A stretch of 64,000 nucleotides of DNA from Aulosira sp. ZfuVER01 (GTDB taxonomy: Bacteria; Cyanobacteriota; Cyanobacteriia; Cyanobacteriales; Nostocaceae), in NCBI GenBank assembly GCA_034530615.2, contig JAVRCV020000008.1, positions 128,001 through 192,000 of the forward strand, in the 5' to 3' direction. Under the pieces are notes generated by a model that ran no database searches, was not told the origin of the DNA, and saw nothing but the letters and a program-made list of their open reading frames with translations. Numbering within the stretch: the stretch's first letter is position 1; the number at the start of each line of letters is the position of its first letter. This document shows positions 1 through 64,000 of this stretch, piece after piece. The translations under genes and the position numbers were made by a program.

Positions 1-1724
1 TTGCGAACTTACAACAAATGCAAGGGGTGATTCGTGAAGTATGCGATCGCTTCGGTCAAATTCACGGTGTCATTCATGCTGCGGGTGTGATGCCAGGAGG
101 AATGATCCAACTGAGGACACCGGAAGCGATCGCTAATCTGCTAGCGCCGAAAGTAACGGGGACTTTGGTATTAGATACTTTACTTCAGGATGGCGATTTA
201 GATTTCTTTGTTCTGTGTTCATCGCTCAATTCCTTTCTTGTAGGATTGGGACTAGTCGATTATTGCGCTGCAAATTCCTTTTTAGATGCCTTTGCTAACT
301 ATAAAGCTTCTCGCTCCAATATCTTTACAACTGCAATTAACTGGGACGGTTGGCAAGAGGTTGGACAAGCCGCTAACGTTAAACTCTCCGAACAACTCCA
401 ACAATGGCGTGATGCCAATTTCCAACAAGGTATCTTATCTCAAGAAGGAGTAGAGGCGTTTAAGCGCATCTTAGACAGTAGGTTGCCGCAAGTTATAGTA
501 TCAACTCAGGATTTTCTTTCTCGGTTCGAGCAGTTTAACGCAACTAAAGAATTGCAACATCTGCAATCTCAGCCACAGGCGAACTCATCTAAACCTACTC
601 ATTCCCGACCGCAATTGAGCCAGGCTTATGTTGGACCTCGCAATCAATTAGAGGAGACTATAGCCCAAATTTGGCAACAATCTTTAGGAATTGAGCCAAT
701 CGGCATTGACGATGACTTCTTTGAATTGGGAGGTGATTCTTTACTTGCAGTGCATTTAATCGCCAAAATTAGCGCCGCTACCCAAACAAAGTTATCATCC
801 CATAGCCTACTCGACGCACCGACGATTGCAGACTTAGCTGAATTAATTACTCAAAATGCCTCGCCATCTCAACTAGCTAATGGACAAGCAAAGCCAGAGT
901 TACCTTCAACCCTAGTAGAAATTCAGTCTGGTAGTTCTAAGCCGCCGCTTTTCCTCATCCATCCTGTTGGCGGTCACGTCTACGTCTATCGCGATTTAGC
1001 TCAATATTTAGGCTCAGACCAACCTGTTTATGGATTGCAGGCACAAGGTATTGATGGTAAAACTCCTCCTCTAACTAAAGTTGAGGAAATGGCAACTCAA
1101 TATCTTGAAGCACTGCGCGTTGTCCAACCGCATGGGACTTACTTTCTCGGTGGGTCCTCTTTTGGCGGAACCATCGCCTATGAAATGGCACAGCAACTCC
1201 AAGCGCAAGGGGAAAAAGTAGGGTTGCTTTTCCTCATAGATACTCCTAGTCTCGGTCATATGCCGTCAGAAAATATTGAAGATGATGGCATCAAAATCAT
1301 GTCTTATGCCTTGGGTGTAGGTGCTAATGTTCCTGTATCTATAGAATATCTGCGACAACTAAGTACCGATGAGCAACTGCACTACTTTTTGCAGCAAGGA
1401 AAAACAGCGTTGAAAATGCCTGCTGATTTTGGCTTAAGCGAGTTGCATCTTTACTACAATCTGTTCAAAATCAACACTAAAGCGATGCGAAATTATATAC
1501 CGCAAGCTTATCCAGGTCGCGTCATCTTTTTTAAAGCCAGCGATCGCGATTCCTTCAACCCCCAAAACCCAGAACTCGGTTGGCAAGATTTGGCAATGGC
1601 AGGGTTAGAAATCCACGAAGTTCCTGGTAATCACATTACAATGAACTTCCCACCACAAGTCCAAGTTATGGCTAAGTTGTTAAGGATATATCTGGAGAGC
1701 GATCCACAAAAACAAAACTTTTAA
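1..1724 (+). CDS. C-terminal part of a type I PKS or PKS/NRPS terminal module: ketoreductase - carrier protein - thioesterase (5' end outside the window)
   Basis: KR motifs GVIHAAGV and DYCAANSFLD; phosphopantetheine site FFELGGDSLL; TE motifs HPVGG, GSSFGG and GNH. The frame is open from the window edge. Confidence 0.9.
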   Translation, partial: ANLQQMQGVIREVCDRFGQIHGVIHAAGVMPGGMIQLRTPEAIANLLAPKVTGTLVLDTLLQDGDLDFFVLCSSLNSFLVGLGLVDYCAANSFLDAFANYKASRSNIFTTAINWDGWQEVGQAANVKLSEQLQQWRDANFQQGILSQEGVEAFKRILDSRLPQVIVSTQDFLSRFEQFNATKELQHLQSQPQANSSKPTHSRPQLSQAYVGPRNQLEETIAQIWQQSLGIEPIGIDDDFFELGGDSLLAVHLIAKISAATQTKLSSHSLLDAPTIADLAELITQNASPSQLANGQAKPELPSTLVEIQSGSSKPPLFLIHPVGGHVYVYRDLAQYLGSDQPVYGLQAQGIDGKTPPLTKVEEMATQYLEALRVVQPHGTYFLGGSSFGGTIAYEMAQQLQAQGEKVGLLFLIDTPSLGHMPSENIEDDGIKIMSYALGVGANVPVSIEYLRQLSTDEQLHYFLQQGKTALKMPADFGLSELHLYYNLFKINTKAMRNYIPQAYPGRVIFFKASDRDSFNPQNPELGWQDLAMAGLEIHEVPGNHITMNFPPQVQVMAKLLRIYLESDPQKQNF

Positions 1725-1941
1725 TACTAAGTAAAGGCTGGTTTACTCAGATCCCTGTTAGTCATTAAACCTCTTGCATTAACTCAATGTTTTGGATATC
1801 AAACCACAGATAAACACCGATATTTATCTGTGGTTCCTTCTGCGCGATCGCTCTCACCCCCGATCGTTTAACAAAGTTACAATTAGAAAATTGCCTTTCA
1901 AACCTGATTATTTCTCATCTGGAAACAGACGGGAGACTTTT

Positions 1942-2538
1942 ATGACCCCAGCAACTATCGCCAAACCTCCAAAGGAATCACCCCTTTTGTTTGAGGGACT
2001 GACCTGGAGAGAATTCAAAGCCGTTGAGCAGTTGTTATACCGCCCAGGATATCGACTATCTTACCTGGATGGGATTTTGGAGATACGCAGAATGCCTGGA
2101 GAACCACACGAAACCGTTAAGGAAAGGATCGGCGCATTGTTGGAACTTTACCTGTTGATGGCAGGATTTGACTTTACTCCCACTGGCTCAATGACCTTGG
2201 AAAGTGAAGTAGGTGCGGTCAAGCGAGAAGCAGATAAATCTTATAAACTGGCTCCTGGTCGAGTGCGTCCCGATTTGGCGATTGAAGTGGTGTTTACTAG
2301 TGGGGGTATCGACAAGCTGGAGGCATACAAGCGATTGAAGATCAAGGAAGTATGGTTTTGGGAAGATGGCGTGTTAGAGGTATATCACCTCCGGGGAGAA
2401 GCCAATGCGCTTGACTATGAACAGATTTCCAGTAGTGAAGAAGTCAAAGGAATCGATCTGGATTTGTTGTTACGTTGCATCAATATGGTGAATCATGTTG
2501 ATGCTATTAAGACTTTTCAACAAGCGCTGGTGAAATAG
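1942..2538 (+). CDS. Uma2 family endonuclease-like protein
   Basis: LTWREF, RLSYLDGILEI, EADKSY, PDLAIEVVFTS and KEVWFW motifs. ATG at 1942 is the likelier start (ORF track starts at 1792). Confidence 0.88.
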   Translation: MTPATIAKPPKESPLLFEGLTWREFKAVEQLLYRPGYRLSYLDGILEIRRMPGEPHETVKERIGALLELYLLMAGFDFTPTGSMTLESEVGAVKREADKSYKLAPGRVRPDLAIEVVFTSGGIDKLEAYKRLKIKEVWFWEDGVLEVYHLRGEANALDYEQISSSEEVKGIDLDLLLRCINMVNHVDAIKTFQQALVK

Positions 2539-2787
2539 CTGCGGATAAGTTGTCGCGTATTCTTAAATATTACCGAGCGATCGTATTGTTGGGGATGTGC
2601 CCGAAAGGCTTTATCTAGGCAAAGCGAAAGGGGAAAAGGGTAAAGAGTGATTTTAAATCTTTATCCTTTTCCCTTTATCCCTAATCTCCACTCCCTGAGG
2701 TCGTGGGGCCCCGAGTTCCCCCTTAACCGAACCGCATTGGAGGCAGGTTGACAAAAATAATGAATTATTAATTTTCTCGCCCGATCG

Positions 2788-3021
2788 CTAATCATCTAAC
2801 TCAATATCACTGTCGTCATCATCATGATCGTAAGGCAGATCGTCAAGATCGATCATCTCTGAAATTTCTTCTACTTGAGCTAGATACTCCGAATCTTGCG
2901 TTTCACGTGCTATTAAGCGACCATTTGACTTTAGCCATTCTATAAGAACAAATTCATTACTTGAACGAATGACAGTGGCTCGCTGGTTACGAGGTGCTTC
3001 ATGCAAAGGGCCATTATTCAT
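2788..3021 (-). CDS. DUF3134-like small acidic cyanobacterial protein
   Basis: PLHEAPRNQRATVI...LIEWLKSNGRLIARE followed by an acidic tail; ATG at 3021. Confidence 0.75.
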   Translation of the reverse strand: MNNGPLHEAPRNQRATVIRSSNEFVLIEWLKSNGRLIARETQDSEYLAQVEEISEMIDLDDLPYDHDDDDSDIELDD

Positions 3022-3738
3022 AAAAATCTCACTTTGAATGGGGAATAACTGAAGTCGTCCAAGATTTGGTGTATTTAGAAAAATGAAAGCTTTAAATAGC
3101 AAGCATTTCAAATTTTCCCTCTGGATCTGCCTAGTTTGGACTAATTCCTAAGCAAGCTGTTCTATAGTATTCCCCTAAGGGAACTTTTGCCAGAAGCATC
3201 TCTCTAAATTTTTCTAATTCTTTTAAAATACTATCTCCTAGTTATATTGGCTTCTAATTTGAGCAAACTTACTGCTATCAAATTTAACGACGAAGTAATA
3301 TATTTACACAGCAAAGGCAATTATGTCTACTACCTCATCTATGGCGCAAAGTTGATAGCTTTATGCCGTCAGCTGTAATTTATTATCAGGTTAATTTTTA
3401 CTTAAAATATTCGTAATTAATAGAACTTATATTTTAAAAACCTGACATATTAATCATATCTTTTATTTTAAACCATCTTGTCAAAAAAGTACTGATTTTA
3501 ATAATGGATATAGCTTTTTTGAGAATGCATAGTTAGGAATAGGTTACAAGTACCGGAATCTGGTTTCATTTTTGAAAAAGGATTTGCCTTGAAAATACCT
3601 GTATAATTTCCAACTTTGCTACTGATAACAATGGGATATCCTTCAGTAGTCTTAAAGATACTTAATGAAACTTGATAGAAGGGAAAGCTAGATTAGAAGC
3701 AAATGTCCTTTAAATACTGAAGATTAGCTCTGTTTTTT

Positions 3739-4428
3739 GTGATTTTGAAACTGAAATATGACAGTATGGCTGCTAAAAAACTGACTAATTCTGACAAACA
3801 CGTTGTTGTCGATGCAGAGCGACAACAAGGCAAAAATAAAAATAAGAGCATAGCTAGTAAAGCAACGCCAATCCCAAACATATCCTATAGTGTTGTCCAT
3901 GCTATTCGGGGACGAATTCGTTTTCGGATTCCTCGGTTAGCCAAAGATTCTGAGTATGCCAATAAACTCCAGCGATTGATAGAATCAGATGCTAGGATTA
4001 CAAATGTACGAATTAACCCTGCTGCCGCATCAATTGCGATCGCCTATCAACCTGGGGTAATATCAGGCGAAAAAATGCGATCGCATCTAGTTAATCTAAT
4101 TCAAACTGCCCCAAATATAGCTTTACCAGCCCCAGTCACAGCAAAAACAATTGCCAAAGCCATCTTGGATGCTGTAATTAACTTTATTGACGGTACACGT
4201 AACATCAACAAAGCGCGTACTGCTATTAAGCATCAAGAAGTGAAGCCAAATATTTGGGAACGGATACTAGGTAGCGCTAAAGCTGTCATCAAGGGGCTAA
4301 AGTCTGCAATTGTGTTTATATTGCCTAATCAACAGTGGCGATCGCAAAGTAGTAAAAAGAAATTAGGCTTGCAGCCATTAGCACCGCCACCTATGGCTGG
4401 AAGTAAACATCGCCTAGCTTTGCCATAA
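3739..4428 (+). CDS. HMA2/CoBaHMA-like domain protein
   Basis: YSVVHAIRGRIRFRIPRL...VRINPAAASIAIAY, an HMA-like pattern with an H-x(3)-GRxR basic motif and no CxxC. Start may be the ATG at 3766. Confidence 0.78.
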   Translation: MILKLKYDSMAAKKLTNSDKHVVVDAERQQGKNKNKSIASKATPIPNISYSVVHAIRGRIRFRIPRLAKDSEYANKLQRLIESDARITNVRINPAAASIAIAYQPGVISGEKMRSHLVNLIQTAPNIALPAPVTAKTIAKAILDAVINFIDGTRNINKARTAIKHQEVKPNIWERILGSAKAVIKGLKSAIVFILPNQQWRSQSSKKKLGLQPLAPPPMAGSKHRLALP

Positions 4429-4595
4429 TTGCTCGCTGCATTCACAAAAGGCGTAAAGTCGATTTTAGTCAGCAAAAAGGCAAATTCTGTCTCATTTGAG
4501 TAATTCCAAAACTCATGAGAAATATTGCACTTGTTGCAATAGCCAATTAAATCCAATTTTTGGACTTTATTTAATTTACGATCGCAAATAGAAAA

Positions 4596-5570
4596 ATGGG
4601 TACTCTTAATTTTGATCAACTTCCTAATGAGAATCTTTTAGTTAGAACCATACATAGTGCCGTTAAAGGCAGAGCTAGATATAAAGTGAATGGACTTTAT
4701 GGTTCGGAGGCTGTCAAAAGATATCTGGGATTTAGGTTGTCAAAAGAGAAAGGAATTGCCCAAGTTAGTGCTAATACTTGGACAGGAAATGTTCTGGTGA
4801 TTTTCCATCCTGATTTTAGCCCAAGTGCGATCGCACTTCTTATTCAAGATATTGTCCGAGATTACGTAAAAGAAGCCAGAAAACTAGTGCTAGAGACAGC
4901 ATCTATTAATAAAGGGATAGAAAAAGCTCAAAATCTACCTCAAGCCTTAAATCAAGTCAATAATCAATTAATTATCGCATCTGGGACTATTGGCGCTTTT
5001 GCTTTAGGAGCCGCATTGCTGCACAGATATAATCTGGATGAAAGCATATTGTTAGCCATTCAAAAGTTACACACACCAATTCTAGACAGCATCATGCTGG
5101 GTATCACGTCTCTAGGCGATCCACTGGCTTTGGTGTTGATTTGTTTGGGAGTAGAATTTTATCTGCGTTATCATCGTCGTCCCTACGCTACTCGCTTAGG
5201 TTTAGCTACAGCCAGTGCCATCAGCTTAAATTATCTGCTAAAAGTGATTTTTGGTCGGGCGCGTCCAGCACTGTGGGATCGAATTATTCATGTAGGTCAA
5301 CATAGCTTTCCCAGCGGTCACGCTATGGTGTCAATAGTGATTTACGGTTTCATCTGTTATATTTTGGCGGAGCAATTTCCCCAATGGCGCAAACAGATTT
5401 TCGCCTTGAGCGTTGTCTTAATTTTGTTAATAGGTTTTAGTCGGCTTTATTTGGGCGTACATTGGCCTACTGATGTGTTAGTTGGCTATGCTATCGGTTT
5501 AGCTTGGTTAGTTGCTTGTATTCTCACATTGGAAGTGCAGCCCAAATATAACTTGTCAGGTGGACATTAA
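4596..5570 (+). CDS. HMA2-like domain fused to a PAP2 family membrane phosphatase
   Basis: N-terminal IHSAVKGRARYKV domain; PAP2 motifs KVIFGRARP, SFPSGH and SRLYLGVHWPTDV intact; several hydrophobic helices. Confidence 0.88.
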   Translation: MGTLNFDQLPNENLLVRTIHSAVKGRARYKVNGLYGSEAVKRYLGFRLSKEKGIAQVSANTWTGNVLVIFHPDFSPSAIALLIQDIVRDYVKEARKLVLETASINKGIEKAQNLPQALNQVNNQLIIASGTIGAFALGAALLHRYNLDESILLAIQKLHTPILDSIMLGITSLGDPLALVLICLGVEFYLRYHRRPYATRLGLATASAISLNYLLKVIFGRARPALWDRIIHVGQHSFPSGHAMVSIVIYGFICYILAEQFPQWRKQIFALSVVLILLIGFSRLYLGVHWPTDVLVGYAIGLAWLVACILTLEVQPKYNLSGGH

Positions 5571-5857
5571 GAAAACGCAAAGCGTTTCACTCATGGGAAA
5601 GTGTTGATTTTTTCTAGTGAAAACTCGGTTTATCAAGAAATGTTGATACCACTAAGCAGCTTACACCTAACAAATTATTCTAAAAAGTAGGAACTGACTT
5701 TTCGTGTGAAAATTTCGGATTTGTCTTATGGGCAAATGTGAGGAGAAAGGGAAAAGAAAGCAGGAATAACCTGTCACTTTGAACCCTGACCCTTCCCTCA
5801 ATGACCAGAGTCTATCCATAACTCCACTCTCGCCGCGAAGTTCAGCTAATTGGAAAA

Positions 5858-8800
5858 ATGAACAATCATTTCCCCGACTCCCGCCACAGTAAGAATCCTA
5901 TTGTTCGGGCAATACATACTGCTGTTAAAGGGAGAGCTAGATATAAGGTTGATGGACTTCATCACTCGGAGTCACTTAAACAATATATTGAGTTAAGGCT
6001 GAAAGAGGAAGCAGGGATTAGGGATGTCTTTGCTAATCCACTTACAGGTAATGTACTGGTAATCTTCCAACCAGATTTTAGCTTTCAAGCGATCGCCTGG
6101 CTCATCAAAGCTATTGTTTGCGATTTCCTCGAAAAAGGGAGAAAATCTCTAGCCAAGACACCTGTTATCAGCCCAGCTAAACATCTATCTTCCTCCTCTC
6201 TTGCAAAAAGAGGAAACCATACCAGCAAAATGAGCAAGTTGACTACATCTGGTCAGGAGCAACAAATTTTACCCTGGCATATTTTAAAAGCAGATACTGC
6301 GATCGCAGATTTACACACATCAATAACATCAGGATTAGCTACTAATACTGCTCAAGCCAACTTGCTCAAATATGGAGCAAATATCCTACCCATATCTGAA
6401 AAACGCTCTAAGCTGAGTATTTTTATTGACCAATTTAAATCTTTGCCAGTAGGACTACTAAGTATAGCGGCAGGTTTGTCAATTGCTACTGGGGGCATAG
6501 CTGATGCTGTAGTAATTATGGGAGTTGTATTCATTAATGCTGTAATTGGCTACGCCACAGAAAGCAACTCAGAAAAGATTATTAATTCACTCAAGCATCT
6601 AGTCAAACCATCTGCTGTGGTCATTAGAGATGGAATTTCGCAAGAAATCAGCGCCACGGAGATTGCGATCGGAGATATTTTAGTACTTAGACCGGGCAGT
6701 TATGTGCCAGCTGATGCCAGACTAATTGAAGCCAATCGTTTGACTGTAGATGAGTCGGCTTTAACAGGTGAGAGTTTGCCCGTTCCCAAAAACACCGAAC
6801 CCCTGAGCAAACAGGATATACCCCTTGGCGATCGCGTGAATATGGTCTACATGGGAACCTTAGTTACTGGCGGTCAAGGACTGGCTGTAGTGGTTGCTAC
6901 AGGCAAATTTACCGAAATGGGCAGAATTCAAACCCTGGTTTCTGAAAGCCAAATGCCAGAAACGCCCATGCAAAAACAACTCGACCAAGCAGGTAGCCAA
7001 CTTGTTGTCGTATCGGGGGCGGTTTGTGCAGTTGTTTTTGGTATCGGTCTGTTGCGGGGATATGGTTGGATTCAGATGTTGAAATCATCCATTTCCTTGG
7101 CTGTGGCTGCGGTTCCCGAAGGATTGCCAACCATTGCAACTACAACCCTAGCTTTAGGAATCGCCAACATGAGACGGCATAACGTCTTGATTCGGCGTTT
7201 GGATGCGGTGGAAACCTTGGGTTCTGTACAGACAATTTGCTTGGATAAAACAGGCACGCTCACAGAAAATAAAATGTCTGTGGTTGAACTATATGCAGAT
7301 AGCAAATCTATCCAAGTGTCATCTGATGGTAAATTTATTGCCCAATCGCAAGATATTAACCCTTACAACTGCGATCGACTCTTAAAGCTAATTCATGTCT
7401 CAGTACTGTGCAATGAGAGTGAAGTCCACAAAAATTCCGATGGAGAATATGTAGTCAAAGGTTCAGCTACAGAGAATGCTCTAATTTATTTGGCAATTAG
7501 CGCTGGGGTAGATGTTATCCAACTCAAAGAAAATTATCCATGTTGCCGAACTAATCACCGTTCAGAACATCAGAATTTCATGAGTACGGTGCATACCATA
7601 AAACACGAGGATACTTCATCTACTTTGGTTGCTGCTACAACAGAAATCGGTTCCTTACAACCATTGGCGATAAAGAAAAAACGCCGGGGTCGTCCGCCGT
7701 CATCGCGTCGTGCAGAAAAGCAACTTGTGGCAATTAAAGGTAGCCCTTCTGAAGTGCTGGAAATGTCTACCCAACAAATTAAAGATGGCGAACTAGTACT
7801 GCTAACAGAAGCAGATAGACAAGCCATCGATAATGAAAACGAAGTCATGGCGGGTAAAGGACTGCGGATATTAGGGGCAGCTTACACTCATGTTGATGCC
7901 GCACAAACAAATGGCAACGTTCCGCACGATGTGATTTGGTTGGGTTTGATTGGGATGACAGACCCGATTAGAAATGGTGTCAAAGACTTGATGGGTGTCT
8001 TCCATCAAGCGGGGATTAATACAGTCATGATCACCGGGGATCAAAGTCCCACAGCTTACGCTATTGGTAAAGAATTGAATTTGAGTCGCAGCGAGCAACT
8101 AGAAATCCTCGATTCTACTCATCTTAACAACCTTGACTCAGAGTTGATGAAAGGATTATGCGATCGCGTTAATGTTTTTGCGAGGGTTAGTCCTGCCAAT
8201 AAATTACAAATCGTCCAAGCGCTGCAAAGCGCAGGTAAAGTTGTTTCCATGACTGGAGATGGTATTAATGATGCACCTGCTTTAAAAGTTGCTGATGTTG
8301 GCATCGCAATGGGGCATACAGGCACAGATGCAGCGCGGGAAGTTGCAGATATTGTCTTAGAAAATGACAATTTGGAAACCATGATTATTGCTGTCAGTCA
8401 TGGACGGACAATTTATAACAACATCAGAAAATCTGTGCATTTTTTGCTGTCTACCAACTTGAGCGAAATCATGGTGATGTTGACAGCGACAGCCGCAGGT
8501 ATTGGTCAGCCTTTAACTGCCATGCAACTATTGTGGCTGAATTTGGTGACAGATATCTTCCCCGGATTAGCTTTAGCTTTGGAACCACCAGAACCCGATG
8601 TTTTAAATCAACCACCCCGCAATCCTGAAGAACGAATTATCAAAACATCCGATTTTCAAAGAATTATTTTTGAATCAGCGACAATTTCTGTTAGTTCCTT
8701 AGCAGCATATAGCTACGCAATTAGCCGCTATGGTATTAGCGCACAAGCCAGCACCATCGGTTTTATGAGTCTGACAATGGCGCAACTGCTACATACTCTT

Positions 8801-9040
8801 AGCTGTCGTTCGCCGCAACACAGTATTTTCAGTTCCGAAAAACTGCCAGCTAACCGTTATTTAACTGTAGCGCTGGGAGGCTCCTTTGGTCTGCAAATAT
8901 TAGCAGCAGCAGTACCAGGACTCAGACAAATGCTGAACTTGACAGCAATTAATCTGGTAGATAGTGCTGTGATTGGTACTAGTGCTTTACTGCCATTTGT
9001 AGTGAATGAAGGTACGAAACCAATTCAAAATTCGTCTTGA
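5858..9040 (+). CDS. P2A (Ca2+-type) P-type ATPase with an N-terminal HMA2-like domain
   Basis: TGES, DKTGTLT, TGD and GDGIND motifs; SERCA-like M4 VAAVPEGL, M5 STNLSE and M6 WLNLVTD; N-terminal IHTAVKGRARYKV domain. Confidence 0.92.
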   Translation: MNNHFPDSRHSKNPIVRAIHTAVKGRARYKVDGLHHSESLKQYIELRLKEEAGIRDVFANPLTGNVLVIFQPDFSFQAIAWLIKAIVCDFLEKGRKSLAKTPVISPAKHLSSSSLAKRGNHTSKMSKLTTSGQEQQILPWHILKADTAIADLHTSITSGLATNTAQANLLKYGANILPISEKRSKLSIFIDQFKSLPVGLLSIAAGLSIATGGIADAVVIMGVVFINAVIGYATESNSEKIINSLKHLVKPSAVVIRDGISQEISATEIAIGDILVLRPGSYVPADARLIEANRLTVDESALTGESLPVPKNTEPLSKQDIPLGDRVNMVYMGTLVTGGQGLAVVVATGKFTEMGRIQTLVSESQMPETPMQKQLDQAGSQLVVVSGAVCAVVFGIGLLRGYGWIQMLKSSISLAVAAVPEGLPTIATTTLALGIANMRRHNVLIRRLDAVETLGSVQTICLDKTGTLTENKMSVVELYADSKSIQVSSDGKFIAQSQDINPYNCDRLLKLIHVSVLCNESEVHKNSDGEYVVKGSATENALIYLAISAGVDVIQLKENYPCCRTNHRSEHQNFMSTVHTIKHEDTSSTLVAATTEIGSLQPLAIKKKRRGRPPSSRRAEKQLVAIKGSPSEVLEMSTQQIKDGELVLLTEADRQAIDNENEVMAGKGLRILGAAYTHVDAAQTNGNVPHDVIWLGLIGMTDPIRNGVKDLMGVFHQAGINTVMITGDQSPTAYAIGKELNLSRSEQLEILDSTHLNNLDSELMKGLCDRVNVFARVSPANKLQIVQALQSAGKVVSMTGDGINDAPALKVADVGIAMGHTGTDAAREVADIVLENDNLETMIIAVSHGRTIYNNIRKSVHFLLSTNLSEIMVMLTATAAGIGQPLTAMQLLWLNLVTDIFPGLALALEPPEPDVLNQPPRNPEERIIKTSDFQRIIFESATISVSSLAAYSYAISRYGISAQASTIGFMSLTMAQLLHTLSCRSPQHSIFSSEKLPANRYLTVALGGSFGLQILAAAVPGLRQMLNLTAINLVDSAVIGTSALLPFVVNEGTKPIQNSS

Positions 9041-9210
9041 AAAGTTTGCTCAACGGGGGGAACCCCCGCACGCAACTTTTCGCAAAATTCAAAATTCAAA
9101 ATAATTCCAGCCTTTGATAGTGCCTTACCACTCTTCCTCACTATCTCAAACTCTCAAATCCTTACGCTCTTAATTCTCTGCGCTTTTGCGTCTTTGCGTG
9201 AGAAAAATCT

Positions 9211-10410
9211 ATGAAAAAAGACTTTTTATTTACATCTGAATCTGTCACCGAAGGACATCCTGATAAACTTTGCGATCAAATTAGCGATGCCATTGTCGAT
9301 CAATTTCTCCGGCGAGACCCCTTTGCCAGAGTCATTACTGAATGTGCGGTATCGACGGCGATTGTCTTCATTTCTGCTAGGTTTGAGTCGGATGCGATCG
9401 TAGATTTTACAAAAATAGCCAGACAAGTAATTAAGCAGGTGGGTTATGACCAGTCTGATTTTAATGCTAAGACTTGTAGCATTATGACGAGTTTGAAAGA
9501 ATTACCTAACAGTGAAAATCGCTGTTGGGATGAAAAAAAACTCTCGGAACAGGAGATAGAAGATATTCCCGTCAAAGACCAAGTGACGGTATTCGGTTTT
9601 GCTTGCAATCAAACTAAAGTTTTGATGCCACTTCCTATTTGGCTGGCACACCAATTAGCTAGAAGATTAACCAATGTCAGGCAGGAGAAAATATTGCCAT
9701 ACCTCGCACCTGATGGTAAAACTCAGGTAGCAATTGAATACAAAAATAGCAAACCTCATCGAATTTATAGTATTACTTTAATTGCCAGTCAAACCAAACT
9801 ATCAGCTTCAAATGCTGCTAATCTCAAACGCCTTCAAGAAGATTTGCGAGCAAGTGTAATTGATGTTGTTTTTGCAGACGAAGAACTCAAACCCGATGCT
9901 AACACCAGAATATTTATTGACTCTGACGATCCCTTTGCAATTGGTGGCCCTTCTGTTCATTCGGGGTTAACGGGTAGGAAGAATGCCATAGATACTTACG
10001 GCGAATATTCCCGCCACAGTGGTGCAGCACTAAGTGGCAAAGACCCCACACGCATAGATAGAGTCGGAGCTTATGCAGCGCGTTATGCTGCGAAGAATAT
10101 AGTTGCAGCAGGTTTAGCTGATGAATGTGAGGTGCAACTTACCTACTCTATTGGACTTTCTCGCCCAGTGAGCATTCAAGTAGAAACCTTTGGCACAGGT
10201 AAGATGGATGATGAAGAAATTGCTGTAATTTTAGAAAAGAATTTTGATTTCCGCCTTGCAGGAATTATTCGGGAGTTTAATTTAAGATATTTGCCTGCAA
10301 TTGTCAAAGGCGGATTTTATAAAAAGCTTGCGGCTTACGGTCATGTAGGTAGGTTAGATATTGGTGTTTTGCCTTGGGAAGAAATTGATAAAGTGCCGAT
10401 TTTGCAATGA
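9211..10410 (+). CDS. metK: Methionine adenosyltransferase (MetK) paralogue with a divergent substrate pocket
   Basis: FTSESVTEGHPDK, PDGKTQV, GLTGRK, SGKDP and AAYGH retained; the GAGDQG motif is altered to PVKDQV. Confidence 0.88.
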   Translation: MKKDFLFTSESVTEGHPDKLCDQISDAIVDQFLRRDPFARVITECAVSTAIVFISARFESDAIVDFTKIARQVIKQVGYDQSDFNAKTCSIMTSLKELPNSENRCWDEKKLSEQEIEDIPVKDQVTVFGFACNQTKVLMPLPIWLAHQLARRLTNVRQEKILPYLAPDGKTQVAIEYKNSKPHRIYSITLIASQTKLSASNAANLKRLQEDLRASVIDVVFADEELKPDANTRIFIDSDDPFAIGGPSVHSGLTGRKNAIDTYGEYSRHSGAALSGKDPTRIDRVGAYAARYAAKNIVAAGLADECEVQLTYSIGLSRPVSIQVETFGTGKMDDEEIAVILEKNFDFRLAGIIREFNLRYLPAIVKGGFYKKLAAYGHVGRLDIGVLPWEEIDKVPILQ

Positions 10411-10421
10411 ATTTCCAAGTC

Positions 10422-10454
10422 CTAACGCACCATCTGAGACTTGTGGTGCGTTAG
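10422..10454. terminator. Hairpin between convergent metK and DUF5132-like genes
   Basis: Inverted repeat ctaacgcacca...tggtgcgttag. Confidence 0.5.
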
Positions 10455-10478
10455 CGTGCAGCATAACACATTCACACT

Positions 10479-10751
10479 TTATTCTATGGGTTTAGCTGAC
10501 TTCATCGGCTGTTCAGCAAGCTCAGTTCTGGCTTCTGTTAAGATATCCTCCCAAGCGTCGTTGATTTCTGCGATCGCTCCTTTGTTGTTTTCATAGAAAA
10601 GAATTGCACGTTTAATCGCTGCTTTGGTAATTGGTCTAGCTACACGCGCGATCGCTGGTGCAAATAATGGTAGAAGTACGATTGCTGCAATACCTGTTAC
10701 ACCAAGGCCTTCAACTAAATCTTCAATGTCTGGTAAAAATTTAATTGACAT
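10479..10751 (-). CDS. DUF5132-like small membrane-associated protein
   Basis: GLGVTGIAAIVLLPLFAP...RPITKAAIK...WEDILTEARTEL pattern: a hydrophobic segment followed by an amphipathic helix. Confidence 0.72.
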   Translation of the reverse strand: MSIKFLPDIEDLVEGLGVTGIAAIVLLPLFAPAIARVARPITKAAIKRAILFYENNKGAIAEINDAWEDILTEARTELAEQPMKSAKPIE

Positions 10752-10830
10752 AGTATTTTCACCTTCATTGTTCTAATCACTTTTATTTTATGCCCGTGTA
10801 ATCAAAAACTTTTCACCACTTCACAATTTA

Positions 10831-11700
10831 ATGCGGATCTTTATGAGCAATAGTCCTGCGGTTAAAACAATTCTTGTACTTGCAGCTAGTCCCGTAGATC
10901 GAGCTAGACTGCGCTTAGACATAGAAGTGCGTGAGATTGAAGAAGGGTTGCGACTGTCTAAATATCGCGACCAAATTAAGTTGGTATCTCGATGGGCTGT
11001 GAGAATCAAAGATCTGCGTCGAGTATTGTTAGATTTAGAACCCCAAATCGTGCATTTTTGCGGTCATGGTGTTGATGAAGGAATCATATTTGAAGACGAA
11101 CAAGGCAAAGGTAAACTAGTCACTACAGAAGCTTTGGCGAATCTGTTTGAGTTATTTGCAGGTCGAGTTGAGTGTATTGTACTCAATGCTTGTTATTCCC
11201 AAGCGCAAGCCAAAGCGATGATTCAGCACGTTGGTTATGTAATTGGGATGAGTAAAGCTATTGGGGATGAAGCTGCAATTAATTTTGCCGTGGGGTTTTA
11301 TGATGCTCTTGGTGGCGGACGTAATGTAGAAGACGCTTACAAGTTTGGTTGCAATGCAATTCAACTGCAAGGAATTCCAGAGCATTTGACTCCCATTATC
11401 CAAATTAATACGGCATTAAAGGCTGCATTGGGATCTACGCAAACAACTACCATCACACCTCAACCAGCAAAGCCTGCTCCGAAAATAGATCGAATGAAGT
11501 TGATTAAACTACTCAATGATATACCGCCGCAACAGTTGGATATGCTGTTGTTTGCAGTAGACGCGCCTAATGGTGTAGTTCCACCACTCACTGCTCCCCA
11601 AGGCGATCGCGCTGCTGCATTATTAAGATGGGCACAAAGTCCAACAGGTTGTGGTTTGGCAGCACTGCAACAAGAATTAGATAACATCCTTTGTTCGTAG
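10831..11700 (+). CDS. CHAT (caspase-like) domain protein with a C-terminal effector-associated-like helical adaptor domain
   Basis: ILVLAASP, LRLDIEVREI, catalytic His in VHFCGHG and Cys in LNACYS; the last ~65 aa are duplicated at the N-terminus of the next gene. Confidence 0.88.
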   Translation: MRIFMSNSPAVKTILVLAASPVDRARLRLDIEVREIEEGLRLSKYRDQIKLVSRWAVRIKDLRRVLLDLEPQIVHFCGHGVDEGIIFEDEQGKGKLVTTEALANLFELFAGRVECIVLNACYSQAQAKAMIQHVGYVIGMSKAIGDEAAINFAVGFYDALGGGRNVEDAYKFGCNAIQLQGIPEHLTPIIQINTALKAALGSTQTTTITPQPAKPAPKIDRMKLIKLLNDIPPQQLDMLLFAVDAPNGVVPPLTAPQGDRAAALLRWAQSPTGCGLAALQQELDNILCS

Positions 11701-11728
11701 TTGCGCTTTAGCGCTAAAGCGCAACTAC
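11697..11728. repeat. Perfect 32-bp palindrome (REP-like cyanobacterial repeat)
   Basis: gtagttgcgctttagc|gctaaagcgcaactac, overlapping the CHAT stop codon. Confidence 0.85.
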
Positions 11729-11863
11729 AAACCGAAACGATCGCTTGTGTAATTAATTGAAAACGGTGCGTTTACTCCGTGAGACAACATATCCTACATT
11801 TAAGGGAAAATTGGCGTAGGTTTTGTTGTTCTAAAATAGAACATTACTCTTGTCAACCCGTTA

Positions 11864-14353
11864 ATGGTTACACCCCAACGCGATCGCTTTGCACTCATCA
11901 AGCTGCTGAATGAGATAACGCCGCAAGATTTGGATATGCTTTTGTTTGCAGTGGATGCGCCGAATAATATAGTTCCACCACTGACAGCACCCCAAGGCGA
12001 TCGCGTTTCTGCATTATTGAGATGGGTGGAAGGATCGACGGGTTGTGGTTTGCGGGTATTGCAACAGGAATTGGCAGAAATTGTCCCGCTACCGCAGAAC
12101 GACGAAATTGCAACAGCACAATTGTGGAATATACCATACCCGCGCAACCCGTTTTTTACAGCGCGTGAAGCTGTATTGCAAGAATTGCGGGAAGCTTTGT
12201 TAACCAAGAAGCTAGCAGCATTAAGCGGCTTGGGTGGGATTGGTAAAACTCAGACTGCAATTGAGTATGCTTATTGCTATAAAGATGAGTATCAGCAAAT
12301 ACTTTGGGTAAGGGCGGCTTCACAGCAAGAATTGGTGTCGGGTTTGGTGAAGCTGGCAGAATTACTCAAGTTACCCATCAGCCAAGAACAGGATGAAAGC
12401 ATAATAATTAACGCAGTTAAGCAGTGGTTAGCAACACATAACGACTGGCTGTTGATTGTAGATAACGCCGATGAAATAGCGATGCTGCGGGAGTATCTAC
12501 CAGGGGCGCATCAAGGTTATGTGTTGTTGACTACCCGCGCTCAGGCGACGGGGATATATCAGCAAATTGAAATTAAAAAGTTGCAACCGGAAGATGGGGC
12601 GCTGTTGTTGCTACGGCGTGCGAAACTGATTGCAGAAAATGCGGGGTTAAATGCAGCAACAGAAGAAGAATGCTGTTTAGCAGCAAACATCTCGCGGGAA
12701 ATGGACGGTTTACCCCTAGCATTAGATCAAGCAGCAGCGTTTATTGAAGAAACTCCTTCGAGTTTGGCGGAGTATTTGCAATTTTACCGGGAAGAAGCGG
12801 CGAGACTGCTGGCGGAACGAGGCGAACTGGCAATTGATCATCCCAGCGTGAGCATCACCTTTTCCCTAGCTTTTGAGAAAGTAATGCAACGTAACCCCAC
12901 CGCCGCCGATTTGATTGGCGTTTGCGCTTTTTTAGCACCCGATGCGATTCCTGAAGAAGTTTTTACCGAGGGTGCGGCAGAATTAGGGGAAAACCTCAGC
13001 CAATTAGCAAACAAACCCCTAGATTTTGTCAAAGTCATCGCCGAAGCGGGACGCTTTTCGCTGATTTACCGCAACTCGTCTAATAAAACCTTGGATATTC
13101 ACCGCCTAGTGCAGGAAGTGTTAAAAGCCGAGATGGATGAAGACAGCCGCCGTCTTTGGGCAGAAAGGACTGTTTGTGCAGTTACAAAAGTCTTTCCGAA
13201 TGTTGAATATGCAAATTGGCGGCTATGTGAGCGACTTTTACCCCATGCTAGAGTTGCAATTGATTGGATAAAGCAGTGTCAATTTGAGTTGGAAGCAGCC
13301 GCTTTGTTACTTGCTAAGACTGGCTACTACTTGCAGGAACGTGGACAGTACAGTGAAGCCGAACCTCTGTATCAAAAAGCATTGTCACTCAGGCAACGGC
13401 TGCTGGGAGAAGAGCATCCCTCTGTCGCCACCAGTTACAACAACCTGGCTTATCTCTACGAATCCCAAGGCAGGTACAGTGAAGCCGAACCTCTGTATCA
13501 AAAAGCATTGTCACTCAGGCAACGGCTGCTGGGAGAAGAGCATCCCCATGTCGCCATCAGTTACAACAATCTGGCTTATCTCTACGAATCCCAAGGCAGG
13601 TACAGTGAAGCCGAACCTCTGTTTCAAAAAGCATTGTCACTTAGGCAACGGCTGCTGGGAGAAGAGCATCCCGATGTCGCCATCAGTTACAACAATCTGG
13701 CTTTACTCTACAAATCTCGAGGCAGGTACAGTGAAGCCGAACCTCTGTTTCAAAAAGCATTATCACTAATGCAACGGCTGCTGGGAGAAGAGCATCCCCA
13801 TGTCGCCACCAGTTACAACAATCTGGCTTCACTCTACTATTCCCAAGGCAGGTACAGTGAAGCCGAACCTCTGTTTCAAACAGCTTTGTCACTAAAGCAA
13901 CGGCTGCTGGGAGAAGAGCATCCTTATGTTGCCCAAAGTTACCACAATCTGGCAGGACTCTACGATTCCCAAGGCAGGTACAGTGAAGCCGAACCTCTGT
14001 ATCTAAAAGCTTTGTCACTTTATCAACGGCTGCTGGGAGAAGAGCATCCTGATGTTGCTCAAAGTTACCACAATTTGGCAGGACTCTACGATTCCCAAAG
14101 CAGGTACAGTGAAGCCGAACCTCTGTATCTAAAAGCATTGTCACTTAGGCAACGGCTGCTGGGAGAAGAGCATCCCCATGTCGCCACCAGTTACAACAAT
14201 CTGGCTTCACTCTACTATTCCCAAGGCAGGTACAGTGAAGCCGAACTTCTGTGTCAAAAAGCTTTGGAAATTGCGGAACGCAGTTTAGGGGTGAATCATC
14301 CCAAAACAATTACTATCCGTAATAATCTGCAATTATTGCGCGATCGCACTTAA
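11864..14353 (+). CDS. STAND NTPase (NB-ARC) - TPR protein (NLR-like) with an N-terminal adaptor domain
   Basis: WNIPYPRNPFFTAR, Walker A GLGGIGKT, Walker B WLLIVDNAD, LLTTR, GLPLAL and IHRLVQ; 7 near-identical 42-aa TPRs plus a capping repeat. Confidence 0.92.
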   Translation: MVTPQRDRFALIKLLNEITPQDLDMLLFAVDAPNNIVPPLTAPQGDRVSALLRWVEGSTGCGLRVLQQELAEIVPLPQNDEIATAQLWNIPYPRNPFFTAREAVLQELREALLTKKLAALSGLGGIGKTQTAIEYAYCYKDEYQQILWVRAASQQELVSGLVKLAELLKLPISQEQDESIIINAVKQWLATHNDWLLIVDNADEIAMLREYLPGAHQGYVLLTTRAQATGIYQQIEIKKLQPEDGALLLLRRAKLIAENAGLNAATEEECCLAANISREMDGLPLALDQAAAFIEETPSSLAEYLQFYREEAARLLAERGELAIDHPSVSITFSLAFEKVMQRNPTAADLIGVCAFLAPDAIPEEVFTEGAAELGENLSQLANKPLDFVKVIAEAGRFSLIYRNSSNKTLDIHRLVQEVLKAEMDEDSRRLWAERTVCAVTKVFPNVEYANWRLCERLLPHARVAIDWIKQCQFELEAAALLLAKTGYYLQERGQYSEAEPLYQKALSLRQRLLGEEHPSVATSYNNLAYLYESQGRYSEAEPLYQKALSLRQRLLGEEHPHVAISYNNLAYLYESQGRYSEAEPLFQKALSLRQRLLGEEHPDVAISYNNLALLYKSRGRYSEAEPLFQKALSLMQRLLGEEHPHVATSYNNLASLYYSQGRYSEAEPLFQTALSLKQRLLGEEHPYVAQSYHNLAGLYDSQGRYSEAEPLYLKALSLYQRLLGEEHPDVAQSYHNLAGLYDSQSRYSEAEPLYLKALSLRQRLLGEEHPHVATSYNNLASLYYSQGRYSEAELLCQKALEIAERSLGVNHPKTITIRNNLQLLRDRT
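13349..14260 (+). repeat. 126-bp intragenic tandem repeat (TPR units)
   Basis: tacagtgaagccgaac recurs every 126 bp from 13349 to 14231. Confidence 0.95.
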
Positions 14354-14443
14354 CGGCTATTTATAAGCGATCGCATTATTACTCATCTTTATTTTGTAAT
14401 GCGATCGCAGAATCAATTTCTGAGCGTCGCATCACTTCATAAT

Positions 14444-15064
14444 TTAATGCGGAAAGCTTTGAAAAATTTGTTCGGCATTCAAATTTAATTCTGGGAAAGC
14501 TTGTGAGATGAGACTCTCGCTGTTACGGAATTGTCGGACTTGGTATTCGCCCTCAACTAACGAGTAAATTGAGATAGTGGGTTGCTTAGGATTGCCGATA
14601 AACCGCCTACCACCTAAAGCAGCATAATCTACAATCCAGTATTCGGGAATGCCTATTGCTTCATAGTCAGCCGCTTTTTTTAAATAATCATCTCTCCAGT
14701 TGTTACTAACCACCTCAACAACTAAAGGAATTGATTCTGGAAGGCTGACAGTTGATTCTTTTTTCCACAGAGGCTCATTCACTAAATTAGGCTGATTTAA
14801 TATTAGGACATCTGGTGAATAAGCTGATTCACCCTCTGGTGGTTTAACAAACGCTGTTTTGGGAATAAAGTAAGGCAGTTTTAAACGTTTATATTCTGCA
14901 ACTATTTCTCCAACTAAAAACCCAATAACCTGTTCATGGTCGCCAGTTGGTGGGGGCATCTCAACAATTACTCCATCATACAGTTCATAGCGTTGTGGCG
15001 CATTTTCTGGATACCAAGCGATAAAATCATTAAATGTTACTAGCGCCCGTTTGGCTTGAATCAT
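14444..15064 (-). CDS. Uma2 family endonuclease-like protein
   Basis: RYELYDGVIVEMPPP, YSPDVLI, LVVEVVS and YEAIGIPEYWIVD motifs. Confidence 0.9.
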   Translation of the reverse strand: MIQAKRALVTFNDFIAWYPENAPQRYELYDGVIVEMPPPTGDHEQVIGFLVGEIVAEYKRLKLPYFIPKTAFVKPPEGESAYSPDVLILNQPNLVNEPLWKKESTVSLPESIPLVVEVVSNNWRDDYLKKAADYEAIGIPEYWIVDYAALGGRRFIGNPKQPTISIYSLVEGEYQVRQFRNSESLISQAFPELNLNAEQIFQSFPH

Positions 15065-15196
15065 AAATTATTTTCTCTATCGTCTTCATATTGATTACAA
15101 GGTGCAGAGCATACCTCAAACATATCTGTTTTACCCATTAACCTGCAAGCGCTCGAAGGTTGAGTTTGTTTGCAGCAACGATTAATCCTTAAAAAT

Positions 15197-15367
15197 GCGA
15201 TCGCATTGCCCTGCAATTGAATTGCATCGACCTGCAATTGTGTTGCATTGCCCTACAATTGCATTGCATTGCCCTGCAATTGTGTTGCATCGCCCTGCAA
15301 TTGAATTGCATCGCCCTGCAATTGTGTTGCATTGACTTGCAATTGTGTTGCATCGACGTGCGATCGC
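15197..15367. repeat. 21-bp tandem repeat array (7 full units plus a partial one) bounded by HIP1 sites
   Basis: Unit approximately gcat(t/c)g(c/a)cctgcaattg(tgt/aat)t starting at 15203; GCGATCGC at 15197-15204 and 15360-15367. Confidence 0.92.
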
Positions 15368-15451
15368 TAAATTACCCTTTGATTTACTTTACTGATAAGT
15401 TTTTTTGTCGTAATGGGTACATTAAATGTGTAATTTACCACGTATGAGTAT

Positions 15452-15838
15452 ATGCCAGCCCAAGATACAACACGCCGCTTGCGCCCTCAACTGATTAGTC
15501 AAGATATAGATTCATGGCACGGTTTGCAAACTGTCAGCACCTACAATACAAGCCGTGCTGATGCTTCTGCTGCTAAGTTAAAGCAAGCTTATCAGGCGAT
15601 GTTGGCACAGAAACAAGCCGAAACAGAAACACTAACTTTACACCGTGCGGCGGCGGATGCGGCGCGATTAGCAGAATGGGAATTTCACAATACTGTATTA
15701 GCGATGAAAGAAGTTATCCGCGGGCAATATGGATCGGATAGCGATGAAGCGCAGGCGGTGGGACTGAAGAAAAAATCAGATCGCAAACGTTCTAAGCGGA
15801 AAAAGCCAAGTGCGATCGCCACTTCAGGAAACTCTTAA
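15452..15838 (+). CDS. Uncharacterised 128-aa helical protein with a basic C-terminal tail
   Basis: Natural protein composition, long Ala-rich helix, ends GQYGSDSDEAQAVGLKKKSDRKRSKRKK. Confidence 0.78.
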   Translation: MPAQDTTRRLRPQLISQDIDSWHGLQTVSTYNTSRADASAAKLKQAYQAMLAQKQAETETLTLHRAAADAARLAEWEFHNTVLAMKEVIRGQYGSDSDEAQAVGLKKKSDRKRSKRKKPSAIATSGNS

Positions 15839-15893
15839 CGAGAAACTTGCCCAGATCCCCAACTTCTTTAAAAGTCGGGGATTTAAATACATC

Positions 15894-16424
15894 TTATTTC
15901 AGTGAGTTTTGCTCTAAATACCGCATTACTCCTGTACTCATTGCTAATAAATTCGGTTCAATATTTTTCCCCAAAAAATCTTCAACTACATGGGCAATTG
16001 TACCTGTGAGGAAAAATGGTACTCCCTTGATTTGTTTGGGATCAATTACTAATTCGCCACGGCTTTCAATTATTGTATTGTTGCCATCTGCCAAAAAGCG
16101 ATTTGTGCCACCACACTTGACTGCTTCTGTAAAAGCGTGAGTTTCAATCCGCCATTCAAGTGTAAATTTACTCTCATTCCATGTATTGTATTCTGTCCAA
16201 GAAAGCATATCTTCACTGAGTACAGCTCTTGCTGCTGCTGGAATTTCACTACCACCGTGCCATACATTGACACTATCAACTTTTCCCTCAGTTTCCTGGC
16301 GCGATTTAACTTCGATGTAGCGCACGTTTGGCATATAGGGAACTAGCTCAACCAGTTTGTCTCGGTAGGTAGCATAAACTAGGGAGCGTGGAAAGGAAAT
16401 TTTAGTATCAGCACAGATCAGCAT
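15894..16424 (-). CDS. Hypothetical protein, probable START/SRPBCC-like fold
   Basis: FPRSLVYATYRDKL...EWRIE beta-rich pattern with a C-terminal helix; 38 bp downstream of pyruvate kinase on the same strand. Confidence 0.6.
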   Translation of the reverse strand: MLICADTKISFPRSLVYATYRDKLVELVPYMPNVRYIEVKSRQETEGKVDSVNVWHGGSEIPAAARAVLSEDMLSWTEYNTWNESKFTLEWRIETHAFTEAVKCGGTNRFLADGNNTIIESRGELVIDPKQIKGVPFFLTGTIAHVVEDFLGKNIEPNLLAMSTGVMRYLEQNSLK

Positions 16425-16462
16425 TAATTAATACCAAATCAAAAGAGAAATGCAATCAGGAA

Positions 16463-17983
16463 TTACCAAGAGTTGAGCGATCGCATCTGGGGTGTCTTTT
16501 TCTGTTGATGTGCTTCCATTCGAGTTAAGACATCATCCAGAATTGTCACGGCATCAGCGATAAACGGCCCTTTATTTAACATGACACATTCAGCCCGTTC
16601 TGCCATTGCCGCATCAGTAATCTCGGCGCGTGAGGGAATGCCTTTCTTTACGAGATTTTCTAATACCTGTGTAGCCCAAATTACCGGAACATGAGCAGCT
16701 TCACATAGCCAAAGAATTTCTTCTTGAATTTCTGCCAAACGTTGATAGCCAATTTCAATTGCTAAATCTCCTCTGGCAATCATAATGCCAAAGGGTTGTT
16801 TGGCTGCTGCCTGCACAATCAATTCTGGAAGATGGAGCACAGCTTGGGGTGTTTCAATCTTGGCGACAATCGCAGGTGGTGTATTTGGGTGTCGGCGTTC
16901 TAACTCCCATTGCAAAAGCTCAATATCCGCAGCCTGTTGGACAAAAGAATAACCCACCATATCAGCATGAATTGCGACAAAATCCAAATCCTGCAAGTCT
17001 TTATCTGTTAAGGGACTCAGATGTAAATCAGTGTCAGGAAAGTTAAGACCTTTTTCATGGGGAATTTTGTTGCCCTTCAAGTTAGCATGGGTGATGCGTA
17101 ACATTACCCCATCAGGCGTTAAAGCTTCAACTTGCGCACCAAGACTGCCATCATCAATCCAAACAATAGCACCAACTTTTAATTTATCTAAGACTTCGGG
17201 GAGAGAGCAATTTGCTTGAAAACAGTCAGAACAAATTGTGCTGGGTAAATTTCCAGTTAGCAAGATACAATCACCCCGGTATAAACGTTGCGGAGATTTG
17301 CGGGCGATCGCCATGCTAATTCTCGGCTTAGGGCCAGCTAAATCCATTAATATCTTGCAAGGATATCCTGTTTCTCTACTCGCCAGACGCACATTAGCAA
17401 TCATCGCTGACCATTCTACAGGAGTATCATGGGCACAGTTAATGCGCACGCAATCACATCCGCGTTGAATTAAATCTCGCACGAATTCGTAATTGCTGGC
17501 TGCTTGCGTCGGTAAAGTCACCATAATTCTGACTCGGCGGCGATCGCGTGTATTGCCGAATAACTCTTCTGTATGTTGTTGCAACAAGCGATCGCCTGCA
17601 AAAAACTCCTCAATTGATGGACGATTAGGTAAGATATCTGGATCTGCCTGACAAATTGCTCCCAAAGTTGCGATCGCTGCATCTAAATTCGCTAATACCC
17701 GTCCTTCAATTCGCCCCAACGAAGTTAAACCCCAAGGCATCAAAGCTGCTTGCAGATGACGCAAATCATGCCGTCTCAGTGCCAAGTAGTAGGCAAAGTT
17801 GAGGCTACTGCTAACAAAAGCTTCTCTTTGAATGTGCGATCGCCACTCGTTAAAAATTTTTTCTCCCTCTTCTATCACTAACTGACGCAACTGTTGCAGC
17901 GTATTCAGCAAATTTTGAGCATCTAATAGGTCTAAACCTGAATAATTACATAAAATATCGTGATTTTTATCTAAATTAGACAT
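16463..17983 (-). CDS. pyk: Pyruvate kinase family protein (form lacking the usual C-terminal regulatory domain)
   Basis: RINCAH, MDLAGPKPR, AKIET, IARGDLAIE, ATQVLE, RAEITD and CVMLNKG motifs. Confidence 0.88.
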   Translation of the reverse strand: MSNLDKNHDILCNYSGLDLLDAQNLLNTLQQLRQLVIEEGEKIFNEWRSHIQREAFVSSSLNFAYYLALRRHDLRHLQAALMPWGLTSLGRIEGRVLANLDAAIATLGAICQADPDILPNRPSIEEFFAGDRLLQQHTEELFGNTRDRRRVRIMVTLPTQAASNYEFVRDLIQRGCDCVRINCAHDTPVEWSAMIANVRLASRETGYPCKILMDLAGPKPRISMAIARKSPQRLYRGDCILLTGNLPSTICSDCFQANCSLPEVLDKLKVGAIVWIDDGSLGAQVEALTPDGVMLRITHANLKGNKIPHEKGLNFPDTDLHLSPLTDKDLQDLDFVAIHADMVGYSFVQQAADIELLQWELERRHPNTPPAIVAKIETPQAVLHLPELIVQAAAKQPFGIMIARGDLAIEIGYQRLAEIQEEILWLCEAAHVPVIWATQVLENLVKKGIPSRAEITDAAMAERAECVMLNKGPFIADAVTILDDVLTRMEAHQQKKTPQMRSLNSW

Positions 17984-18387
17984 AATTGTTTCCTTTTTCC
18001 AAGATGTTTCTTTTTACTAATACGTTTTGATTATCAAGTAAATATCTAAGGAAATTGTGAAGGAGACAACTATTTTACAAGGTTGAATCAATCTATTATT
18101 ATCAATTTAAATTTAATCCTTTATTAACTGATATTTAACCTTTGCTTAATATAGCAATACTATGAATAATCAATAAGTTTAACTATCAAAAAATCGAACT
18201 TCTATTGTTAAAGCAAAAAATAGAAAGTTAAGCAAAGAAGCCTTTCAAGCTAACAAGAACTTATTAACCAAACTTTCTCCCCTGCTGCTTTTCTCCATGA
18301 GAAAGTTAGCAAATCAAATAAAGTTTATTTAGCTCTCCGACTTCTTAAAGAAGTCAGGGAGCTATGCAGCGTGACAAATTTGTCTAA

Positions 18388-19734
18388 TTACTTAAAAATT
18401 AAATCTAAGCGTTGCTGAGTAATATTGAGCGCTTCTGCTGGCAAATTTTTACCCAATAATACAGATTCAATTGCCCTACCTAAATTATCAGAAATCCGCG
18501 TATAGCTAGGAAAAATTGGACGCGATCGCCCATATTGTGCTTGTTCTAGAAATACCTTAACTTGCGGTAAATTCTGAATAAATTGCTGATATTTTGCACT
18601 TTGTCGCGATTTCAAATTTACAGGTAAATAGCCTGTCCCTAAAGCTAATTCGGTCTGAAATGCTTCACTAACTGCATACTCAGCAAACTTAAACGCAGCT
18701 TTTTGTTGTTCTGGCGTAGTTTTGAACAAGAATAAATTTTCACCACCAATACTAGTTGCCGGATGCTGGGCAACAGGAATCGGAAATACATCAAAATCTA
18801 CACCACTTTGTTGAAATTCTCCCAAACTCCAGGGGCCAGTTACTTGCATTGCCACCTTACCAGAAACTAAGTCACCAACTTCATAACCCCGTTCTGGTTC
18901 AGATAACATTGCTGAACCGTCTGCAACCAGATCGTGCCAAAATTGCAAAGCGGCGATCGCTCCTTGATTATCTTTTAAAGTTACGCCTGCTGCCTGTTGT
19001 GAATCGCCACTCACCAATTCACCACCGCTACTCCACATAAATGGTAGCCAGGTGAAGACTGTAAATTCTCCCTTACCCAAAGGCAAAAGCATACCGTACC
19101 GATCGATTTGGCCATCGCCATTAGTATCACGAGTTAATTTCTGAGCAACTTGCCGCAACTCCTGCCAAGTACGAGGTAATTTAGTAATACCTGCGGCTTT
19201 AAACAGACTGGGACGATAAAAAACACCGACATTATTTGTCGCAAAAGGCATTGACCAAATTTTGCCTTTATATTCCATTGAGCCAATTAAAGTTGGGTCA
19301 ATTTCGTTTTTGACTGGTGAACTTTCCAGCATTTCATCCACAGGAATTAAAGCATCAAGTTCCACTAATTGACCGGCGATCGTCGGGTTGTACCACAATA
19401 AATCAGGGGGTGCATTGCCTACCACTGCTGCCAAAATTTTCGGCATTTGCTGATCTTGTTGCCCAATATAAAGCGACTCCACTTGTATATTTGGGTGAGT
19501 TTGATTAAATTTATCTACCAACTTTTGCAACACATCGCGATTCGGCGGTGGATTTACCCCTTGCCATAGAGTTACATGAATCACTTTTGCTTCTTCCACC
19601 CGCCGCAGGATGGCATGACATCCAGTTAAAGCTAAGATGCCTACTAGCATCAACAGCAGCCAGCGTCTTAGGTAACGTGGTAATTTGTTTCTTTTTCGCT
19701 GGGAATGGTGAGAAGTTGCAAAAAAGTTGTACAT
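18388..19734 (-). CDS. Carbohydrate ABC transporter substrate-binding lipoprotein
   Basis: Lipobox LTGC; PPDL, FYRPSLF, PRTWQEL and GKVAMQVTGPW. Confidence 0.88.
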   Translation of the reverse strand: MYNFFATSHHSQRKRNKLPRYLRRWLLLMLVGILALTGCHAILRRVEEAKVIHVTLWQGVNPPPNRDVLQKLVDKFNQTHPNIQVESLYIGQQDQQMPKILAAVVGNAPPDLLWYNPTIAGQLVELDALIPVDEMLESSPVKNEIDPTLIGSMEYKGKIWSMPFATNNVGVFYRPSLFKAAGITKLPRTWQELRQVAQKLTRDTNGDGQIDRYGMLLPLGKGEFTVFTWLPFMWSSGGELVSGDSQQAAGVTLKDNQGAIAALQFWHDLVADGSAMLSEPERGYEVGDLVSGKVAMQVTGPWSLGEFQQSGVDFDVFPIPVAQHPATSIGGENLFLFKTTPEQQKAAFKFAEYAVSEAFQTELALGTGYLPVNLKSRQSAKYQQFIQNLPQVKVFLEQAQYGRSRPIFPSYTRISDNLGRAIESVLLGKNLPAEALNITQQRLDLIFK

Positions 19735-19909
19735 GAAATCGATGAATGACTAATTATCGAAAGCGATCGCCACAACTTTGGCACTTTTACTAAGTGTTGC
19801 ACAATTATCTTAGGTAAGAGTCAATGGTCAATCAATTTTGAATTTTAGATTGCCAATTTTGGATTGAACCCAACCACAAGGATATGTTGCACAAGGATTT
19901 TAAATTTTG

Positions 19910-19992
19910 AAGCCACTGCATTGCGGAGGAAAGTTGCGTAGGTGGGTTTCCCGGCTTGTTCGCTGCAAGCACTTCCGCAGGGTAGCAACTGG
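19910..19992. repeat. Small dispersed palindromic repeat cluster
   Basis: gccactgcattgcggagg...cttccgcagggtagcaactggc among ttttgaa/aaaatct heptamer runs. Confidence 0.5.
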
Positions 19993-20112
19993 CGTCAATC
20001 TAAAATCTAAAATCCAAAATCTAAAATCGTTTGACTCTTTTCCCAAATGCCTTTGCATTTTGGTAAAAGCTACGTATATCCTAAATTTTGAAATCATAGT
20101 TAAGTTCAGGTT

Positions 20113-20871
20113 ATGGCAGGACATAGTAAATGGGCGAATATTAAGCGCCAAAAGGCAGTAGTAGATGCAAAAAGGGCAAAGACTTTTACCCAACTGTCGC
20201 GAGCAATTATTGTTGCGGCGAGAAGCGGTGTGCCAGATCCCGCCGGAAATTTTCAACTGCGGACAGCAATTGATAAAGCTAAGGCGGCGGGGATTCCCAA
20301 TGATAATATTGAACGAGCGATCGCTAAAGGTGCAGGTACATTTGGCGGAGATAACTCCAGTTTAGAAGCGATTCGCTATGAAGGTTACGGCCCTGGTGGT
20401 GTAGCGATTTTAATTGAAGCCCTGACAGATAATCGCAATCGTACTGCTGCTGACTTACGCGCCGCTTTTAGTAAAAATGGTGGCAATCTGGGTGAAACAG
20501 GTTGTGTTAGCTGGATGTTTGAACAAAAAGGCGTTTGTACAATCCAGGGAGTAGGAGATGAAGAACCACTGTTAGAAGCATCCTTAGAAGGTGGGGCTGA
20601 GTCTTACGAAATGGCTGAGGATGAAATAGCGGAAGTCTTTAGCGCCGTAGAAAATTTAGAGACTCTCAACAAAACCCTCAACGACAAAGGTTTTACAGTA
20701 ACTGATACAGAATTGCGCTGGATTCCTAGTAATACCGTCGAAGTTACCGATACCGATCAAGCGCGATCGCTTCTGAAATTAATGGATACTTTAGAAGGTT
20801 TAGATGATGTTCAAAATGTGACATCCAATTTTGAAATGTCAGAAAGCCTAATGGCTATGAGTATTGTCTAG
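20113..20871 (+). CDS. yebC: YebC/PmpR family protein
   Basis: MAGHSKWANIKRQK, YEGYGPGGVA and LTDNRNRT. Confidence 0.95.
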   Translation: MAGHSKWANIKRQKAVVDAKRAKTFTQLSRAIIVAARSGVPDPAGNFQLRTAIDKAKAAGIPNDNIERAIAKGAGTFGGDNSSLEAIRYEGYGPGGVAILIEALTDNRNRTAADLRAAFSKNGGNLGETGCVSWMFEQKGVCTIQGVGDEEPLLEASLEGGAESYEMAEDEIAEVFSAVENLETLNKTLNDKGFTVTDTELRWIPSNTVEVTDTDQARSLLKLMDTLEGLDDVQNVTSNFEMSESLMAMSIV

Positions 20872-21119
20872 AGGAATATTTAGGAACTTCCAAATAGAGT
20901 AGGGAAGCAGGGAGCAAGGGGAAGAAACCGTTGTGTTAATTCCAGAAATTTGGATAATTTCTTTTTTGGAGTTCCCTGACAACAGAAAAACAGACATACA
21001 AATTTCATAGAAATTGCAAACTTATGACACAAAGCTATGGGATTGTTTGATTGTTAATACATAGATAAACAATTACCCTAAATAATTTGGTTAAAGTCTT
21101 GTTTTGGTTTTAAACATCA

Positions 21120-21338
21120 GGAGCATCCCAATTTTGCAAATTTATCAAATTCAAACTAGTTATTGCGAATGGAGCGTTAGCCCTTGGCGTTCCCGTTCGG
21201 CTTTCCCACAGGGTAGAGTAGGGTAGCAATCGCAGCAGCTAGACTTTGCAATTGCTTCTCTGCGAGACGCTCCGCGAACGCTTCATTTCATTACTCTCGC
21301 AATGACAAAATATGTTTTTACACATTTGGGATGCTCCC
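21120..21338. mobile_element. MITE-like element with terminal inverted repeats and nested palindromic repeats
   Basis: Left end ggagcatcccaattttgcaaa; right end tttacacatttgggatgctcc; no ORF inside. Confidence 0.6.
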
Positions 21339-21869
21339 TAAACATTACTATCTCCCGCATTTGCTGTCTCCTGTTCCCTACATCACCAAATAAAAGAGTA
21401 TCAATCTAAAAAATTTGTTTTTCCTCTGGTAAAACGCTGTTTATTTCTTGAGCTTGCTGCTATGATGAAGGTTTTTTATTTTGAATCTTGAGTATAGTTG
21501 CTATAAGATTTTTATATCAAAATTATGAAATGTCAGATGATATATCGATTCAAAAAAACAATTTTGTCAGAGAAAAATATAAAAATCTACATATAAAATT
21601 TATATAAACAACAAGCTAAAAACACATTATTTTGCGATACTATAATGGTCTGCTATCAAAGATATGCAAAATATCAAATAGAGAAGTTGGCGTTAACTCC
21701 CAAGTTTGGCTCTATTTTTAGCTGTATTAACTGCAAACCTATTTTCTAACCAACGTTTGAGGTTCTGATACAGCAGCCTCCGCCAAGATAAGTGACTGCT
21801 AATTTCTACACTCCATAGCAGAAAGAAAATTCTTTTTTGATTTTCCCGTAACTACACACTATACCATTT

Positions 21870-21900
21870 GAGCCTGTTACCTTCGGTAGCAGGTTTTTTG
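21870..21900 (+). terminator. Rho-independent terminator with no annotated gene directly upstream
   Basis: agcctgttacc-ttc-ggtagcaggtttttt. Confidence 0.7.
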
Positions 21901-22264
21901 TATTGTTAATTTATTCAAATAAATAGTTCTCATTTTAAAATTGTCGGCGGTTTTCTCTATTCTCTTTCTTCCCCAGGTAGATAATTGCGCAGCCTTTATT
22001 TGTTAAGCTAGAAAGTACTGGCTACAAACCCTCAAAATAATTTAAGCTTCGTTTATATGTCTTTACATAGTTATTTATTTATACACATTTATTAACTTTA
22101 ATCAAACTATTGTATGACCAGGAAACTGAAAACCTATTTACAATAAATGCAAAGCTTATAGTCAAAATCTCCACTAAAACTTCATAGGAATAACAAATCA
22201 CTGACATATACTTCTGGGATAGTTAAATCGTTGGTTACTTAATCAAATAAATCGTAAATCTCTC

Positions 22265-22474
22265 ATGAATAAATTAGCTAAAGGTTTACTTCTTGCTCTA
22301 GCGATCGCTACCCCTGTAGCTATGTCTGCACCCATTTTTCAAGCTGAAGCAGCAACCCCACATAAAACGCATCATGTAGCAGCAGCTAAAGCTAATGGTG
22401 GCAAAGTTGTTAAGCATAAACATCACAGGAAACATCTCAAGCACCGTGCTAATTCAGCAACAACTAAAAAATAA
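22265..22474 (+). CDS. Small secreted His/Lys-rich protein
   Basis: Signal peptide MNKLAKGLLLALAIATPVAM...AEA, mature part rich in H and K; terminator-like hairpin at ~22590-22628. Confidence 0.72.
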   Translation: MNKLAKGLLLALAIATPVAMSAPIFQAEAATPHKTHHVAAAKANGGKVVKHKHHRKHLKHRANSATTKK

Positions 22475-22669
22475 AACCTTGTATTTAGCTTTGCGCTTTG
22501 AAAGCCGCGATTACCTAGGGTATCAATAGTTTGTATTAGCTTTAAACTTAGTTTGTCTTTATTTATCTTTGCTCAAGATAACAACATTAAACCTCGCCGC
22601 GTTCCTTATTAATCAGCGAGGTTTTTTCTTATTTCAACTCAGTTAAGCTAATTAATGCACATTAAACTT

Positions 22670-22789
22670 ATATAGCAATCCTATTGGAGTTGTGAAAAAT
22701 ATCAGTGGTAGCTGTTAGCTATCAACTGTTAACTCTCATTGGTCAAGATTCTGTATTTGAGATTTCACAAATAATTAGGACTGCTATAT
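22670..22789. mobile_element. Short (120 bp) MITE-like element
   Basis: Imperfect TIRs atatagcaatcctattggagttgtgaaa / tttcacaaataattaggactgctatat. Confidence 0.6.
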
Positions 22790-23082
22790 GTTGACTAATA
22801 ATTCCTTGATGGTATAAAGCCAGCAGATTTATCTGTGGAATAAATCGAATATCAAAATTCCTAAGCCCTAAGATTAACCTGAAAATTCAATCCCAAATCT
22901 AAACTTAGCAACCCTTTTGAGATCTGAGTTTCTTAATTTTGAATTTTGCGGAAAGTCTGAGCGGAGGTTTCCTCCGCTCAAACTTTCCAAGAGAGAATTT
23001 TGAATTTTGAATTGATCTAACTTGCTCTAAACCGCCCAATTGCGTCAGAATAATAGTTAAGATGCTGTAATTTATCTTAACA

Positions 23083-24342
23083 ATGCCGCTAACACAGCTT
23101 TTGCAAACCCTAAACCCTCCCCAAACATCCACAGACAAGCGGGGATATGATTATGATTTGGTGATTGTCGGCGGCGGGATTATCGGATTAACCCTAGCCT
23201 CTGCCTTAAAAGATTCAGGCTTGAATATACTGCTGGTAGAAGCAAAAGTAGCATCAGCCGCAGTAGCCAAAGGGCAAGCCTACGCAATCCACATGCTTTC
23301 AGCGCTAATTTACCAAGGAATTGGTATTTGGGACAAAATTTTGCCTCAAATCGCCAAGTATAACCGCGTTCGCCTATCTGATGCTGACTATTCTGAGGTA
23401 GTGGAATTTGAAACAGCAGATTTAGGTACGCCAGAGTTGGGTTATGTAGCAGAACACCAAGCACTGTTACAACCCTTACAAGAATTTGTGCGCGATTGTG
23501 CCAATGTGACTTATATATGTCCCGCAGAGGTAGTTAATACACAGTACCAACAGGACATAGTAGCCATAGATATTAAATTGGCAGAACAGATCCACACAGT
23601 TCGCAGTAAATTACTAGTAGCCGCAGATGGAGCGCGATCGCCTATTCGCCAAGCAGCAGGAATTAAAACTCACGGCTGGAAATATTGGCAATCGTGCATT
23701 GTAGCTTTTGTGCAACCAGAAAAACCCCACAACAATACCGCCTACGAAAAATTTTGGACTAGCGGGCCGTTTGCAATTTTACCCTTACCTGGGAACCGTT
23801 GCCGAATTGTCTGGACAGCGCCCCATGCAGAAGCCAAAGCTTTATGTGAGTTAGATGATGAGCAATTTTTAGCAGAACTCACCCGTCGGTTTGGTAATCA
23901 GATGGGTAAGTTGCAATTATTAGGCGATCGCTTTATTTTCCAAGTACAACTCATGCAAAGCGATCGCTATGTCTTACCCAGATTGGCATTAATTGGGGAT
24001 GCAGCTCACAATTGCCATCCTGTTGGCGGACAAGGTTTAAATCTAGGTATTCGCGATGCAGCTGCTTTAGCTCAAGTACTGCAAACAGCCAACGCAGCTG
24101 GTGAAGACATTGGCAAAATCCAGATTCTCAAACGTTATGAACGCTGGCGTCAGCGAGAAAACCTGACAATATTAGGTTTCACCGATTTATTAGATCGGAT
24201 GTTTTCTAACAACTTCTTACCCTTGTTGATAGTTCGGCGTCTGGGTTTATGGATTATGCGTCGAGTACCAATGCTAAAAATCTATACTCTCAAGTTGATG
24301 ATTGGCTTAAAAGGGCAGACTCCAGAATTGGCAAAAAGGTAA
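23083..24342 (+). CDS. FAD-dependent hydroxylase, UbiH/COQ6 family
   Basis: IVGGGIIG, VAADGARS and GDAAHNCHPVGGQGLNLGIRD. Confidence 0.9.
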   Translation: MPLTQLLQTLNPPQTSTDKRGYDYDLVIVGGGIIGLTLASALKDSGLNILLVEAKVASAAVAKGQAYAIHMLSALIYQGIGIWDKILPQIAKYNRVRLSDADYSEVVEFETADLGTPELGYVAEHQALLQPLQEFVRDCANVTYICPAEVVNTQYQQDIVAIDIKLAEQIHTVRSKLLVAADGARSPIRQAAGIKTHGWKYWQSCIVAFVQPEKPHNNTAYEKFWTSGPFAILPLPGNRCRIVWTAPHAEAKALCELDDEQFLAELTRRFGNQMGKLQLLGDRFIFQVQLMQSDRYVLPRLALIGDAAHNCHPVGGQGLNLGIRDAAALAQVLQTANAAGEDIGKIQILKRYERWRQRENLTILGFTDLLDRMFSNNFLPLLIVRRLGLWIMRRVPMLKIYTLKLMIGLKGQTPELAKR

Positions 24343-24382
24343 ATTTGTCAAGAGTCATTATTCTCCTTATCTGCCTTGTCAA

Positions 24383-24552
24383 CGCCACTTGCTACAACGG
24401 GGGGAACCCCCGCAACGCAGTGGCTCCTCAAGTCGGGAGACCCTTTCGGCAGTTCCTCCTGGGGGGAACCCCCAAGACCGGACTGCCGACGCTCCTACGT
24501 CGCTACCGCTTCGCTAACACCACGCAACTGGCTCCGCAACGCAGTGGCTCCT
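24383..24552. repeat. Nested small dispersed repeats (SDR-like)
   Basis: ggggggaaccccc cores and duplicated cgcaacgcagtggctcc; related cores at 9040-9083, 22949-22988 and 33724-33832. Confidence 0.7.
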
Positions 24553-24567
24553 GCTTGTCTTCCCCTA

Positions 24568-27500
24568 CTACTCAACTCGTCCTGCTGCTTGAGCAATGAT
24601 TAGAGCCAAATTCGCCGGGTTAATTGGTTTGGTAATGTGGGTTTGAAAGCCAGCTAAGAGGTTTTGTGGCTGCTGAATATCTTCGGTATACGCAGTGAGT
24701 GCGATTACGGGAATTTGCCCTCCTAACTCTGGGGGCATAGCTCTAATTTGACGGATCAACGTATAACCGTCGATTTCTGGTATACCAATATTGCTCAATA
24801 ATACATTTGGCTGGAAGTCAATTAGAACTTGTAGCGCCTCGGTAGGCGATCGCACTTGAGTGACTTCGGCTCCTAACTGTTCTAGAAAGTAACTAATCAA
24901 ATCTCCTGTATCGAAATCATCATCGACAACCAGAACTTTGACTCCATTGAGATCGGGAAATTCATCTAGTTGTTTCTTACCTTGATAGCTATCTAAATGC
25001 GTCTGTATTAATGGCAGCGTTACTGTAAAGGTTGCTCCTTGCCCTTCTCCAGGGCTTTCTGCTCTCACCGTACCACCATGTAGCTCGACCAGGTGACGGA
25101 CAATGGCTAACCCTAAACCCAATCCACCAAATTTCCTGGTATTCGTGCTATCAGCTTGCCGGAAGTAGTCAAATACATAAGGTAAAAAATCAGGGCTAAT
25201 GCCTTTACCTGTATCCTCCACCTGTAACTGTACCTGGGAACCCAAGGATGCTAAACGAATTTCTATGCGTCCATTTGGCGGCGTAAACTTTACAGCATTA
25301 GATAGTAAGTTCCAAACAACTTGCTGTAAACGATTGCGATCGCCACAAATCTTACCGACATTCGGTTGTAGTTGCACTTGAAGCTGAATGCATTTAGCTT
25401 CAGCAGCTAACTGAACATTTTCTACAGCTGCGGCGATTGTTGATGCTGGATCAACTTGAGTAATATTTAAGTTGAGCTTGCCTTGCAGAATGCGAGAGAC
25501 ATCAAGTAAATCTTCAATCAACTCGGTCTGAAGTTTTGCATTGCGCTCGATAGTTTCCAGAGCGCGGGTAGTGGTTGCTTCATCACACTTTTGAGTACGC
25601 AGTAACTTCGACCATCCCAAAATTGGGTTAAGCGGTGTGCGCAGTTCATGGGAGAGAACTGCTAAAAATTCATCTTTGAGTCGGTTAGCTTGAATCAATT
25701 GCTCTGTTTGCTGCTGCAACGAAACCACTAATTCAGCACGTTCTAGGGCGATCGCTATTTGGTCAGAAGTTGCTTGCAGCAGCTCTATCTCCTCTGGGGT
25801 AAACTGATTACGGGTGCGGCTGCCAAAAGACAGTACACCAAGTAACTTGCCACGAGCAATTAACGGTTGAGCTGCATAAGCTGTCATATTTAAAGTGCAG
25901 AGTATCTCAGTATTTGGATGGGTGGAATGCTGCACATTGTTAACAATAATTTGACGATGTGTGTGTGCGGCTAATCCGCATACAGCTTGACCCATTTCCA
26001 GCCATTCAATTATCGGGACTACTCGATCGTCAATCCCACTCCACGACTTCAAGTGCAGTTTTTGCCTATTTCCCTGTGTATCGATTAGATAGTTAAAGTA
26101 ACAATGTAAATCCATCTGGGCTGAGAGTTTGGCGAACAAATCATTCATTAACTCTAGAGGGTGCTCAGTTGAAAGCAAATCACTAGCTGTTTCCGAGAGT
26201 AACTTCAATCGTTCACTATGTTTTTGTAAAGCTTGTTCTGCTTGCTGGCGTTGTCGTAGCGCGCGTTCGCGTTCGGTAATATCAACCGCCACGCCTCCTA
26301 CTAAGCATTTTCCAGAAGGATCGGTAATAGGAAACTTGTAAACCAAAAAGTCGCCCATCGTGCCATCTTGTAGTGGGGCTAACTCGATCGCCTCAACGAC
26401 TTGATTTGTCTGGACGACTTTTCTAATATTATTGAGAAATTTTTGAGCAATTTCTCTTGGGTAGAGGTCAAATACCGTTTTACCGATCGCGTCGGTTGTT
26501 GATAATTGGAATGTGCGGTAATAAGTTGGACTTAGATAGAGTATATGTCCTCGGCTATCTGTAATCCAGGCTGCGGCTGGGCTGTTGTCCATAAAAGCCT
26601 GAAATCGCTCTTCACTTTGGTGTAGCGCTCTTTCAGTTTGTTTGCGACTGCTAATGTCAAGAATAAAAGCCATTGATTGCTGTCGAGGCTCGCGTAACAG
26701 AGAGTAGCCAACTACAACAGGTACGCGGGAACCATCTTTACGAATAAATTCTTTCTCATAAGGGGTACAAGTTCCCTTAACCTTGGCTTCAGCGATACCT
26801 AATTCATCTAAATCCCAGTATTCTGGGGGCGTGATATTCAGCCAACTGAGTCTACCTGCTTGGAGATCGGCGCGACTATAGCCAACAATTCGTAGAAACT
26901 CTTCATTGGCTTCGACAATGCTACCGTTTTCATGACCAAAGAGAATTCCTACTAAATTCGCTTCAAAAAAACTTCTCAGCCGTTCTTGGCTAGCTCGAAC
27001 TACTGCTTCTGCTTCCTGGCGATCGCGTCGTGCAGCTTGCTGTTCGCTGATATTCTGAAAATATACGTTTATACCCTCTTCTGAAGGATAAACGTGGATA
27101 TCATACCAACAATCACAAGCTTGATAGTAGTATTCAAAGTTAATCGGCACGCTTTCAGCACAGGCGCGATGATATTGCTGATAAACTACAGTATCGGTGA
27201 ACACTGGATATTGCTCCCAAATGTTTTTACCCAGTAATTCATGGCGCGGTTGACCTAAAATGCGCTCTGCACAACTATTAATGTATGTAAAACACCAATC
27301 ACGATCCAAAGAATAAAAAGCATCGGTCATGCTTTCTAAAATAGTGGTGACTTGCGCTTTTGCGGTTTTTAACTCGGTTTGTAATTGTTGCTGTCGCTGC
27401 ACAGTTGCTTGACGCAAACGACTCATCTTCAAATTTATTTTGATTCGAGATAACAGTTGCGAGTCAGAAAAAGGCTGGCTGAGATAATCATCGGCTCCCA

Positions 27501-27819
27501 TTTCTAGCGCCGTTATACAAAGTTCTTCCTCCGCCTGTGGTGACAGCAGGATAATGGTTATATCTTGCGTTTGTGGATTTGAGCGTAGCGATCGCAATAA
27601 CTCTAATCCATCCATTCGCGGCATGATTAAATCAGCGATTACCAATTCAGGCAGCTGCTTTAATTGTTGGATATGAGTTAAAGCATCTATACCATCCACT
27701 GCTAAATGGAGTTGATAACGTTGGCTTAACAACTGCTGCAAGCGATCGCGCATTTGTGCATCATTGTTAGCTAAGAGAATTCGAGCAGCAGGGATATTTA
27801 CTTTTGTTTCTAGAGTCAC
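24568..27819 (-). CDS. Hybrid sensor histidine kinase: REC-PAS-PAS-PAS-GAF-HisKA-HATPase-REC
   Basis: LSHELRTPL, NLLSNAVKF, DTGKGI and GGLGLGL; three PAS repeats and a GAF domain. Confidence 0.93.
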   Translation of the reverse strand: MTLETKVNIPAARILLANNDAQMRDRLQQLLSQRYQLHLAVDGIDALTHIQQLKQLPELVIADLIMPRMDGLELLRSLRSNPQTQDITIILLSPQAEEELCITALEMGADDYLSQPFSDSQLLSRIKINLKMSRLRQATVQRQQQLQTELKTAKAQVTTILESMTDAFYSLDRDWCFTYINSCAERILGQPRHELLGKNIWEQYPVFTDTVVYQQYHRACAESVPINFEYYYQACDCWYDIHVYPSEEGINVYFQNISEQQAARRDRQEAEAVVRASQERLRSFFEANLVGILFGHENGSIVEANEEFLRIVGYSRADLQAGRLSWLNITPPEYWDLDELGIAEAKVKGTCTPYEKEFIRKDGSRVPVVVGYSLLREPRQQSMAFILDISSRKQTERALHQSEERFQAFMDNSPAAAWITDSRGHILYLSPTYYRTFQLSTTDAIGKTVFDLYPREIAQKFLNNIRKVVQTNQVVEAIELAPLQDGTMGDFLVYKFPITDPSGKCLVGGVAVDITERERALRQRQQAEQALQKHSERLKLLSETASDLLSTEHPLELMNDLFAKLSAQMDLHCYFNYLIDTQGNRQKLHLKSWSGIDDRVVPIIEWLEMGQAVCGLAAHTHRQIIVNNVQHSTHPNTEILCTLNMTAYAAQPLIARGKLLGVLSFGSRTRNQFTPEEIELLQATSDQIAIALERAELVVSLQQQTEQLIQANRLKDEFLAVLSHELRTPLNPILGWSKLLRTQKCDEATTTRALETIERNAKLQTELIEDLLDVSRILQGKLNLNITQVDPASTIAAAVENVQLAAEAKCIQLQVQLQPNVGKICGDRNRLQQVVWNLLSNAVKFTPPNGRIEIRLASLGSQVQLQVEDTGKGISPDFLPYVFDYFRQADSTNTRKFGGLGLGLAIVRHLVELHGGTVRAESPGEGQGATFTVTLPLIQTHLDSYQGKKQLDEFPDLNGVKVLVVDDDFDTGDLISYFLEQLGAEVTQVRSPTEALQVLIDFQPNVLLSNIGIPEIDGYTLIRQIRAMPPELGGQIPVIALTAYTEDIQQPQNLLAGFQTHITKPINPANLALIIAQAAGRVE

Positions 27820-28861
27820 AGTCTCTGCTCCTCATTCTTCAAGTATTTGGTTACTAAGTATTTGTCTGCACTTTATGAGATAGTGCGTCAACTCCTGCAA
27901 TCTCTTCTGCTTCTGCTTAACACAGCAGCTAGGTATCTGGAGTTGCTCTCCATATCTAGCAGGAGACTTTGACAAAAACAGATCAATTTGCTGCCGTAAA
28001 TCAAGCACTAAATCTAAAATTTTTAGCGGCTTTCTTACAGACATATTATTTTTTTATTTTTATATATAGAATGCAGAATAAGATAAATATTGTGCTACTT
28101 GTCTCTTACTTAGGAAATATCTTAGGAATAAATATACTTTTTGCCGTATCTATTCTCTCTACCGATATATGTACTACACAAGTGTATAAATACATCCCAA
28201 CCATTAGAGCTTGAGTAGTTTTATCTTTGTAGCTCTGCTTTTAAAATCTAATTTTTAGTAGTTAATAATTATTTTTAAGTACCCCATTAAGCTATTTATA
28301 TTATTTTGTATTCATTTATTTATATACTATCTATGTAAATAGTTATTGGTGTTCAAAAATAGAATAATAAAGATTAATATTAACAATATATAATAAATTT
28401 AAATAGCAAATTTTCTATAGAATTTATTTAAAGATAATTTCACCTGAATATTGGCAGTCTTACTTCAGTATGTAGCCTGATACTCTATAGAGATAGAATT
28501 TAATTTTTACAAACGAATATCTACTGAAATTCCTGATTTCACTGTTCTCTACCTCTAGTTTGTAAGTTCACAAATCAAATAGGATAGCTCAGACTACCGG
28601 GATCAGGAAAATAAATTAACTTTCATTAAGTGTGTTGCCTGATGCTCAATTTCCGCCAAATTTGGCCTATCCTCTACTGAGAGATAGATGTCAGGGGATC
28701 GCTAATGCGCTAAAAGTAATTCCAGTTCTGGCAAATCTTAGAATTCCGAGATTTGCAGGGTTTGAGATGAGATTAAAAATCAAAAATGAAAAAGTGGCGA
28801 CACTGACCGTCAGTAATGCTAAAGTTTCAAGAAATTCACCTGAAAATTTCAGCGGGTATTC

Positions 28862-31057
28862 ATGCTGAAGCAGCTTAAAAAAAATCCAATTCCTCTAATT
28901 GCTGGTGCGGGACTATGTGCCTTTTTAGCCGGGGCAATGGTGTCAGCACCTGAGATTGGAAAGTCCTTAGGGCAATGGCTAAAACATGGCAATAATTCAC
29001 CTGAGCAGATATCGGAAACCACCAAAGCCAAATCAGCCGTTTACCCACTGGTATCACAATCTCTGCCAGAAAGAGCAGCAAAACTAGCAGATCTCGCGCA
29101 AAATTCTCGCTCTGCCGATCGAGAGCGTGCGCGTTATCTATTGGCTAGTGATTACATTGAAAGAACACAAGCGAAAAAAGCACTGGTTTTACTAGAAGGA
29201 TTGGAGAAAGACTATCCACTCCTCGCTCCTTACATTTTGCTGAAACAGGCCCAAGCTCAAGATATGTTGGGTCAAGATGGCAAAGCCTCAGATCTGCGGC
29301 AACAAGTGCTGAAACAGTATCCGAAAACAGCCGCCGCAGTTAAAGCCATCTATCTAATTGCCCAACCAAAGCAACAGAATTTAGCGATCGCGCAATTTCC
29401 CTCTCATCCCCTAACCTGGGAAATTATCCGCAAGCGCCTCGATGAAAATCCTAATCAGCCACAATTACAATTAATTTTGGCAAAATACGCTGCTAACCAA
29501 CCAGGGACAGTTAGCGTTCTGGATAACCTAGCAAAAAGTTTCACTCTCAAACCCGAAGATTGGGAAATTATTGGTACAGCTTACTGGACAAATAATATAT
29601 TTGACAAAGCTGCCAATGCTTATGCTAAAGCACCCAAAACACCACTTAACCTCTACCGTGCTGGACGGGGTTTGCAAGTAACAGGTAAGGAAAAAGAGAA
29701 AGCGATCGCAATTTATAAACAATTGGTACAGCAATTTCCCGAAGCGCCAGAAAGCGGAACTGCTTTATTGCGGTTAGCAGAAATGGCAAAAACCCGCAAA
29801 GATGCCTTACCATATCTTGACCAAGCGATCGCCAAATTTCCTGATGCAGCTAGTAAAGCATTGGTAGAAAAAGCCAAAATTTTCCAAGGGCTCAAAGATA
29901 ATAAGTCAGCCCAGCAAACATGGCAATTATTGATTGCCAAATACGGCAATTCTGATGAGGCTGCCGAATATCGCTGGAAAATAGCCCAAGAAAAGGCCGC
30001 CGCCAAAGACTATACAAGTGCATGGCAATGGGCAGAACCAATTACTACCAACAACCCCACCAGCATTTTGGCTCCTAGGGCAGGTTTTTGGGTAGGTAAA
30101 TGGGCAACTCAATTAGGAAAACAGCAAGAAGCGAAAACCGCTTATGAATATGTAATTAGCCAGTTTCCTTACTCCTACTATGCATGGAGATCGGCTGCAA
30201 TCTTGGGGCTGAATGTCGGTAACTTTAATACCGTGCGCCAACTCCAGCCGGAAGTAGTTCCACCCCAACGTCCTGTACCAACCGCTGGTTCAGAAACTTT
30301 CAAAGAATTGTATCTTTTAGGCCAAGACCGAGATGCTTGGTTGCAATGGGAGACAGAATTTCAAAATAAAGACAAGCCTACGGTGGCAGAACAATTCACT
30401 GAAGGTTTAATGCAACTAGCCAGAGGCGAAAATAAATTAGGAATTGACACCATTTCTAAATTAGAAGATCGAGAAACCCCAGAAGAACAAGCCGAATATC
30501 AAGCTCTTAGCAAACAAAGCATTTACTGGCAAGCTCGTTATCCCTTTCCTTATCTGCAAGAAATTGAAAAGTGGTCTACCGAACGTCAACTAAATCCTTT
30601 GTTAGTAACCGCTTTGATTCGTCAAGAGTCGCGGTTTGAATCTAAAGCCAAATCCATCGCCAATGCTATGGGGTTAATGCAAGTTTTACCAAGCACAGCT
30701 AATTGGATCGCACCACAAATTAAGGTAGATAGCAAAAAAATTAAGCTAGATGATCCGAACGACAATATTATGCTAGGGACTTGGTATTTGGATCATACTC
30801 ATCAGCAATATAACAATAACTCCCTGCTAGCGATCGCCAGTTACAACGCTGGCCCAGGTAACGTTTCCAAATGGCTGCAAACCATACCCACCCAAGACCC
30901 AGATGAATTTGTCGAAAAAATCCCCTTCGATGAAACTAAAAATTACGTGCGTCAAGTTTTGGGTAACTATTGGAATTATTTGCGGCTATACAACCCAGAA
31001 ATTTCTACCTTAGTTGGACAATACTCAGCGACACACCCTAAATTGCCAACGCAGTGA
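28862..31057 (+). CDS. Soluble lytic transglycosylase (Slt-like) with TPR-like helical region
   Basis: ALIRQESRF, AMGLMQV, ASYNAGPGNV and ETKNYV. Confidence 0.92.
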   Translation: MLKQLKKNPIPLIAGAGLCAFLAGAMVSAPEIGKSLGQWLKHGNNSPEQISETTKAKSAVYPLVSQSLPERAAKLADLAQNSRSADRERARYLLASDYIERTQAKKALVLLEGLEKDYPLLAPYILLKQAQAQDMLGQDGKASDLRQQVLKQYPKTAAAVKAIYLIAQPKQQNLAIAQFPSHPLTWEIIRKRLDENPNQPQLQLILAKYAANQPGTVSVLDNLAKSFTLKPEDWEIIGTAYWTNNIFDKAANAYAKAPKTPLNLYRAGRGLQVTGKEKEKAIAIYKQLVQQFPEAPESGTALLRLAEMAKTRKDALPYLDQAIAKFPDAASKALVEKAKIFQGLKDNKSAQQTWQLLIAKYGNSDEAAEYRWKIAQEKAAAKDYTSAWQWAEPITTNNPTSILAPRAGFWVGKWATQLGKQQEAKTAYEYVISQFPYSYYAWRSAAILGLNVGNFNTVRQLQPEVVPPQRPVPTAGSETFKELYLLGQDRDAWLQWETEFQNKDKPTVAEQFTEGLMQLARGENKLGIDTISKLEDRETPEEQAEYQALSKQSIYWQARYPFPYLQEIEKWSTERQLNPLLVTALIRQESRFESKAKSIANAMGLMQVLPSTANWIAPQIKVDSKKIKLDDPNDNIMLGTWYLDHTHQQYNNNSLLAIASYNAGPGNVSKWLQTIPTQDPDEFVEKIPFDETKNYVRQVLGNYWNYLRLYNPEISTLVGQYSATHPKLPTQ

Positions 31058-31060
31058 AGA

Positions 31061-31208
31061 AAGGCAGAGGGCAGAAGGCAGAAGGGACAACAGAGACAAG
31101 GAGGACAAGGGGGACAAGGGAGTGTGGGGAGAAATGGCACAAGGGAAGGGAGAATAACAAATGACGAATGCCCAATGCCCCATGCCCCATGCCCAATGCC
31201 CAATGCCC
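31061..31208. repeat. Short tandem heptamer repeats (STRR-type)
   Basis: ggcagaa and ggacaag runs; (a/c)atgccc x6 at 31167-31208. Confidence 0.8.
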
Positions 31209-31246
31209 AGTAAAATAGTTAGCAAATGTTGCCTAATCGCTGAATC

Positions 31247-32083
31247 ATGACGCCACAAAATTTAGACACTGTACCGCAGTCCGATTCGTCAGGGGAATTC
31301 CCAGATGCAGCTGCTACAACTTCTCCTAATATCGACGTGGAAGGATATGGCGACTCTGATATCGATCCGCTTGATGAGTTGCCAGGTGAAGTCGAAATGT
31401 CGTTTTTCGACCACCTAGAAGAGTTGCGACAGCGGATTTTTTATGTGCTAATTGCTGTTGCAGTAGGTGTTGTAGGCTGTTTTTTCAACGTCAGGCCAAT
31501 TGTCCAGCTATTAGAAGTTCCAGCACAGGGAGTAAAATTTCTCCAACTTGCTCCTGGGGAATATTTCTTTGTCTCTTTGAAAGTTGCAGCCTACAGTGGC
31601 TTATTACTTTCTACTCCTTTCATCCTTTACCAAATTATTCAGTTTGTGCTTCCCGGACTAACTCGCCGCGAACGCCGCTTGCTAGGGCCTGTAGTTTTAG
31701 GCTCGAGTGTGCTATTTGCGGCTGGGTTAGCATTTGGTTATTTTCTGCTTATCCCCGCGGCGTTGAAGTTTTTCATCAGCTATGGTGCAGATGTAGTAGA
31801 ACAGCTTTGGTCAATTGAAAAATACTTTGAATTTGTGTTGTTGCTATTATTTAGCACAGGCATAGCATTTCAAATTCCTGTTATTCAACTACTGCTTGGT
31901 GCGTTGGGAATTGTTTCTTCGCAACAAATGTTTTCTGGTTGGCGTTACGTAATTATGGGTGCAGTGGTTTTAGGTGCTGTCCTCACTCCTTCTACTGACC
32001 CCCTAACTCAAAGTCTCTTAGCAGGTGCAGTGCTAGGGCTTTATTTTGGTGGTATTGGTTTAGTAAAGCTAACAGGTAAATGA
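31247..32083 (+). CDS. tatC: Twin-arginine translocase subunit TatC
   Basis: [24 protein letters not shown] and LTPSTDP; multiple TM helices. Confidence 0.96.
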
Positions 32084-32153
32084 ATGAGGAATATAAGGCA
32101 GGGGGGACAGGGGAATGAGAGATACAAATGACCAATGACGACCTTGAAAATTA

Positions 32154-32489
32154 ATGCCACAAATCACATATCAAGACTTTGAAAAAGTCGAAATTCGAGT
32201 TGGGAAAGTTATAGAAGTGGCCGATTTTACCACTGCTAGAAAACCAGCCTATAAACTTTGGATAGATTTTGGGGATTTGGGCATTAAAAAATCTAGTGCC
32301 CAAATTACTAAGCTTTATCAGCCAGAGGATTTAGTTAACAAATTAATCCTAGCTGTCACCAACTTTCCACCTCGCCAAATTGCAGATTTTATGTCTGAAG
32401 TTTTGGTTTTGGGAGTAGTTCTCGATCGTGGCGAAGTAGTTTTAATTCAGCCGGATCGAGATGTAGCTTTGGGCAAAAGAATTTTATAG
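32154..32489 (+). CDS. csaA: tRNA-binding protein / CsaA chaperone
   Basis: DFEKVEIRVG, SSAQIT and NFPPRQIADFMSEVLVLG. Confidence 0.9.
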   Translation: MPQITYQDFEKVEIRVGKVIEVADFTTARKPAYKLWIDFGDLGIKKSSAQITKLYQPEDLVNKLILAVTNFPPRQIADFMSEVLVLGVVLDRGEVVLIQPDRDVALGKRIL

Positions 32490-32558
32490 TAACTCTTACA
32501 TAGCAATCCTTTTAGCTTTGGTTATATATATTTAAACAAGCCAATTGTCAAGAGTATT

Positions 32559-32879
32559 TTACAATATCCACTCCGAAGAACGCTCACCTAAATCAAGGGG
32601 AATACTCACAGCTTTGCCCAATCGGGGGCGATCGCGTGTTTGTGTAATAAATGTTTGGACTTGTGTGGTTCCACCTAAGGCATGAAGATAATTGGCAATG
32701 CTATCAAGATGGGCTTGGTACTCCTCTTCACTCAAAGGAAAAGAGGCTTGCTCTAAATATTTCCACATGACTTGGAGAAATATTTTTCCCTGAGATCGCC
32801 GCAACTGCACATCGTAGGAGCGTCCCCACTTATCAAGCAACAGTTGACGTAATTCCTGTCCTGTCATACGTTGTCTCAA
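32559..32879 (-). CDS. DUF3067 family protein
   Basis: KWGRSYDVQL, LQVMWKYLEQASFPL and RPRLGKAVSIPL. Confidence 0.85.
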   Translation of the reverse strand: MRQRMTGQELRQLLLDKWGRSYDVQLRRSQGKIFLQVMWKYLEQASFPLSEEEYQAHLDSIANYLHALGGTTQVQTFITQTRDRPRLGKAVSIPLDLGERSSEWIL

Positions 32880-33096
32880 TTAGATTTTACATTTAGTTAT
32901 GATGTTAAGTTCCGTAACTCAAGTATGATAAGGATATAAAGAAATGTAATGCTAACAGAAAAGATGCTAGAAATATCTTGGAACAGAGAAGTATGGCATT
33001 TTTGTGGGCGTTAGCATTTCGACTTAGATAAGAGTTGCTCAACTACTAGTACTCTTATCAAAATGCTTAACAAAATACACAAAGAGCGCGTAGATT

Positions 33097-33636
33097 ATGG
33101 CTCAATTTTCTGAATCAGCAGACGTGCCCGATATGGGGCGTCGTCAATTCATGAATCTGCTCACTTTTGGAACCGTCACTGGAGTGGCTCTGGGTGCATT
33201 GTATCCCGTTGTCAAGTATTTTATTCCACCTGCTGCTGGTGGCGCTGGTGGCGGTACAACAGCAAAAGATGAGCTGGGCAACGATGTTAGTGTCAGCAAG
33301 TTTCTAGCAAGCCATAATGTAGGCGATCGCGCCCTAGTTCAAGGACTCAAGGGCGACCCCACTTATCTTGTCGTAGAAAGCAAAGAAGCGATCGGCGATT
33401 ACGGCATTAATGCCATCTGCACCCATTTAGGATGTGTTGTCCCCTGGAATGTGGCAGAGAACAAGTTTAAATGTCCTTGTCACGGTTCCCAATACGACGC
33501 AACAGGTAAAGTTGTCCGCGGCCCAGCACCTCTGTCTTTGGCTTTGGCTCATACCAAAGTCCAAGACGACAAAGTCGTCGTTAGTCCTTGGACTGAAACC
33601 GACTTCCGCACCGGCGAAGAACCTTGGTGGGGTTAA
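33097..33636 (+). CDS. petC: Cytochrome b6f Rieske Fe-S subunit
   Basis: Tat signal RRQFMN; CTHLGC and CPCHGS. Confidence 0.98.
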
Positions 33637-33871
33637 GACTTTTAGTCATAAAGTCAATAGTCAAAAGTCCTTAGTGTAAACCATTGACTGTTGACTGTTG
33701 ACTAATGACAAATGACCAATGACCCTTCGGGTGACGCTCCTTCTCCCAAGGGGAGACGTTACGCGAACGTCGCTAACGCTGCGCTAACACCAGTTGCTCA
33801 TGGGGGGAATCCCCAAGACTGCACTGGTTCACCAATGACTAATTCACGAGAGAATCGTTGCCCTTATAGAG

Positions 33872-34873
33872 ATGAGAAATGCTTCGATAACAGCGAGGTT
33901 AACTCGCAGTACTAGAGCAATAGTCAAAATATTGCTCATAGCGATCGCTACCGTGACATTCTACTTCACCAGCGATTTAGCCCTACCACAATCTGCTGCT
34001 GCCTATCCTTTCTGGGCCCAGCAAACCTATCCAGAAACACCCCGCGAACCGACTGGGCGCATTGTTTGCGCTAACTGTCACTTAGCCGCAAAGCCGACAC
34101 AAGTGGAAGTTCCCCAATCAGTGCTACCTGACACTGTGTTCAAAGCTGTGGTGAAAATTCCCTACGATACCAGCGTCCAGCAGGTAGGTGCTGATGGTTC
34201 TAAAGTCGGCTTAAACGTCGGCGCGGTATTGATGCTACCCGAAGGCTTCAAGATTGCTCCTGAAGACCGTATTTCCGAAGAACTGAAAGAAGAAGTAGGC
34301 GATACTTACTTCCAAACTTACAGCGAAGATAAAGAAAATGTTGTCATCGTCGGCCCTTTACCTGGTGAACAGTATCAGGAAATCGTCTTCCCAGTTCTTT
34401 CTCCCAACCCCGCAACTGATAAAAATATCCACTTTGGTAAATATTCAGTTCACGTAGGTGGTAATCGCGGACGCGGACAAGTTTATCCAACTGGTGAAAA
34501 GAGCAACAACTCTGTTTATAACGCTTCTGCTGCTGGTACCGTCTCTAAGATTGCCAAAGAAGAAGATGGAGACGGTAACGTCAAATATGTAGTCAGCATC
34601 AAAACCGATGCTGGGGAAGTGGTCACAGATACGATTCCTTTAGGACCAGAACTGATTGTTTCCGAAGGGCAAACAGTAAAAGCTGGTGATGCTTTGACTA
34701 ACAATCCCAACGTTGGCGGATTTGGTCAAAGAGATGCAGAGATTGTATTGCAAGACGCTAGTCGAGTCAAATGGTTGATCGCATTCATCGCGCTTGTGAT
34801 GATGGCTCAAGTCATGCTAGTGCTGAAGAAGAAGCAGGTTGAGAAAGTCCAAGCTGCTGAGATGAATTTCTAA
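33872..34873 (+). CDS. petA: Apocytochrome f
   Basis: YPFWAQQ and CANCH; C-terminal [15 protein letters not shown]. Confidence 0.98.
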
Positions 34874-34898
34874 ATTATTTGTGAATTCATTTATTTAT

Positions 34899-34928
34899 AA
34901 GACAGGCTATTTGCCTGTCTTTTTTTAT
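34899..34928 (+). terminator. Rho-independent terminator of petC-petA
   Basis: aagacaggc-tattt-gcctgtctt followed by a T run. Confidence 0.8.
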
Positions 34929-34964
34929 TAAAAATCAGCAGCAAAGAGAGAAGCTAGCATTCAT

Positions 34965-35324
34965 ATGTCGAAGTTGGATATCAACATGATTAGCAAAGAA
35001 TCTGCCGAGCATTATTTATGGGGTAATAATTGTCATGGTTGGCATCTTGTGAAGCAACTAGGGTTAAGCGTGATTCAGGAAATTATGCCACCAGGAACCT
35101 CGGAAGTCAGACACTATCACCAGCAATCGCGGCAGTTTTTCTTTATCTTATCTGGAACAGCAACTTTAGAAATTGATGGTTCTTGCCAAATTATTTCTCA
35201 ACACCAAGGTGTTGAGATTCCTCCTAATACTCCTCATCAGATGCTAAATGAAAGCGATTGCGATCTAGAATTCCTGGTCATTTCCCAACCTCCCAGTCAT
35301 GGCGATCGTATTTTTGTGAGTTAG
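34965..35324 (+). CDS. Cupin domain protein
   Basis: RHYHQQSRQFFFILSG and PPNTPHQ cupin motifs. Confidence 0.85.
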   Translation: MSKLDINMISKESAEHYLWGNNCHGWHLVKQLGLSVIQEIMPPGTSEVRHYHQQSRQFFFILSGTATLEIDGSCQIISQHQGVEIPPNTPHQMLNESDCDLEFLVISQPPSHGDRIFVS

Positions 35325-35410
35325 CTGTAATTTTTGGTATCTTGCTTTCTGCTATGTCTAGCGTACTTCCAGAAGGCTATTCAGAGAATTCCTAAAAATA
35401 GGGTAAATTT

Positions 35411-35920
35411 ATGAGCAATGTTTTTGAAGCTATTGTATGTAGGAGTAATTTTGATATAGCTAAAAATTTACTTGCAACAATATCTTCAGAGCTAACGTTA
35501 GAAGTGGTAAAAATTAATGAAGCTCTATCCGTTATTTATCGAGTTGAAGAAAACAGGCATAGATTAATATTTTCTCAACAGATAGAGGATTTAGCTAGCC
35601 AACTATCATTAGAAATTTCTGCTGTTCTGGTAGTGCGCTATGATTCTAAAATTGGACATCGCTCCTCAATTTTGTTCAAGCAAGGTTTACCTATCTCCTC
35701 ATTTGATGAAAAGGATGAAATCTGGGTTTTACTAGATGAAGAAAACCCTTTAATTGATGGAGCAAGATTTTCAATAAATTCAATGAAAGATGATGAAGAA
35801 TATGAATCTATTTGTAATGCAATTGGCTTGGGTCTTCACGCTCTTGGATTAGAAAATTGGCATGAAGTTTATCCCTTCATCACATCTAAACTAATAATAA
35901 AATCCCACCTTACAAATTAA
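35411..35920 (+). CDS. Hypothetical protein (AT-rich gene)
   Basis: 169-aa ORF with a purine-rich RBS-like region; no recognised motif. Confidence 0.6.
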   Translation: MSNVFEAIVCRSNFDIAKNLLATISSELTLEVVKINEALSVIYRVEENRHRLIFSQQIEDLASQLSLEISAVLVVRYDSKIGHRSSILFKQGLPISSFDEKDEIWVLLDEENPLIDGARFSINSMKDDEEYESICNAIGLGLHALGLENWHEVYPFITSKLIIKSHLTN

Positions 35921-36167
35921 CTTAACAAGTCTAGAGTAAAATTGAAATTCAACTTAGAGAATTAAATACTGACCTAGACAGTCTTTAGCACAATTAATGC
36001 ACATTAGTCCGACCCCAGAAAGGGAAAAATAACTACTCAGTACTGTTGAGTTCGTAATACCCTATATTGTTTTTCGGGTATGACACTATCATGGCAAGTT
36101 GTAAGTTTTGTAAAGCCAAAGTTATATTTATTTATATAAAGTCATATCAATTAAACAGAGGTTTGAG

Positions 36168-36413
36168 ATGACTATTTTTATTGCATTGTTAGTTGTGGGT
36201 TAGGTATCTGCTTCAGTTATCGGCACTTTGGCTTATTTCTTGGGAGAACAAACCAAGCCTATCCACGAGCGGAACTGGCGCTCTGAGTCTTTTGAGAAGT
36301 TAGCCAAGTCTTTCACAGGCAAAGATATTGACTATAGTCAACGCACTCCTGCCTATGCTATTAATGCCTGTACCAGCCGCAATTTGCCGCTATTACAGTT
36401 AAAGAATGCTTAA
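36168..36413 (+). pseudogene. Psb35-related small membrane protein gene interrupted by an in-frame TAG
   Basis: From ATG 36168 it reads MTIFIALLVVG*VSASVIGTLAYFLGEQTKPIHERNWRSESF; the stop is at 36201-36203. Confidence 0.65.
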
Positions 36414-36598
36414 AGATATAACCCCCATCCCGAAGATTTGGGGGTTTTGCTTTACAAAAACTTTAAATAGTTGACGATATATGAAGAATATGTTAAATAT
36501 ATTAATATAAGCTTACAAAGCTAACAAATACAAATATTTAAACGACGACAACGCTGAAGAAAATCTGACATTTGGGTATTTCGGAACTTTCTTCTTCT

Positions 36599-36629
36599 AC
36601 CTCGGCTTGCGCAGCCGAGGTTTTATTTT
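36599..36629 (+). terminator. Orphan rho-independent terminator
   Basis: acctcggct-tgcgc-agccgaggt followed by a T-rich tail. Confidence 0.7.
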
Positions 36630-36764
36630 GGGGTTTTTCCTGCTCAGAGCTATCATGCGCCTTTTCGGCTTTGGAAACCCATATTTCGGTATATACCCTA
36701 GAGACATTAAGCGTTAAGAAAGTAACAATTGATTCGTATTAAGCATCTGTATCCACTCCGGAAA

Positions 36765-36802
36765 GCTCCAGAAAGACTGAGAGCAATTCTGGAGTTTTTT
36801 TT
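36765..36802 (+). terminator. Orphan rho-independent terminator
   Basis: gctccagaa...ttctggagt followed by a T run. Confidence 0.65.
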
Positions 36803-37441
36803 AGGAGCAGATAAAGGTACTATGTAGTTTTTAGTCTAAACTGTAACTTTATCTAAATAGATGAAGTAAAATTTGATTTCGAGTAGAATTATATATTGTT
36901 AACCGTAAATGTACTGAGGCTAGTAGTTGGTTTTTATCTCCAAGGAATTAGTAATTGAGTGTATCCATTTTGTCATGGTCAGACCTTAATCAACTGATAA
37001 AGTTTTCTAAAACTTTAACCACTATCTTGTCTAAGACAAGTTATGAAAGTGGCAAATTCAATCATTGGTTACGATCGCAGTTTTGCAACTAGGCAGTTGC
37101 ACCCTCACGCTTCTAGTTAAGAGAAACAATGCTTAAAGAAGCGATAGCTAGAATTCAGCATACAAAATTAGTGTAGAGTTCTTAAATGTAAGAAATTAAC
37201 CCAGAAAAATCAACTTACTGCCACTGTTGGGTATCTTATTTTGCTAATAGCTGAGTAAAATAAGCTATTTAAACAACTACCAAAATGGCAACTATCGCAA
37301 CTATTTTCAGTAAAACTTTGCAATCAATGTAAATTTTAAGCCGGATAATGTGTAGTATGTCATGGGAAATACTCCTATGGCCTATAGTAGCCAATTACCA
37401 ATAACCAAGACATATATTGAAACTGATTACCAAAACTGGGC

Positions 37442-40441
37442 ATGACTTATATTAAGAACGCCTTTGATGAATTTCTTCGCACCGTTGAAGGTTTTGACCA
37501 ATTACCTAATGAAGAGATTGCGAATCTATCGCAACAATTACAAGCGTGGCGCTACCGCATAGGTCAAAAAATTATCGGCAAAGAAGTAATTCCAGAAAAA
37601 ATTACAATCATTTATGAAGGACAAGTACGCCTTTTAGGATACGATCCTCAAACGCAAATGCCAGTAACCTTAAAGTTGCTGCAACCAGGAGAAATCTTAG
37701 GCGAAATTGGTTTTTTACGTCAAGTTGCCTGCGAAACCGCGATCGCATCCACTGAAATAGTATGTTTAACCTTAAGTGCAGTTGAATACTTACGGCTACT
37801 CTCTGCATACCCAGCTTTTGCTAATACCCGCAAAAACCGCGCTCATATTATTGAAGTCTTTGATGTCTTGGGTTGGCAATTAGAACAGCAAGCTCTAGCT
37901 AGTGCTAATCTCAAAGAACTCTCAGAACAAGCTTTACCAGAGGCGAAAGTACATTACCTCCCTCCCGGAAGAACCCCATTCAACCAACTCGATCGTGAAA
38001 GTATTTGGTTTGTCAGTGGTAGCGGTACAGTTAAGAATTTCTCCGCAGGTTCGCGTTTAGAAGCCAGTGATGGCGGCTCAATCGAAGTTCAAGGGCCAAA
38101 TTCTGTACGCTTGATTGGTTTAGATCCATCAGACTTATACTTTCTAAATAATCAGCCAGCACAACTTGCATTAACTAACACTCAACCGCAAATTCCAGAA
38201 GCACTGAATATTCCTTACGCCACAGAGGAAGAAGTACCCCAATCAGCATCTGCATCTAAAGGTAAACAAAAACACTTAAAATATCCATTCTTCCGTGGTA
38301 GTGGAGAGATAAATTCTGCCTTTGCTTGTTTTCAAATGATCTCCAAGCACCTACAAATCCCGTTTCGCCGGGAAGTAGTGCGCCGCATCTTAACAGAGCA
38401 AATGAGAAAGCAAGGCACTGTATCATTTCAGCTTTGTGCCTACCTGTCAGAGTTAATCGGACTCAAGGCTAATTTGGTAGATATACCAGCTACCTCAATT
38501 ACACGGATTCCTACACCAGCATTGATTCGCTATGGTGATAGTCTTGCTGTTTTATATGCAGCCGATGCCAATACTGTAGTTGTGGGTGTACCATCTCAAG
38601 GCATCGTGCGCTGTAAACCAGCTGAACTGGTAGCTCGATTAGAAGTCGATGAAGGCAGTATGCCGCCTCAGGTGCGGGTATTGCTGTTATCACCCACCAA
38701 CGAAACACCTCAAGAACGCTTTGGTTTGCGGTGGTTTATTCCCTATTTGTCACGCCACCGTCGTGTATTGATAGAAGTATTTATTGCTTCATTTTTTGTG
38801 CAATTGGCAGCGTTGGCTAACCCACTGGTTATTCAGCTAATTATTGATAAAGTCATCGTTCAAAACAGTATTAGCACCCTGAATGTTTTGGGTGTGCTGC
38901 TGTTGGTAGTCGGAATATTTGAAGCAATACTAACCACATTGCGAACTTACTTATTTGTCGATACTACCAACCGCATTGATATGAGTTTGGGGTCACAAAT
39001 TATTGACCACTTACTCCGCCTACCACTACGCTATTTTGAAAAGCGACCAGTAGGTGAATTGTCAACTCGCATTAACGAATTAGAAAATATCCGGCAATTT
39101 CTCACTGGTACGGCCTTAACAGTAGGGTTAGATGCAGTATTTTCGGTGGTTTATATCATCGTCATGCTGTTTTACAGTTGGCAACTGACTTTAGTAGGTT
39201 TGGGAACAATTCCCGTCTTTGTGATTATCACTTTAATTGCTTCTCCTACTGTTAGTAGACAGTTGCGAAGCAAAGCCGAACGGAACTCCGAAACTCAATC
39301 TTATTTAGTTGAGGTAATGTCGGGGATTCAAACAGTAAAAGCGCAAAATATAGAATTGCGATCGCGCTTTTCTTGGCAAGAGCGTTATGCTCGTTATGTA
39401 GCAGCCGGTTTTAAAACCGTTGTCACTTCTACCCTAGCTAATTCCACCAGCAACTTTCTCAATAAACTCAGTAGTTTACTGGTGTTGTGGGTAGGAGCTT
39501 ATTTAGTACTCAAAGGGGAATTAACTTTAGGTGAATTAATCGCCTTTAGAATTATCTCCGGTTATGTTACTAGCCCGATATTGCGCTTGGCTCAACTCTG
39601 GCAAAGCTTCCAAGAAACAGCCTTATCCTTAGAACGGTTAAGTGATATTGTTGATACGCCAGAAGAAGCAGAAAGCAATCGTCAAAACATCCCCTTACCT
39701 GCAATTGTGGGATCTGTGAAATATGAAAATGTTTCCTTCCGCTTTGCAGCCAGTGGTCCTCTACAACTTTCCAATGTCAATGTTGAAATTCCTGCTGGTC
39801 AATTTGTTGGCATTGTCGGACAGAGTGGATCTGGTAAAAGTACGATGATGAAGCTACTGCTCAGACTTTATGAGGTCGAGTCTGGCAGGATTTTAATTGA
39901 TGGTTACGATATTGGCAAAGTAGAACTTTATTCACTGCGACGACAGATGGGTGTAGTACCGCAAGATCCGCTGTTGTTTGACGGTACAGTTCAGGAAAAC
40001 ATTGCCCTAACTAATCCTGATGCTACAACTGAAGAAATTATCGAAGCGGCTCGCATTGCCGCTGCCCACGAATTTATTATGGGACTGCCTAACGGTTACA
40101 ATACACGTGTAGGCGAACGGGGTGCAGCGCTTTCGGGTGGACAAAGACAAAGAATTGCGATCGCGCGATCGGTTTTACAAAGACCTAAGCTATTAGTTTT
40201 AGATGAAGCAACTAGTGCTCTAGATTACCCGACAGAGCGACAAGTCTGTCTTAATTTAGCTCAGGACTTTAAAGGGAGTACGGTATTTTTTATTACTCAC
40301 CGCCTTAGTACCGTTAGTCATGCAGATACAATTATCGTCATGGATAACGGCAGAATTACAGAACAAGGAAGCCATCAAGAATTAATGGCTGCTAAAGGTC
40401 ATTATTGTTACCTTTATCAGCAGCAAGAAGTTAACCTGTAA
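37442..40441 (+). CDS. Type I secretion ABC transporter (cNMP-binding + C39-like + TMD + ATPase; HlyB/HetC-like)
   Basis: N-terminal cNMP-like domain; Walker A GQSGSGKS, LSGGQRQR and LDEATSALD. Confidence 0.92.
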   Translation: MTYIKNAFDEFLRTVEGFDQLPNEEIANLSQQLQAWRYRIGQKIIGKEVIPEKITIIYEGQVRLLGYDPQTQMPVTLKLLQPGEILGEIGFLRQVACETAIASTEIVCLTLSAVEYLRLLSAYPAFANTRKNRAHIIEVFDVLGWQLEQQALASANLKELSEQALPEAKVHYLPPGRTPFNQLDRESIWFVSGSGTVKNFSAGSRLEASDGGSIEVQGPNSVRLIGLDPSDLYFLNNQPAQLALTNTQPQIPEALNIPYATEEEVPQSASASKGKQKHLKYPFFRGSGEINSAFACFQMISKHLQIPFRREVVRRILTEQMRKQGTVSFQLCAYLSELIGLKANLVDIPATSITRIPTPALIRYGDSLAVLYAADANTVVVGVPSQGIVRCKPAELVARLEVDEGSMPPQVRVLLLSPTNETPQERFGLRWFIPYLSRHRRVLIEVFIASFFVQLAALANPLVIQLIIDKVIVQNSISTLNVLGVLLLVVGIFEAILTTLRTYLFVDTTNRIDMSLGSQIIDHLLRLPLRYFEKRPVGELSTRINELENIRQFLTGTALTVGLDAVFSVVYIIVMLFYSWQLTLVGLGTIPVFVIITLIASPTVSRQLRSKAERNSETQSYLVEVMSGIQTVKAQNIELRSRFSWQERYARYVAAGFKTVVTSTLANSTSNFLNKLSSLLVLWVGAYLVLKGELTLGELIAFRIISGYVTSPILRLAQLWQSFQETALSLERLSDIVDTPEEAESNRQNIPLPAIVGSVKYENVSFRFAASGPLQLSNVNVEIPAGQFVGIVGQSGSGKSTMMKLLLRLYEVESGRILIDGYDIGKVELYSLRRQMGVVPQDPLLFDGTVQENIALTNPDATTEEIIEAARIAAAHEFIMGLPNGYNTRVGERGAALSGGQRQRIAIARSVLQRPKLLVLDEATSALDYPTERQVCLNLAQDFKGSTVFFITHRLSTVSHADTIIVMDNGRITEQGSHQELMAAKGHYCYLYQQQEVNL

Positions 40442-40536
40442 TGAGTTAGTTATTAGTTATTAAAGACCAACTTAATAACTAATAACTAATCTTTGATAAA
40501 TAATAAACAATTACTAATTCAAAATCTAAAATCCCT

Positions 40537-42120
40537 ATGACTCAACTTAATGGAAATAATTTTAATGGTAGAAATGGTAACGGGAGACATAATAACGAAG
40601 CACCTACAGATTCACGGGTAATAACATCTGCCGCAAAAACTCCTAAACAGCCTGCATTTAATTTCCAAGAGACTAACTTTGAGCAATCTGTTGTACTTCG
40701 CCAATCTCCAATTTGGTCACGCACAATCATGATATCTCTCATGGGTTTGGCCTGTTTTGGGATTGCTTGGGCTTGTTTTGCCAAAATTGAGCAAGTAGTA
40801 CCAGCAGCAGGTCAATTAAAGCCAGAGGGAACAGTTAAAGATGTTCAAGCTCCTGTTAGTGGAGTTGTCAAAGAAGTTTATGTAAAAGATGGTCAAGAAG
40901 TCAAATCTGGAGATTTACTACTGACTTTTGATTCCATCGCCACTCGTGCCGAATTAAATTCTTTAAATAAAATTCGCGCCGCCTTAATTCAAGAAAACCA
41001 AATTTATCGCCGCTTGATGGGAGCAAGCTTTGCCACAACATCTGAGTTAGAATTTTTACGGGGCAAATTACCTCAAGAAACAGCTTTTCTCCTCAAAAGT
41101 CGGGCGGGGTTAGTTTCAGAAAATGAATTGTTGCGTTCTCAATTAAAAAGATATGGTTCAGAACCTGGAATAGGTACTGATGAGCTGCAACGTCTAGAAG
41201 TCGCCCGAAAAGAATTAGATTCCCGCTCCTCAGCCGCAAGGTTGGAAGTTGAAAAAACCAGGAAACAACTTACGCAAACTCAAGTTAAAAAGCAGGATAC
41301 TCAAGCAAGTTTAGCTATCCAACAGAAGATTTTAAGTAAAATTAAGATATTAGCAGAAGAGGGTGGGATTTCTCAGCTTCAGTATCTCAATCAGCAACAA
41401 CAGGTACAAAATCTGAGTGCAGAAGTAGCACAATTATCTGAGGAAGAAAAGCGCCTCCAGTTTGATATTGAAAAAGGTCAGCAGCAGTTAACTAATACTG
41501 TAGCAGCGTCAGATAAAGATATTTTAGAAAAAATCTCTCAAAACAAACAACGCATTGCTGATATCGATAGCCAATTCATGAAAGTTATTCTGGAAAATGA
41601 ACAGCGTTTAGCAGATGTGAATAGCAAAATTTCGCAAACGCAGTTGAATGTTAAATATCAGGAACTTCGCGCTCCTGTAAGTGGAACTATTTTTGATTTG
41701 CAAGCGAAAAACCCAGGATTTGTAGCTAATCCCACTCAAAAACTTTTGCAAATTGTGCCGAATGAAAAATACATTGCAGAAGTTTTCATTACCAATAAAG
41801 ATATTGGTTTCGTCCGCAAAGATATGAAAGTTGATGTCAGAATTGATTCTTTCCCTTTCAGCGAATTTGGTGATATCAAAGGAAAAGTTATTGACATCGG
41901 TTCTGACGCATTACCTCCAGACCAAACACATCAGTTTTATCGCTTTCCAGCACGAGTTAGTTTAGATGAACAATCCTTAATGATTAACGGTAAAAAAGTT
42001 AACTTACAGTCAGGTATGTCAATCAGTGCCAATATTAAAGTTCGCGAAGAACGCTCAGTAATTAGTCTGTTTACTGAGTTGTTTACCAAGCAAGTTGAGA
42101 GTCTCAAAGAAGTACGTTAA
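40537..42120 (+). CDS. HlyD family membrane fusion protein
   Basis: N-terminal TM, long coiled coil, LRAPVSG, DSFPFSEFG and LQSGMS. Confidence 0.92.
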   Translation: MTQLNGNNFNGRNGNGRHNNEAPTDSRVITSAAKTPKQPAFNFQETNFEQSVVLRQSPIWSRTIMISLMGLACFGIAWACFAKIEQVVPAAGQLKPEGTVKDVQAPVSGVVKEVYVKDGQEVKSGDLLLTFDSIATRAELNSLNKIRAALIQENQIYRRLMGASFATTSELEFLRGKLPQETAFLLKSRAGLVSENELLRSQLKRYGSEPGIGTDELQRLEVARKELDSRSSAARLEVEKTRKQLTQTQVKKQDTQASLAIQQKILSKIKILAEEGGISQLQYLNQQQQVQNLSAEVAQLSEEEKRLQFDIEKGQQQLTNTVAASDKDILEKISQNKQRIADIDSQFMKVILENEQRLADVNSKISQTQLNVKYQELRAPVSGTIFDLQAKNPGFVANPTQKLLQIVPNEKYIAEVFITNKDIGFVRKDMKVDVRIDSFPFSEFGDIKGKVIDIGSDALPPDQTHQFYRFPARVSLDEQSLMINGKKVNLQSGMSISANIKVREERSVISLFTELFTKQVESLKEVR

Positions 42121-42243
42121 GCCATATTTCTGTATTATCTTTCTCATCATCTTTTTGCTGTTGTACATCAAAAATGTACAACAGCTTATTCTAAGGAAAT
42201 AAGCTATTTCTTATTTTTAAATTTTGAACTTTGAATTGTAACT

Positions 42244-42741
42244 ATGGTTTATCCCCAACGTATTGAACCATCTCCCGAACAAGAGTCAGTTTGGGATTAT
42301 CCCCGTCCTCCACGCCTTGAGGATACAAGCAAACATATTCAAATCATTTTCAACAGCATAAAGATTGTCGATACTCACTCTGCCAAACGAGTTTTAGAAA
42401 CTAGCCACCCACCTGTATACTATATCCCGCCTGCTGATATCAAAATGGAATACCTCTTCCTGACACCGCAATCTAGCTTCTGTGAATGGAAAGGACGTGC
42501 AGGTTATTACACTATTCGTGTTGGTGGCAAAGAAATCCAAAATGCTGGTTGGTTCTATCCCAATCCCACACAAGCCTTTGCATCTATCAAAGACTATGTA
42601 GCTTTTTACGCCCATGTTATGGATGCTTGCTACGTTGATGGAGAAAAGGTACAACCGCAACCAGGTAACTTTTACGGTGGCTGGATTACTAGCGATATAG
42701 TTGGGCCGTTTAAAGGTATTCCTGGTAGTTGGGGATGGTGA
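42244..42741 (+). CDS. DUF427 family protein
   Basis: ESVWDYPRPP, ETSHPPVYY and SFCEWKG. Confidence 0.88.
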   Translation: MVYPQRIEPSPEQESVWDYPRPPRLEDTSKHIQIIFNSIKIVDTHSAKRVLETSHPPVYYIPPADIKMEYLFLTPQSSFCEWKGRAGYYTIRVGGKEIQNAGWFYPNPTQAFASIKDYVAFYAHVMDACYVDGEKVQPQPGNFYGGWITSDIVGPFKGIPGSWGW

Positions 42742-42752
42742 TTCTCAAAAAT

Positions 42753-43136
42753 ATGCAGTCATTAAAGCCACTAGCCAAGAAACTTAAAAAAGAGACCTAT
42801 GTTATCTATTTGGCTAGTAAAGATCCTAAAGTATCTTGGTATGCAAGGTTATTAATAGCAGGTGTTGTTGCCTATGCGTTCAGTCCCATCGACCTAATTC
42901 CAGATGTTATTCCCATTCTCGGCCATCTCGACGATCTCATTATTGTACCGTTGGGAATTTGGTTAGTCCTGAAGTTGATTTCTCCATCTGTTCTAGCTGA
43001 GTGTCGTACAAAGGCTGAAGCAGAACAGTTTCACAAAAAGCCTACTAATTGGCTAGCAGCGGGTGTCATTGTGATTATTTGGTTATTTTTGGGGATTTTA
43101 GCTGTGATTTGGCTGGGACATTTCTGGCAACGATAA
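42753..43136 (+). CDS. YkvA/DUF1232 family membrane protein
   Basis: YAFSPIDLIPDVIPILGHLDD; start taken at ATG 42753. Confidence 0.88.
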   Translation: MQSLKPLAKKLKKETYVIYLASKDPKVSWYARLLIAGVVAYAFSPIDLIPDVIPILGHLDDLIIVPLGIWLVLKLISPSVLAECRTKAEAEQFHKKPTNWLAAGVIVIIWLFLGILAVIWLGHFWQR

Positions 43137-43160
43137 GCAGCTGATGTCGTTCGTTGCCAA

Positions 43161-43886
43161 TCATTCCTGTCTGTTGGTTTGATACGGCTTGATCAGCAGG
43201 CTAACTCCGGTTGCCCAAGCAACTGAGGCCATCCAGCCCGCTAGAATGTCGCTAGGATAGTGAACTCCTAGATATAGCCGCGTCCAGCCAATTGCCAACA
43301 CAAACAGACCTCCAGTAATCAGAACCAGCATTCCCCAGCGACTACCCCAAGTCAGAATCACTAATGCTGCTACTAAAGTCATGCTAGACATTGCATGACC
43401 GCTAGGGAATCCGTAGTCAAATTCTGGGGAGGGTGATTCCCAAAGATGAGGACGAACTCGATGCAAGAGTATCTTTGCTGTTCGGTTAATGAGGATGCTT
43501 CCTAGCAAGGTGGTGATGAAGTAAGCAAGTTCGCGCCATCTTCGTCGGATAAACAATACTAATGCGATCGCAGTCGCAACAGGAAACACACCCCAAAATA
43601 CACCAAATTTGGTTAATGTGGAAGCAAAAACATCTAGTTGCGGTTGCGCTGTTGAGTGAATTACTAACAAGATAGGTACATCCCAAGCAAAACCGCCTTC
43701 GTTCTCCCAAACCTCTTCTGCTAACTCCCCAAATACCTGTAGAGGTAAAAACACTCCTATCAACAACAACACCAAAGATGCACGACGGCGAACAATTAGA
43801 TGCTTCAAGAAGGTAAGGAAAGACTGGAAATATCTCCAAACAGCAGAGTTAAACATTTTGTTTTTTATCGCACTACAAGTCCTCAA
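43161..43886 (-). CDS. PAP2 family membrane phosphatase
   Basis: KILLHRVRP, FPSGHA and TRLYLGVHYPSD. Confidence 0.9.
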   Translation of the reverse strand: MRTCSAIKNKMFNSAVWRYFQSFLTFLKHLIVRRRASLVLLLIGVFLPLQVFGELAEEVWENEGGFAWDVPILLVIHSTAQPQLDVFASTLTKFGVFWGVFPVATAIALVLFIRRRWRELAYFITTLLGSILINRTAKILLHRVRPHLWESPSPEFDYGFPSGHAMSSMTLVAALVILTWGSRWGMLVLITGGLFVLAIGWTRLYLGVHYPSDILAGWMASVAWATGVSLLIKPYQTNRQE

Positions 43887-43929
43887 GGCTAAGTAGCTCT
43901 ATTCTTAATTTTAGAATTGGGAATTTCTT

Positions 43930-44472
43930 ATGAAAGTAGAAGTAGTACCTCATGATCCAACATGGCGTGTCAAATTTGAGCATGAATCCAAGCTAGTGGC
44001 GTCGGCGCTAGGAGACAATGTAATTGCTATTCATCATATTGGCAGTACCGCTATTCCTCATATCTATGCAAAGCCCATCATTGATATTTTGGTTGAGGTC
44101 AAAGATATTGCCAAGGTAGATAAGCAAAATTCTCAAATGGCAGTGTTGGGTTATAAAGCTATGGGTGAGTTTGGCTTACCAGGTCGTCGTTTCTTTCGCA
44201 AGCATGATGAAACAGGTACTAGAACGCATCACGTTCACACATTCGAGATTAACTTTTCTGGGGTACAAAGACATTTGGCGTTTCGCGATTACATGATTGC
44301 TCATCCTGAAGAAGCAAACAAATACAGTGAATTGAAACGTCAATTAGCGAAGCAGTACCCGGACGATATAAATGGATATATAGATGGGAAAGACGGATTT
44401 ATTAAGGATAGGGAAAAAAGAGCATTAGAATGGAAGCGATCGCAAAATATTAGTCTGCAACAAAATACTTAA
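43930..44472 (+). CDS. GrpB/UPF0157 family protein
   Basis: HHIGSTAIP, AKPIIDI, HLAFRDY and YIDGK. Confidence 0.9.
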   Translation: MKVEVVPHDPTWRVKFEHESKLVASALGDNVIAIHHIGSTAIPHIYAKPIIDILVEVKDIAKVDKQNSQMAVLGYKAMGEFGLPGRRFFRKHDETGTRTHHVHTFEINFSGVQRHLAFRDYMIAHPEEANKYSELKRQLAKQYPDDINGYIDGKDGFIKDREKRALEWKRSQNISLQQNT

Positions 44473-44486
44473 TTGATATTTGAACA

Positions 44487-44525
44487 CAAAAAAACACCCC
44501 CCATTTCTGGAGGGCGTTTTTTTAT
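44487..44525. terminator. Bidirectional terminator between grpB-like gene and psbA
   Basis: A run - acacccccca/tggagggcgt stem - T run between convergent genes. Confidence 0.7.
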
Positions 44526-44543
44526 TTAGCTAAGACTTCAGTA

Positions 44544-45626
44544 TTAGCCGTTGATTGCAGGAGCAGTTAACGCAACAGGAGCAACTTCACCAGCAGCCAA
44601 GTCTAAGGGGAAGTTGTGAGCATTACGCTCGTGCATAACTTCCATACCCAGGTTAGCGCGGTTGATTACATCTGCCCAAGTAGCGATAACGCGACCTTGA
44701 GAATCAATTACGGATTGGTTGAAGTTGAAACCGTTCAAGTTGAACGCCATTGTGCTGATACCCAGTGCGGTAAACCAGATACCGACAACGGGCCATGCAG
44801 CCAAGAAGAAGTGCAGAGAACGGCTGTTGTTGAAAGAAGCGTATTGGAAGATTAAGCGACCAAAGTAACCGTGAGCAGCGACGATGTTGTAGGTTTCTTC
44901 CTCTTGACCGAATTTGTAACCGTAGTTTTGTGATTCGTTCTCAGTTGTTTCGCGAACTAAGGAAGAAGTTACTAGTGAACCGTGCATTGCACTGAACAAA
45001 GAACCGCCGAATACACCAGCTACACCTAACATGTGGAAGGGGTGCATCAAGATGTTATGTTCTGCTTGGAACACAATCATGAAGTTGAAGGTTCCAGAAA
45101 TACCCAAGGGCATACCATCGGAGAAAGAACCTTGACCGATGGGGTAGATCAAGAATACTGCGGTAGCAGAAGCCAAAGGCGCAGAGTAAGCTACACAGAT
45201 CCAAGGACGCATACCCAAGCGGTAAGACAATTCCCACTGACGACCTAGGTAGCAAGCGCAACCGATCAAAAAGTGGAAAATCACCAACTGGTAAGGACCG
45301 CCGTTGTACAACCACTCATCTAAAGAAGCTGCTTCCCAGATTGGGTAGAAGTGCAAACCAATAGCGTTAGAAGAAGGAACAACTGCACCGGAGATGATGT
45401 TGTTTCCGTAGATCAAAGAACCTGCAACAGGTTCACGGATACCATCGATGTCCACAGGAGGAGCAGCGATGAAAGCAATTACGAAGCAAGCGGTAGCGGC
45501 TAGCAGGGTGGGGATCATTAATACACCGAACCAACCGATGTAAATCCGGTTTTCGGTGCTGGTGATCCACTCGCAAAACCGATCCCATACACTGGTGCCA
45601 GAGCGCCGTTGTAAGGTTGTTGTCAT
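44544..45626 (-). CDS. psbA: Photosystem II D1 protein, standard form with Q130
   Basis: Canonical 360-aa D1; [13 protein letters not shown]; Mn-cluster ligand motifs and [13 protein letters not shown] intact. Confidence 0.99.
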
Positions 45627-45826
45627 TGTTTTATGAGTGCGATTATTCTAAAAAATTTATCAGGTGATTTAAGTTTCACCTAATACTTATTAACTCTACA
45701 TGAATTTAAGTTAAAAATGTTATTTATTTTTTTATTATATTTTGCAATACTCATTAACATTACTTATATGAATCAAACATCTGCCATAGGTATTGCCCAG
45801 CTTGCTTAGGCAGATGAAAGTTTTTA

Positions 45827-47326
45827 CTAAAAGTCGAAATATATATATGGCAAGCTGCCTTCAGGAGCTAATAACCACACAGCATAGAAACAAAGAGGTA
45901 CAAAGACAAGCTTGACAGGCCAGTTGAATTCTACCTTCAGCCGACTCTTGAAAGCATAGACAAGGCTCATGAGCATAGCCAAAAATATTAATCTCCCAGC
46001 AAGTTGCGACTGGCTAATGTTTAGGGCTTCTACATAAACCTTTTGTGCAAACTGAACATCAGATTGATAACCCCATAGGTGCCGAAATACTAAAGAAGAA
46101 TCTTGGAGGTTGGGTAGGCGAAACCAGATCCAAGAGGTGAAAACCATGATTTGTGTAAATAACCAAGCTAAAAATATACCTAGAGGCTTTTGCCAAAAAT
46201 GCTCTATATTCTCGTGGCGATCGCTAATCGCATCTGTAAGGCGGTGTACTATCAAAGCTAACCCGTGGTATGCGCCCCAGACGATAAAACCCCAGGCTGA
46301 ACCATGCCAAATACCAGCAATTAACATCACAATCATTAAATTCCAGCAAGTGCGGGTTAAACCTCTGCGCGAACCACCCAAAGGAAAGTAAATATAGTTA
46401 CGCAGCCAATCGCCCAAAGTCATGTGCCAGCGCCGCCAAAATTCTGCAATGCTGGTGCTGAAGTAAGGAAAGTCAAAATTCTCAGGTAAAACAAAGCCAA
46501 ATAACAGGGCAGTGCCACGGGCAATGTCTACATAACCATTGAAATCTAAATATAACTGTAAACCGTAGGCAAATGTAGCTAACCAGAGATCTGTACTACC
46601 TGCTCGTTGCAGATTACCAAAACATAAATCTACAAAAATTCCTAAATGGTCTGCTAATATACCTTTTTTAACTGTACCCCTAGCAATTAACCACAGCCCC
46701 TCAGTCGCTTGGTTGGGGCTAGGCAATTGTAATGTATTGATTTGAGTTGCTAGGTTGTGGTAGCGAGTGATTGGGCCGGAAATAAGTTTAGCAAAGAATA
46801 ATTTATAAGCTGCAAATTTTAAAAATTGTCTAGTAGCAGGCGCACCGCGATAGACATCAATTAAATAAGAAATACATTCAAATGTAAAAAATGAAATTCC
46901 CAAAGGTGCAATGAATTTAAAAGCTTCATCTTGTGATGTTGCTGTCACTGGAAAAACATTGTTTAACAACAAGGGTAGATATTTAAATCCTAATAATAGC
47001 AAAACATTTAAAATTATTCCTAGCCACAAAAGCTTGAGACGGCGAAGGTTCCAGTCAGCCTGGGAAAATAAAAACTCTTCGTTAGAAATTTGCCCGTCAA
47101 GAGAGTTTTTTCCAGATAAACTGTTTTTGCCTATCTCCAATCCCAAGCGAAAGTTAATAAAAGTAAGTGCTAATAATAGAGGTATGTACTGCACATTTAA
47201 AGATGCATAGAATATCAGACTGGCAATCAACAGTGTCCACAAACGTAACTTTTGTTCTGACAAAGACCAGTAAATTCCTAGCACACTCAACAAGAATAGC
47301 CCGTAGAAAATTGATATAAAGTTCAT
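45827..47326 (-). CDS. MBOAT family O-acyltransferase (AlgI/DltB-like)
   Basis: PLGISFFTF, FWRRWHMTL, YIYFPLGG and GIWHG. Confidence 0.92.
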   Translation of the reverse strand: MNFISIFYGLFLLSVLGIYWSLSEQKLRLWTLLIASLIFYASLNVQYIPLLLALTFINFRLGLEIGKNSLSGKNSLDGQISNEEFLFSQADWNLRRLKLLWLGIILNVLLLLGFKYLPLLLNNVFPVTATSQDEAFKFIAPLGISFFTFECISYLIDVYRGAPATRQFLKFAAYKLFFAKLISGPITRYHNLATQINTLQLPSPNQATEGLWLIARGTVKKGILADHLGIFVDLCFGNLQRAGSTDLWLATFAYGLQLYLDFNGYVDIARGTALLFGFVLPENFDFPYFSTSIAEFWRRWHMTLGDWLRNYIYFPLGGSRRGLTRTCWNLMIVMLIAGIWHGSAWGFIVWGAYHGLALIVHRLTDAISDRHENIEHFWQKPLGIFLAWLFTQIMVFTSWIWFRLPNLQDSSLVFRHLWGYQSDVQFAQKVYVEALNISQSQLAGRLIFLAMLMSLVYAFKSRLKVEFNWPVKLVFVPLCFYAVWLLAPEGSLPYIYFDF

Positions 47327-47438
47327 TTTTTAGTCATTAGTCATTAGTCAAGGGTCAATAGGGAATAGGTGATAAATTTCTTAATGTTGAAGTTTGAAGT
47401 TTGAATTGTTTCTCTCCCTTCTCTCCTTACTCATCTCC

Positions 47439-50400
47439 CTACTTCGCAGGCCAAGGAATCATCGGATCGCGAGCTAGCTTTTTCGAGACTTCATAAGCTC
47501 CAAAGCGATTGAGGTGACTGGGGTCGGAAAAATAGTCGTTCACTTTTGTCCACAGTTTACTTATGTCTCGATAGATAAAGTTGGGATTGTTAGACATCTG
47601 TAACATATATTGTTGAAATTCTTGCTCATATTTTTGACGTACTGGGTCTAAATAATCTGCGGTTAGGGGCATATTGACAAATACTAAAGGAATTTTTTGA
47701 GTCTGAGTAAACTGGAGCAGTGCTTGAAAAGCAGTGTCTTGTTCACCTTCCACTCTAAAAGACTGATAATCGTTGTCGTAATTCCCTGTAACTTTTGGGT
47801 GTTTTTGATAGTACCTAGCAGGATGGAAGCGGATAGACAAAGGTAGGAAACCATCAAAATCAACGGACTGTTGATAAGTTTCTTCCTCCAGAGCATCGTT
47901 GCTTAATTGCGTAGAAGATGTACCTACATAATTACTCTGGCTCATCAAAGGTAAAGAGTTGAGTTGTTTTTGTAATAACTCTTTAATTTGTTCGCGGTTT
48001 GAATAGGTAGCAGAAACAGCTGCTACAGCATTGTTGAGCCACTGATTGGCAAGCTGATAGCTGCTCAGTTCTGCTTTCTGAATTTTGGTTTTTTGTTCGC
48101 CAGATGAATTCGCTGGATCTTTAAGCAATTCATCCGTAGTACCTGTGGCTATTGCTTTCTGCAACGCCTGTTTATAGCCTGCTGACGACGCGATCGCCGC
48201 AAATGTGATATCCTTGCGACCACTGTTAAAAGCACGAGAACCATCTGCCCAAAGAATCATTTTTGGCAATTCTGAAGGTTCTAATACCCGGCGAATAATA
48301 AAATCTACGACTTGGGCTGTGGCACCATTGATACCAAAGTTAAATACATCAATTTTGGGATAACCCTGAGTTGCCAAAGTTTGAGAAAGGGCGGCGGGAT
48401 CGACTCCCCTTAAAGCGCGAGAAGAGCCAATAATTAAAACATGGGGAGGAGTACCAGTTTTAGCCAAACGCTGTTTGTACAGTGCTATTTGCTCATCTAA
48501 TTGCCTAGCATTAAAACTAGGCATTTGCGATCGCGCTGCTAAGAGAATTGCAGTGGCAGTGGCTTTTTCTTTTAAAGGTGCAGCTTCCAGGCTTTCTGTC
48601 TCGGTGTCTTCATTTTGGGTAAAGCCAGAAGCATTAAATACAGAACTATTTCCCTGAATTGATTTAGTCTTATTAGTGCTAGCGAAAAATGCTGTTCTCT
48701 GGTTTTGATTTACCTTAGGCTGGGAATTTGTCTTTTGATGCGTAGATGATGGATTTACAGCACTCACAACCTGAGATGGAGGGTTTGGAGTAGTACGGCT
48801 GATAATTTGACCCAACACCCAATCAGTTTGCATTGTTAGCAATAATCCCAGAGTACCCCAGACAAGAGCAACCTTAATACCTTGCGCTTCTGGATTATAT
48901 TCTGTTGGCTGGTCAATTTCCGTAAATAGTTGCGTTTGTAGTAGCAACTTCTTCACTTTTGTAGTTGCTGTTGTAACCCAATCTCGTGCTACTTCTGTAA
49001 TAAAAGTTTGAACTTCCTCTGTAGTCACTTCCGGACGTAAGATTGGTTCATCAGTCTGGGAAGGTACTAAATCTTTAATATAGATGGCAGTGGCAGCAAA
49101 TTCGGGAGTAGCTTCTGGTACTAGACGTTGGCGACGCACAAAATCTTCACCATGATGCCAAGCAGGTTCCTTGTTACCTGCACGGCGACCATAGACACGC
49201 ACTCCTAAAACTCCGGCAATTTTTAACTGGCGGACTAACTGAACGACTTTGTTTGCCACTTTCTTTCGGGCTGGGCAAACAGGAGCATCACACATAATGT
49301 GTAATAAATCGCCTTTAAGCAGCGGTACTACACGGATACCACCTGTCTTGAGTCGCCAATCTAAATCGGGATTGAGTAAACGTTCTAGTAAGAAATGGAC
49401 AGCAGGTTCATCCCCAGCAGTTGCTAACTCTAGTGCTGTTGGTGACTGGGCTGGATTCTGAGCAGCAGGCAAAGTCAGCCAATCAATCCAAGCTGGTTGC
49501 TTTTCAGCAGTTTTTTGCCCGTATATAGTAGCGGCTTTAATACCTTGGGGAGCAATTATATCTAGTTGAGTTGCGATCGCCTGCAAGCATAAATGCTTAT
49601 CTGGTGCTGGGGCAGTTTCTAAAGGGTCAACAGATGGAGTGCAAAATATATGTATAGTTGATTCTTGCAGCGAAGCTTGTACCGCCACTTTTAAATCTGA
49701 TAACATCTCAGTTAACAGCCTGGCGATCGCTTGCACATCCCCCCAACGTGCCCATTCTTTCAGCATTACCTCTGGTGGCGTCAAATCCACTCGCAGCAGC
49801 CAATCAGGTGTAGTTTCGCCATTCACTTGCGAAACAATCACCGCATCTTGGTAGCCACTAAGCTTGAGATATCGCAACTTCTGGGCGATTGGCTCTGCCA
49901 ACAATGAAGGATCGGGACTATAACCTGACTGACAAAATATCCACAGGCGATGTTCCTCGAAAGAGCCTTGCTGTGTTGGCTGTTGTGGTTTAACTTTTAC
50001 CTGTACTGCTACACCTAACCTACTTAGGGTTTCACTAAGGTAGCGAGCAATGGCATCTGGATGTCCTTGTTTAGCCAAGCTTTCGTTAGATATAATCATC
50101 GCCCCAGCCGTTTGTTGGGATTTTCTCTTGTCTTCTAACAAAGCTTGGTTGACCTGCTCCAAATGTCTATCCAGTTGATTTAAATAAACCCGATGACACC
50201 ATTGGGGTCGCTGCTCGCCTTTTTTTCGTCCGTAGACCAATACTTGGTATATTGAGGTTTGTTCGCTGTTTGTTAGGACATCTAAGTCGGTTTGTTGGAT
50301 TGCTTGCAGCAAGTCAGACAGAGTCCGCCAACGTCGCGGGCACTCTGTCCCTTCACAAAGGATATGTAAGTCATTTCCCCGCAACCGGATTTTCACCCCG

Positions 50401-50477
50401 ACAGTGCTAATCCCAGTTGCTTGACTTACCCATTGCACTAAGGATTTTTGGCGATCTAGTTGAGATGCTGTTTTCAT
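47439..50477 (-). CDS. DUF1574-like protein with a C-terminal SGNH/DltD-like domain
   Basis: IIGSSRALRG, FNFGING and FSDPSHLN in the C-terminal part; a TM segment mid-protein; co-oriented with the MBOAT gene. Confidence 0.75.
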   Translation of the reverse strand: MKTASQLDRQKSLVQWVSQATGISTVGVKIRLRGNDLHILCEGTECPRRWRTLSDLLQAIQQTDLDVLTNSEQTSIYQVLVYGRKKGEQRPQWCHRVYLNQLDRHLEQVNQALLEDKRKSQQTAGAMIISNESLAKQGHPDAIARYLSETLSRLGVAVQVKVKPQQPTQQGSFEEHRLWIFCQSGYSPDPSLLAEPIAQKLRYLKLSGYQDAVIVSQVNGETTPDWLLRVDLTPPEVMLKEWARWGDVQAIARLLTEMLSDLKVAVQASLQESTIHIFCTPSVDPLETAPAPDKHLCLQAIATQLDIIAPQGIKAATIYGQKTAEKQPAWIDWLTLPAAQNPAQSPTALELATAGDEPAVHFLLERLLNPDLDWRLKTGGIRVVPLLKGDLLHIMCDAPVCPARKKVANKVVQLVRQLKIAGVLGVRVYGRRAGNKEPAWHHGEDFVRRQRLVPEATPEFAATAIYIKDLVPSQTDEPILRPEVTTEEVQTFITEVARDWVTTATTKVKKLLLQTQLFTEIDQPTEYNPEAQGIKVALVWGTLGLLLTMQTDWVLGQIISRTTPNPPSQVVSAVNPSSTHQKTNSQPKVNQNQRTAFFASTNKTKSIQGNSSVFNASGFTQNEDTETESLEAAPLKEKATATAILLAARSQMPSFNARQLDEQIALYKQRLAKTGTPPHVLIIGSSRALRGVDPAALSQTLATQGYPKIDVFNFGINGATAQVVDFIIRRVLEPSELPKMILWADGSRAFNSGRKDITFAAIASSAGYKQALQKAIATGTTDELLKDPANSSGEQKTKIQKAELSSYQLANQWLNNAVAAVSATYSNREQIKELLQKQLNSLPLMSQSNYVGTSSTQLSNDALEEETYQQSVDFDGFLPLSIRFHPARYYQKHPKVTGNYDNDYQSFRVEGEQDTAFQALLQFTQTQKIPLVFVNMPLTADYLDPVRQKYEQEFQQYMLQMSNNPNFIYRDISKLWTKVNDYFSDPSHLNRFGAYEVSKKLARDPMIPWPAK

Positions 50478-50696
50478 GGGCAGTTAACTTTAGAAGAAGC
50501 GAGTATTGGGGGATAGTGCCTGCACTTGTAAACTAGAACCATAGATTTATCACACCCTGACGTTTGTTTTTAACACTTTTGTTACCTTCTTGACTTGCAA
50601 TATGGGCAAAGATAGATATTTATGTACAATTGCGAGCCATGCCAATGTTGGATTTTCTGTTTATTTTACTAATCCGCAAACAACCAAGAATTAGCT

Positions 50697-50933
50697 ATGT
50701 CTCCTGCCACAAACAAACCCTCACTCAACCCTGAATTAAATCTGTTGCTGTTTAGCATTCCCCAATCTTTGCTTTTAAATGTGGGTACAGCGTCTATATT
50801 AATGCTGTTCGCAGCCGGACAAGCTTCAACCAGGGCTTTAGAAGCTTTGGGACAAGCCAGTGAAGAATTATTTCGGGGCGATCGCCTACCCATACTCGAA
50901 TTTCCAGAAGATAACGAATTAAAGAACAGTTAA
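50697..50933 (+). CDS. Small hypothetical cyanobacterial protein
   Basis: Hydrophobic segment followed by LGQASEELFRGDRLPILEFP. Confidence 0.6.
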   Translation: MSPATNKPSLNPELNLLLFSIPQSLLLNVGTASILMLFAAGQASTRALEALGQASEELFRGDRLPILEFPEDNELKNS

Positions 50934-51034
50934 AAATCTTACTCTAAGAAATCAATCACTCTGGGCAAGCTCCAGGAGTGTTGCTTACAGAACATAGCAT
51001 TCAAAACAATAATTGTCTTGCAAGAATAGAGAAT

Positions 51035-54000
51035 ATGAGTTCCCTTTTATACTCTTTGTCTCAGGCGGCGAACATCTACCCCGCATCGGAATTATTTTTG
51101 CGTCATCGCCTCCAAATAGTGGAGGAATTGTGGGAGTCAGTACTCCGCCAGGAATGCGGACAAAAAATGGTAGATTTGTTGGGTCAACTGCGCGATCTGT
51201 GTTCGCCAGAGGGACAAGCCACGCATGACCAAGCCTCATCGGCCGTGAAGTTGATTGAACAACTCAATATCAACGAGGCCATCCGGGCAGCTCGTGCCTT
51301 TGCTCTGTATTTTCAGTTAATCAACATCATAGAGCAGGAATACGAACAACGACAGCAATTGACTCGCTATTCTCAGGCAGAAACAGAGATAGAAGATCCA
51401 GAAATCTTACCAAATGTTAGCTATTCAACTAATCAAAGAGAAAACGATGCACCTGTGAATCGGGGAATAGGCGCAGATTTACTAGCTAAGAGTTGGCTTG
51501 CCAAAGAAAAAGACAAACAAAAAGGTACTTTTGCGGCTTTATTCCCCCATTTATTCAAACTGAATGTGCCACCGCAGCAAATTCAACGCTTAATCGCCCA
51601 ACTAGATGTACGATTAGTGTTTACCGCTCATCCTACAGAAATTGTGCGGCATACTATCCGAGATAAGCAAAGACAGGTGGTAAGCCTATTGCAACAACTG
51701 GATACGGTAGAAAATCGCTCTGGTGGGACAACTGGGGGATATCCTTGGGAAGCCGCAGAAATACAAGAAAAACTACTGGAAGAAATTCGCCTCTGGTGGC
51801 GCACTGATGAACTCCACCAGTTTAAGCCTACTGTCTTAGATGAAGTAGACTATGCCCTACACTACTTCCAAGAAGTTTTATTTGATGGTATCCCCCAACT
51901 GCATAAACGCATTAAATACGCCCTGAATAAAACCTTTCCTTGGCTGGAACCACCACAGAAAAATTTCTGCTCTTTTGGATCTTGGGTAGGTTCAGATCGA
52001 GATGGGAACCCCTCAGTGACACCAGAAATTACCTGGCAAACTGCATGTTATCAGCGAAAAATGGTGTTGGAGAGGTATATTCAGTCAGTGAAGCAGCTGA
52101 TTGAATTATTGAGCGTCTCCATGCACTGGAGTGATGTCCTCCCAGACTTGCTAGAATCTTTGGAGTTGGATCAGTCGCAGTTGAGCGAAATCTATGATGC
52201 TTTGGCGCTACGTTATCGCCAAGAACCCTATCGGCTGAAGTTGTCTTACGTCTTAAGAAGACTGGAAAATACACGCGATCGCAATCTAGCTTTGTATAAG
52301 CGAGAAACGCCAAAAAATGAAGACAAACCCATGTACCGTTCGGGGTCAGAATTTTTAGCAGAATTGCGGATGATTCAACGCAACTTGACCGAAACTGGTT
52401 TAAGTTGTCGGGAATTAGAGAATCTGATTGCTCAGGTAGAAATTTTTGGCTTTAACCTGACACAGCTAGATATTCGCCAAGAATCTTCACGTCATTCTGA
52501 TGCGCTGAATGAGATTTTGGAATATTTGCAAGTCTTGCCTCAATCTTATAATGAACTGTCAGAAGCGCAGCGAGTTGCTTGGTTAACCGGAGAATTGCAA
52601 ACCCGCAGACCATTAATTCCTTCAGAATTGCCATTTTCCGAAAAAACCAACGATGTCATTGAAACTTTCCGCATAGTGCGATCGCTACAACAAGAGTTTG
52701 GTGTCCACATCTGCCAAACTTACATTATCAGTATGTGCCGCGAAGTCAGCGATGTACTAGAAGTTTTGCTATTAGCCAAAGAAGCCAGACTATTTGACCC
52801 AGCGATCGCTGTGGGTACAATTCAGGTTGTGCCTTTATTTGAAACGGTAGAAGACTTACAACGCTCAAGAAGTGTGATGCGACAACTGTTTGAACTACCG
52901 TTATATCGCGCTTTGTTAGCAGGAGGCTATCAGCAGGTAGAGGACAAGGAAGATAAAGCTACCTCTTCTACTCACGCCACTTGTCCGCTGACCCTGAATC
53001 TACAAGAAGTGATGCTAGGGTATTCTGACAGTAACAAAGACTCTGGTTTTTTAAGTAGCAATTGGGAAATTCATAAAGCCCAAAAATCACTCCAGCACAT
53101 AGCAGAAGAATATGGTGTGAATTTGCGAATTTTTCACGGACGTGGCGGTTCTGTAGGAAGGGGTGGTGGCCCGGCTTACGAAGCGATTTTGGCTCAGCCT
53201 GGTCACAGTATTAATGGCAGAATCAAAATCACCGAACAAGGGGAAGTACTGGCTTCTAAATATTCCCTGCTGGACTTAGCTTTGTACAATTTGGAAACGA
53301 TTACCACTGCTGTAATTCAAGCCAGCCTCCTCAAGACAGGTTTCGATGATATCGAACCGTGGAACGAAATTATGGAGGAACTAGCTGCGCGATCGCGTAC
53401 TCATTATCGCGCATTGATTTATGAGCAGCCAGATTTTATTGACTTTTTCCACCAAGTCACTCCTATTGAAGAAATTAGCCAGTTGCAAATTAGCTCTCGT
53501 CCAGCACGTCGTCCTTCCGGTAAAAAGGATTTAAGCAGTCTCAGAGCTATTCCTTGGGTATTCAGTTGGACACAAACTAGGTTTTTACTACCTTCCTGGT
53601 ATGGTGTAGGTACAGCTTTGCAAGAATTTTTGCAAGCAGAACCAGAAGAACACTTAAAGCTCATGCAATACTTTTACTTGAAGTGGCCTTTCTTCAAGAT
53701 GGTGATTTCTAAAGCAGAAATGACCTTGGCAAAAGTAGATATGCAAATGGCCCAGCATTATGTGCAAGAACTGTCAAATCCCGAAGATAAACCGAGATTT
53801 GAGAAGGTTTTTGAGCAAATTGCTAGTGAATACTATCTCACCAAAGAGTTAGTGTTAAAAATTACTGGACACAATCGATTGCTAGATGGCGATCCAGTAT
53901 TGCAGCGTTCAGTACAATTACGTAATGGGACAATTGTACCTTTAGGGTTTATCCAAGTTTCCTTACTCAAGCGCCTGAGACAGTCACGCAATAATGCTCC

Positions 54001-54100
54001 ATCTGGGGTGATCCACTCCCGTTACAGCAAGGGTGAATTATTGCGAGGAGCATTACTAACTATTAACGGGATTGCCGCAGGTATGAGAAATACAGGCTGA
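51035..54100 (+). CDS. ppc: Phosphoenolpyruvate carboxylase
   Basis: [40 protein letters not shown] and C-terminal MRNTG; ATG at 51035 (ORF track starts at 50978). Confidence 0.98.
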
Positions 54101-54174
54101 TTTGCTAAATGGAGTCAAGAGTCCATAATCTAAGATTTTTTGACTCTTGACTCTTGACTCTAAAAAAATAACTT

Positions 54175-54429
54175 ATGATTAAAAATCGAATTTTAATATG
54201 CACCTTAGTGGCGCTATCATCAGGATTTTTTGGTAGTTACATCTTCGGACAAATTACCCTAACGCTACATAGCCAGAGATGTCAAAATCAGACTTGGGCT
54301 TTAAAGCAATTGTGCAATACTTGGGCGACAACAAATGCAATGTGGCAAGGTAGCACAACCGGATTATGGATGAGCACAGTCTTAGGAGCATTTGTCGCTG
54401 GATTGGCAACACAGCAAAATCGTAATTAG
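54175..54429 (+). CDS. Small hypothetical membrane protein
   Basis: Two hydrophobic segments flanking a loop with a Cys pair. Confidence 0.55.
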   Translation: MIKNRILICTLVALSSGFFGSYIFGQITLTLHSQRCQNQTWALKQLCNTWATTNAMWQGSTTGLWMSTVLGAFVAGLATQQNRN

Positions 54430-54458
54430 TCTACAGTACATGGCTTTAAGATAATTGA

Positions 54459-54848
54459 CTATTGACTATCCGTTGAAGCGGTGGGTGTTTGCAAATTACT
54501 CAGAGTCTTCCAAGATTGAGTACTGCTATCGTAACAGTGCCATTTTCCGCTTTTAACTTCTCGATAGCAAAATAGAGTGCGATCGTGTCCATCAAGATAA
54601 TCGGTTAAATAATAGACAATTCCTCTAAAAGGATAAGTTTTACGGCTGAGTCGCTTGGCTACTGCTTGGTTTGGACACTCAACGACGAAAACAGGCTTTC
54701 CATCCAGGTGAGCCAAAGAGAATATACACATCCGCAAAATGGCTCTAAGCCAACTTTCAGAGTGGTCAAAATAATCATCGATGATTTTGTTAGTCAGAGC
54801 TTGTTCGAGAGTACGGTCTTGGTTTTGGGGCGTTTGAGCGTCAGACAT
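54459..54848 (-). CDS. Hypothetical protein
   Basis: 129-aa ORF with natural composition (VECPNQAVAKRL). Confidence 0.6.
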   Translation of the reverse strand: MSDAQTPQNQDRTLEQALTNKIIDDYFDHSESWLRAILRMCIFSLAHLDGKPVFVVECPNQAVAKRLSRKTYPFRGIVYYLTDYLDGHDRTLFCYREVKSGKWHCYDSSTQSWKTLSNLQTPTASTDSQ

Positions 54849-54981
54849 AGCATTACCTATAGCTACACCGATGGTTTGAGATTAAACCAAAATCTTGAAA
54901 AGTGACAAGAGTACAGTCACCTTTAAAGCCACGGTCAGGATGGCTGGTAAAATATACTCATAGCCTTATGAGCAAATTTTC

Positions 54982-55287
54982 ATGACTGCTGAAACTAATC
55001 AAGTAAATCAAACAACCACAGGTGCTGATGCTATTGACGAAGCGATCGCACAGGGAATTGATTTTGACGGTTCTCCCATTCCAACCGCCAAGCTGGAACT
55101 ATACAACAAAGTCATGGCACTAGAGGCAAATAGACAGCGTAGCGGCGTATCGAATACCATGCGATCGCGCATTGTCCGAATTGGTGCAAAACATATTCAC
55201 CAAGCTGAACTCGATACATTGCTAGTAGATGCTGGTTTTGCGCCGTTAAAAGAAAAAGAAATTGCCTTTTTCTACGGTGGAAAATAG
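54982..55287 (+). CDS. DUF4090 / Ssr1528-like protein
   Basis: GADAIDEAIAQGIDFDGSPIP and RQRSGVSNTMRSRIVRIGAKH. Confidence 0.85.
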   Translation: MTAETNQVNQTTTGADAIDEAIAQGIDFDGSPIPTAKLELYNKVMALEANRQRSGVSNTMRSRIVRIGAKHIHQAELDTLLVDAGFAPLKEKEIAFFYGGK

Positions 55288-55393
55288 CAATATAATTCGC
55301 AGTTTATAAGTCGTAATTCGTAGTTACAACAAATGCTGGCACTCAGAAAATCCAACTAAATTTTTAATTTAGTCTTAGTTTTCTTATTCTTTT

Positions 55394-55427
55394 AATTACG
55401 AATTACGAATTACGAATTACGAATTAG
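55394..55427. repeat. Heptamer tandem repeat (aattacg)n
   Basis: aattacg x4 plus a partial copy. Confidence 0.85.
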
Positions 55428-55462
55428 AAATTATTTATTCAATTTTATTGGTAAAGTCACCC

Positions 55463-55747
55463 ATGCCGAAAGCAATTTGGAATAGCGCTATTTTAGCCGA
55501 GAGCGATAACACTATAGTTGTAGAAGGTAATCATTACTTTCCGCCTGAGGCTATTAACAAAGAGTATTTCAAAGAAAGTAATACCCACACTACTTGCCCT
55601 TGGAAAGGTGTTGCTAGTTACTACAGTATCGAAGTGAATGGGCAAGTTAATCAAGATGCTGCTTGGTACTACCCTAGTACCAAGGAGAAAGCAAAAAATA
55701 TTGAAGGCTATGTTGCTTTCTGGCGTGGTGTCAAAGTCGAAGCTTAG
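55463..55747 (+). CDS. DUF427 family protein
   Basis: VEGNHYFP, TTCPWKGVASYY and AAWYYP; ATG at 55463. Confidence 0.88.
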   Translation: MPKAIWNSAILAESDNTIVVEGNHYFPPEAINKEYFKESNTHTTCPWKGVASYYSIEVNGQVNQDAAWYYPSTKEKAKNIEGYVAFWRGVKVEA

Positions 55748-55861
55748 TAGAAATTAATTTTTTCCCAACTCCTGAAAGTAATTTTTCAGTAGCCATAATT
55801 TTGTCGATTTTATTGGTGGTTGATAAAACTCAACCACCAGAATCTTGAAATATTTTTTGAT

Positions 55862-56440
55862 TCATCTATTTGTCAAACGCAATATCATCTGACGTTTTTG
55901 ACGTAATAGCGTTCCTTCTTCTTCAAATTGCTGTAGAAGACGTGTTACCGTTACTCTTGTTGTATTTAATACTTCTGCCATTTCTTGATGAGTAGCATTC
56001 AGGTCAATAAGTTTACCCTGTTCTACCTCACGACCAAACTTCCAGCTTAACCAAACTAAAAATTGCCACAAACGCAGAGACATAGGCTTACAATGCACTA
56101 TGCTTAAAAGTTCCTCTGCCTGTTGAATGTGAGAAAGTAAAGCGCTAACATCTTGATACCAAAGATGAGGTGGTACTATGCTGACTTCTACATTAGTTAA
56201 GCACTCAATTTGGTAAGGCTTGACTTTAGACAAAGGAGAACCGATTAAATCTCCAGCACCCCAGTAACCCAAAGTAATAAATGTGCCTTCCTCACTCCAG
56301 GTTAAGGTGCGAACTGCACCACGTTCGATTCGCCACAGTACATCGTTGCGTGGGGGTATCATTTCGCGCCTGGTAAATAAGCGATGGGGAATTTGTTCTT
56401 TAATTACAGAGTCATAAGACACATTAGCAGAATAGATCAT
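55862..56440 (-). CDS. Crp/Fnr family transcriptional regulator (CysR-like)
   Basis: LWRIERGAVRTLTW, LGYWGAGD and HTH THQEMAEVLNTTRVTVTRLL. Confidence 0.88.
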   Translation of the reverse strand: MIYSANVSYDSVIKEQIPHRLFTRREMIPPRNDVLWRIERGAVRTLTWSEEGTFITLGYWGAGDLIGSPLSKVKPYQIECLTNVEVSIVPPHLWYQDVSALLSHIQQAEELLSIVHCKPMSLRLWQFLVWLSWKFGREVEQGKLIDLNATHQEMAEVLNTTRVTVTRLLQQFEEEGTLLRQKRQMILRLTNR

Positions 56441-57143
56441 AGAAATATTTGGGTAGAGAAAATTGTGGAGTTGCTTTAGAAGTTATCGGAATTAGCTTAG
56501 ATGTAAGAATTGGCTTAGGATAATTTAATACTGGCCATGACATCAGCCTAAGCAGATTTAGCACATATATCATCTATGTGTAAATATCAAGATACCAGTC
56601 AAGCATAGTTATTCTCTGGTTATCCATAACACAGAAGTAAATAAATCACTATACCTTTATCGAAAGTTTGGAGTGGATTGACAGAATTATTTACATTGGC
56701 TTTGACTGTAAAGCAACGGGCAATGGTATTGAAAATAGAAAACAGAGAATTGCTAACAAGTGCAGATTTTTTACAACAGCGCTGAAAACACGACAAACAG
56801 AGAAGTCTGAGCGCCGAAAGCCGACGTTCAGACTTTAAAGAAGGAAGACAAAGTAGAAAAAGCTTGTTCCTGTCTTCAAATGAGTGCCTTAACTCACCCT
56901 TTCAAAAAAAACCTACACGTGTAAGAGGGTATCAACCTTCTCTTAACAAAAAAATTCTATGTACCAAGGTTCAGTCGTCTCTGCTGTAGGGGAGATCAGA
57001 CAAAAACTTGGCGGAAGTCTAAGTTGCGGTACTCGCTTATACGGTGGAGTGGTTCACTTGATGCTAATGAGCATCGCTTTAGCATCCTCAGTAAAAAAAG
57101 CTGTTTTTATCTTCAACAGCAGAAACTGTTAAAAAGCTGTTGT

Positions 57144-57581
57144 TTATTCCCTAGCAATCACAATATCGTTGGACTTAATTACTGCATAGGCTTCAGTTCC
57201 CTCAGTCAAACCCAACTCCTCTGCTGAGACTCTAGTAATCATAGAGGTGAGTTCAACTTTGTGAACAATCTCTAGAGTCACTTCAGTATTAACAGCTCCT
57301 GTAACTACTCGTTTAACAACTCCCTTGAGGATATTACGCGAACTAACTTTTAATGGTTTCTTTTGACTACTAATTTCTACCTCAGCAGTGTAAACATCTT
57401 TTTTCACATCCTGTTTAGTGGATGGCGATACTGCTGGTGAAGAGTGCTGACTAAGACCGCGGACCAATTCTCGTAAAATTTCAGTCTTAGTACGCTGAGA
57501 CTGGTTGCAGAACTCTTCCAGTATTTTGCGCTCTTCTTCTGAAGTTTGAAATGTTACCCACCCTTGTTCTTTTCTTGGCAT
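57144..57581 (-). CDS. Ribbon-helix-helix + TOBE (molybdate/sulfate-binding) domain protein
   Basis: N-terminal WVTFQTSEEE...RTKTEILRELV; TOBE SSRNILKG...AVIKSNDIVI. Confidence 0.85.
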   Translation of the reverse strand: MPRKEQGWVTFQTSEEERKILEEFCNQSQRTKTEILRELVRGLSQHSSPAVSPSTKQDVKKDVYTAEVEISSQKKPLKVSSRNILKGVVKRVVTGAVNTEVTLEIVHKVELTSMITRVSAEELGLTEGTEAYAVIKSNDIVIARE

Positions 57582-57663
57582 AGTTTTACCAATTTAGTTG
57601 GTATATACTTTTGATCTTGCTACGATCCTACCAAGGGTGAATACTCTGAAACTGACAACGAAT

Positions 57664-60600
57664 TTAATTATGAGATGCGACTGCGCCATCTGCGGAAATA
57701 ATGATGTCTTGTAATGTTCTTAGTAACTCTTGTTCGTTATAAGGTTTAGAGAAATAGGCACGTGCGCCCAATTGAATTGCCAGTTGACGATGTTTATCAC
57801 TACTGCGAGAGGTTAACATCGCAATGGGAATATTTTTCATCTCATCACTGGATTTGATCCGACCTAAAAAGCCATAACCATCAAGACGAGGCATTTCGAT
57901 ATCGCAGATTACAGCCTGAACTTGGAGTCCACTCTGAAGCTTTTCTAAAGCATCTTGACCATCTTTTGCTTGTTCGACTTGATACCCTCCTTTTTCGAGA
58001 GTTAAGGCTAAAAAGCGTCGCACATTAATCGAGTCATCGACGATCAAAATAGTGCTTTTCTTGGTGGAAGCAGGCACTAGTTGTTTGTCATCCTGGGGAA
58101 AAAGGAATGCTGTTGTTAATCGAGCTGATGGTAATTGATTGTTTCTCGAAGTCCGCTGATTACTAGCAATTCCATATAGTAATTCATTGGTATTTACGAG
58201 TGCGACTACCCGACCATCACCGAGAATAGTACAGTTACCAAAGCCTTGTGGTAGAGAGATATTGCCTTCTACTTGTCGAATAGCAACTTCTTGCTCGCCC
58301 CAACAACGGTCTATTTGTATAGCTACTGATTGATTACTGCTTTTCACTATTAATACACTGCTGGCATTAATAGCTGGAGGGGTTTCCAACTCTGGGCTAT
58401 CGTAGCGAGGGCCATTAAACTCTAAATAGCTACTGAGGCGAATTAACGGTAGCATTGTTCCTTGCCAATTGATAAATTCGCTACCTGCGATCGCAAAAAC
58501 CTGTTCGTTTTGCAGTAAAAATATCTCGGAAACGACATCTGTAGGAAATGCCAATAGCATCCTGCTACTTTCCACTAACAACACTCGTGCTACTGAAAGT
58601 GTAAATGGTACTGCTAGGGTAAAGGTAGTTCCAACTCCTAGCTCAGTATCAACTTTAATATCGCCCCGTACTTGTTTGAGGTTGTTGCGTACTACATCCA
58701 TGCCAACACCGCGGCCAGATAGGGCTGTCACTTGGTCGGAGGTGGTAAACCCTGGTTCAAAAATTAGTGATAATAGTTCTTCATCACTAGCACTATTTAA
58801 CAAGGAAGCATCTAACCCCATCGCTAGTGCCCGAGCGCGAATTTTCTCTAAAGAAATACCCCGACCATCGTCACGGATAGTAATGATTGTGCGATCGCGG
58901 CGGTGAGTGGCTTTAATTTCAATCAAGCCTTGTTCTGGTTTACTCAAGTTGCTGCGAGTAGCTGGATCTTCAATACCATGATCGAAGGCATTCCTTAACA
59001 GGTGCATTAAAGGCTCATTCAAAGCCTCCAAAATGCCACGTTCAATCAAGGTGTTACCACCTTCAATTTTTAACTGCACATTTTTGCCATACTCAACATT
59101 TAAATCGCGTAAGGCTCGCGGAAAACGCTCAACTAAATCTGATAGGGGGCGCATCCTGACCTGTGTCAGCTTAGTCTGCAACTGTTTTGATGTTTTATTC
59201 AGCTTGCGAGCTATATGATCTGTATCATCAACGCTGAGTTGCACATCAGTTGTGACTTCTTGTACTTGCACAATGGTTTCCATAACTTCCTGCGACAGCA
59301 GGTTTAATTCGTTATAGCGATCCATTTCTAAGACATCAAAGTTAGTGCTGATGTCTTGCGGATGAGGTCGATCGTCTGGAAATGACAGCACACCAGATGA
59401 ACCTACAGATGAAGTAGAAATTTTATCGTAGGCTGCCCGTAGTTCTTGATTTTCGCGATCGAGACTTTGGACGCGCTGGCTGAGATTACGGACAAGTTTG
59501 CGTAATCTTTCGAGTTGTAAGTTCAGCCCATTTCGCTGAATAATCAGTTCTCCAAATAAATCATTGATTTGCTCAAGTTGCTTACTGGGAACTCGGACTG
59601 TATTTTCATGAATCTCACGGTCTTTGCCATTAGCACCATTAGCAATTGGCTCGGCTTTGCGTTCGATGAGTTTGTAATCTGTTGCAGGAATTTCGCGAGC
59701 AGTTACTATCCTGGGATTGAGGAAATTGACTGGCTCGGCAATATTATCCGCAAACTCTACATCTAAAGTTTCAAAACGGGCGGGAACGATCGCATCTTCT
59801 TCGCTCCAAGTTTCCTCAGTTGCTTCTGATGCCAAGAAATCGGTGGCGAGAAGTTCTGGTGCATCTGTGGCGAAAAACTCTGCGTTTCCCGCAGGGGTTG
59901 CTGTTCGCAGAGTGTCTCCCGCTGCTTGTTTGGGCAAGAGATTGGCTAGCTCGTCTAATTTTAGCTCTGTAGGTAGACTATCTAGTTGATGTGTCAGAAC
60001 TAAAGCTTGCGATCGCCGCCATGCTTGCAACGCTAACTGGGCAATTTCTGCAATTTGGTTGGAGTTAGCAGTTTCTAAGTGATGTGTGATTGACTCGCAA
60101 AGCTGGGTAAAAGCTGTCAATTGCAGCATTTCCCCTAAACCGCCCAACTCAGCCGCCATGATTGTCACTTCTTCCTGCAAACAAGGCTGTGTTGGATCTG
60201 CTAATACAGATTCTAGGCGCTGCAAACACCCTTCCACTTCTGTTTCAAACAGCAAAGGAATGATGTCTTGCCCTTCTTCTGGTGAAAGCATGGTTGTAGC
60301 GTCTTCCGGAACCGGGTCGCCCAAACGCTCGTGCAGCTCGTCAAAAACTGGGTAACAAAAGGTTTGTAACCACTGCTCTTCGATCGCATTTCCTTCTGAG
60401 AGCAATTCGACTATTTGACGCAACCAGTCAACACCAGATAACAGTAAACTTTGTAACTGTGTGTCAATTTCTAAAGAATTTTTCCGAGTTTTTAAGACTT
60501 TAAAAGAATCTTCTAAACGGTGTGCTAAATCGCTGAGGGTGCGAAATCCCATCATTCCCGCACCACCTTTGATGGAATGAGCTGCTCGTAGTGCCCCGTT

Positions 60601-60726
60601 GATTTTATCTGAGTCGATGCGATTACTGGTATCGATTTCTAGCAGTACCCCTTCTAGGGTATTGAGATAATCAGTGGCTTCTTCCAGAAACTGCATCTGG
60701 ATTTCCAGTTCTTTGTCCTGTGACAT
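57664..60726 (-). CDS. CheA-like hybrid kinase (Hpt-dimer-HATPase-CheW-REC; PixL/PilL type)
   Basis: RAAHSIKG, HLLRNAFDHG, SGRGVGMDVV and C-terminal REC ICDIEMP. Confidence 0.93.
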   Translation of the reverse strand: MSQDKELEIQMQFLEEATDYLNTLEGVLLEIDTSNRIDSDKINGALRAAHSIKGGAGMMGFRTLSDLAHRLEDSFKVLKTRKNSLEIDTQLQSLLLSGVDWLRQIVELLSEGNAIEEQWLQTFCYPVFDELHERLGDPVPEDATTMLSPEEGQDIIPLLFETEVEGCLQRLESVLADPTQPCLQEEVTIMAAELGGLGEMLQLTAFTQLCESITHHLETANSNQIAEIAQLALQAWRRSQALVLTHQLDSLPTELKLDELANLLPKQAAGDTLRTATPAGNAEFFATDAPELLATDFLASEATEETWSEEDAIVPARFETLDVEFADNIAEPVNFLNPRIVTAREIPATDYKLIERKAEPIANGANGKDREIHENTVRVPSKQLEQINDLFGELIIQRNGLNLQLERLRKLVRNLSQRVQSLDRENQELRAAYDKISTSSVGSSGVLSFPDDRPHPQDISTNFDVLEMDRYNELNLLSQEVMETIVQVQEVTTDVQLSVDDTDHIARKLNKTSKQLQTKLTQVRMRPLSDLVERFPRALRDLNVEYGKNVQLKIEGGNTLIERGILEALNEPLMHLLRNAFDHGIEDPATRSNLSKPEQGLIEIKATHRRDRTIITIRDDGRGISLEKIRARALAMGLDASLLNSASDEELLSLIFEPGFTTSDQVTALSGRGVGMDVVRNNLKQVRGDIKVDTELGVGTTFTLAVPFTLSVARVLLVESSRMLLAFPTDVVSEIFLLQNEQVFAIAGSEFINWQGTMLPLIRLSSYLEFNGPRYDSPELETPPAINASSVLIVKSSNQSVAIQIDRCWGEQEVAIRQVEGNISLPQGFGNCTILGDGRVVALVNTNELLYGIASNQRTSRNNQLPSARLTTAFLFPQDDKQLVPASTKKSTILIVDDSINVRRFLALTLEKGGYQVEQAKDGQDALEKLQSGLQVQAVICDIEMPRLDGYGFLGRIKSSDEMKNIPIAMLTSRSSDKHRQLAIQLGARAYFSKPYNEQELLRTLQDIIISADGAVASHN

Positions 60727-60810
60727 GGCTTTGGTTGGTTGTTAAGCGAATGCGCGTCTAATAGAGAATTTGGTTATCAGTTGTCTTTGTAATCAGCAAT
60801 GACAATAGAA

Positions 60811-63639
60811 CTAACTAACCTTAAATGTACCGACAGTCTCCTGCAACTCTTGGGAAATCTCCACCGTTTGTTGTAAAGATTCAGAAACTTGGCGAGAAGA
60901 ATCGCTAGTACGCTGTGAAACAGCCACAATTGCTTTCATCAAATTACTGACATTTTGGGAAGTTTCGACTTGCGATGCAGTCGCCAGAGAAATCGATTGT
61001 ACTAGTTCGTCAATTTGACGCGACACATCCAAAATCTGATTCAGACTCTGTTTAGCATCTTCGACAATGCGGGTGCCTTCGACTACTTGGGTGGTTCCTA
61101 CCTCCATCGCCTGCACAACTTCGCTGGTTTCCCGTTGGATGTTTTCAACAATTTGTTCAATTTCTTGGGTTGCAGCTGCACTTCTCACAGCTAATTCGCC
61201 CACCTCTTCAGCAACTACCGCGAAACCTTGACCTTCTTCACCTGCACGTGCAGCTTCAATACCAGCATTGATGGCTAGCAAATTAGTTTGGACAGCGATT
61301 TGGTTAATCAACGACACCACACGGGAAATTTGTTGCGAAGATTCGCCTAAACGCTTGACTTTCTTGGCAGTTTCACCAACAGTTTCTCGTAAAGAAAGAA
61401 TGTTTTGTACTGTCAAATCCATTGCTTGTCCACTTTTAGTTGCAGTGTGGGCAGCATTGTTGGCAATTACCGCAGCTTGTTGGGCGTTTTCGGCTACAGC
61501 TTGGATGGAATGAGTCATTTGGTCAACAGCATCCAAAGTACGATTGATTTCGGCGGCTTGGGTGAGCGCTTCTTCGGCTAGCTGGCGGATAGCTGCTTCG
61601 TTAGAACCAATAGCAGTATTTACTTGGGTAGCAGCTGTTTTAACTTGAGTGACAATATCTCGGAGGCTTTCCACAATCGAGTTAAAAAAGTCAGCGACAG
61701 TACCAATTTCTCCAGCTGTCACGTCAGCACGCACTGTTAAATCTCCGCTGGCTGCACCTTCTACATTACTCAACAATTCTAAAAGTTGGGTTTGCAGGGC
61801 TTCTTTTTGTTGTCTTTCTTCTTGCGTATCTTGTTGAGCAGCAGATTTGGCTTTTTCTAGTTCTTCTAGAAGCTTTGCTTGCTCTAGAGCATAACTGACT
61901 TGAATTGCGATCTTTGTAAATAAATCAATTTCTGACTGTTGCCAAATTCGGGGGCTTTCGCAATGATGCGCAATCAACAAACCGATAAGTTGTCCTTGTG
62001 TGGTAATCGGTGCGATCAAATTTGCTTTGACTGCAAACTGCTCCAACATATTAATGTAACAAGTTGCATTGGAGAGATTTGGCTCTTGATAAATGTTGGC
62101 GATCGCTCGAACTCGTCCTTGTTGATAATGTTCTACATAGCATTCGCCAAAACAGGGGTCGTCAATTCGCACGCCAATCATTTTCGGCCAATCTTCACTC
62201 ACAGATTCAGCAACAACTACGCCATCCCAGTTTTCGGGATTTAGCTGATAAATGATTACCCGGTCTGTTTTCAATGCTTGGCGAATTTCGTTAACTGCTG
62301 TTGTGTAAATATCTTCAGTTATGAGATTTTTCCGAATTTGCAGAGTGATATCTGCAATAACTTTGACTCTTTCTGCTTCTCGCTCTTGCTCTCGCAGTAA
62401 TAGCTGCAATTGCTCTGCCATTCGGTTAATATTTACACTCAAGATTCCTAATTCGTCTGCTCTTTGTACCTCTAGACGAGTATTGAGTTGACCGTCACCA
62501 AGTTTACTTACTGCTTCTGTAGCAATCAAAATTGGTTTTGTGGCTCGTTTAGCTAACCAAGCGGCGATCGCGGCTACGATGAATGCGGTTAATGCGGTAC
62601 CAATTGCGATCGTCCAAAATAATTGTCTTTGGGGCGCAAATGTAATTTCTGTATCAGTCGCAATGATGGCATCCCATTTCAAATCTGGTAAACCTTCAAT
62701 TTTGCGAGAAGGTACATAGCTCACAAGTTGCTGTGTTTTATCGAGTTTGTTAACTGTAATGAAACTATTGACCTTATTTTGCTCTTGGAGTTTACTTAAA
62801 CCCGGAAAATCTGCTTTAGCCTCTCTACCCTCTTGATTATTTTGTGTAGCTAGAAAGATTTTTCCTGATTTATCTAGTAAATTGTATTCATGCCCTTTCC
62901 CTGCATAGTTTTTGATATTCTCTTCTAGAGATTTTACGGGCATTCGCGTTCTCACCACGGCAATAGTTTGGCCTGTGACTTCGTCTTTAACAGGTGCAGC
63001 TATATGAATACTAACCAGTCCAGTAGTTTTTGATTTTTCTGGCTGACTAATAATGGGAGAATCCTGTTTAAGCGCGTCTTGAAAATACTGTCGATCCTTA
63101 TGGTTTTCTAGAGTCTCGCCTGTAGACTGGACAATGACGTTCCCTTCCAGATCGAATACAGCAATACTTTCATAAACTTTATAAGCCTTAACAATGCGAT
63201 CCAAAACTGCTTGCTTTTCTTGGGTACTGGTGATTTGTCTAACTTGGGGATTTGTCAAAAATGGCAGATTCGAGAGGACTTGAATATCTCCGTACCGTCC
63301 CAAGATGAAACGATTAACTTTGTCTAGCAATCCAATAGCTTCTGCTTGTTGCGCTTGGGTAATTTGCTGATTAATCGAGTTATTGGCAAAGCTATAAGCG
63401 ATCGCGCCAATTACCAAGGTCGGTAGAGTCCCGATGGCGATCGCTAATACTGTAGCTTTTGTGCCCAGACTGAGTCTATTAAAATAACTAGCTGCTTTCT
63501 TTACGAAAGAATTATTCGTAGTTTCATTAGTAAGTTTATGCGATTGTTTAACTGTAGTATTGGGAACTTTTTGAGATGAAATTAATGATGAGCGATTTTG
63601 TGTGTCACTACTCTTAGCCGTGTCAGTCTTATTAAACAT
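60811..63639 (-). CDS. Methyl-accepting taxis protein with Cache, HAMP and a cyanobacteriochrome-type GAF domain (PixJ-like)
   Basis: Two TMs around a Cache domain, HAMP (DELG), GAF with DDPCF and CY, signalling hairpin [20 protein letters not shown]. Confidence 0.92.
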
Positions 63640-63697
63640 AAATTAATTTTAGATATGTGAATGAGAATCCTAAAAATCCTTTTTGTAGTAGTACACC

Positions 63698-64000
63698 CTA
63701 ATCACTGCGGAGAATAGAAGAATGGACAATAGCTTGTGCATCTAATACCAGTAATATCTCTTGTTCTTGCCCAACACATCCACATAGATACGGTACTAAA
63801 CTGGATGCTACCTGTCCTATGGGAGAACAAATTTCATCAGACAAGAACTTAGCTGTACCTTTTATCTCTTGTACAACTAAGCCTAAAAGCATTGATTCCA
63901 CCCGCACAACAATCACATTGTACTGCCGCATCCTATTGTCTAAAGATTCTAAATTGAGCATTCTTGGCAGATCTACTACCCAAATTATGCGACTGCGCCA
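63698..64000 (-). CDS. CheW-like adaptor (C-terminal part; start outside the window)
   Basis: IIWVVDL...LGLVVQEIKG...LLVLDAQAI, directly upstream of the MCP. Confidence 0.85.
   Translation of the reverse strand, partial: WRSRIIWVVDLPRMLNLESLDNRMRQYNVIVVRVESMLLGLVVQEIKGTAKFLSDEICSPIGQVASSLVPYLCGCVGQEQEILLVLDAQAIVHSSILRSD

Follow-up and report, generated by a model that had tools for sequence, protein, structure and literature searches.

A tagged Ca-type P-type ATPase and a rebuilt MetK paralog form a conserved gene pair in Aulosira sp. ZfuVER01 and other bacteria

In this study, we analyzed a 64,000-nucleotide stretch of the Aulosira sp. ZfuVER01 genome (the window, at its full length) and found that five neighboring genes in it are all real. 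Four of them lie on the forward strand: orfA (3766..4428), a gene for an HMA_2-PAP2 chimera (4596..5570), a gene for a P2A (SERCA/SPCA/LMCA1-like) P-type ATPase fused to an HMA_2/CoBaHMA domain (5858..9040), and a gene for a MetK/MAT-fold paralog, here called MetK* (9211..10410). The fifth, which encodes a small DUF5132 membrane protein, is convergent with them on the reverse strand (10479..10751). A sequence-only reading had described this layout, and both its open reading frames and the matching Pfam domains were recovered. For orfA, GTG 3739 is an alternative start, but homologues begin at a Met equivalent to ATG 3766. The gaps among the four co-oriented genes (167, 287 and 170 bp) do not imply a single transcript. 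Promoter and terminator scans gave results at or below chance. In a Pho-box scan upstream of 32 loci, with a consensus that we assumed, scores were 16-21 out of 24 and the background spanned 15-21, the genome's own pst operons reaching only 18-20. Among the loci compared, the exact five-gene arrangement was found in this genome only.

First, three of the proteins had been proposed to share a Cys-free, Arg-rich, HMA-like domain, and Pfam's model of HMA_2 (PF19991; cut-off 30 bits) matched all three N-terminal domains, those of orfA (42.4 bits) and the PAP2 chimera (31.8 bits) above the cut-off and that of the pump (27.6 bits) just under it. Each carries H-x3/4-GRxR, lacks CxxC, and has 10-12 K/R against 5-8 D/E; the pump domain has a single Cys in its last helix. 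GRxR was invariant in all 28 aligned pump and PAP2 tags and was also present in orfA. The profile match, the His before beta1, the basic residues and the absence of CxxC were all found, the His and basic residues being the signature given for CoBaHMA/HMA_2 domains in the excerpted text of PMC8890360 and bioRxiv 2024.07.07.602159. In the tag tree, PAP2 and pump tags formed one clade apart from solo and P1B tags (support 99/97), which fits a shared targeting of pump and phosphatase. Binding of anionic lipids has been hypothesized for CoBaHMA (Gaschignard 2024, as quoted in a citing passage). The locus has HMA_2 domains with the His and basic signature and a DUF5132 protein in common with the CoBaHMA family and the Microcystis ccyA neighborhood; unlike them, it contains neither calcyanin nor cax, and the domains are carried by a P2A pump and a PAP2 protein.

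Second, the pump, which matched Pfam P-type ATPase, appeared to be of Ca-type P2A rather than P1B-6 class, as had been proposed. It shares DKTGT (the phosphorylation site), TGES, PEGL (E421), M5 NxxE (N867xxE870) and M6 NxxTD (N895xxTD899) with the P2A Ca2+-ATPases LMCA1, SPCA1 and SERCA, and differs from them in its additional N-terminal HMA_2 tag. SPCA1 and LMCA1 were its best PDB matches, and the best NCBIfam matches, TIGR01522 (613.6; cut-off 798.3) and TIGR01116 (521.7; cut-off 703.4), both remained under their cut-offs. Every one of the 37 module-type cyanobacterial pumps has the Ca-site motifs, with PEGL in all 36 in which that region was visible. At the position that we take to be E908 (M8) of SERCA the pump has Q976, and Gln occupies it in all 37 module-type pumps. 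Only 37% identity was found to the ordinary P2A pump of the same genome. On these motifs, the pump probably transports Ca2+.

The PAP2 gene (Pfam PAP2, 94.2 bits), judged by its sequence, is a chimera built from the 5' end of the pump gene: its tag is 59% identical to the pump tag and nested among pump tags in the tree, and in the chimera at locus L070 a remnant of the first membrane helices of the pump still separates the tag from PAP2. C1, C2 and C3 (KxxxxxxRP, PSGH and SRxxxxxHxxxD), which we take to be the PAP2 phosphatase motifs, were intact in eight of eight chimeras. The chimera is a visible example of an enzyme gaining the pump's tag, which suggests that the tag is a portable address label. 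Although the phosphatase had been counted as a member of the cluster, it does not belong to the core: one of the 34 cyanobacterial module loci contains it, and none of the 80 metagenome loci does. The 220-residue orfA product, which is soluble and basic, is also a rare accessory. Two amphipathic helices accompany its HMA_2/CoBaHMA domain, which groups with the solo/P1B clade and shares 50-54% identity with the HMA_2 domains encoded by this genome's P1B cluster on contig C25; the AlphaFold model of the protein is poor (pLDDT 47). Of 301 order genomes, five carry the gene, each of them MetK*-positive, and it lies immediately 5' of HMA_2-PAP2 in genomes G145 and G208 and 5' of the pump at locus L003.

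The DUF5132 protein (Pfam, 36.1 bits; cut-off 25) has a hydrophobic N-terminal segment (hydropathy 2.23 over residues 16-34) with G18xxG21, and a tail that forms an acidic A/E-rich helix (9 D/E vs 4 K/R), in which E73 and E77 were invariant in 17 of 17 aligned members. In eight of these 17, DUF5132 is fused into one polypeptide with the HMA_2-TM partner's membrane hairpin. Among the 34 cyanobacterial module loci, 23 have the protein and 11 lack it; among metagenome loci of at least 10 kb, 19 of 23 have it. At 26 of another 28 loci it adjoined HMA_2-P1B pumps. We infer by analogy that it is a PacL/FezA-like scaffold. According to the excerpted text of PMC13043812, PacL combines a transmembrane GxxG with acidic AE repeats that bind the N-terminal domain of the pump. 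The likeness to the PacL/Ctp effluxosomes of M. tuberculosis (DUF1490 + P1B; PMC13043812 and bioRxiv 2021.10.01.462712, both in excerpt) lies in a small transmembrane protein with GxxG and an acidic AE-rich helix, encoded next to a P-type pump and potentially able to bind that pump's N-terminal domain. The differences are a P2A pump, DUF5132 instead of DUF1490/DUF6110, and a MetK paralog as the tightest partner. The DUF5132 genes of this genome gave no match to Pfam DUF1490 or DUF6110 (the lowest E, 0.16, came from a single metagenome homologue), and the ESM Atlas placed DUF5132 near DUF1490/DUF6110 clusters at 0.87-0.88, which is a feature-level lead only. Complex prediction from a 28-row alignment of the pump tag and 17 rows of DUF5132 gave a score of 0.00 (mark 0.32), which we count neither for nor against an interaction.

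Gene-neighborhood conservation had been anticipated for the cluster, and co-occurrence was indeed seen in many lineages; the conserved core, however, is narrower than five genes and consists of the tagged P2A pump followed by MetK*, usually with DUF5132. In a survey of 301 order genomes, in which pump neighbors were checked in excised regions, the pump was 5' of and adjacent to MetK* in all 29 other genomes having MetK*, which is more than chance. It also preceded MetK* in 59 of 64 metagenome loci (GC 0.38-0.69) that had been picked solely on the D238H motif; a locus search with a single N-terminal query returned four loci only. The gap between the two genes was 30 bp or less in 20 of 34 loci, and start/stop overlap was frequent. 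Dependence was one-way: pumps without MetK* occurred in genomes G014, G034 and G108, and in G208 MetK* is split into two frames beside an intact pump, whereas MetK* without a pump was found in only two of the 64 loci (L079 and L140). In the multi-phylum operon the genes typically run DUF5132, HMA_2-TM, helical protein, pump and MetK*; the HMA_2-TM and helical-repeat partners are absent from the locus studied here. MetK* homologues were also found in Nitrospirota-type proteins and in high-GC metagenome loci. A plasmid search with MetK* yielded 187 records, the best of them at 49.8%, and none was a variant. The pump-MetK* pair was not described in any paper that our literature search, which did not cover Gaschignard 2024 on CoBaHMA, brought up. 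The module is almost certainly real.

The sequence-only reading had named the protein a variant MetK and an adenosyltransferase; that it is an ordinary one is at odds with its rebuilt and basic methionine pocket. MetK* resembles canonical MetK (TIGR01034; E. coli 1RG9/1FUG) in fold and in scoring above the TIGR01034 cut-off (383 vs 309 bits); all three Pfam MetK domains matched, and the top Foldseek matches of its low-confidence AlphaFold model (pLDDT 58.5, used for fold assignment only) were all MAT. With the canonical MetK encoded on contig C36 of the same genome it shares 49% identity, and it belongs to a clade separate from 21 cyanobacterial canonical controls. When 234 MetK* variants were compared with these 21, E8, H14, D16, K17, E42, D163, R244, K245, K265 and D271 were kept in 99-100% of the variants; all of these except D163, which is a ribose ligand, are presumably the retained triphosphate, Mg and K ligands together with the catalytic His. 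The catalytic H14 was kept in 220 of 221 and D163 in 227 of 228, and this invariant pair would fit a transfer reaction on a nucleotide too.

In contrast, the methionine ligands were replaced (E55R in 220/223, Q98L in 190/224, D238H in 234/234 and K269R in 233/233), the sulfur contact D118 was mostly N, and the gating loop was new, while R57, H250 and R281 had become invariant. Nucleoside-side contacts were relaxed, the adenine-stacking F230 being kept in 165 of 233, S99 mostly P, and K165 replaced in 17 of 228. All 21 controls had E55, Q98, D238, K269, S99, F230, K165 and D118. Pseudogene decay was rejected as an explanation, because the new residues are invariant and synonymous codon differences outnumber non-synonymous ones (88 vs 26 against locus L005). 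D238 and K269 correspond, as we assume, to D258 and K289 of human MAT1. Mutants of the human enzyme (D258G and K289) lost SAM synthesis and retained phosphatase activity, according to the excerpted text of PMC6850014; the other MAT residue roles used here follow excerpts of PMC3853416, PMC1282579, PMC6269016 and PMC8715544. Since the methionine pocket is rebuilt and a canonical metK is retained in 28 of 29 MetK* genomes, MetK* is very probably not a SAM synthetase. A (poly)phosphate hydrolase is our leading, though tentative, guess for its activity.

Taken as a whole, the reading that we prefer, plausible but somewhat short of an even chance, is a platform of CoBaHMA-tagged Ca2+-type pumps with a MetK* that hydrolyzes (poly)phosphate. 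DUF5132 would cluster in the membrane and its acidic helix would capture the basic tags, in the way PacL acts on P1B pumps in mycobacteria, so that one membrane patch gathers the pump, orfA and the tagged PAP2; such a scaffolded patch, argued by analogy, seems reasonably probable. There the pump would export Ca2+, possibly Mn2+, from the cytosol. MetK*, making no SAM, would perform the second activity of MAT, the hydrolysis of tripolyphosphate, short polyphosphate or ATP-derived PPPi, and the basic residues in place of methionine ligands could hold extra phosphates, by which phosphate release or polyphosphate turnover would be coupled to Ca2+ removal. PAP2, an option in few lineages, may trim anionic lipid phosphates at the patch.

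The best-surviving alternative, which we nevertheless regard as doubtful, is a ferrosome-like, lipid-bounded Ca-phosphate storage organelle, in line with the storage structure suggested by the sequence-only reading; its lumen would be filled with Ca2+ by the pump, and the phosphate would come from MetK*. The parts list is that of ferrosome and CoBaHMA clusters, as had been noted before: R-rich tags, a P-type pump and a small membrane partner. The fez clusters (FezA, FezB P1B-6 and FezC), as excerpted in bioRxiv 2020.01.10.902569, share with this module an R-rich, Cys-free HMA-like domain on pump and partners and a small hydrophobic protein, their common grammar being a pump with an R-rich N-domain, a GxxxG-type small membrane protein and an R-rich HMA-TM protein; the same source describes ferrosomes as rich in iron and phosphorus. 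The multi-phylum gene order, and the CoBaHMA and DUF5132 genes that flank ccyA in Microcystis (excerpts of PMC8890360 and bioRxiv 2024.07.07.602159), point the same way. The DUF5132 copy in the window, small and hydrophobic, has GxxG where the fez-type protein has GxxxG. However, the P2A pump has neither of the FezB motifs D[Y/F]SCA and HNxxT, no Feo or ferritin genes occur here, and the fez genes named in the excerpted source include neither MetK* nor PAP2. From its sequence, the layout resembles effluxosome and ferrosome clusters and is not a fez cluster. The same grammar makes plasma-membrane efflux patches in Mycobacterium (PMC13043812, in excerpt), and cyanobacterial carbonate inclusions are described without a lipid bilayer in the excerpted PMC11773610. 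By analogy, a PacL-type membrane efflux platform, which the sequence-only reading had not raised, would fit the anatomy of the locus at least as well as a storage compartment.

Unlikely, too, is that MetK* is still an adenosyltransferase, with an anionic acceptor (a thioether 2-oxo/2-hydroxy acid or a lipid-headgroup phosphate), and that the module is a metabolite- or lipid-modifying unit. Retention of H14 and D163, and an invariant R57/H250/R281 that speaks for a new specificity and not for decay, are compatible with it, as are the recruitment of a lipid phosphatase by the same tag and the lipid binding hypothesized for CoBaHMA; the relaxed F230, S99 and K165 contacts argue against it, and no methyltransferase or biosynthetic gene recurred among the clustered neighbors, part of which were Pfam-scanned. 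Still less probable is a non-catalytic MetK* that senses ATP, PPi or polyphosphate and regulates the pump: one-way dependence on the pump, frequent start/stop overlap and the split frame in G208 agree with such a role, but the triphosphate and metal ligands and the catalytic His are near-invariant in 234 sequences, and binding alone usually needs less. An accessory role of the module in calcyanin-dependent CaCO3 formation inside the cell is highly improbable, for although MetK* homologues occur in the ccyA carriers Chlorogloeopsis fritschii PCC 9212 and Fischerella sp. NIES-4106 and CoBaHMA and DUF5132 genes adjoin ccyA in Microcystis, the excerpted description of that neighborhood names no pump or MetK, the homologues extend to the Nitrospirota-type and high-GC sequences above, and HMA_2 profile and Gly-zipper patterns (a weak test without a calcyanin query sequence) found no calcyanin-like protein in the genome. 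No calcyanin turned up in 28 DUF5132 loci.

Returning to the preferred platform of tagged pumps with a hydrolytic MetK*, a broader conjecture, which we consider unlikely, is that bacteria of several phyla possess a Ca-phosphate counterpart of the ferrosome, a compartment scaffolded by DUF5132 and CoBaHMA and filled by a SERCA-type pump, with phosphate supplied or recycled by a dedicated MAT-fold polyphosphate hydrolase that was formerly a SAM synthetase. If true, a branch of the MAT superfamily would have a new reaction. With its putative scaffold, the module extends to a Ca-type pump the combination of tag and scaffold seen with P1B pumps for transition metals (ferrosomes, effluxosomes). It also provides named genes for studying the confinement of calcium in bacteria and its coupling to phosphate, a question of cyanobacterial mineral and polyphosphate biology. 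Finally, databases label MetK* 'methionine adenosyltransferase', and a widespread family with a different reaction is therefore probably hidden under a housekeeping name.

ORF analysis of the window confirmed the five genes of the sequence-only reading at their positions: orfA (3766-4428, +; ATG 3766 being the more likely start), an HMA_2-PAP2 gene (4596-5570, +), a P2A pump gene (5858-9040, +), MetK*, a MetK/MAT-fold paralog with an altered methionine pocket (9211-10410, +), and DUF5132 (10479-10751, -). The N-terminal basic HMA-like domain (PF19991; the tag) that it had placed on three proteins was also found, as Pfam HMA_2 matched orfA and the PAP2 protein, with the pump match just below the cut-off; other Pfam matches were PAP2, P-type ATPase, all three MetK domains and DUF5132. 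The closest named relatives were Halotia and Nostoc loci (82-93% identity), which marks the host as a cyanobacterium of Nostocales type. The Aulosira genome also contained a canonical metK and an ordinary P2A pump, which were 49% and 37% identical to MetK* and the module pump, respectively.

We found that the pump-MetK* module is real and widely conserved. At a threshold of E <= 1e-150, MetK* was present in 30 of the 301 genomes of the order, Aulosira included, and it lay directly 3' of the same-type P2A pump in all 29 other positive genomes, a count that, like the others here, is a tally rather than a test, related genomes not being independent. The gap was <=30 bp in 20 of 34 loci, and the pump was tagged in 27/27 order loci whose pump start was on the contig. 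An independent test was a metagenome scan with a pattern fixing only the D238-to-His motif region, which gave at least 120 matching stretches, 80 of those listed having flanks. The pump was directly upstream of MetK* by rule in 59 of the 64 listed loci with at least 300 bp upstream, and by eye in three more (L080, L116 and L152); no pump preceded it in two (L079 and L140). Among the matches listed, 28 of 29 full-length pumps carried the fused tag, and the GC content of the loci ranged from 0.38 to 0.69. The expected neighbourhood conservation held for pump and MetK* but not for PAP2, which was inside the module in 1/34 cyanobacterial loci (that of the window) and 0/80 listed metagenome loci. 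Pumps without MetK* occurred in three genomes (G014, G034 and G108) and on a Microvirga plasmid (L076), so the dependence is one-way, with MetK* relying on the pump. The pumps of G108 and G034 (L073 and L074) also lacked the tag. On the plasmid (NZ_CP069355.1; L076:4998-11786), a tagged P2A pump was accompanied by two DUF5132 genes and two HMA_2 proteins, and the 20 kb region extracted there contained no MetK*. In 19 listed metagenome loci (L102:10105-10794 and 18 others), a helical repeat protein of ~230 aa, which had no Pfam match and was absent from the window, was encoded between an HMA_2-TM gene and the pump. Genes similar to pstB, with MgtE, were near 4/36 clustered cyanobacterial loci, and an OmpR/PhoB-type regulator was near 7/80 listed metagenome loci.

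The nearest solved structures to the module pump were SPCA1 and LMCA1. All 37 module-type cyanobacterial pumps kept the M5 and M6 Ca-site residues and had Gln at the SERCA E908 position, PEGL was present in 36/36 where visible, and metagenome pumps agreed. The score of the window's pump was below curated Ca-ATPase cut-offs. Ca2+ is the likely ion. The nucleotide-binding domain of the pump contained a lineage-specific basic insert (7673-7711), whose RGRP core resembles an AT-hook; L004 and L005 may carry a similar insert, judging by frames on the opposite strand.

The proposal that the MetK of the locus is a variant was upheld by a census of 234 variant sequences, some redundant, numbered on E. 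coli MAT, against 21 canonical cyanobacterial MetKs, which formed a separate clade and were invariant (21/21) at all mapped positions. The methionine ligands were replaced: E55 by Arg (220/223), Q98 by Leu (190/224; mostly other hydrophobic residues in the rest), K269 by Arg (233/233) and D238 by His (234/234, fixed by the selection pattern in 80 metagenome rows). Independently of that pattern, E55R and K269R were found in 66/69 and 79/79 listed metagenome rows, respectively, and K269R in 38 of 40 short loci listed, the other two being unreadable. D118 was Asn in 144/224, S99 was mostly Pro, and F230 and K165 persisted in 165/233 and 211/228, respectively. On the other hand, D16, K17, E42, R244, K245 and D271 were kept in all sequences, and E8 (219/221), H14 (220/221), D163 (227/228) and K265 (233/234) in nearly all. 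Canonical metK was retained in 28/29 genomes, the exception being 89% complete. MetK* is, judging by codon differences, under purifying selection, since 88 differences to L005 were synonymous and 26 non-synonymous. MetK* still exceeded the TIGR01034 cut-off and is therefore named MetK in databases, but its pocket probably places it outside SAM synthetases. We infer that the acidic pocket for the amino acid has turned into a basic one for anions, next to a triphosphatase site that is still intact, and that adenine-side contacts have relaxed. A tri/polyphosphate hydrolase would be the best fit, followed by a transferase whose acceptor is anionic. Site roles follow excerpts of PMC3853416, PMC1282579, PMC6269016 and PMC8715544, those of the metal ligands being in part general background; according to an excerpt of PMC6850014, human MAT1 mutants including Asp258Gly and a Lys289 change lost SAM synthesis and retained phosphatase activity. 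The K165 position was Thr, Trp or another residue in 16/74 MetK* of metagenome loci among L078-L197, which hints at a sub-branch that has given up more of its nucleotide contacts.

DUF5132 was found in 23/34 cyanobacterial module loci and 19/23 listed metagenome loci of >=10 kb. Across the order it occurred in 121/301 genomes, among them every one of the 30 MetK* carriers. Because 26 of 28 further DUF5132 loci adjoined tagged P1B pumps (one adjoined a P2A module and one neither), tag and DUF5132 together are a general kit for P-type pumps. One of the 26 (L207) adjoined feoAB-like genes. The second HMA_2/DUF5132 cluster of the Aulosira genome (contig C25; L001:8027-12617), also of the P1B kind, comprised a tandem-HMA_2 protein, a tagged P1B ATPase with DFATG and NNGST in place of the FezB motifs, DUF5132 and an HMA_2-TM protein. 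The anatomy of DUF5132, a hydrophobic segment with GxxG followed by an acidic A/E helix, matches that of PacL. Through its AE repeats, PacL binds the CtpC/CtpG N-terminal domain and clusters these pumps in membrane patches (excerpts of PMC13043812 and bioRxiv 2021.10.01.462712). DUF5132 genes did not match Pfam DUF1490 or DUF6110, and an Atlas match at 0.87-0.88, where members of both DUF5132 and DUF6110 fell in one cluster, is only a lead; the likeness is one of anatomy, and any homology is putative.

We tentatively favor a scaffolded patch of membrane: the tagged pump would be gathered there and remove Ca2+, MetK* would turn over tri- or polyphosphate, and PAP2, where present, could edit lipid phosphates. 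A ferrosome-like Ca-phosphate organelle is doubtful. The module resembles fez (ferrosome) clusters and PacL systems in layout, but lacks the FezB motifs (bioRxiv 2020.01.10.902569) and differs from PacL systems in protein family. MetK* as a transferase with a new acceptor, second by its pocket, is unlikely, and MetK* as a regulator of the adjacent pump is quite improbable. The module is most improbably a calcyanin accessory. DUF5132 is mentioned in a Microcystis preprint on ccyA, the calcyanin gene. A literature search found no work on a MetK and pump pairing, and the module is apparently unstudied. Gaschignard 2024 reportedly includes transporters and lipid enzymes among the proteins with CoBaHMA domains, and both the tagged pump and the tagged PAP2 may therefore already be published as architectures. 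We regard the module as a novel variation on tag-and-scaffold P-type pump systems, with the rewired MetK* as its most surprising and most readily tested part.

PAP2 and orfA are, judging by occurrence, accessories. The HMA_2-PAP2 chimera was found in seven other genomes, of three genera, among the best 29 non-self PAP2 loci, lower-ranked matches being assessed by match start only; all seven had MetK* elsewhere (in two pieces in G208), and the PAP2 catalytic motifs were intact in 8/8 chimeras. Pump and PAP2 tags formed one clade apart from solo and P1B tags (support 99/97; short alignment, long branches). In the G110 chimera, a remnant of the first membrane helices of the pump still separated the tag from PAP2, so the chimera arose from the pump 5' end. 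orfA, whose tag fell in the P1B-type clade, occurred in 5/301 order genomes, all MetK*-positive. In G145 and G208 it came before the chimera, in L003 before the pump. The window thus brings together orfA-PAP2 and pump-MetK*, each a small linked unit; in G208 the two lay ~7 kb apart. In that genome (L200), the module, an MgtE-like gene, orfA and HMA_2-PAP2 were all inside ~17 kb, and MetK* (14844-16048) was broken into two frames beside an intact pump. A second PAP2 gene of the window (43164-43886) was untagged and 29% identical to the PAP2 part of the chimera. Just upstream of the locus lay a PKS/NRPS gene end (18-1724; by eye with ketoreductase-, carrier- and thioesterase-like parts), and at 10831-14353 a CHAT-domain protein and an NTPase-TPR protein shared a near-identical stretch of ~68 aa.

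Follow-up and report, generated by a model that had tools for sequence, protein, structure and literature searches.

A MetK-like protein with a rebuilt methionine pocket, encoded beside a P2A-type cation pump

MAT is usually regarded as a family with one function, the synthesis of SAM. As described in an excerpt of PMC8638259, Met displaces PPPi from ATP, after which the PPPi is hydrolysed to PPi and Pi. An excerpt of PMC3853416 has the Met amino group bound by E55 and D238 and the carboxyl group by Q98 and K269, and it names D163 and D238 as ribose ligands, F230 as the adenine-stacking residue, and I102 as the contact of the Met side chain; a figure legend in PMC8727953 gives the same residue set. 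The excerpt of PMC3853416 also describes an active archaeal MAT (from T. kodakarensis) in which the methionine-carboxylate site has been rebuilt, and which retains the D238 equivalent, the aromatic stack, and a hydrophobic Met contact. A second metK that is tied to one gene cluster, as in the locus described below, is GrpR, which by annotation belongs to the E. coli propanediol microcompartment locus; it differs in keeping E55, Q98, D118, F230, D238, and K269, and is an ordinary MAT by sequence.

The closest solved relatives of the pump encoded at our locus are the P2A Ca2+ pumps LMCA1 (from Listeria), SPCA1, and SERCA. Small CoBaHMA/HMA_2 and DUF5132 proteins beside a cation transport gene, which our locus also encodes, are reportedly present in ferrosome fez clusters, where the pump is of the P1B type. 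They likewise occur in the ccyA (calcyanin) neighbourhood of Microcystis, according to part of a preprint (bioRxiv 10.1101/2024.07.07.602159) that equates HMA_2 with CoBaHMA, and in the available text of which metK, adenosylmethionine, and P-type ATPase have 0 occurrences. The mark of a ferrosome- or calcyanin-type cluster, a P1B-6 ATPase or ccyA, is lacking at our locus, where the pump is P2A.

Here, we describe a pump module in a 64-kb stretch of DNA (the window), whose MetK-like gene, judged by its residues, belongs to a MAT-family variant in which the methionine site is not preserved. A literature description of this family or of the pump module was not found, judged by the titles and abstract starts of mostly open-access papers; Gaschignard 2024 (CoBaHMA) may list the pump's domain architecture. 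The module consists of the following features:

5858..9040, + strand: P2A-type cation pump of 1060 aa with an N-terminal HMA_2 (CoBaHMA-type) domain (Pfam, NCBIfam, alignments)
9041..9210, no strand: 170-nt spacer between the pump and the MetK-like gene, with a dispersed genome repeat (blastn against the genome gives 61 rows, the query itself among them)
9211..10410, + strand: MetK-like protein of 399 aa (Pfam, TIGR01034, alignment to E. coli MetK)

Residues and family of the MetK-like protein

The MetK-like protein matches all three Pfam S-AdoMet synthetase domains, and its score with the TIGR01034 equivalog (383.2 bits) lies above the cut-off of 309.4 bits, which explains its routine annotation. 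It is about 41% identical to E. coli MetK (PDB 1RG9, 7LOO, 8BB1). A three-way alignment of E. coli MetK (annotated record), the MetK-like protein, and the other MetK of the same genome, whose register agrees with alignments to PDB MAT chains, delivers the following correspondence. Kept, with the window numbering in brackets, are H14 (H16), D16 (D18), E42 (E44), D118 (D123), D163 (D168), K165 (K170), F230 (F242), R244 (R256), K245 (K257), K265 (K277), and D271 (D283); the triphosphate/Mg/K site (H14, D16, E42, R244, K245, K265, and D271) is complete. In contrast to E. coli MetK, none of the methionine ligands is kept, E55 having become R57, Q98 L98, D238 H250, and K269 R281. Further changes are I102 to E102, G117 to K122 (in the GAGDQG motif), and R229 to P241, so that D163 and F230 are the adenosine contacts retained in the window copy and D238 and I102 those that are gone.

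These residues had been called in the initial annotation by manual alignment to E. coli MetK. Against the fetched E. coli MetK, all four exchanges of methionine ligands proved exact, as did the alteration of the GAGDQG motif, and the retention of H14, D16, E42, K165, R244/K245, K265, and D271 was borne out. D118, likewise listed as retained, is so in the window copy; as a family feature it does not hold, the position being Asn in 69 of 80 related loci (the best of 462) and in 66 of 120 close homologues.

The fold itself is that of MAT. An AF2 model of a 76%-identical homologue (L008; 129 alignment rows) has three domains, a pLDDT of 96, a TM of 0.87-0.90 to E. coli MAT chains, and a gate loop that is predicted to be ordered (block pLDDT 90-97); modelling of the window protein from 40 alignment rows of close relatives gave a poor result (pLDDT 68).

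Scanning genome contigs yielded 462 confirmed stretches, the best 80 of which (63-93% identical to the MetK-like protein) were analysed. They come from Cyanobacteria, cultured ones among them, Nitrospirota, Desulfobacterota-type bins, Methylomirabilis, Brocadia, and proteobacteria. Across these best 80 of 462 loci, with the window added where the total is 81, R57 was observed in 77/80, H250 and R281 in 81/81, D18 and E44 in 80/80, H16 in 78/80, and R256, K257, K277, and D283 in 81/81, and the F230 position was Phe in 60/81. Among the 120 closest database homologues, R57, H250, and R281 as well as H14, D163, and K165 are present in all 120, F230 in 85, and the acidic pair of the gate loop, D107 and E108, in 113 and 100, respectively; the I102 position is polar and variable. 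The anticipated clade with conserved R55/H238 thus exists.

More divergent members were obtained by a profile search of 50%-identity representatives. Fourteen were aligned (41-56% identical to the window protein), and as they were picked by the His/Arg pattern, their counts of H250 (13/14) and R281 (14/14) are partly so by construction. R256, K257, K277, and D283 are found in 14/14 and an acidic residue at D163 also in 14/14, position 55 is Arg in seven and His in five, K165 is Lys in 4/14, and F230 is aromatic in 2/14; the gate loop is often short, its acids being absent from several members. These counts indicate a wider family with a constant phosphate/metal site, a lost Met site, and a half-kept adenosine site.

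That the MetK-like gene is a decaying metK duplicate is refuted by the conservation data and deserves almost no credence. A remnant with an internal deletion (L078) does show that the module can be lost, but the substitutions are invariant across phyla, contrary to the unconserved drift that decay would entail, and the comparison with the closest relative (dN 0.034, dS 0.49) yields a dN/dS of about 0.07, a value of purifying selection that rests on one pair, dS being saturated in four of five pairs. In addition, the mean tree distance of the MetK-like proteins is below that of canonical MetK from the same genomes (0.57 vs 0.79).

A canonical metK elsewhere in the genome, as had been expected, was indeed present: tblastn of the window's genome gave exactly two MetK matches, the MetK-like gene and a 49%-identical gene on contig C36, whose product is canonical at all positions compared. 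The ORF beside it is presumably a phosphoribulokinase. Among 46 carrier genomes hand-picked from the best 80 loci, 45 hold a second, lower-identity MetK, the exception being a metagenome bin of unknown completeness. Forty second copies from 39 of those 45 genomes are all canonical at 16 positions, with F or W at the F230 position in 40/40 (Trp in two). Likewise, of 301 genomes screened from the window's phylum, 18 gave a best match below 1e-170, and each of these 18 had two matches, so that the paralogue was not found as sole MetK in any near-complete genome of these two sets. Given the R57/H250/R281 clade, the canonical metK elsewhere, and the purifying selection, the MetK-like protein is very probably not the cell's SAM synthetase. 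As public sources label such proteins SAM synthetases, a multi-phylum clade is probably mis-annotated.

It may still be asked whether the protein makes SAM, or a SAM analogue, through a re-wired site in which R57 and R281 hold the Met carboxylate and the gate-loop acids the amine. D107 and E108 could indeed replace the lost Met ligands and are conserved in close homologues, the TIGR01034 cut-off is passed, the homologue model is nearly identical in fold to E. coli MAT, and the archaeal MATs provide a precedent for rebuilt carboxylate ligands (PMC3853416, in excerpt). The archaeal enzymes, however, keep D238 and the hydrophobic Met contact, both of which are missing here; the I102 position is polar and variable, several divergent members are without the gate-loop acids, and the paralogue did not occur alone in the near-complete genomes examined. 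We therefore consider such a re-wired synthetase quite improbable.

A motif scan of 401 genomes from the phylum of genome G042 gave one new carrier, plasmid searches returned just MetK-type records with 40-50% identity, and an atlas search retrieved MAT clusters exclusively. The one match in a motif scan of viral contigs is a phage MetK (L166:4646-5713, - strand) adjoining DNA methylases, which has His at the D238 position and retains E55 and Q98 (both by eye) as well as K269. Separately, many MetK proteins of 780-1240 aa (among P0010-P0121) bear Pfam accessions that we take to be typical of inteins and homing endonucleases.

The adjoining pump and its coupling to the MetK-like gene

The initial annotation dealt with the MetK-like protein in isolation from its partner, which is the upstream CoBaHMA-P2A pump and not a PKS. 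A PKS/NRPS tail at window positions 18-1724 was considered as a partner and set aside as local, as the 160 loci searched gave a single weak match to it (30% over 148 aa). The pump gene ends at most 430 nt upstream of the MetK-like gene, on the same strand, in 77 of the best 80 of 462 loci; two of the other three are without upstream sequence, and the third is the deletion remnant L078, which still holds a piece of the pump. In 25 of 90 intact pairs, the two genes overlap by 1 or 4 nt.

The pump has intact catalytic motifs, including the phospho-Asp463 in DKTGT, TGES, PEGL, and GDGIND, and all M4-M6 cation ligands. Its NCBIfam scores stay under the equivalog cut-offs (614 vs 798 for PMR1-type and 522 vs 703 for SERCA-type pumps). 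As in LMCA1, SPCA1, and SERCA, the phosphorylation, TGES, and M4-M6 ligand motifs are found in 89 of 90 paired pumps, and equivalents of T441, E442, K515, R560, and D627 in 90 of 90. Unlike those pumps, the window-type pumps have the CoBaHMA-type N-terminal domain, a long and fully supported stem in the tree, a MetK-like partner, and Arg in place of the Phe in the adenine pocket of the N-domain, which in the window is encoded here:

7559..7561, + strand: codon of pump Arg568 (position calculated by counting to residue 568 from the ORF start at 5858)

We take the Arg568 site to be SERCA F487 and assign the SERCA numbers of the other pump positions in the same way. F487 is described as an ATP-cleft residue in an excerpt of PMC7313052 and is placed at the adenine position in one of PMC5259720. 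The site aligns without gaps with the Phe of LMCA1 and SPCA1, and Na,K-ATPase likewise has Phe. Arg occupies it in 90 of 90 paired pumps, followed two residues later by Glu in 87 (Gln in two); 81 have Asn at the K492 position. Phe is not universal, as another pump of the window's genome (contig C41) has Leu. Among the pumps compared, the Arg appears to be confined to this clade, which a quick tree of 53 rows separates from the other pumps by a branch of length 1.29 and support 100. A basic insertion of about 36 aa in the pump N-domain (window 7600-7725) is absent from most relatives and present in a single copy in the genome, and several relatives carry N-domain insertions of other lengths.

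The association was also examined in reverse by searching for the pump in metagenomes, which gave 79 loci with 77 readable rows (36 Arg, 30 Phe, and 11 not covering the site). Where at least 200 nt of downstream sequence were available, a MetK-like gene followed 25 of 30 Arg pumps vs none of 24 Phe pumps. Adjacency is not obligatory, since three pump lineages (five loci) without an adjacent MetK-like gene nest inside the Arg clade in a quick tree. Anecdotally, two separate cyanobacteria-like lineages without the adjoining gene (L085-L088 and L111) share a Gln at the second position past the Arg, and the L121 pump, also without a MetK-like neighbour, keeps Glu there. The sole divergent member with genomic context (G370, L167), which is 49% identical and by eye carries K165Q, F230L, and D271E, starts a few bases past an Arg pump.

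Over 38 genomes, patristic distances of the MetK-like protein correlate with those of the pump at 0.78 and with those of canonical MetK at 0.56, and of 17 supported MetK-like splits, six conflict with the pump tree vs nine with the canonical MetK tree. In FastTree phylogenies, the window's pump and MetK-like gene group with Microseira and Hydrococcus-type copies and its canonical MetK with Nostocales, a discordance that suggests joint transfer of the two genes.

This coupling invites a further explanation, namely that the MetK-like protein is a largely non-catalytic subunit that would sense ATP, PPPi, or polyphosphate and, docked on the cytoplasmic head of the pump, regulate or energise it. 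Tight gene coupling with overlaps, co-transfer, and the alteration of the pump's nucleotide domain in exactly this clade are in line with it, and MAT folds do bind protein partners, as Mat2A-Mat2B in an excerpt of PMC8638259. The full conservation of the catalytic metal site speaks against a non-catalytic role, and the three long fusions that might have tied the partners together are singletons with differing breakpoints and missing partner parts, which look like deletions or assembly errors; overall, we deem a sensing subunit unlikely. These three were the only candidates for true pump-MetK fusions among 120 long proteins listed and were rejected. Pump and MetK-like pieces are joined at four different breakpoints in L078:7202-8807 and in proteins P0003, P0004, and P0074, which are probably deletions or assembly errors.

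Possible chemistry of the gene pair

The explanation that we put first, tentatively and as somewhat short of probable, is that the MetK-like protein is an enzyme coupled to the pump and retaining, of the two MAT half-reactions, only that of triphosphate: it would bind and hydrolyse triphosphate without methionine. It would be a neofunctionalised MAT-fold enzyme that serves one P2A pump clade and makes no SAM. The Mg/K/phosphate site of the second MAT step would be retained, with the methionine pocket filled by basic residues; the substrate would be free PPPi, the end of a polyphosphate, or ATP's own triphosphate, and its hydrolysis would link phosphate turnover to Ca2+/Mg2+ pumping by the adjoining pump. 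We infer the loss of SAM synthesis, the triphosphatase activity, the substrate, the ion, and any contact with the pump.

The retention of the second-step residues together with the exchange of Met ligands for Arg, His, and Arg fits triphosphate handling without Met. The D238N and D118N mutants of E. coli MetK are reportedly much more impaired in SAM synthesis than in PPPi hydrolysis. Furthermore, a MAT1A mutant is a tripolyphosphatase, to go by the title of a cited paper. A link to phosphate is also sensible for a pump of this type, since P2A pumps likely evolved to stop Ca2+ from precipitating phosphate, as stated in part of a 2023 review on P-type ATPases, in the text of which polyphosphate, pyrophosphate, and adenosylmethionine have 0 occurrences. 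Counting against pure triphosphate hydrolysis, H14 and usually F230 are kept, so that ATP may still bind as in MAT, and D163 is Asp in every close homologue and acidic in every divergent one.

The latter residues are the starting point for an adenosyltransferase, in which R57, H250, and R281 would position a phosphate, a carboxylate, or a sulfur oxyanion for attack on C5' of ATP bound as in MAT. The old Met pocket lined by three basic residues, the invariance of H14, D163, and K165 with F230 in most close homologues, and the gate loop that is predicted to be ordered would all suit such an enzyme. The second ribose ligand, D238, is nevertheless missing, divergent members show erosion of F230, K165, and the gate loop, and a recurring gene for biosynthesis or downstream use was not found in the neighbourhoods, the pump being the sole near-constant neighbour; we regard an adenosyltransferase as doubtful. 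The initial annotation had left the choice between an adenosyltransferase and a triphosphatase in place of a SAM synthetase. Of these, the triphosphatase is now the better fit: what erodes in divergent members is the adenine-stacking Phe together with K165 and the gate loop, and not the phosphate/metal residues. The adenosyltransferase option keeps some support from D163.

A bolder variant extends to the pump, which might be energised by a nucleoside-free donor. Arg568 would pair with the conserved pocket Glu and fill the adenine site, the phosphoryl group would come from tri- or polyphosphate, and the MetK-like partner would supply or clear triphosphate. The equivalents of E442, K515, R560, and L562 are conserved, however, and an Arg could also stack on adenine, which makes a nucleoside-free donor rather improbable. 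If true, it would present a P-type pump with a MAT fold as energy-coupling subunit.

Both genes of the pair encode proteins in which a conserved ligand pocket has been remodelled within one clade, and this points to a new chemistry, common to the two, that connects phosphate metabolism with cation pumping; the pair probably acts on triphosphate in an as yet undescribed manner. The MetK-like protein can be tested cheaply, as it is soluble, is carried by cultured cyanobacteria, and is amenable to standard assays.

Surroundings of the module

In the window, the module is flanked by three further genes:

3739..4428, + strand: stand-alone HMA_2 (CoBaHMA-type) protein (Pfam)
4596..5570, + strand: HMA_2-PAP2 phosphatase fusion (Pfam)
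10479..10751, - strand: small DUF5132 membrane protein, encoded convergently to the MetK-like gene (Pfam)

Neighbours were searched for in 160 loci (128 of the clade and 32 of the outgroup). Small HMA_2/DUF5132-type proteins occur in about half of the related loci, and a DUF5132 homologue in 42 of the 160, all 42 being clade loci; PAP2 matched in just two of 160, which makes the HMA_2-PAP2 gene a local addition. A second HMA_2/DUF5132 cluster of the same genome (contig C25, about 66000-70600; L082:6027-10617) is centred on a P1B-type ATPase and, we assume, resembles ferrosome-type clusters.

Phosphate-regulon neighbours are weakly enriched (14/128 clade vs 1/32 outgroup loci), as are other divalent-cation transporters (19/128 vs 0/32); the clade set holds about six times as much DNA as the outgroup, and the queries were picked from the clade. 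The 64-kb window itself contains no phosphate-regulon genes apart from a distant ABC-ATPase match (28%). A tandem match to the Pho-box-like pattern used was not found, and a promoter/terminator scan stayed at chance level (12 vs 19.4 and 6 vs 6.6). Near some copies (L167:14125-16300, L089/L109, L011-L015, L041, L076, and L121) lie phosphonate ABC, exopolyphosphatase, pst, PhoH2, and ornithine-lipid genes.

In Nitrospirota/Desulfobacterota-type loci, a repeat-like protein of 205-248 aa is encoded directly 5' of the pump (L015:3935-4627 and 25 other loci), for which, including a 227-aa copy, Pfam and NCBIfam gave no match. Nostocales loci (L024, L027, L031, L040, L050, and others) have, upstream of the module and in divergent orientation, a pyridoxamine-phosphate-oxidase-like gene (24 loci) and ChaB (12 loci), which suggests a general-stress island. 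Further along the window, a third pyruvate-kinase-like gene (16463-17983, - strand) is about 30% identical to the other two of the genome, with PRK14725 as best match (below cut-off), and the region 10831-14353 encodes a CHAT-domain protein and an NB-ARC/TPR protein that have a short domain in common.
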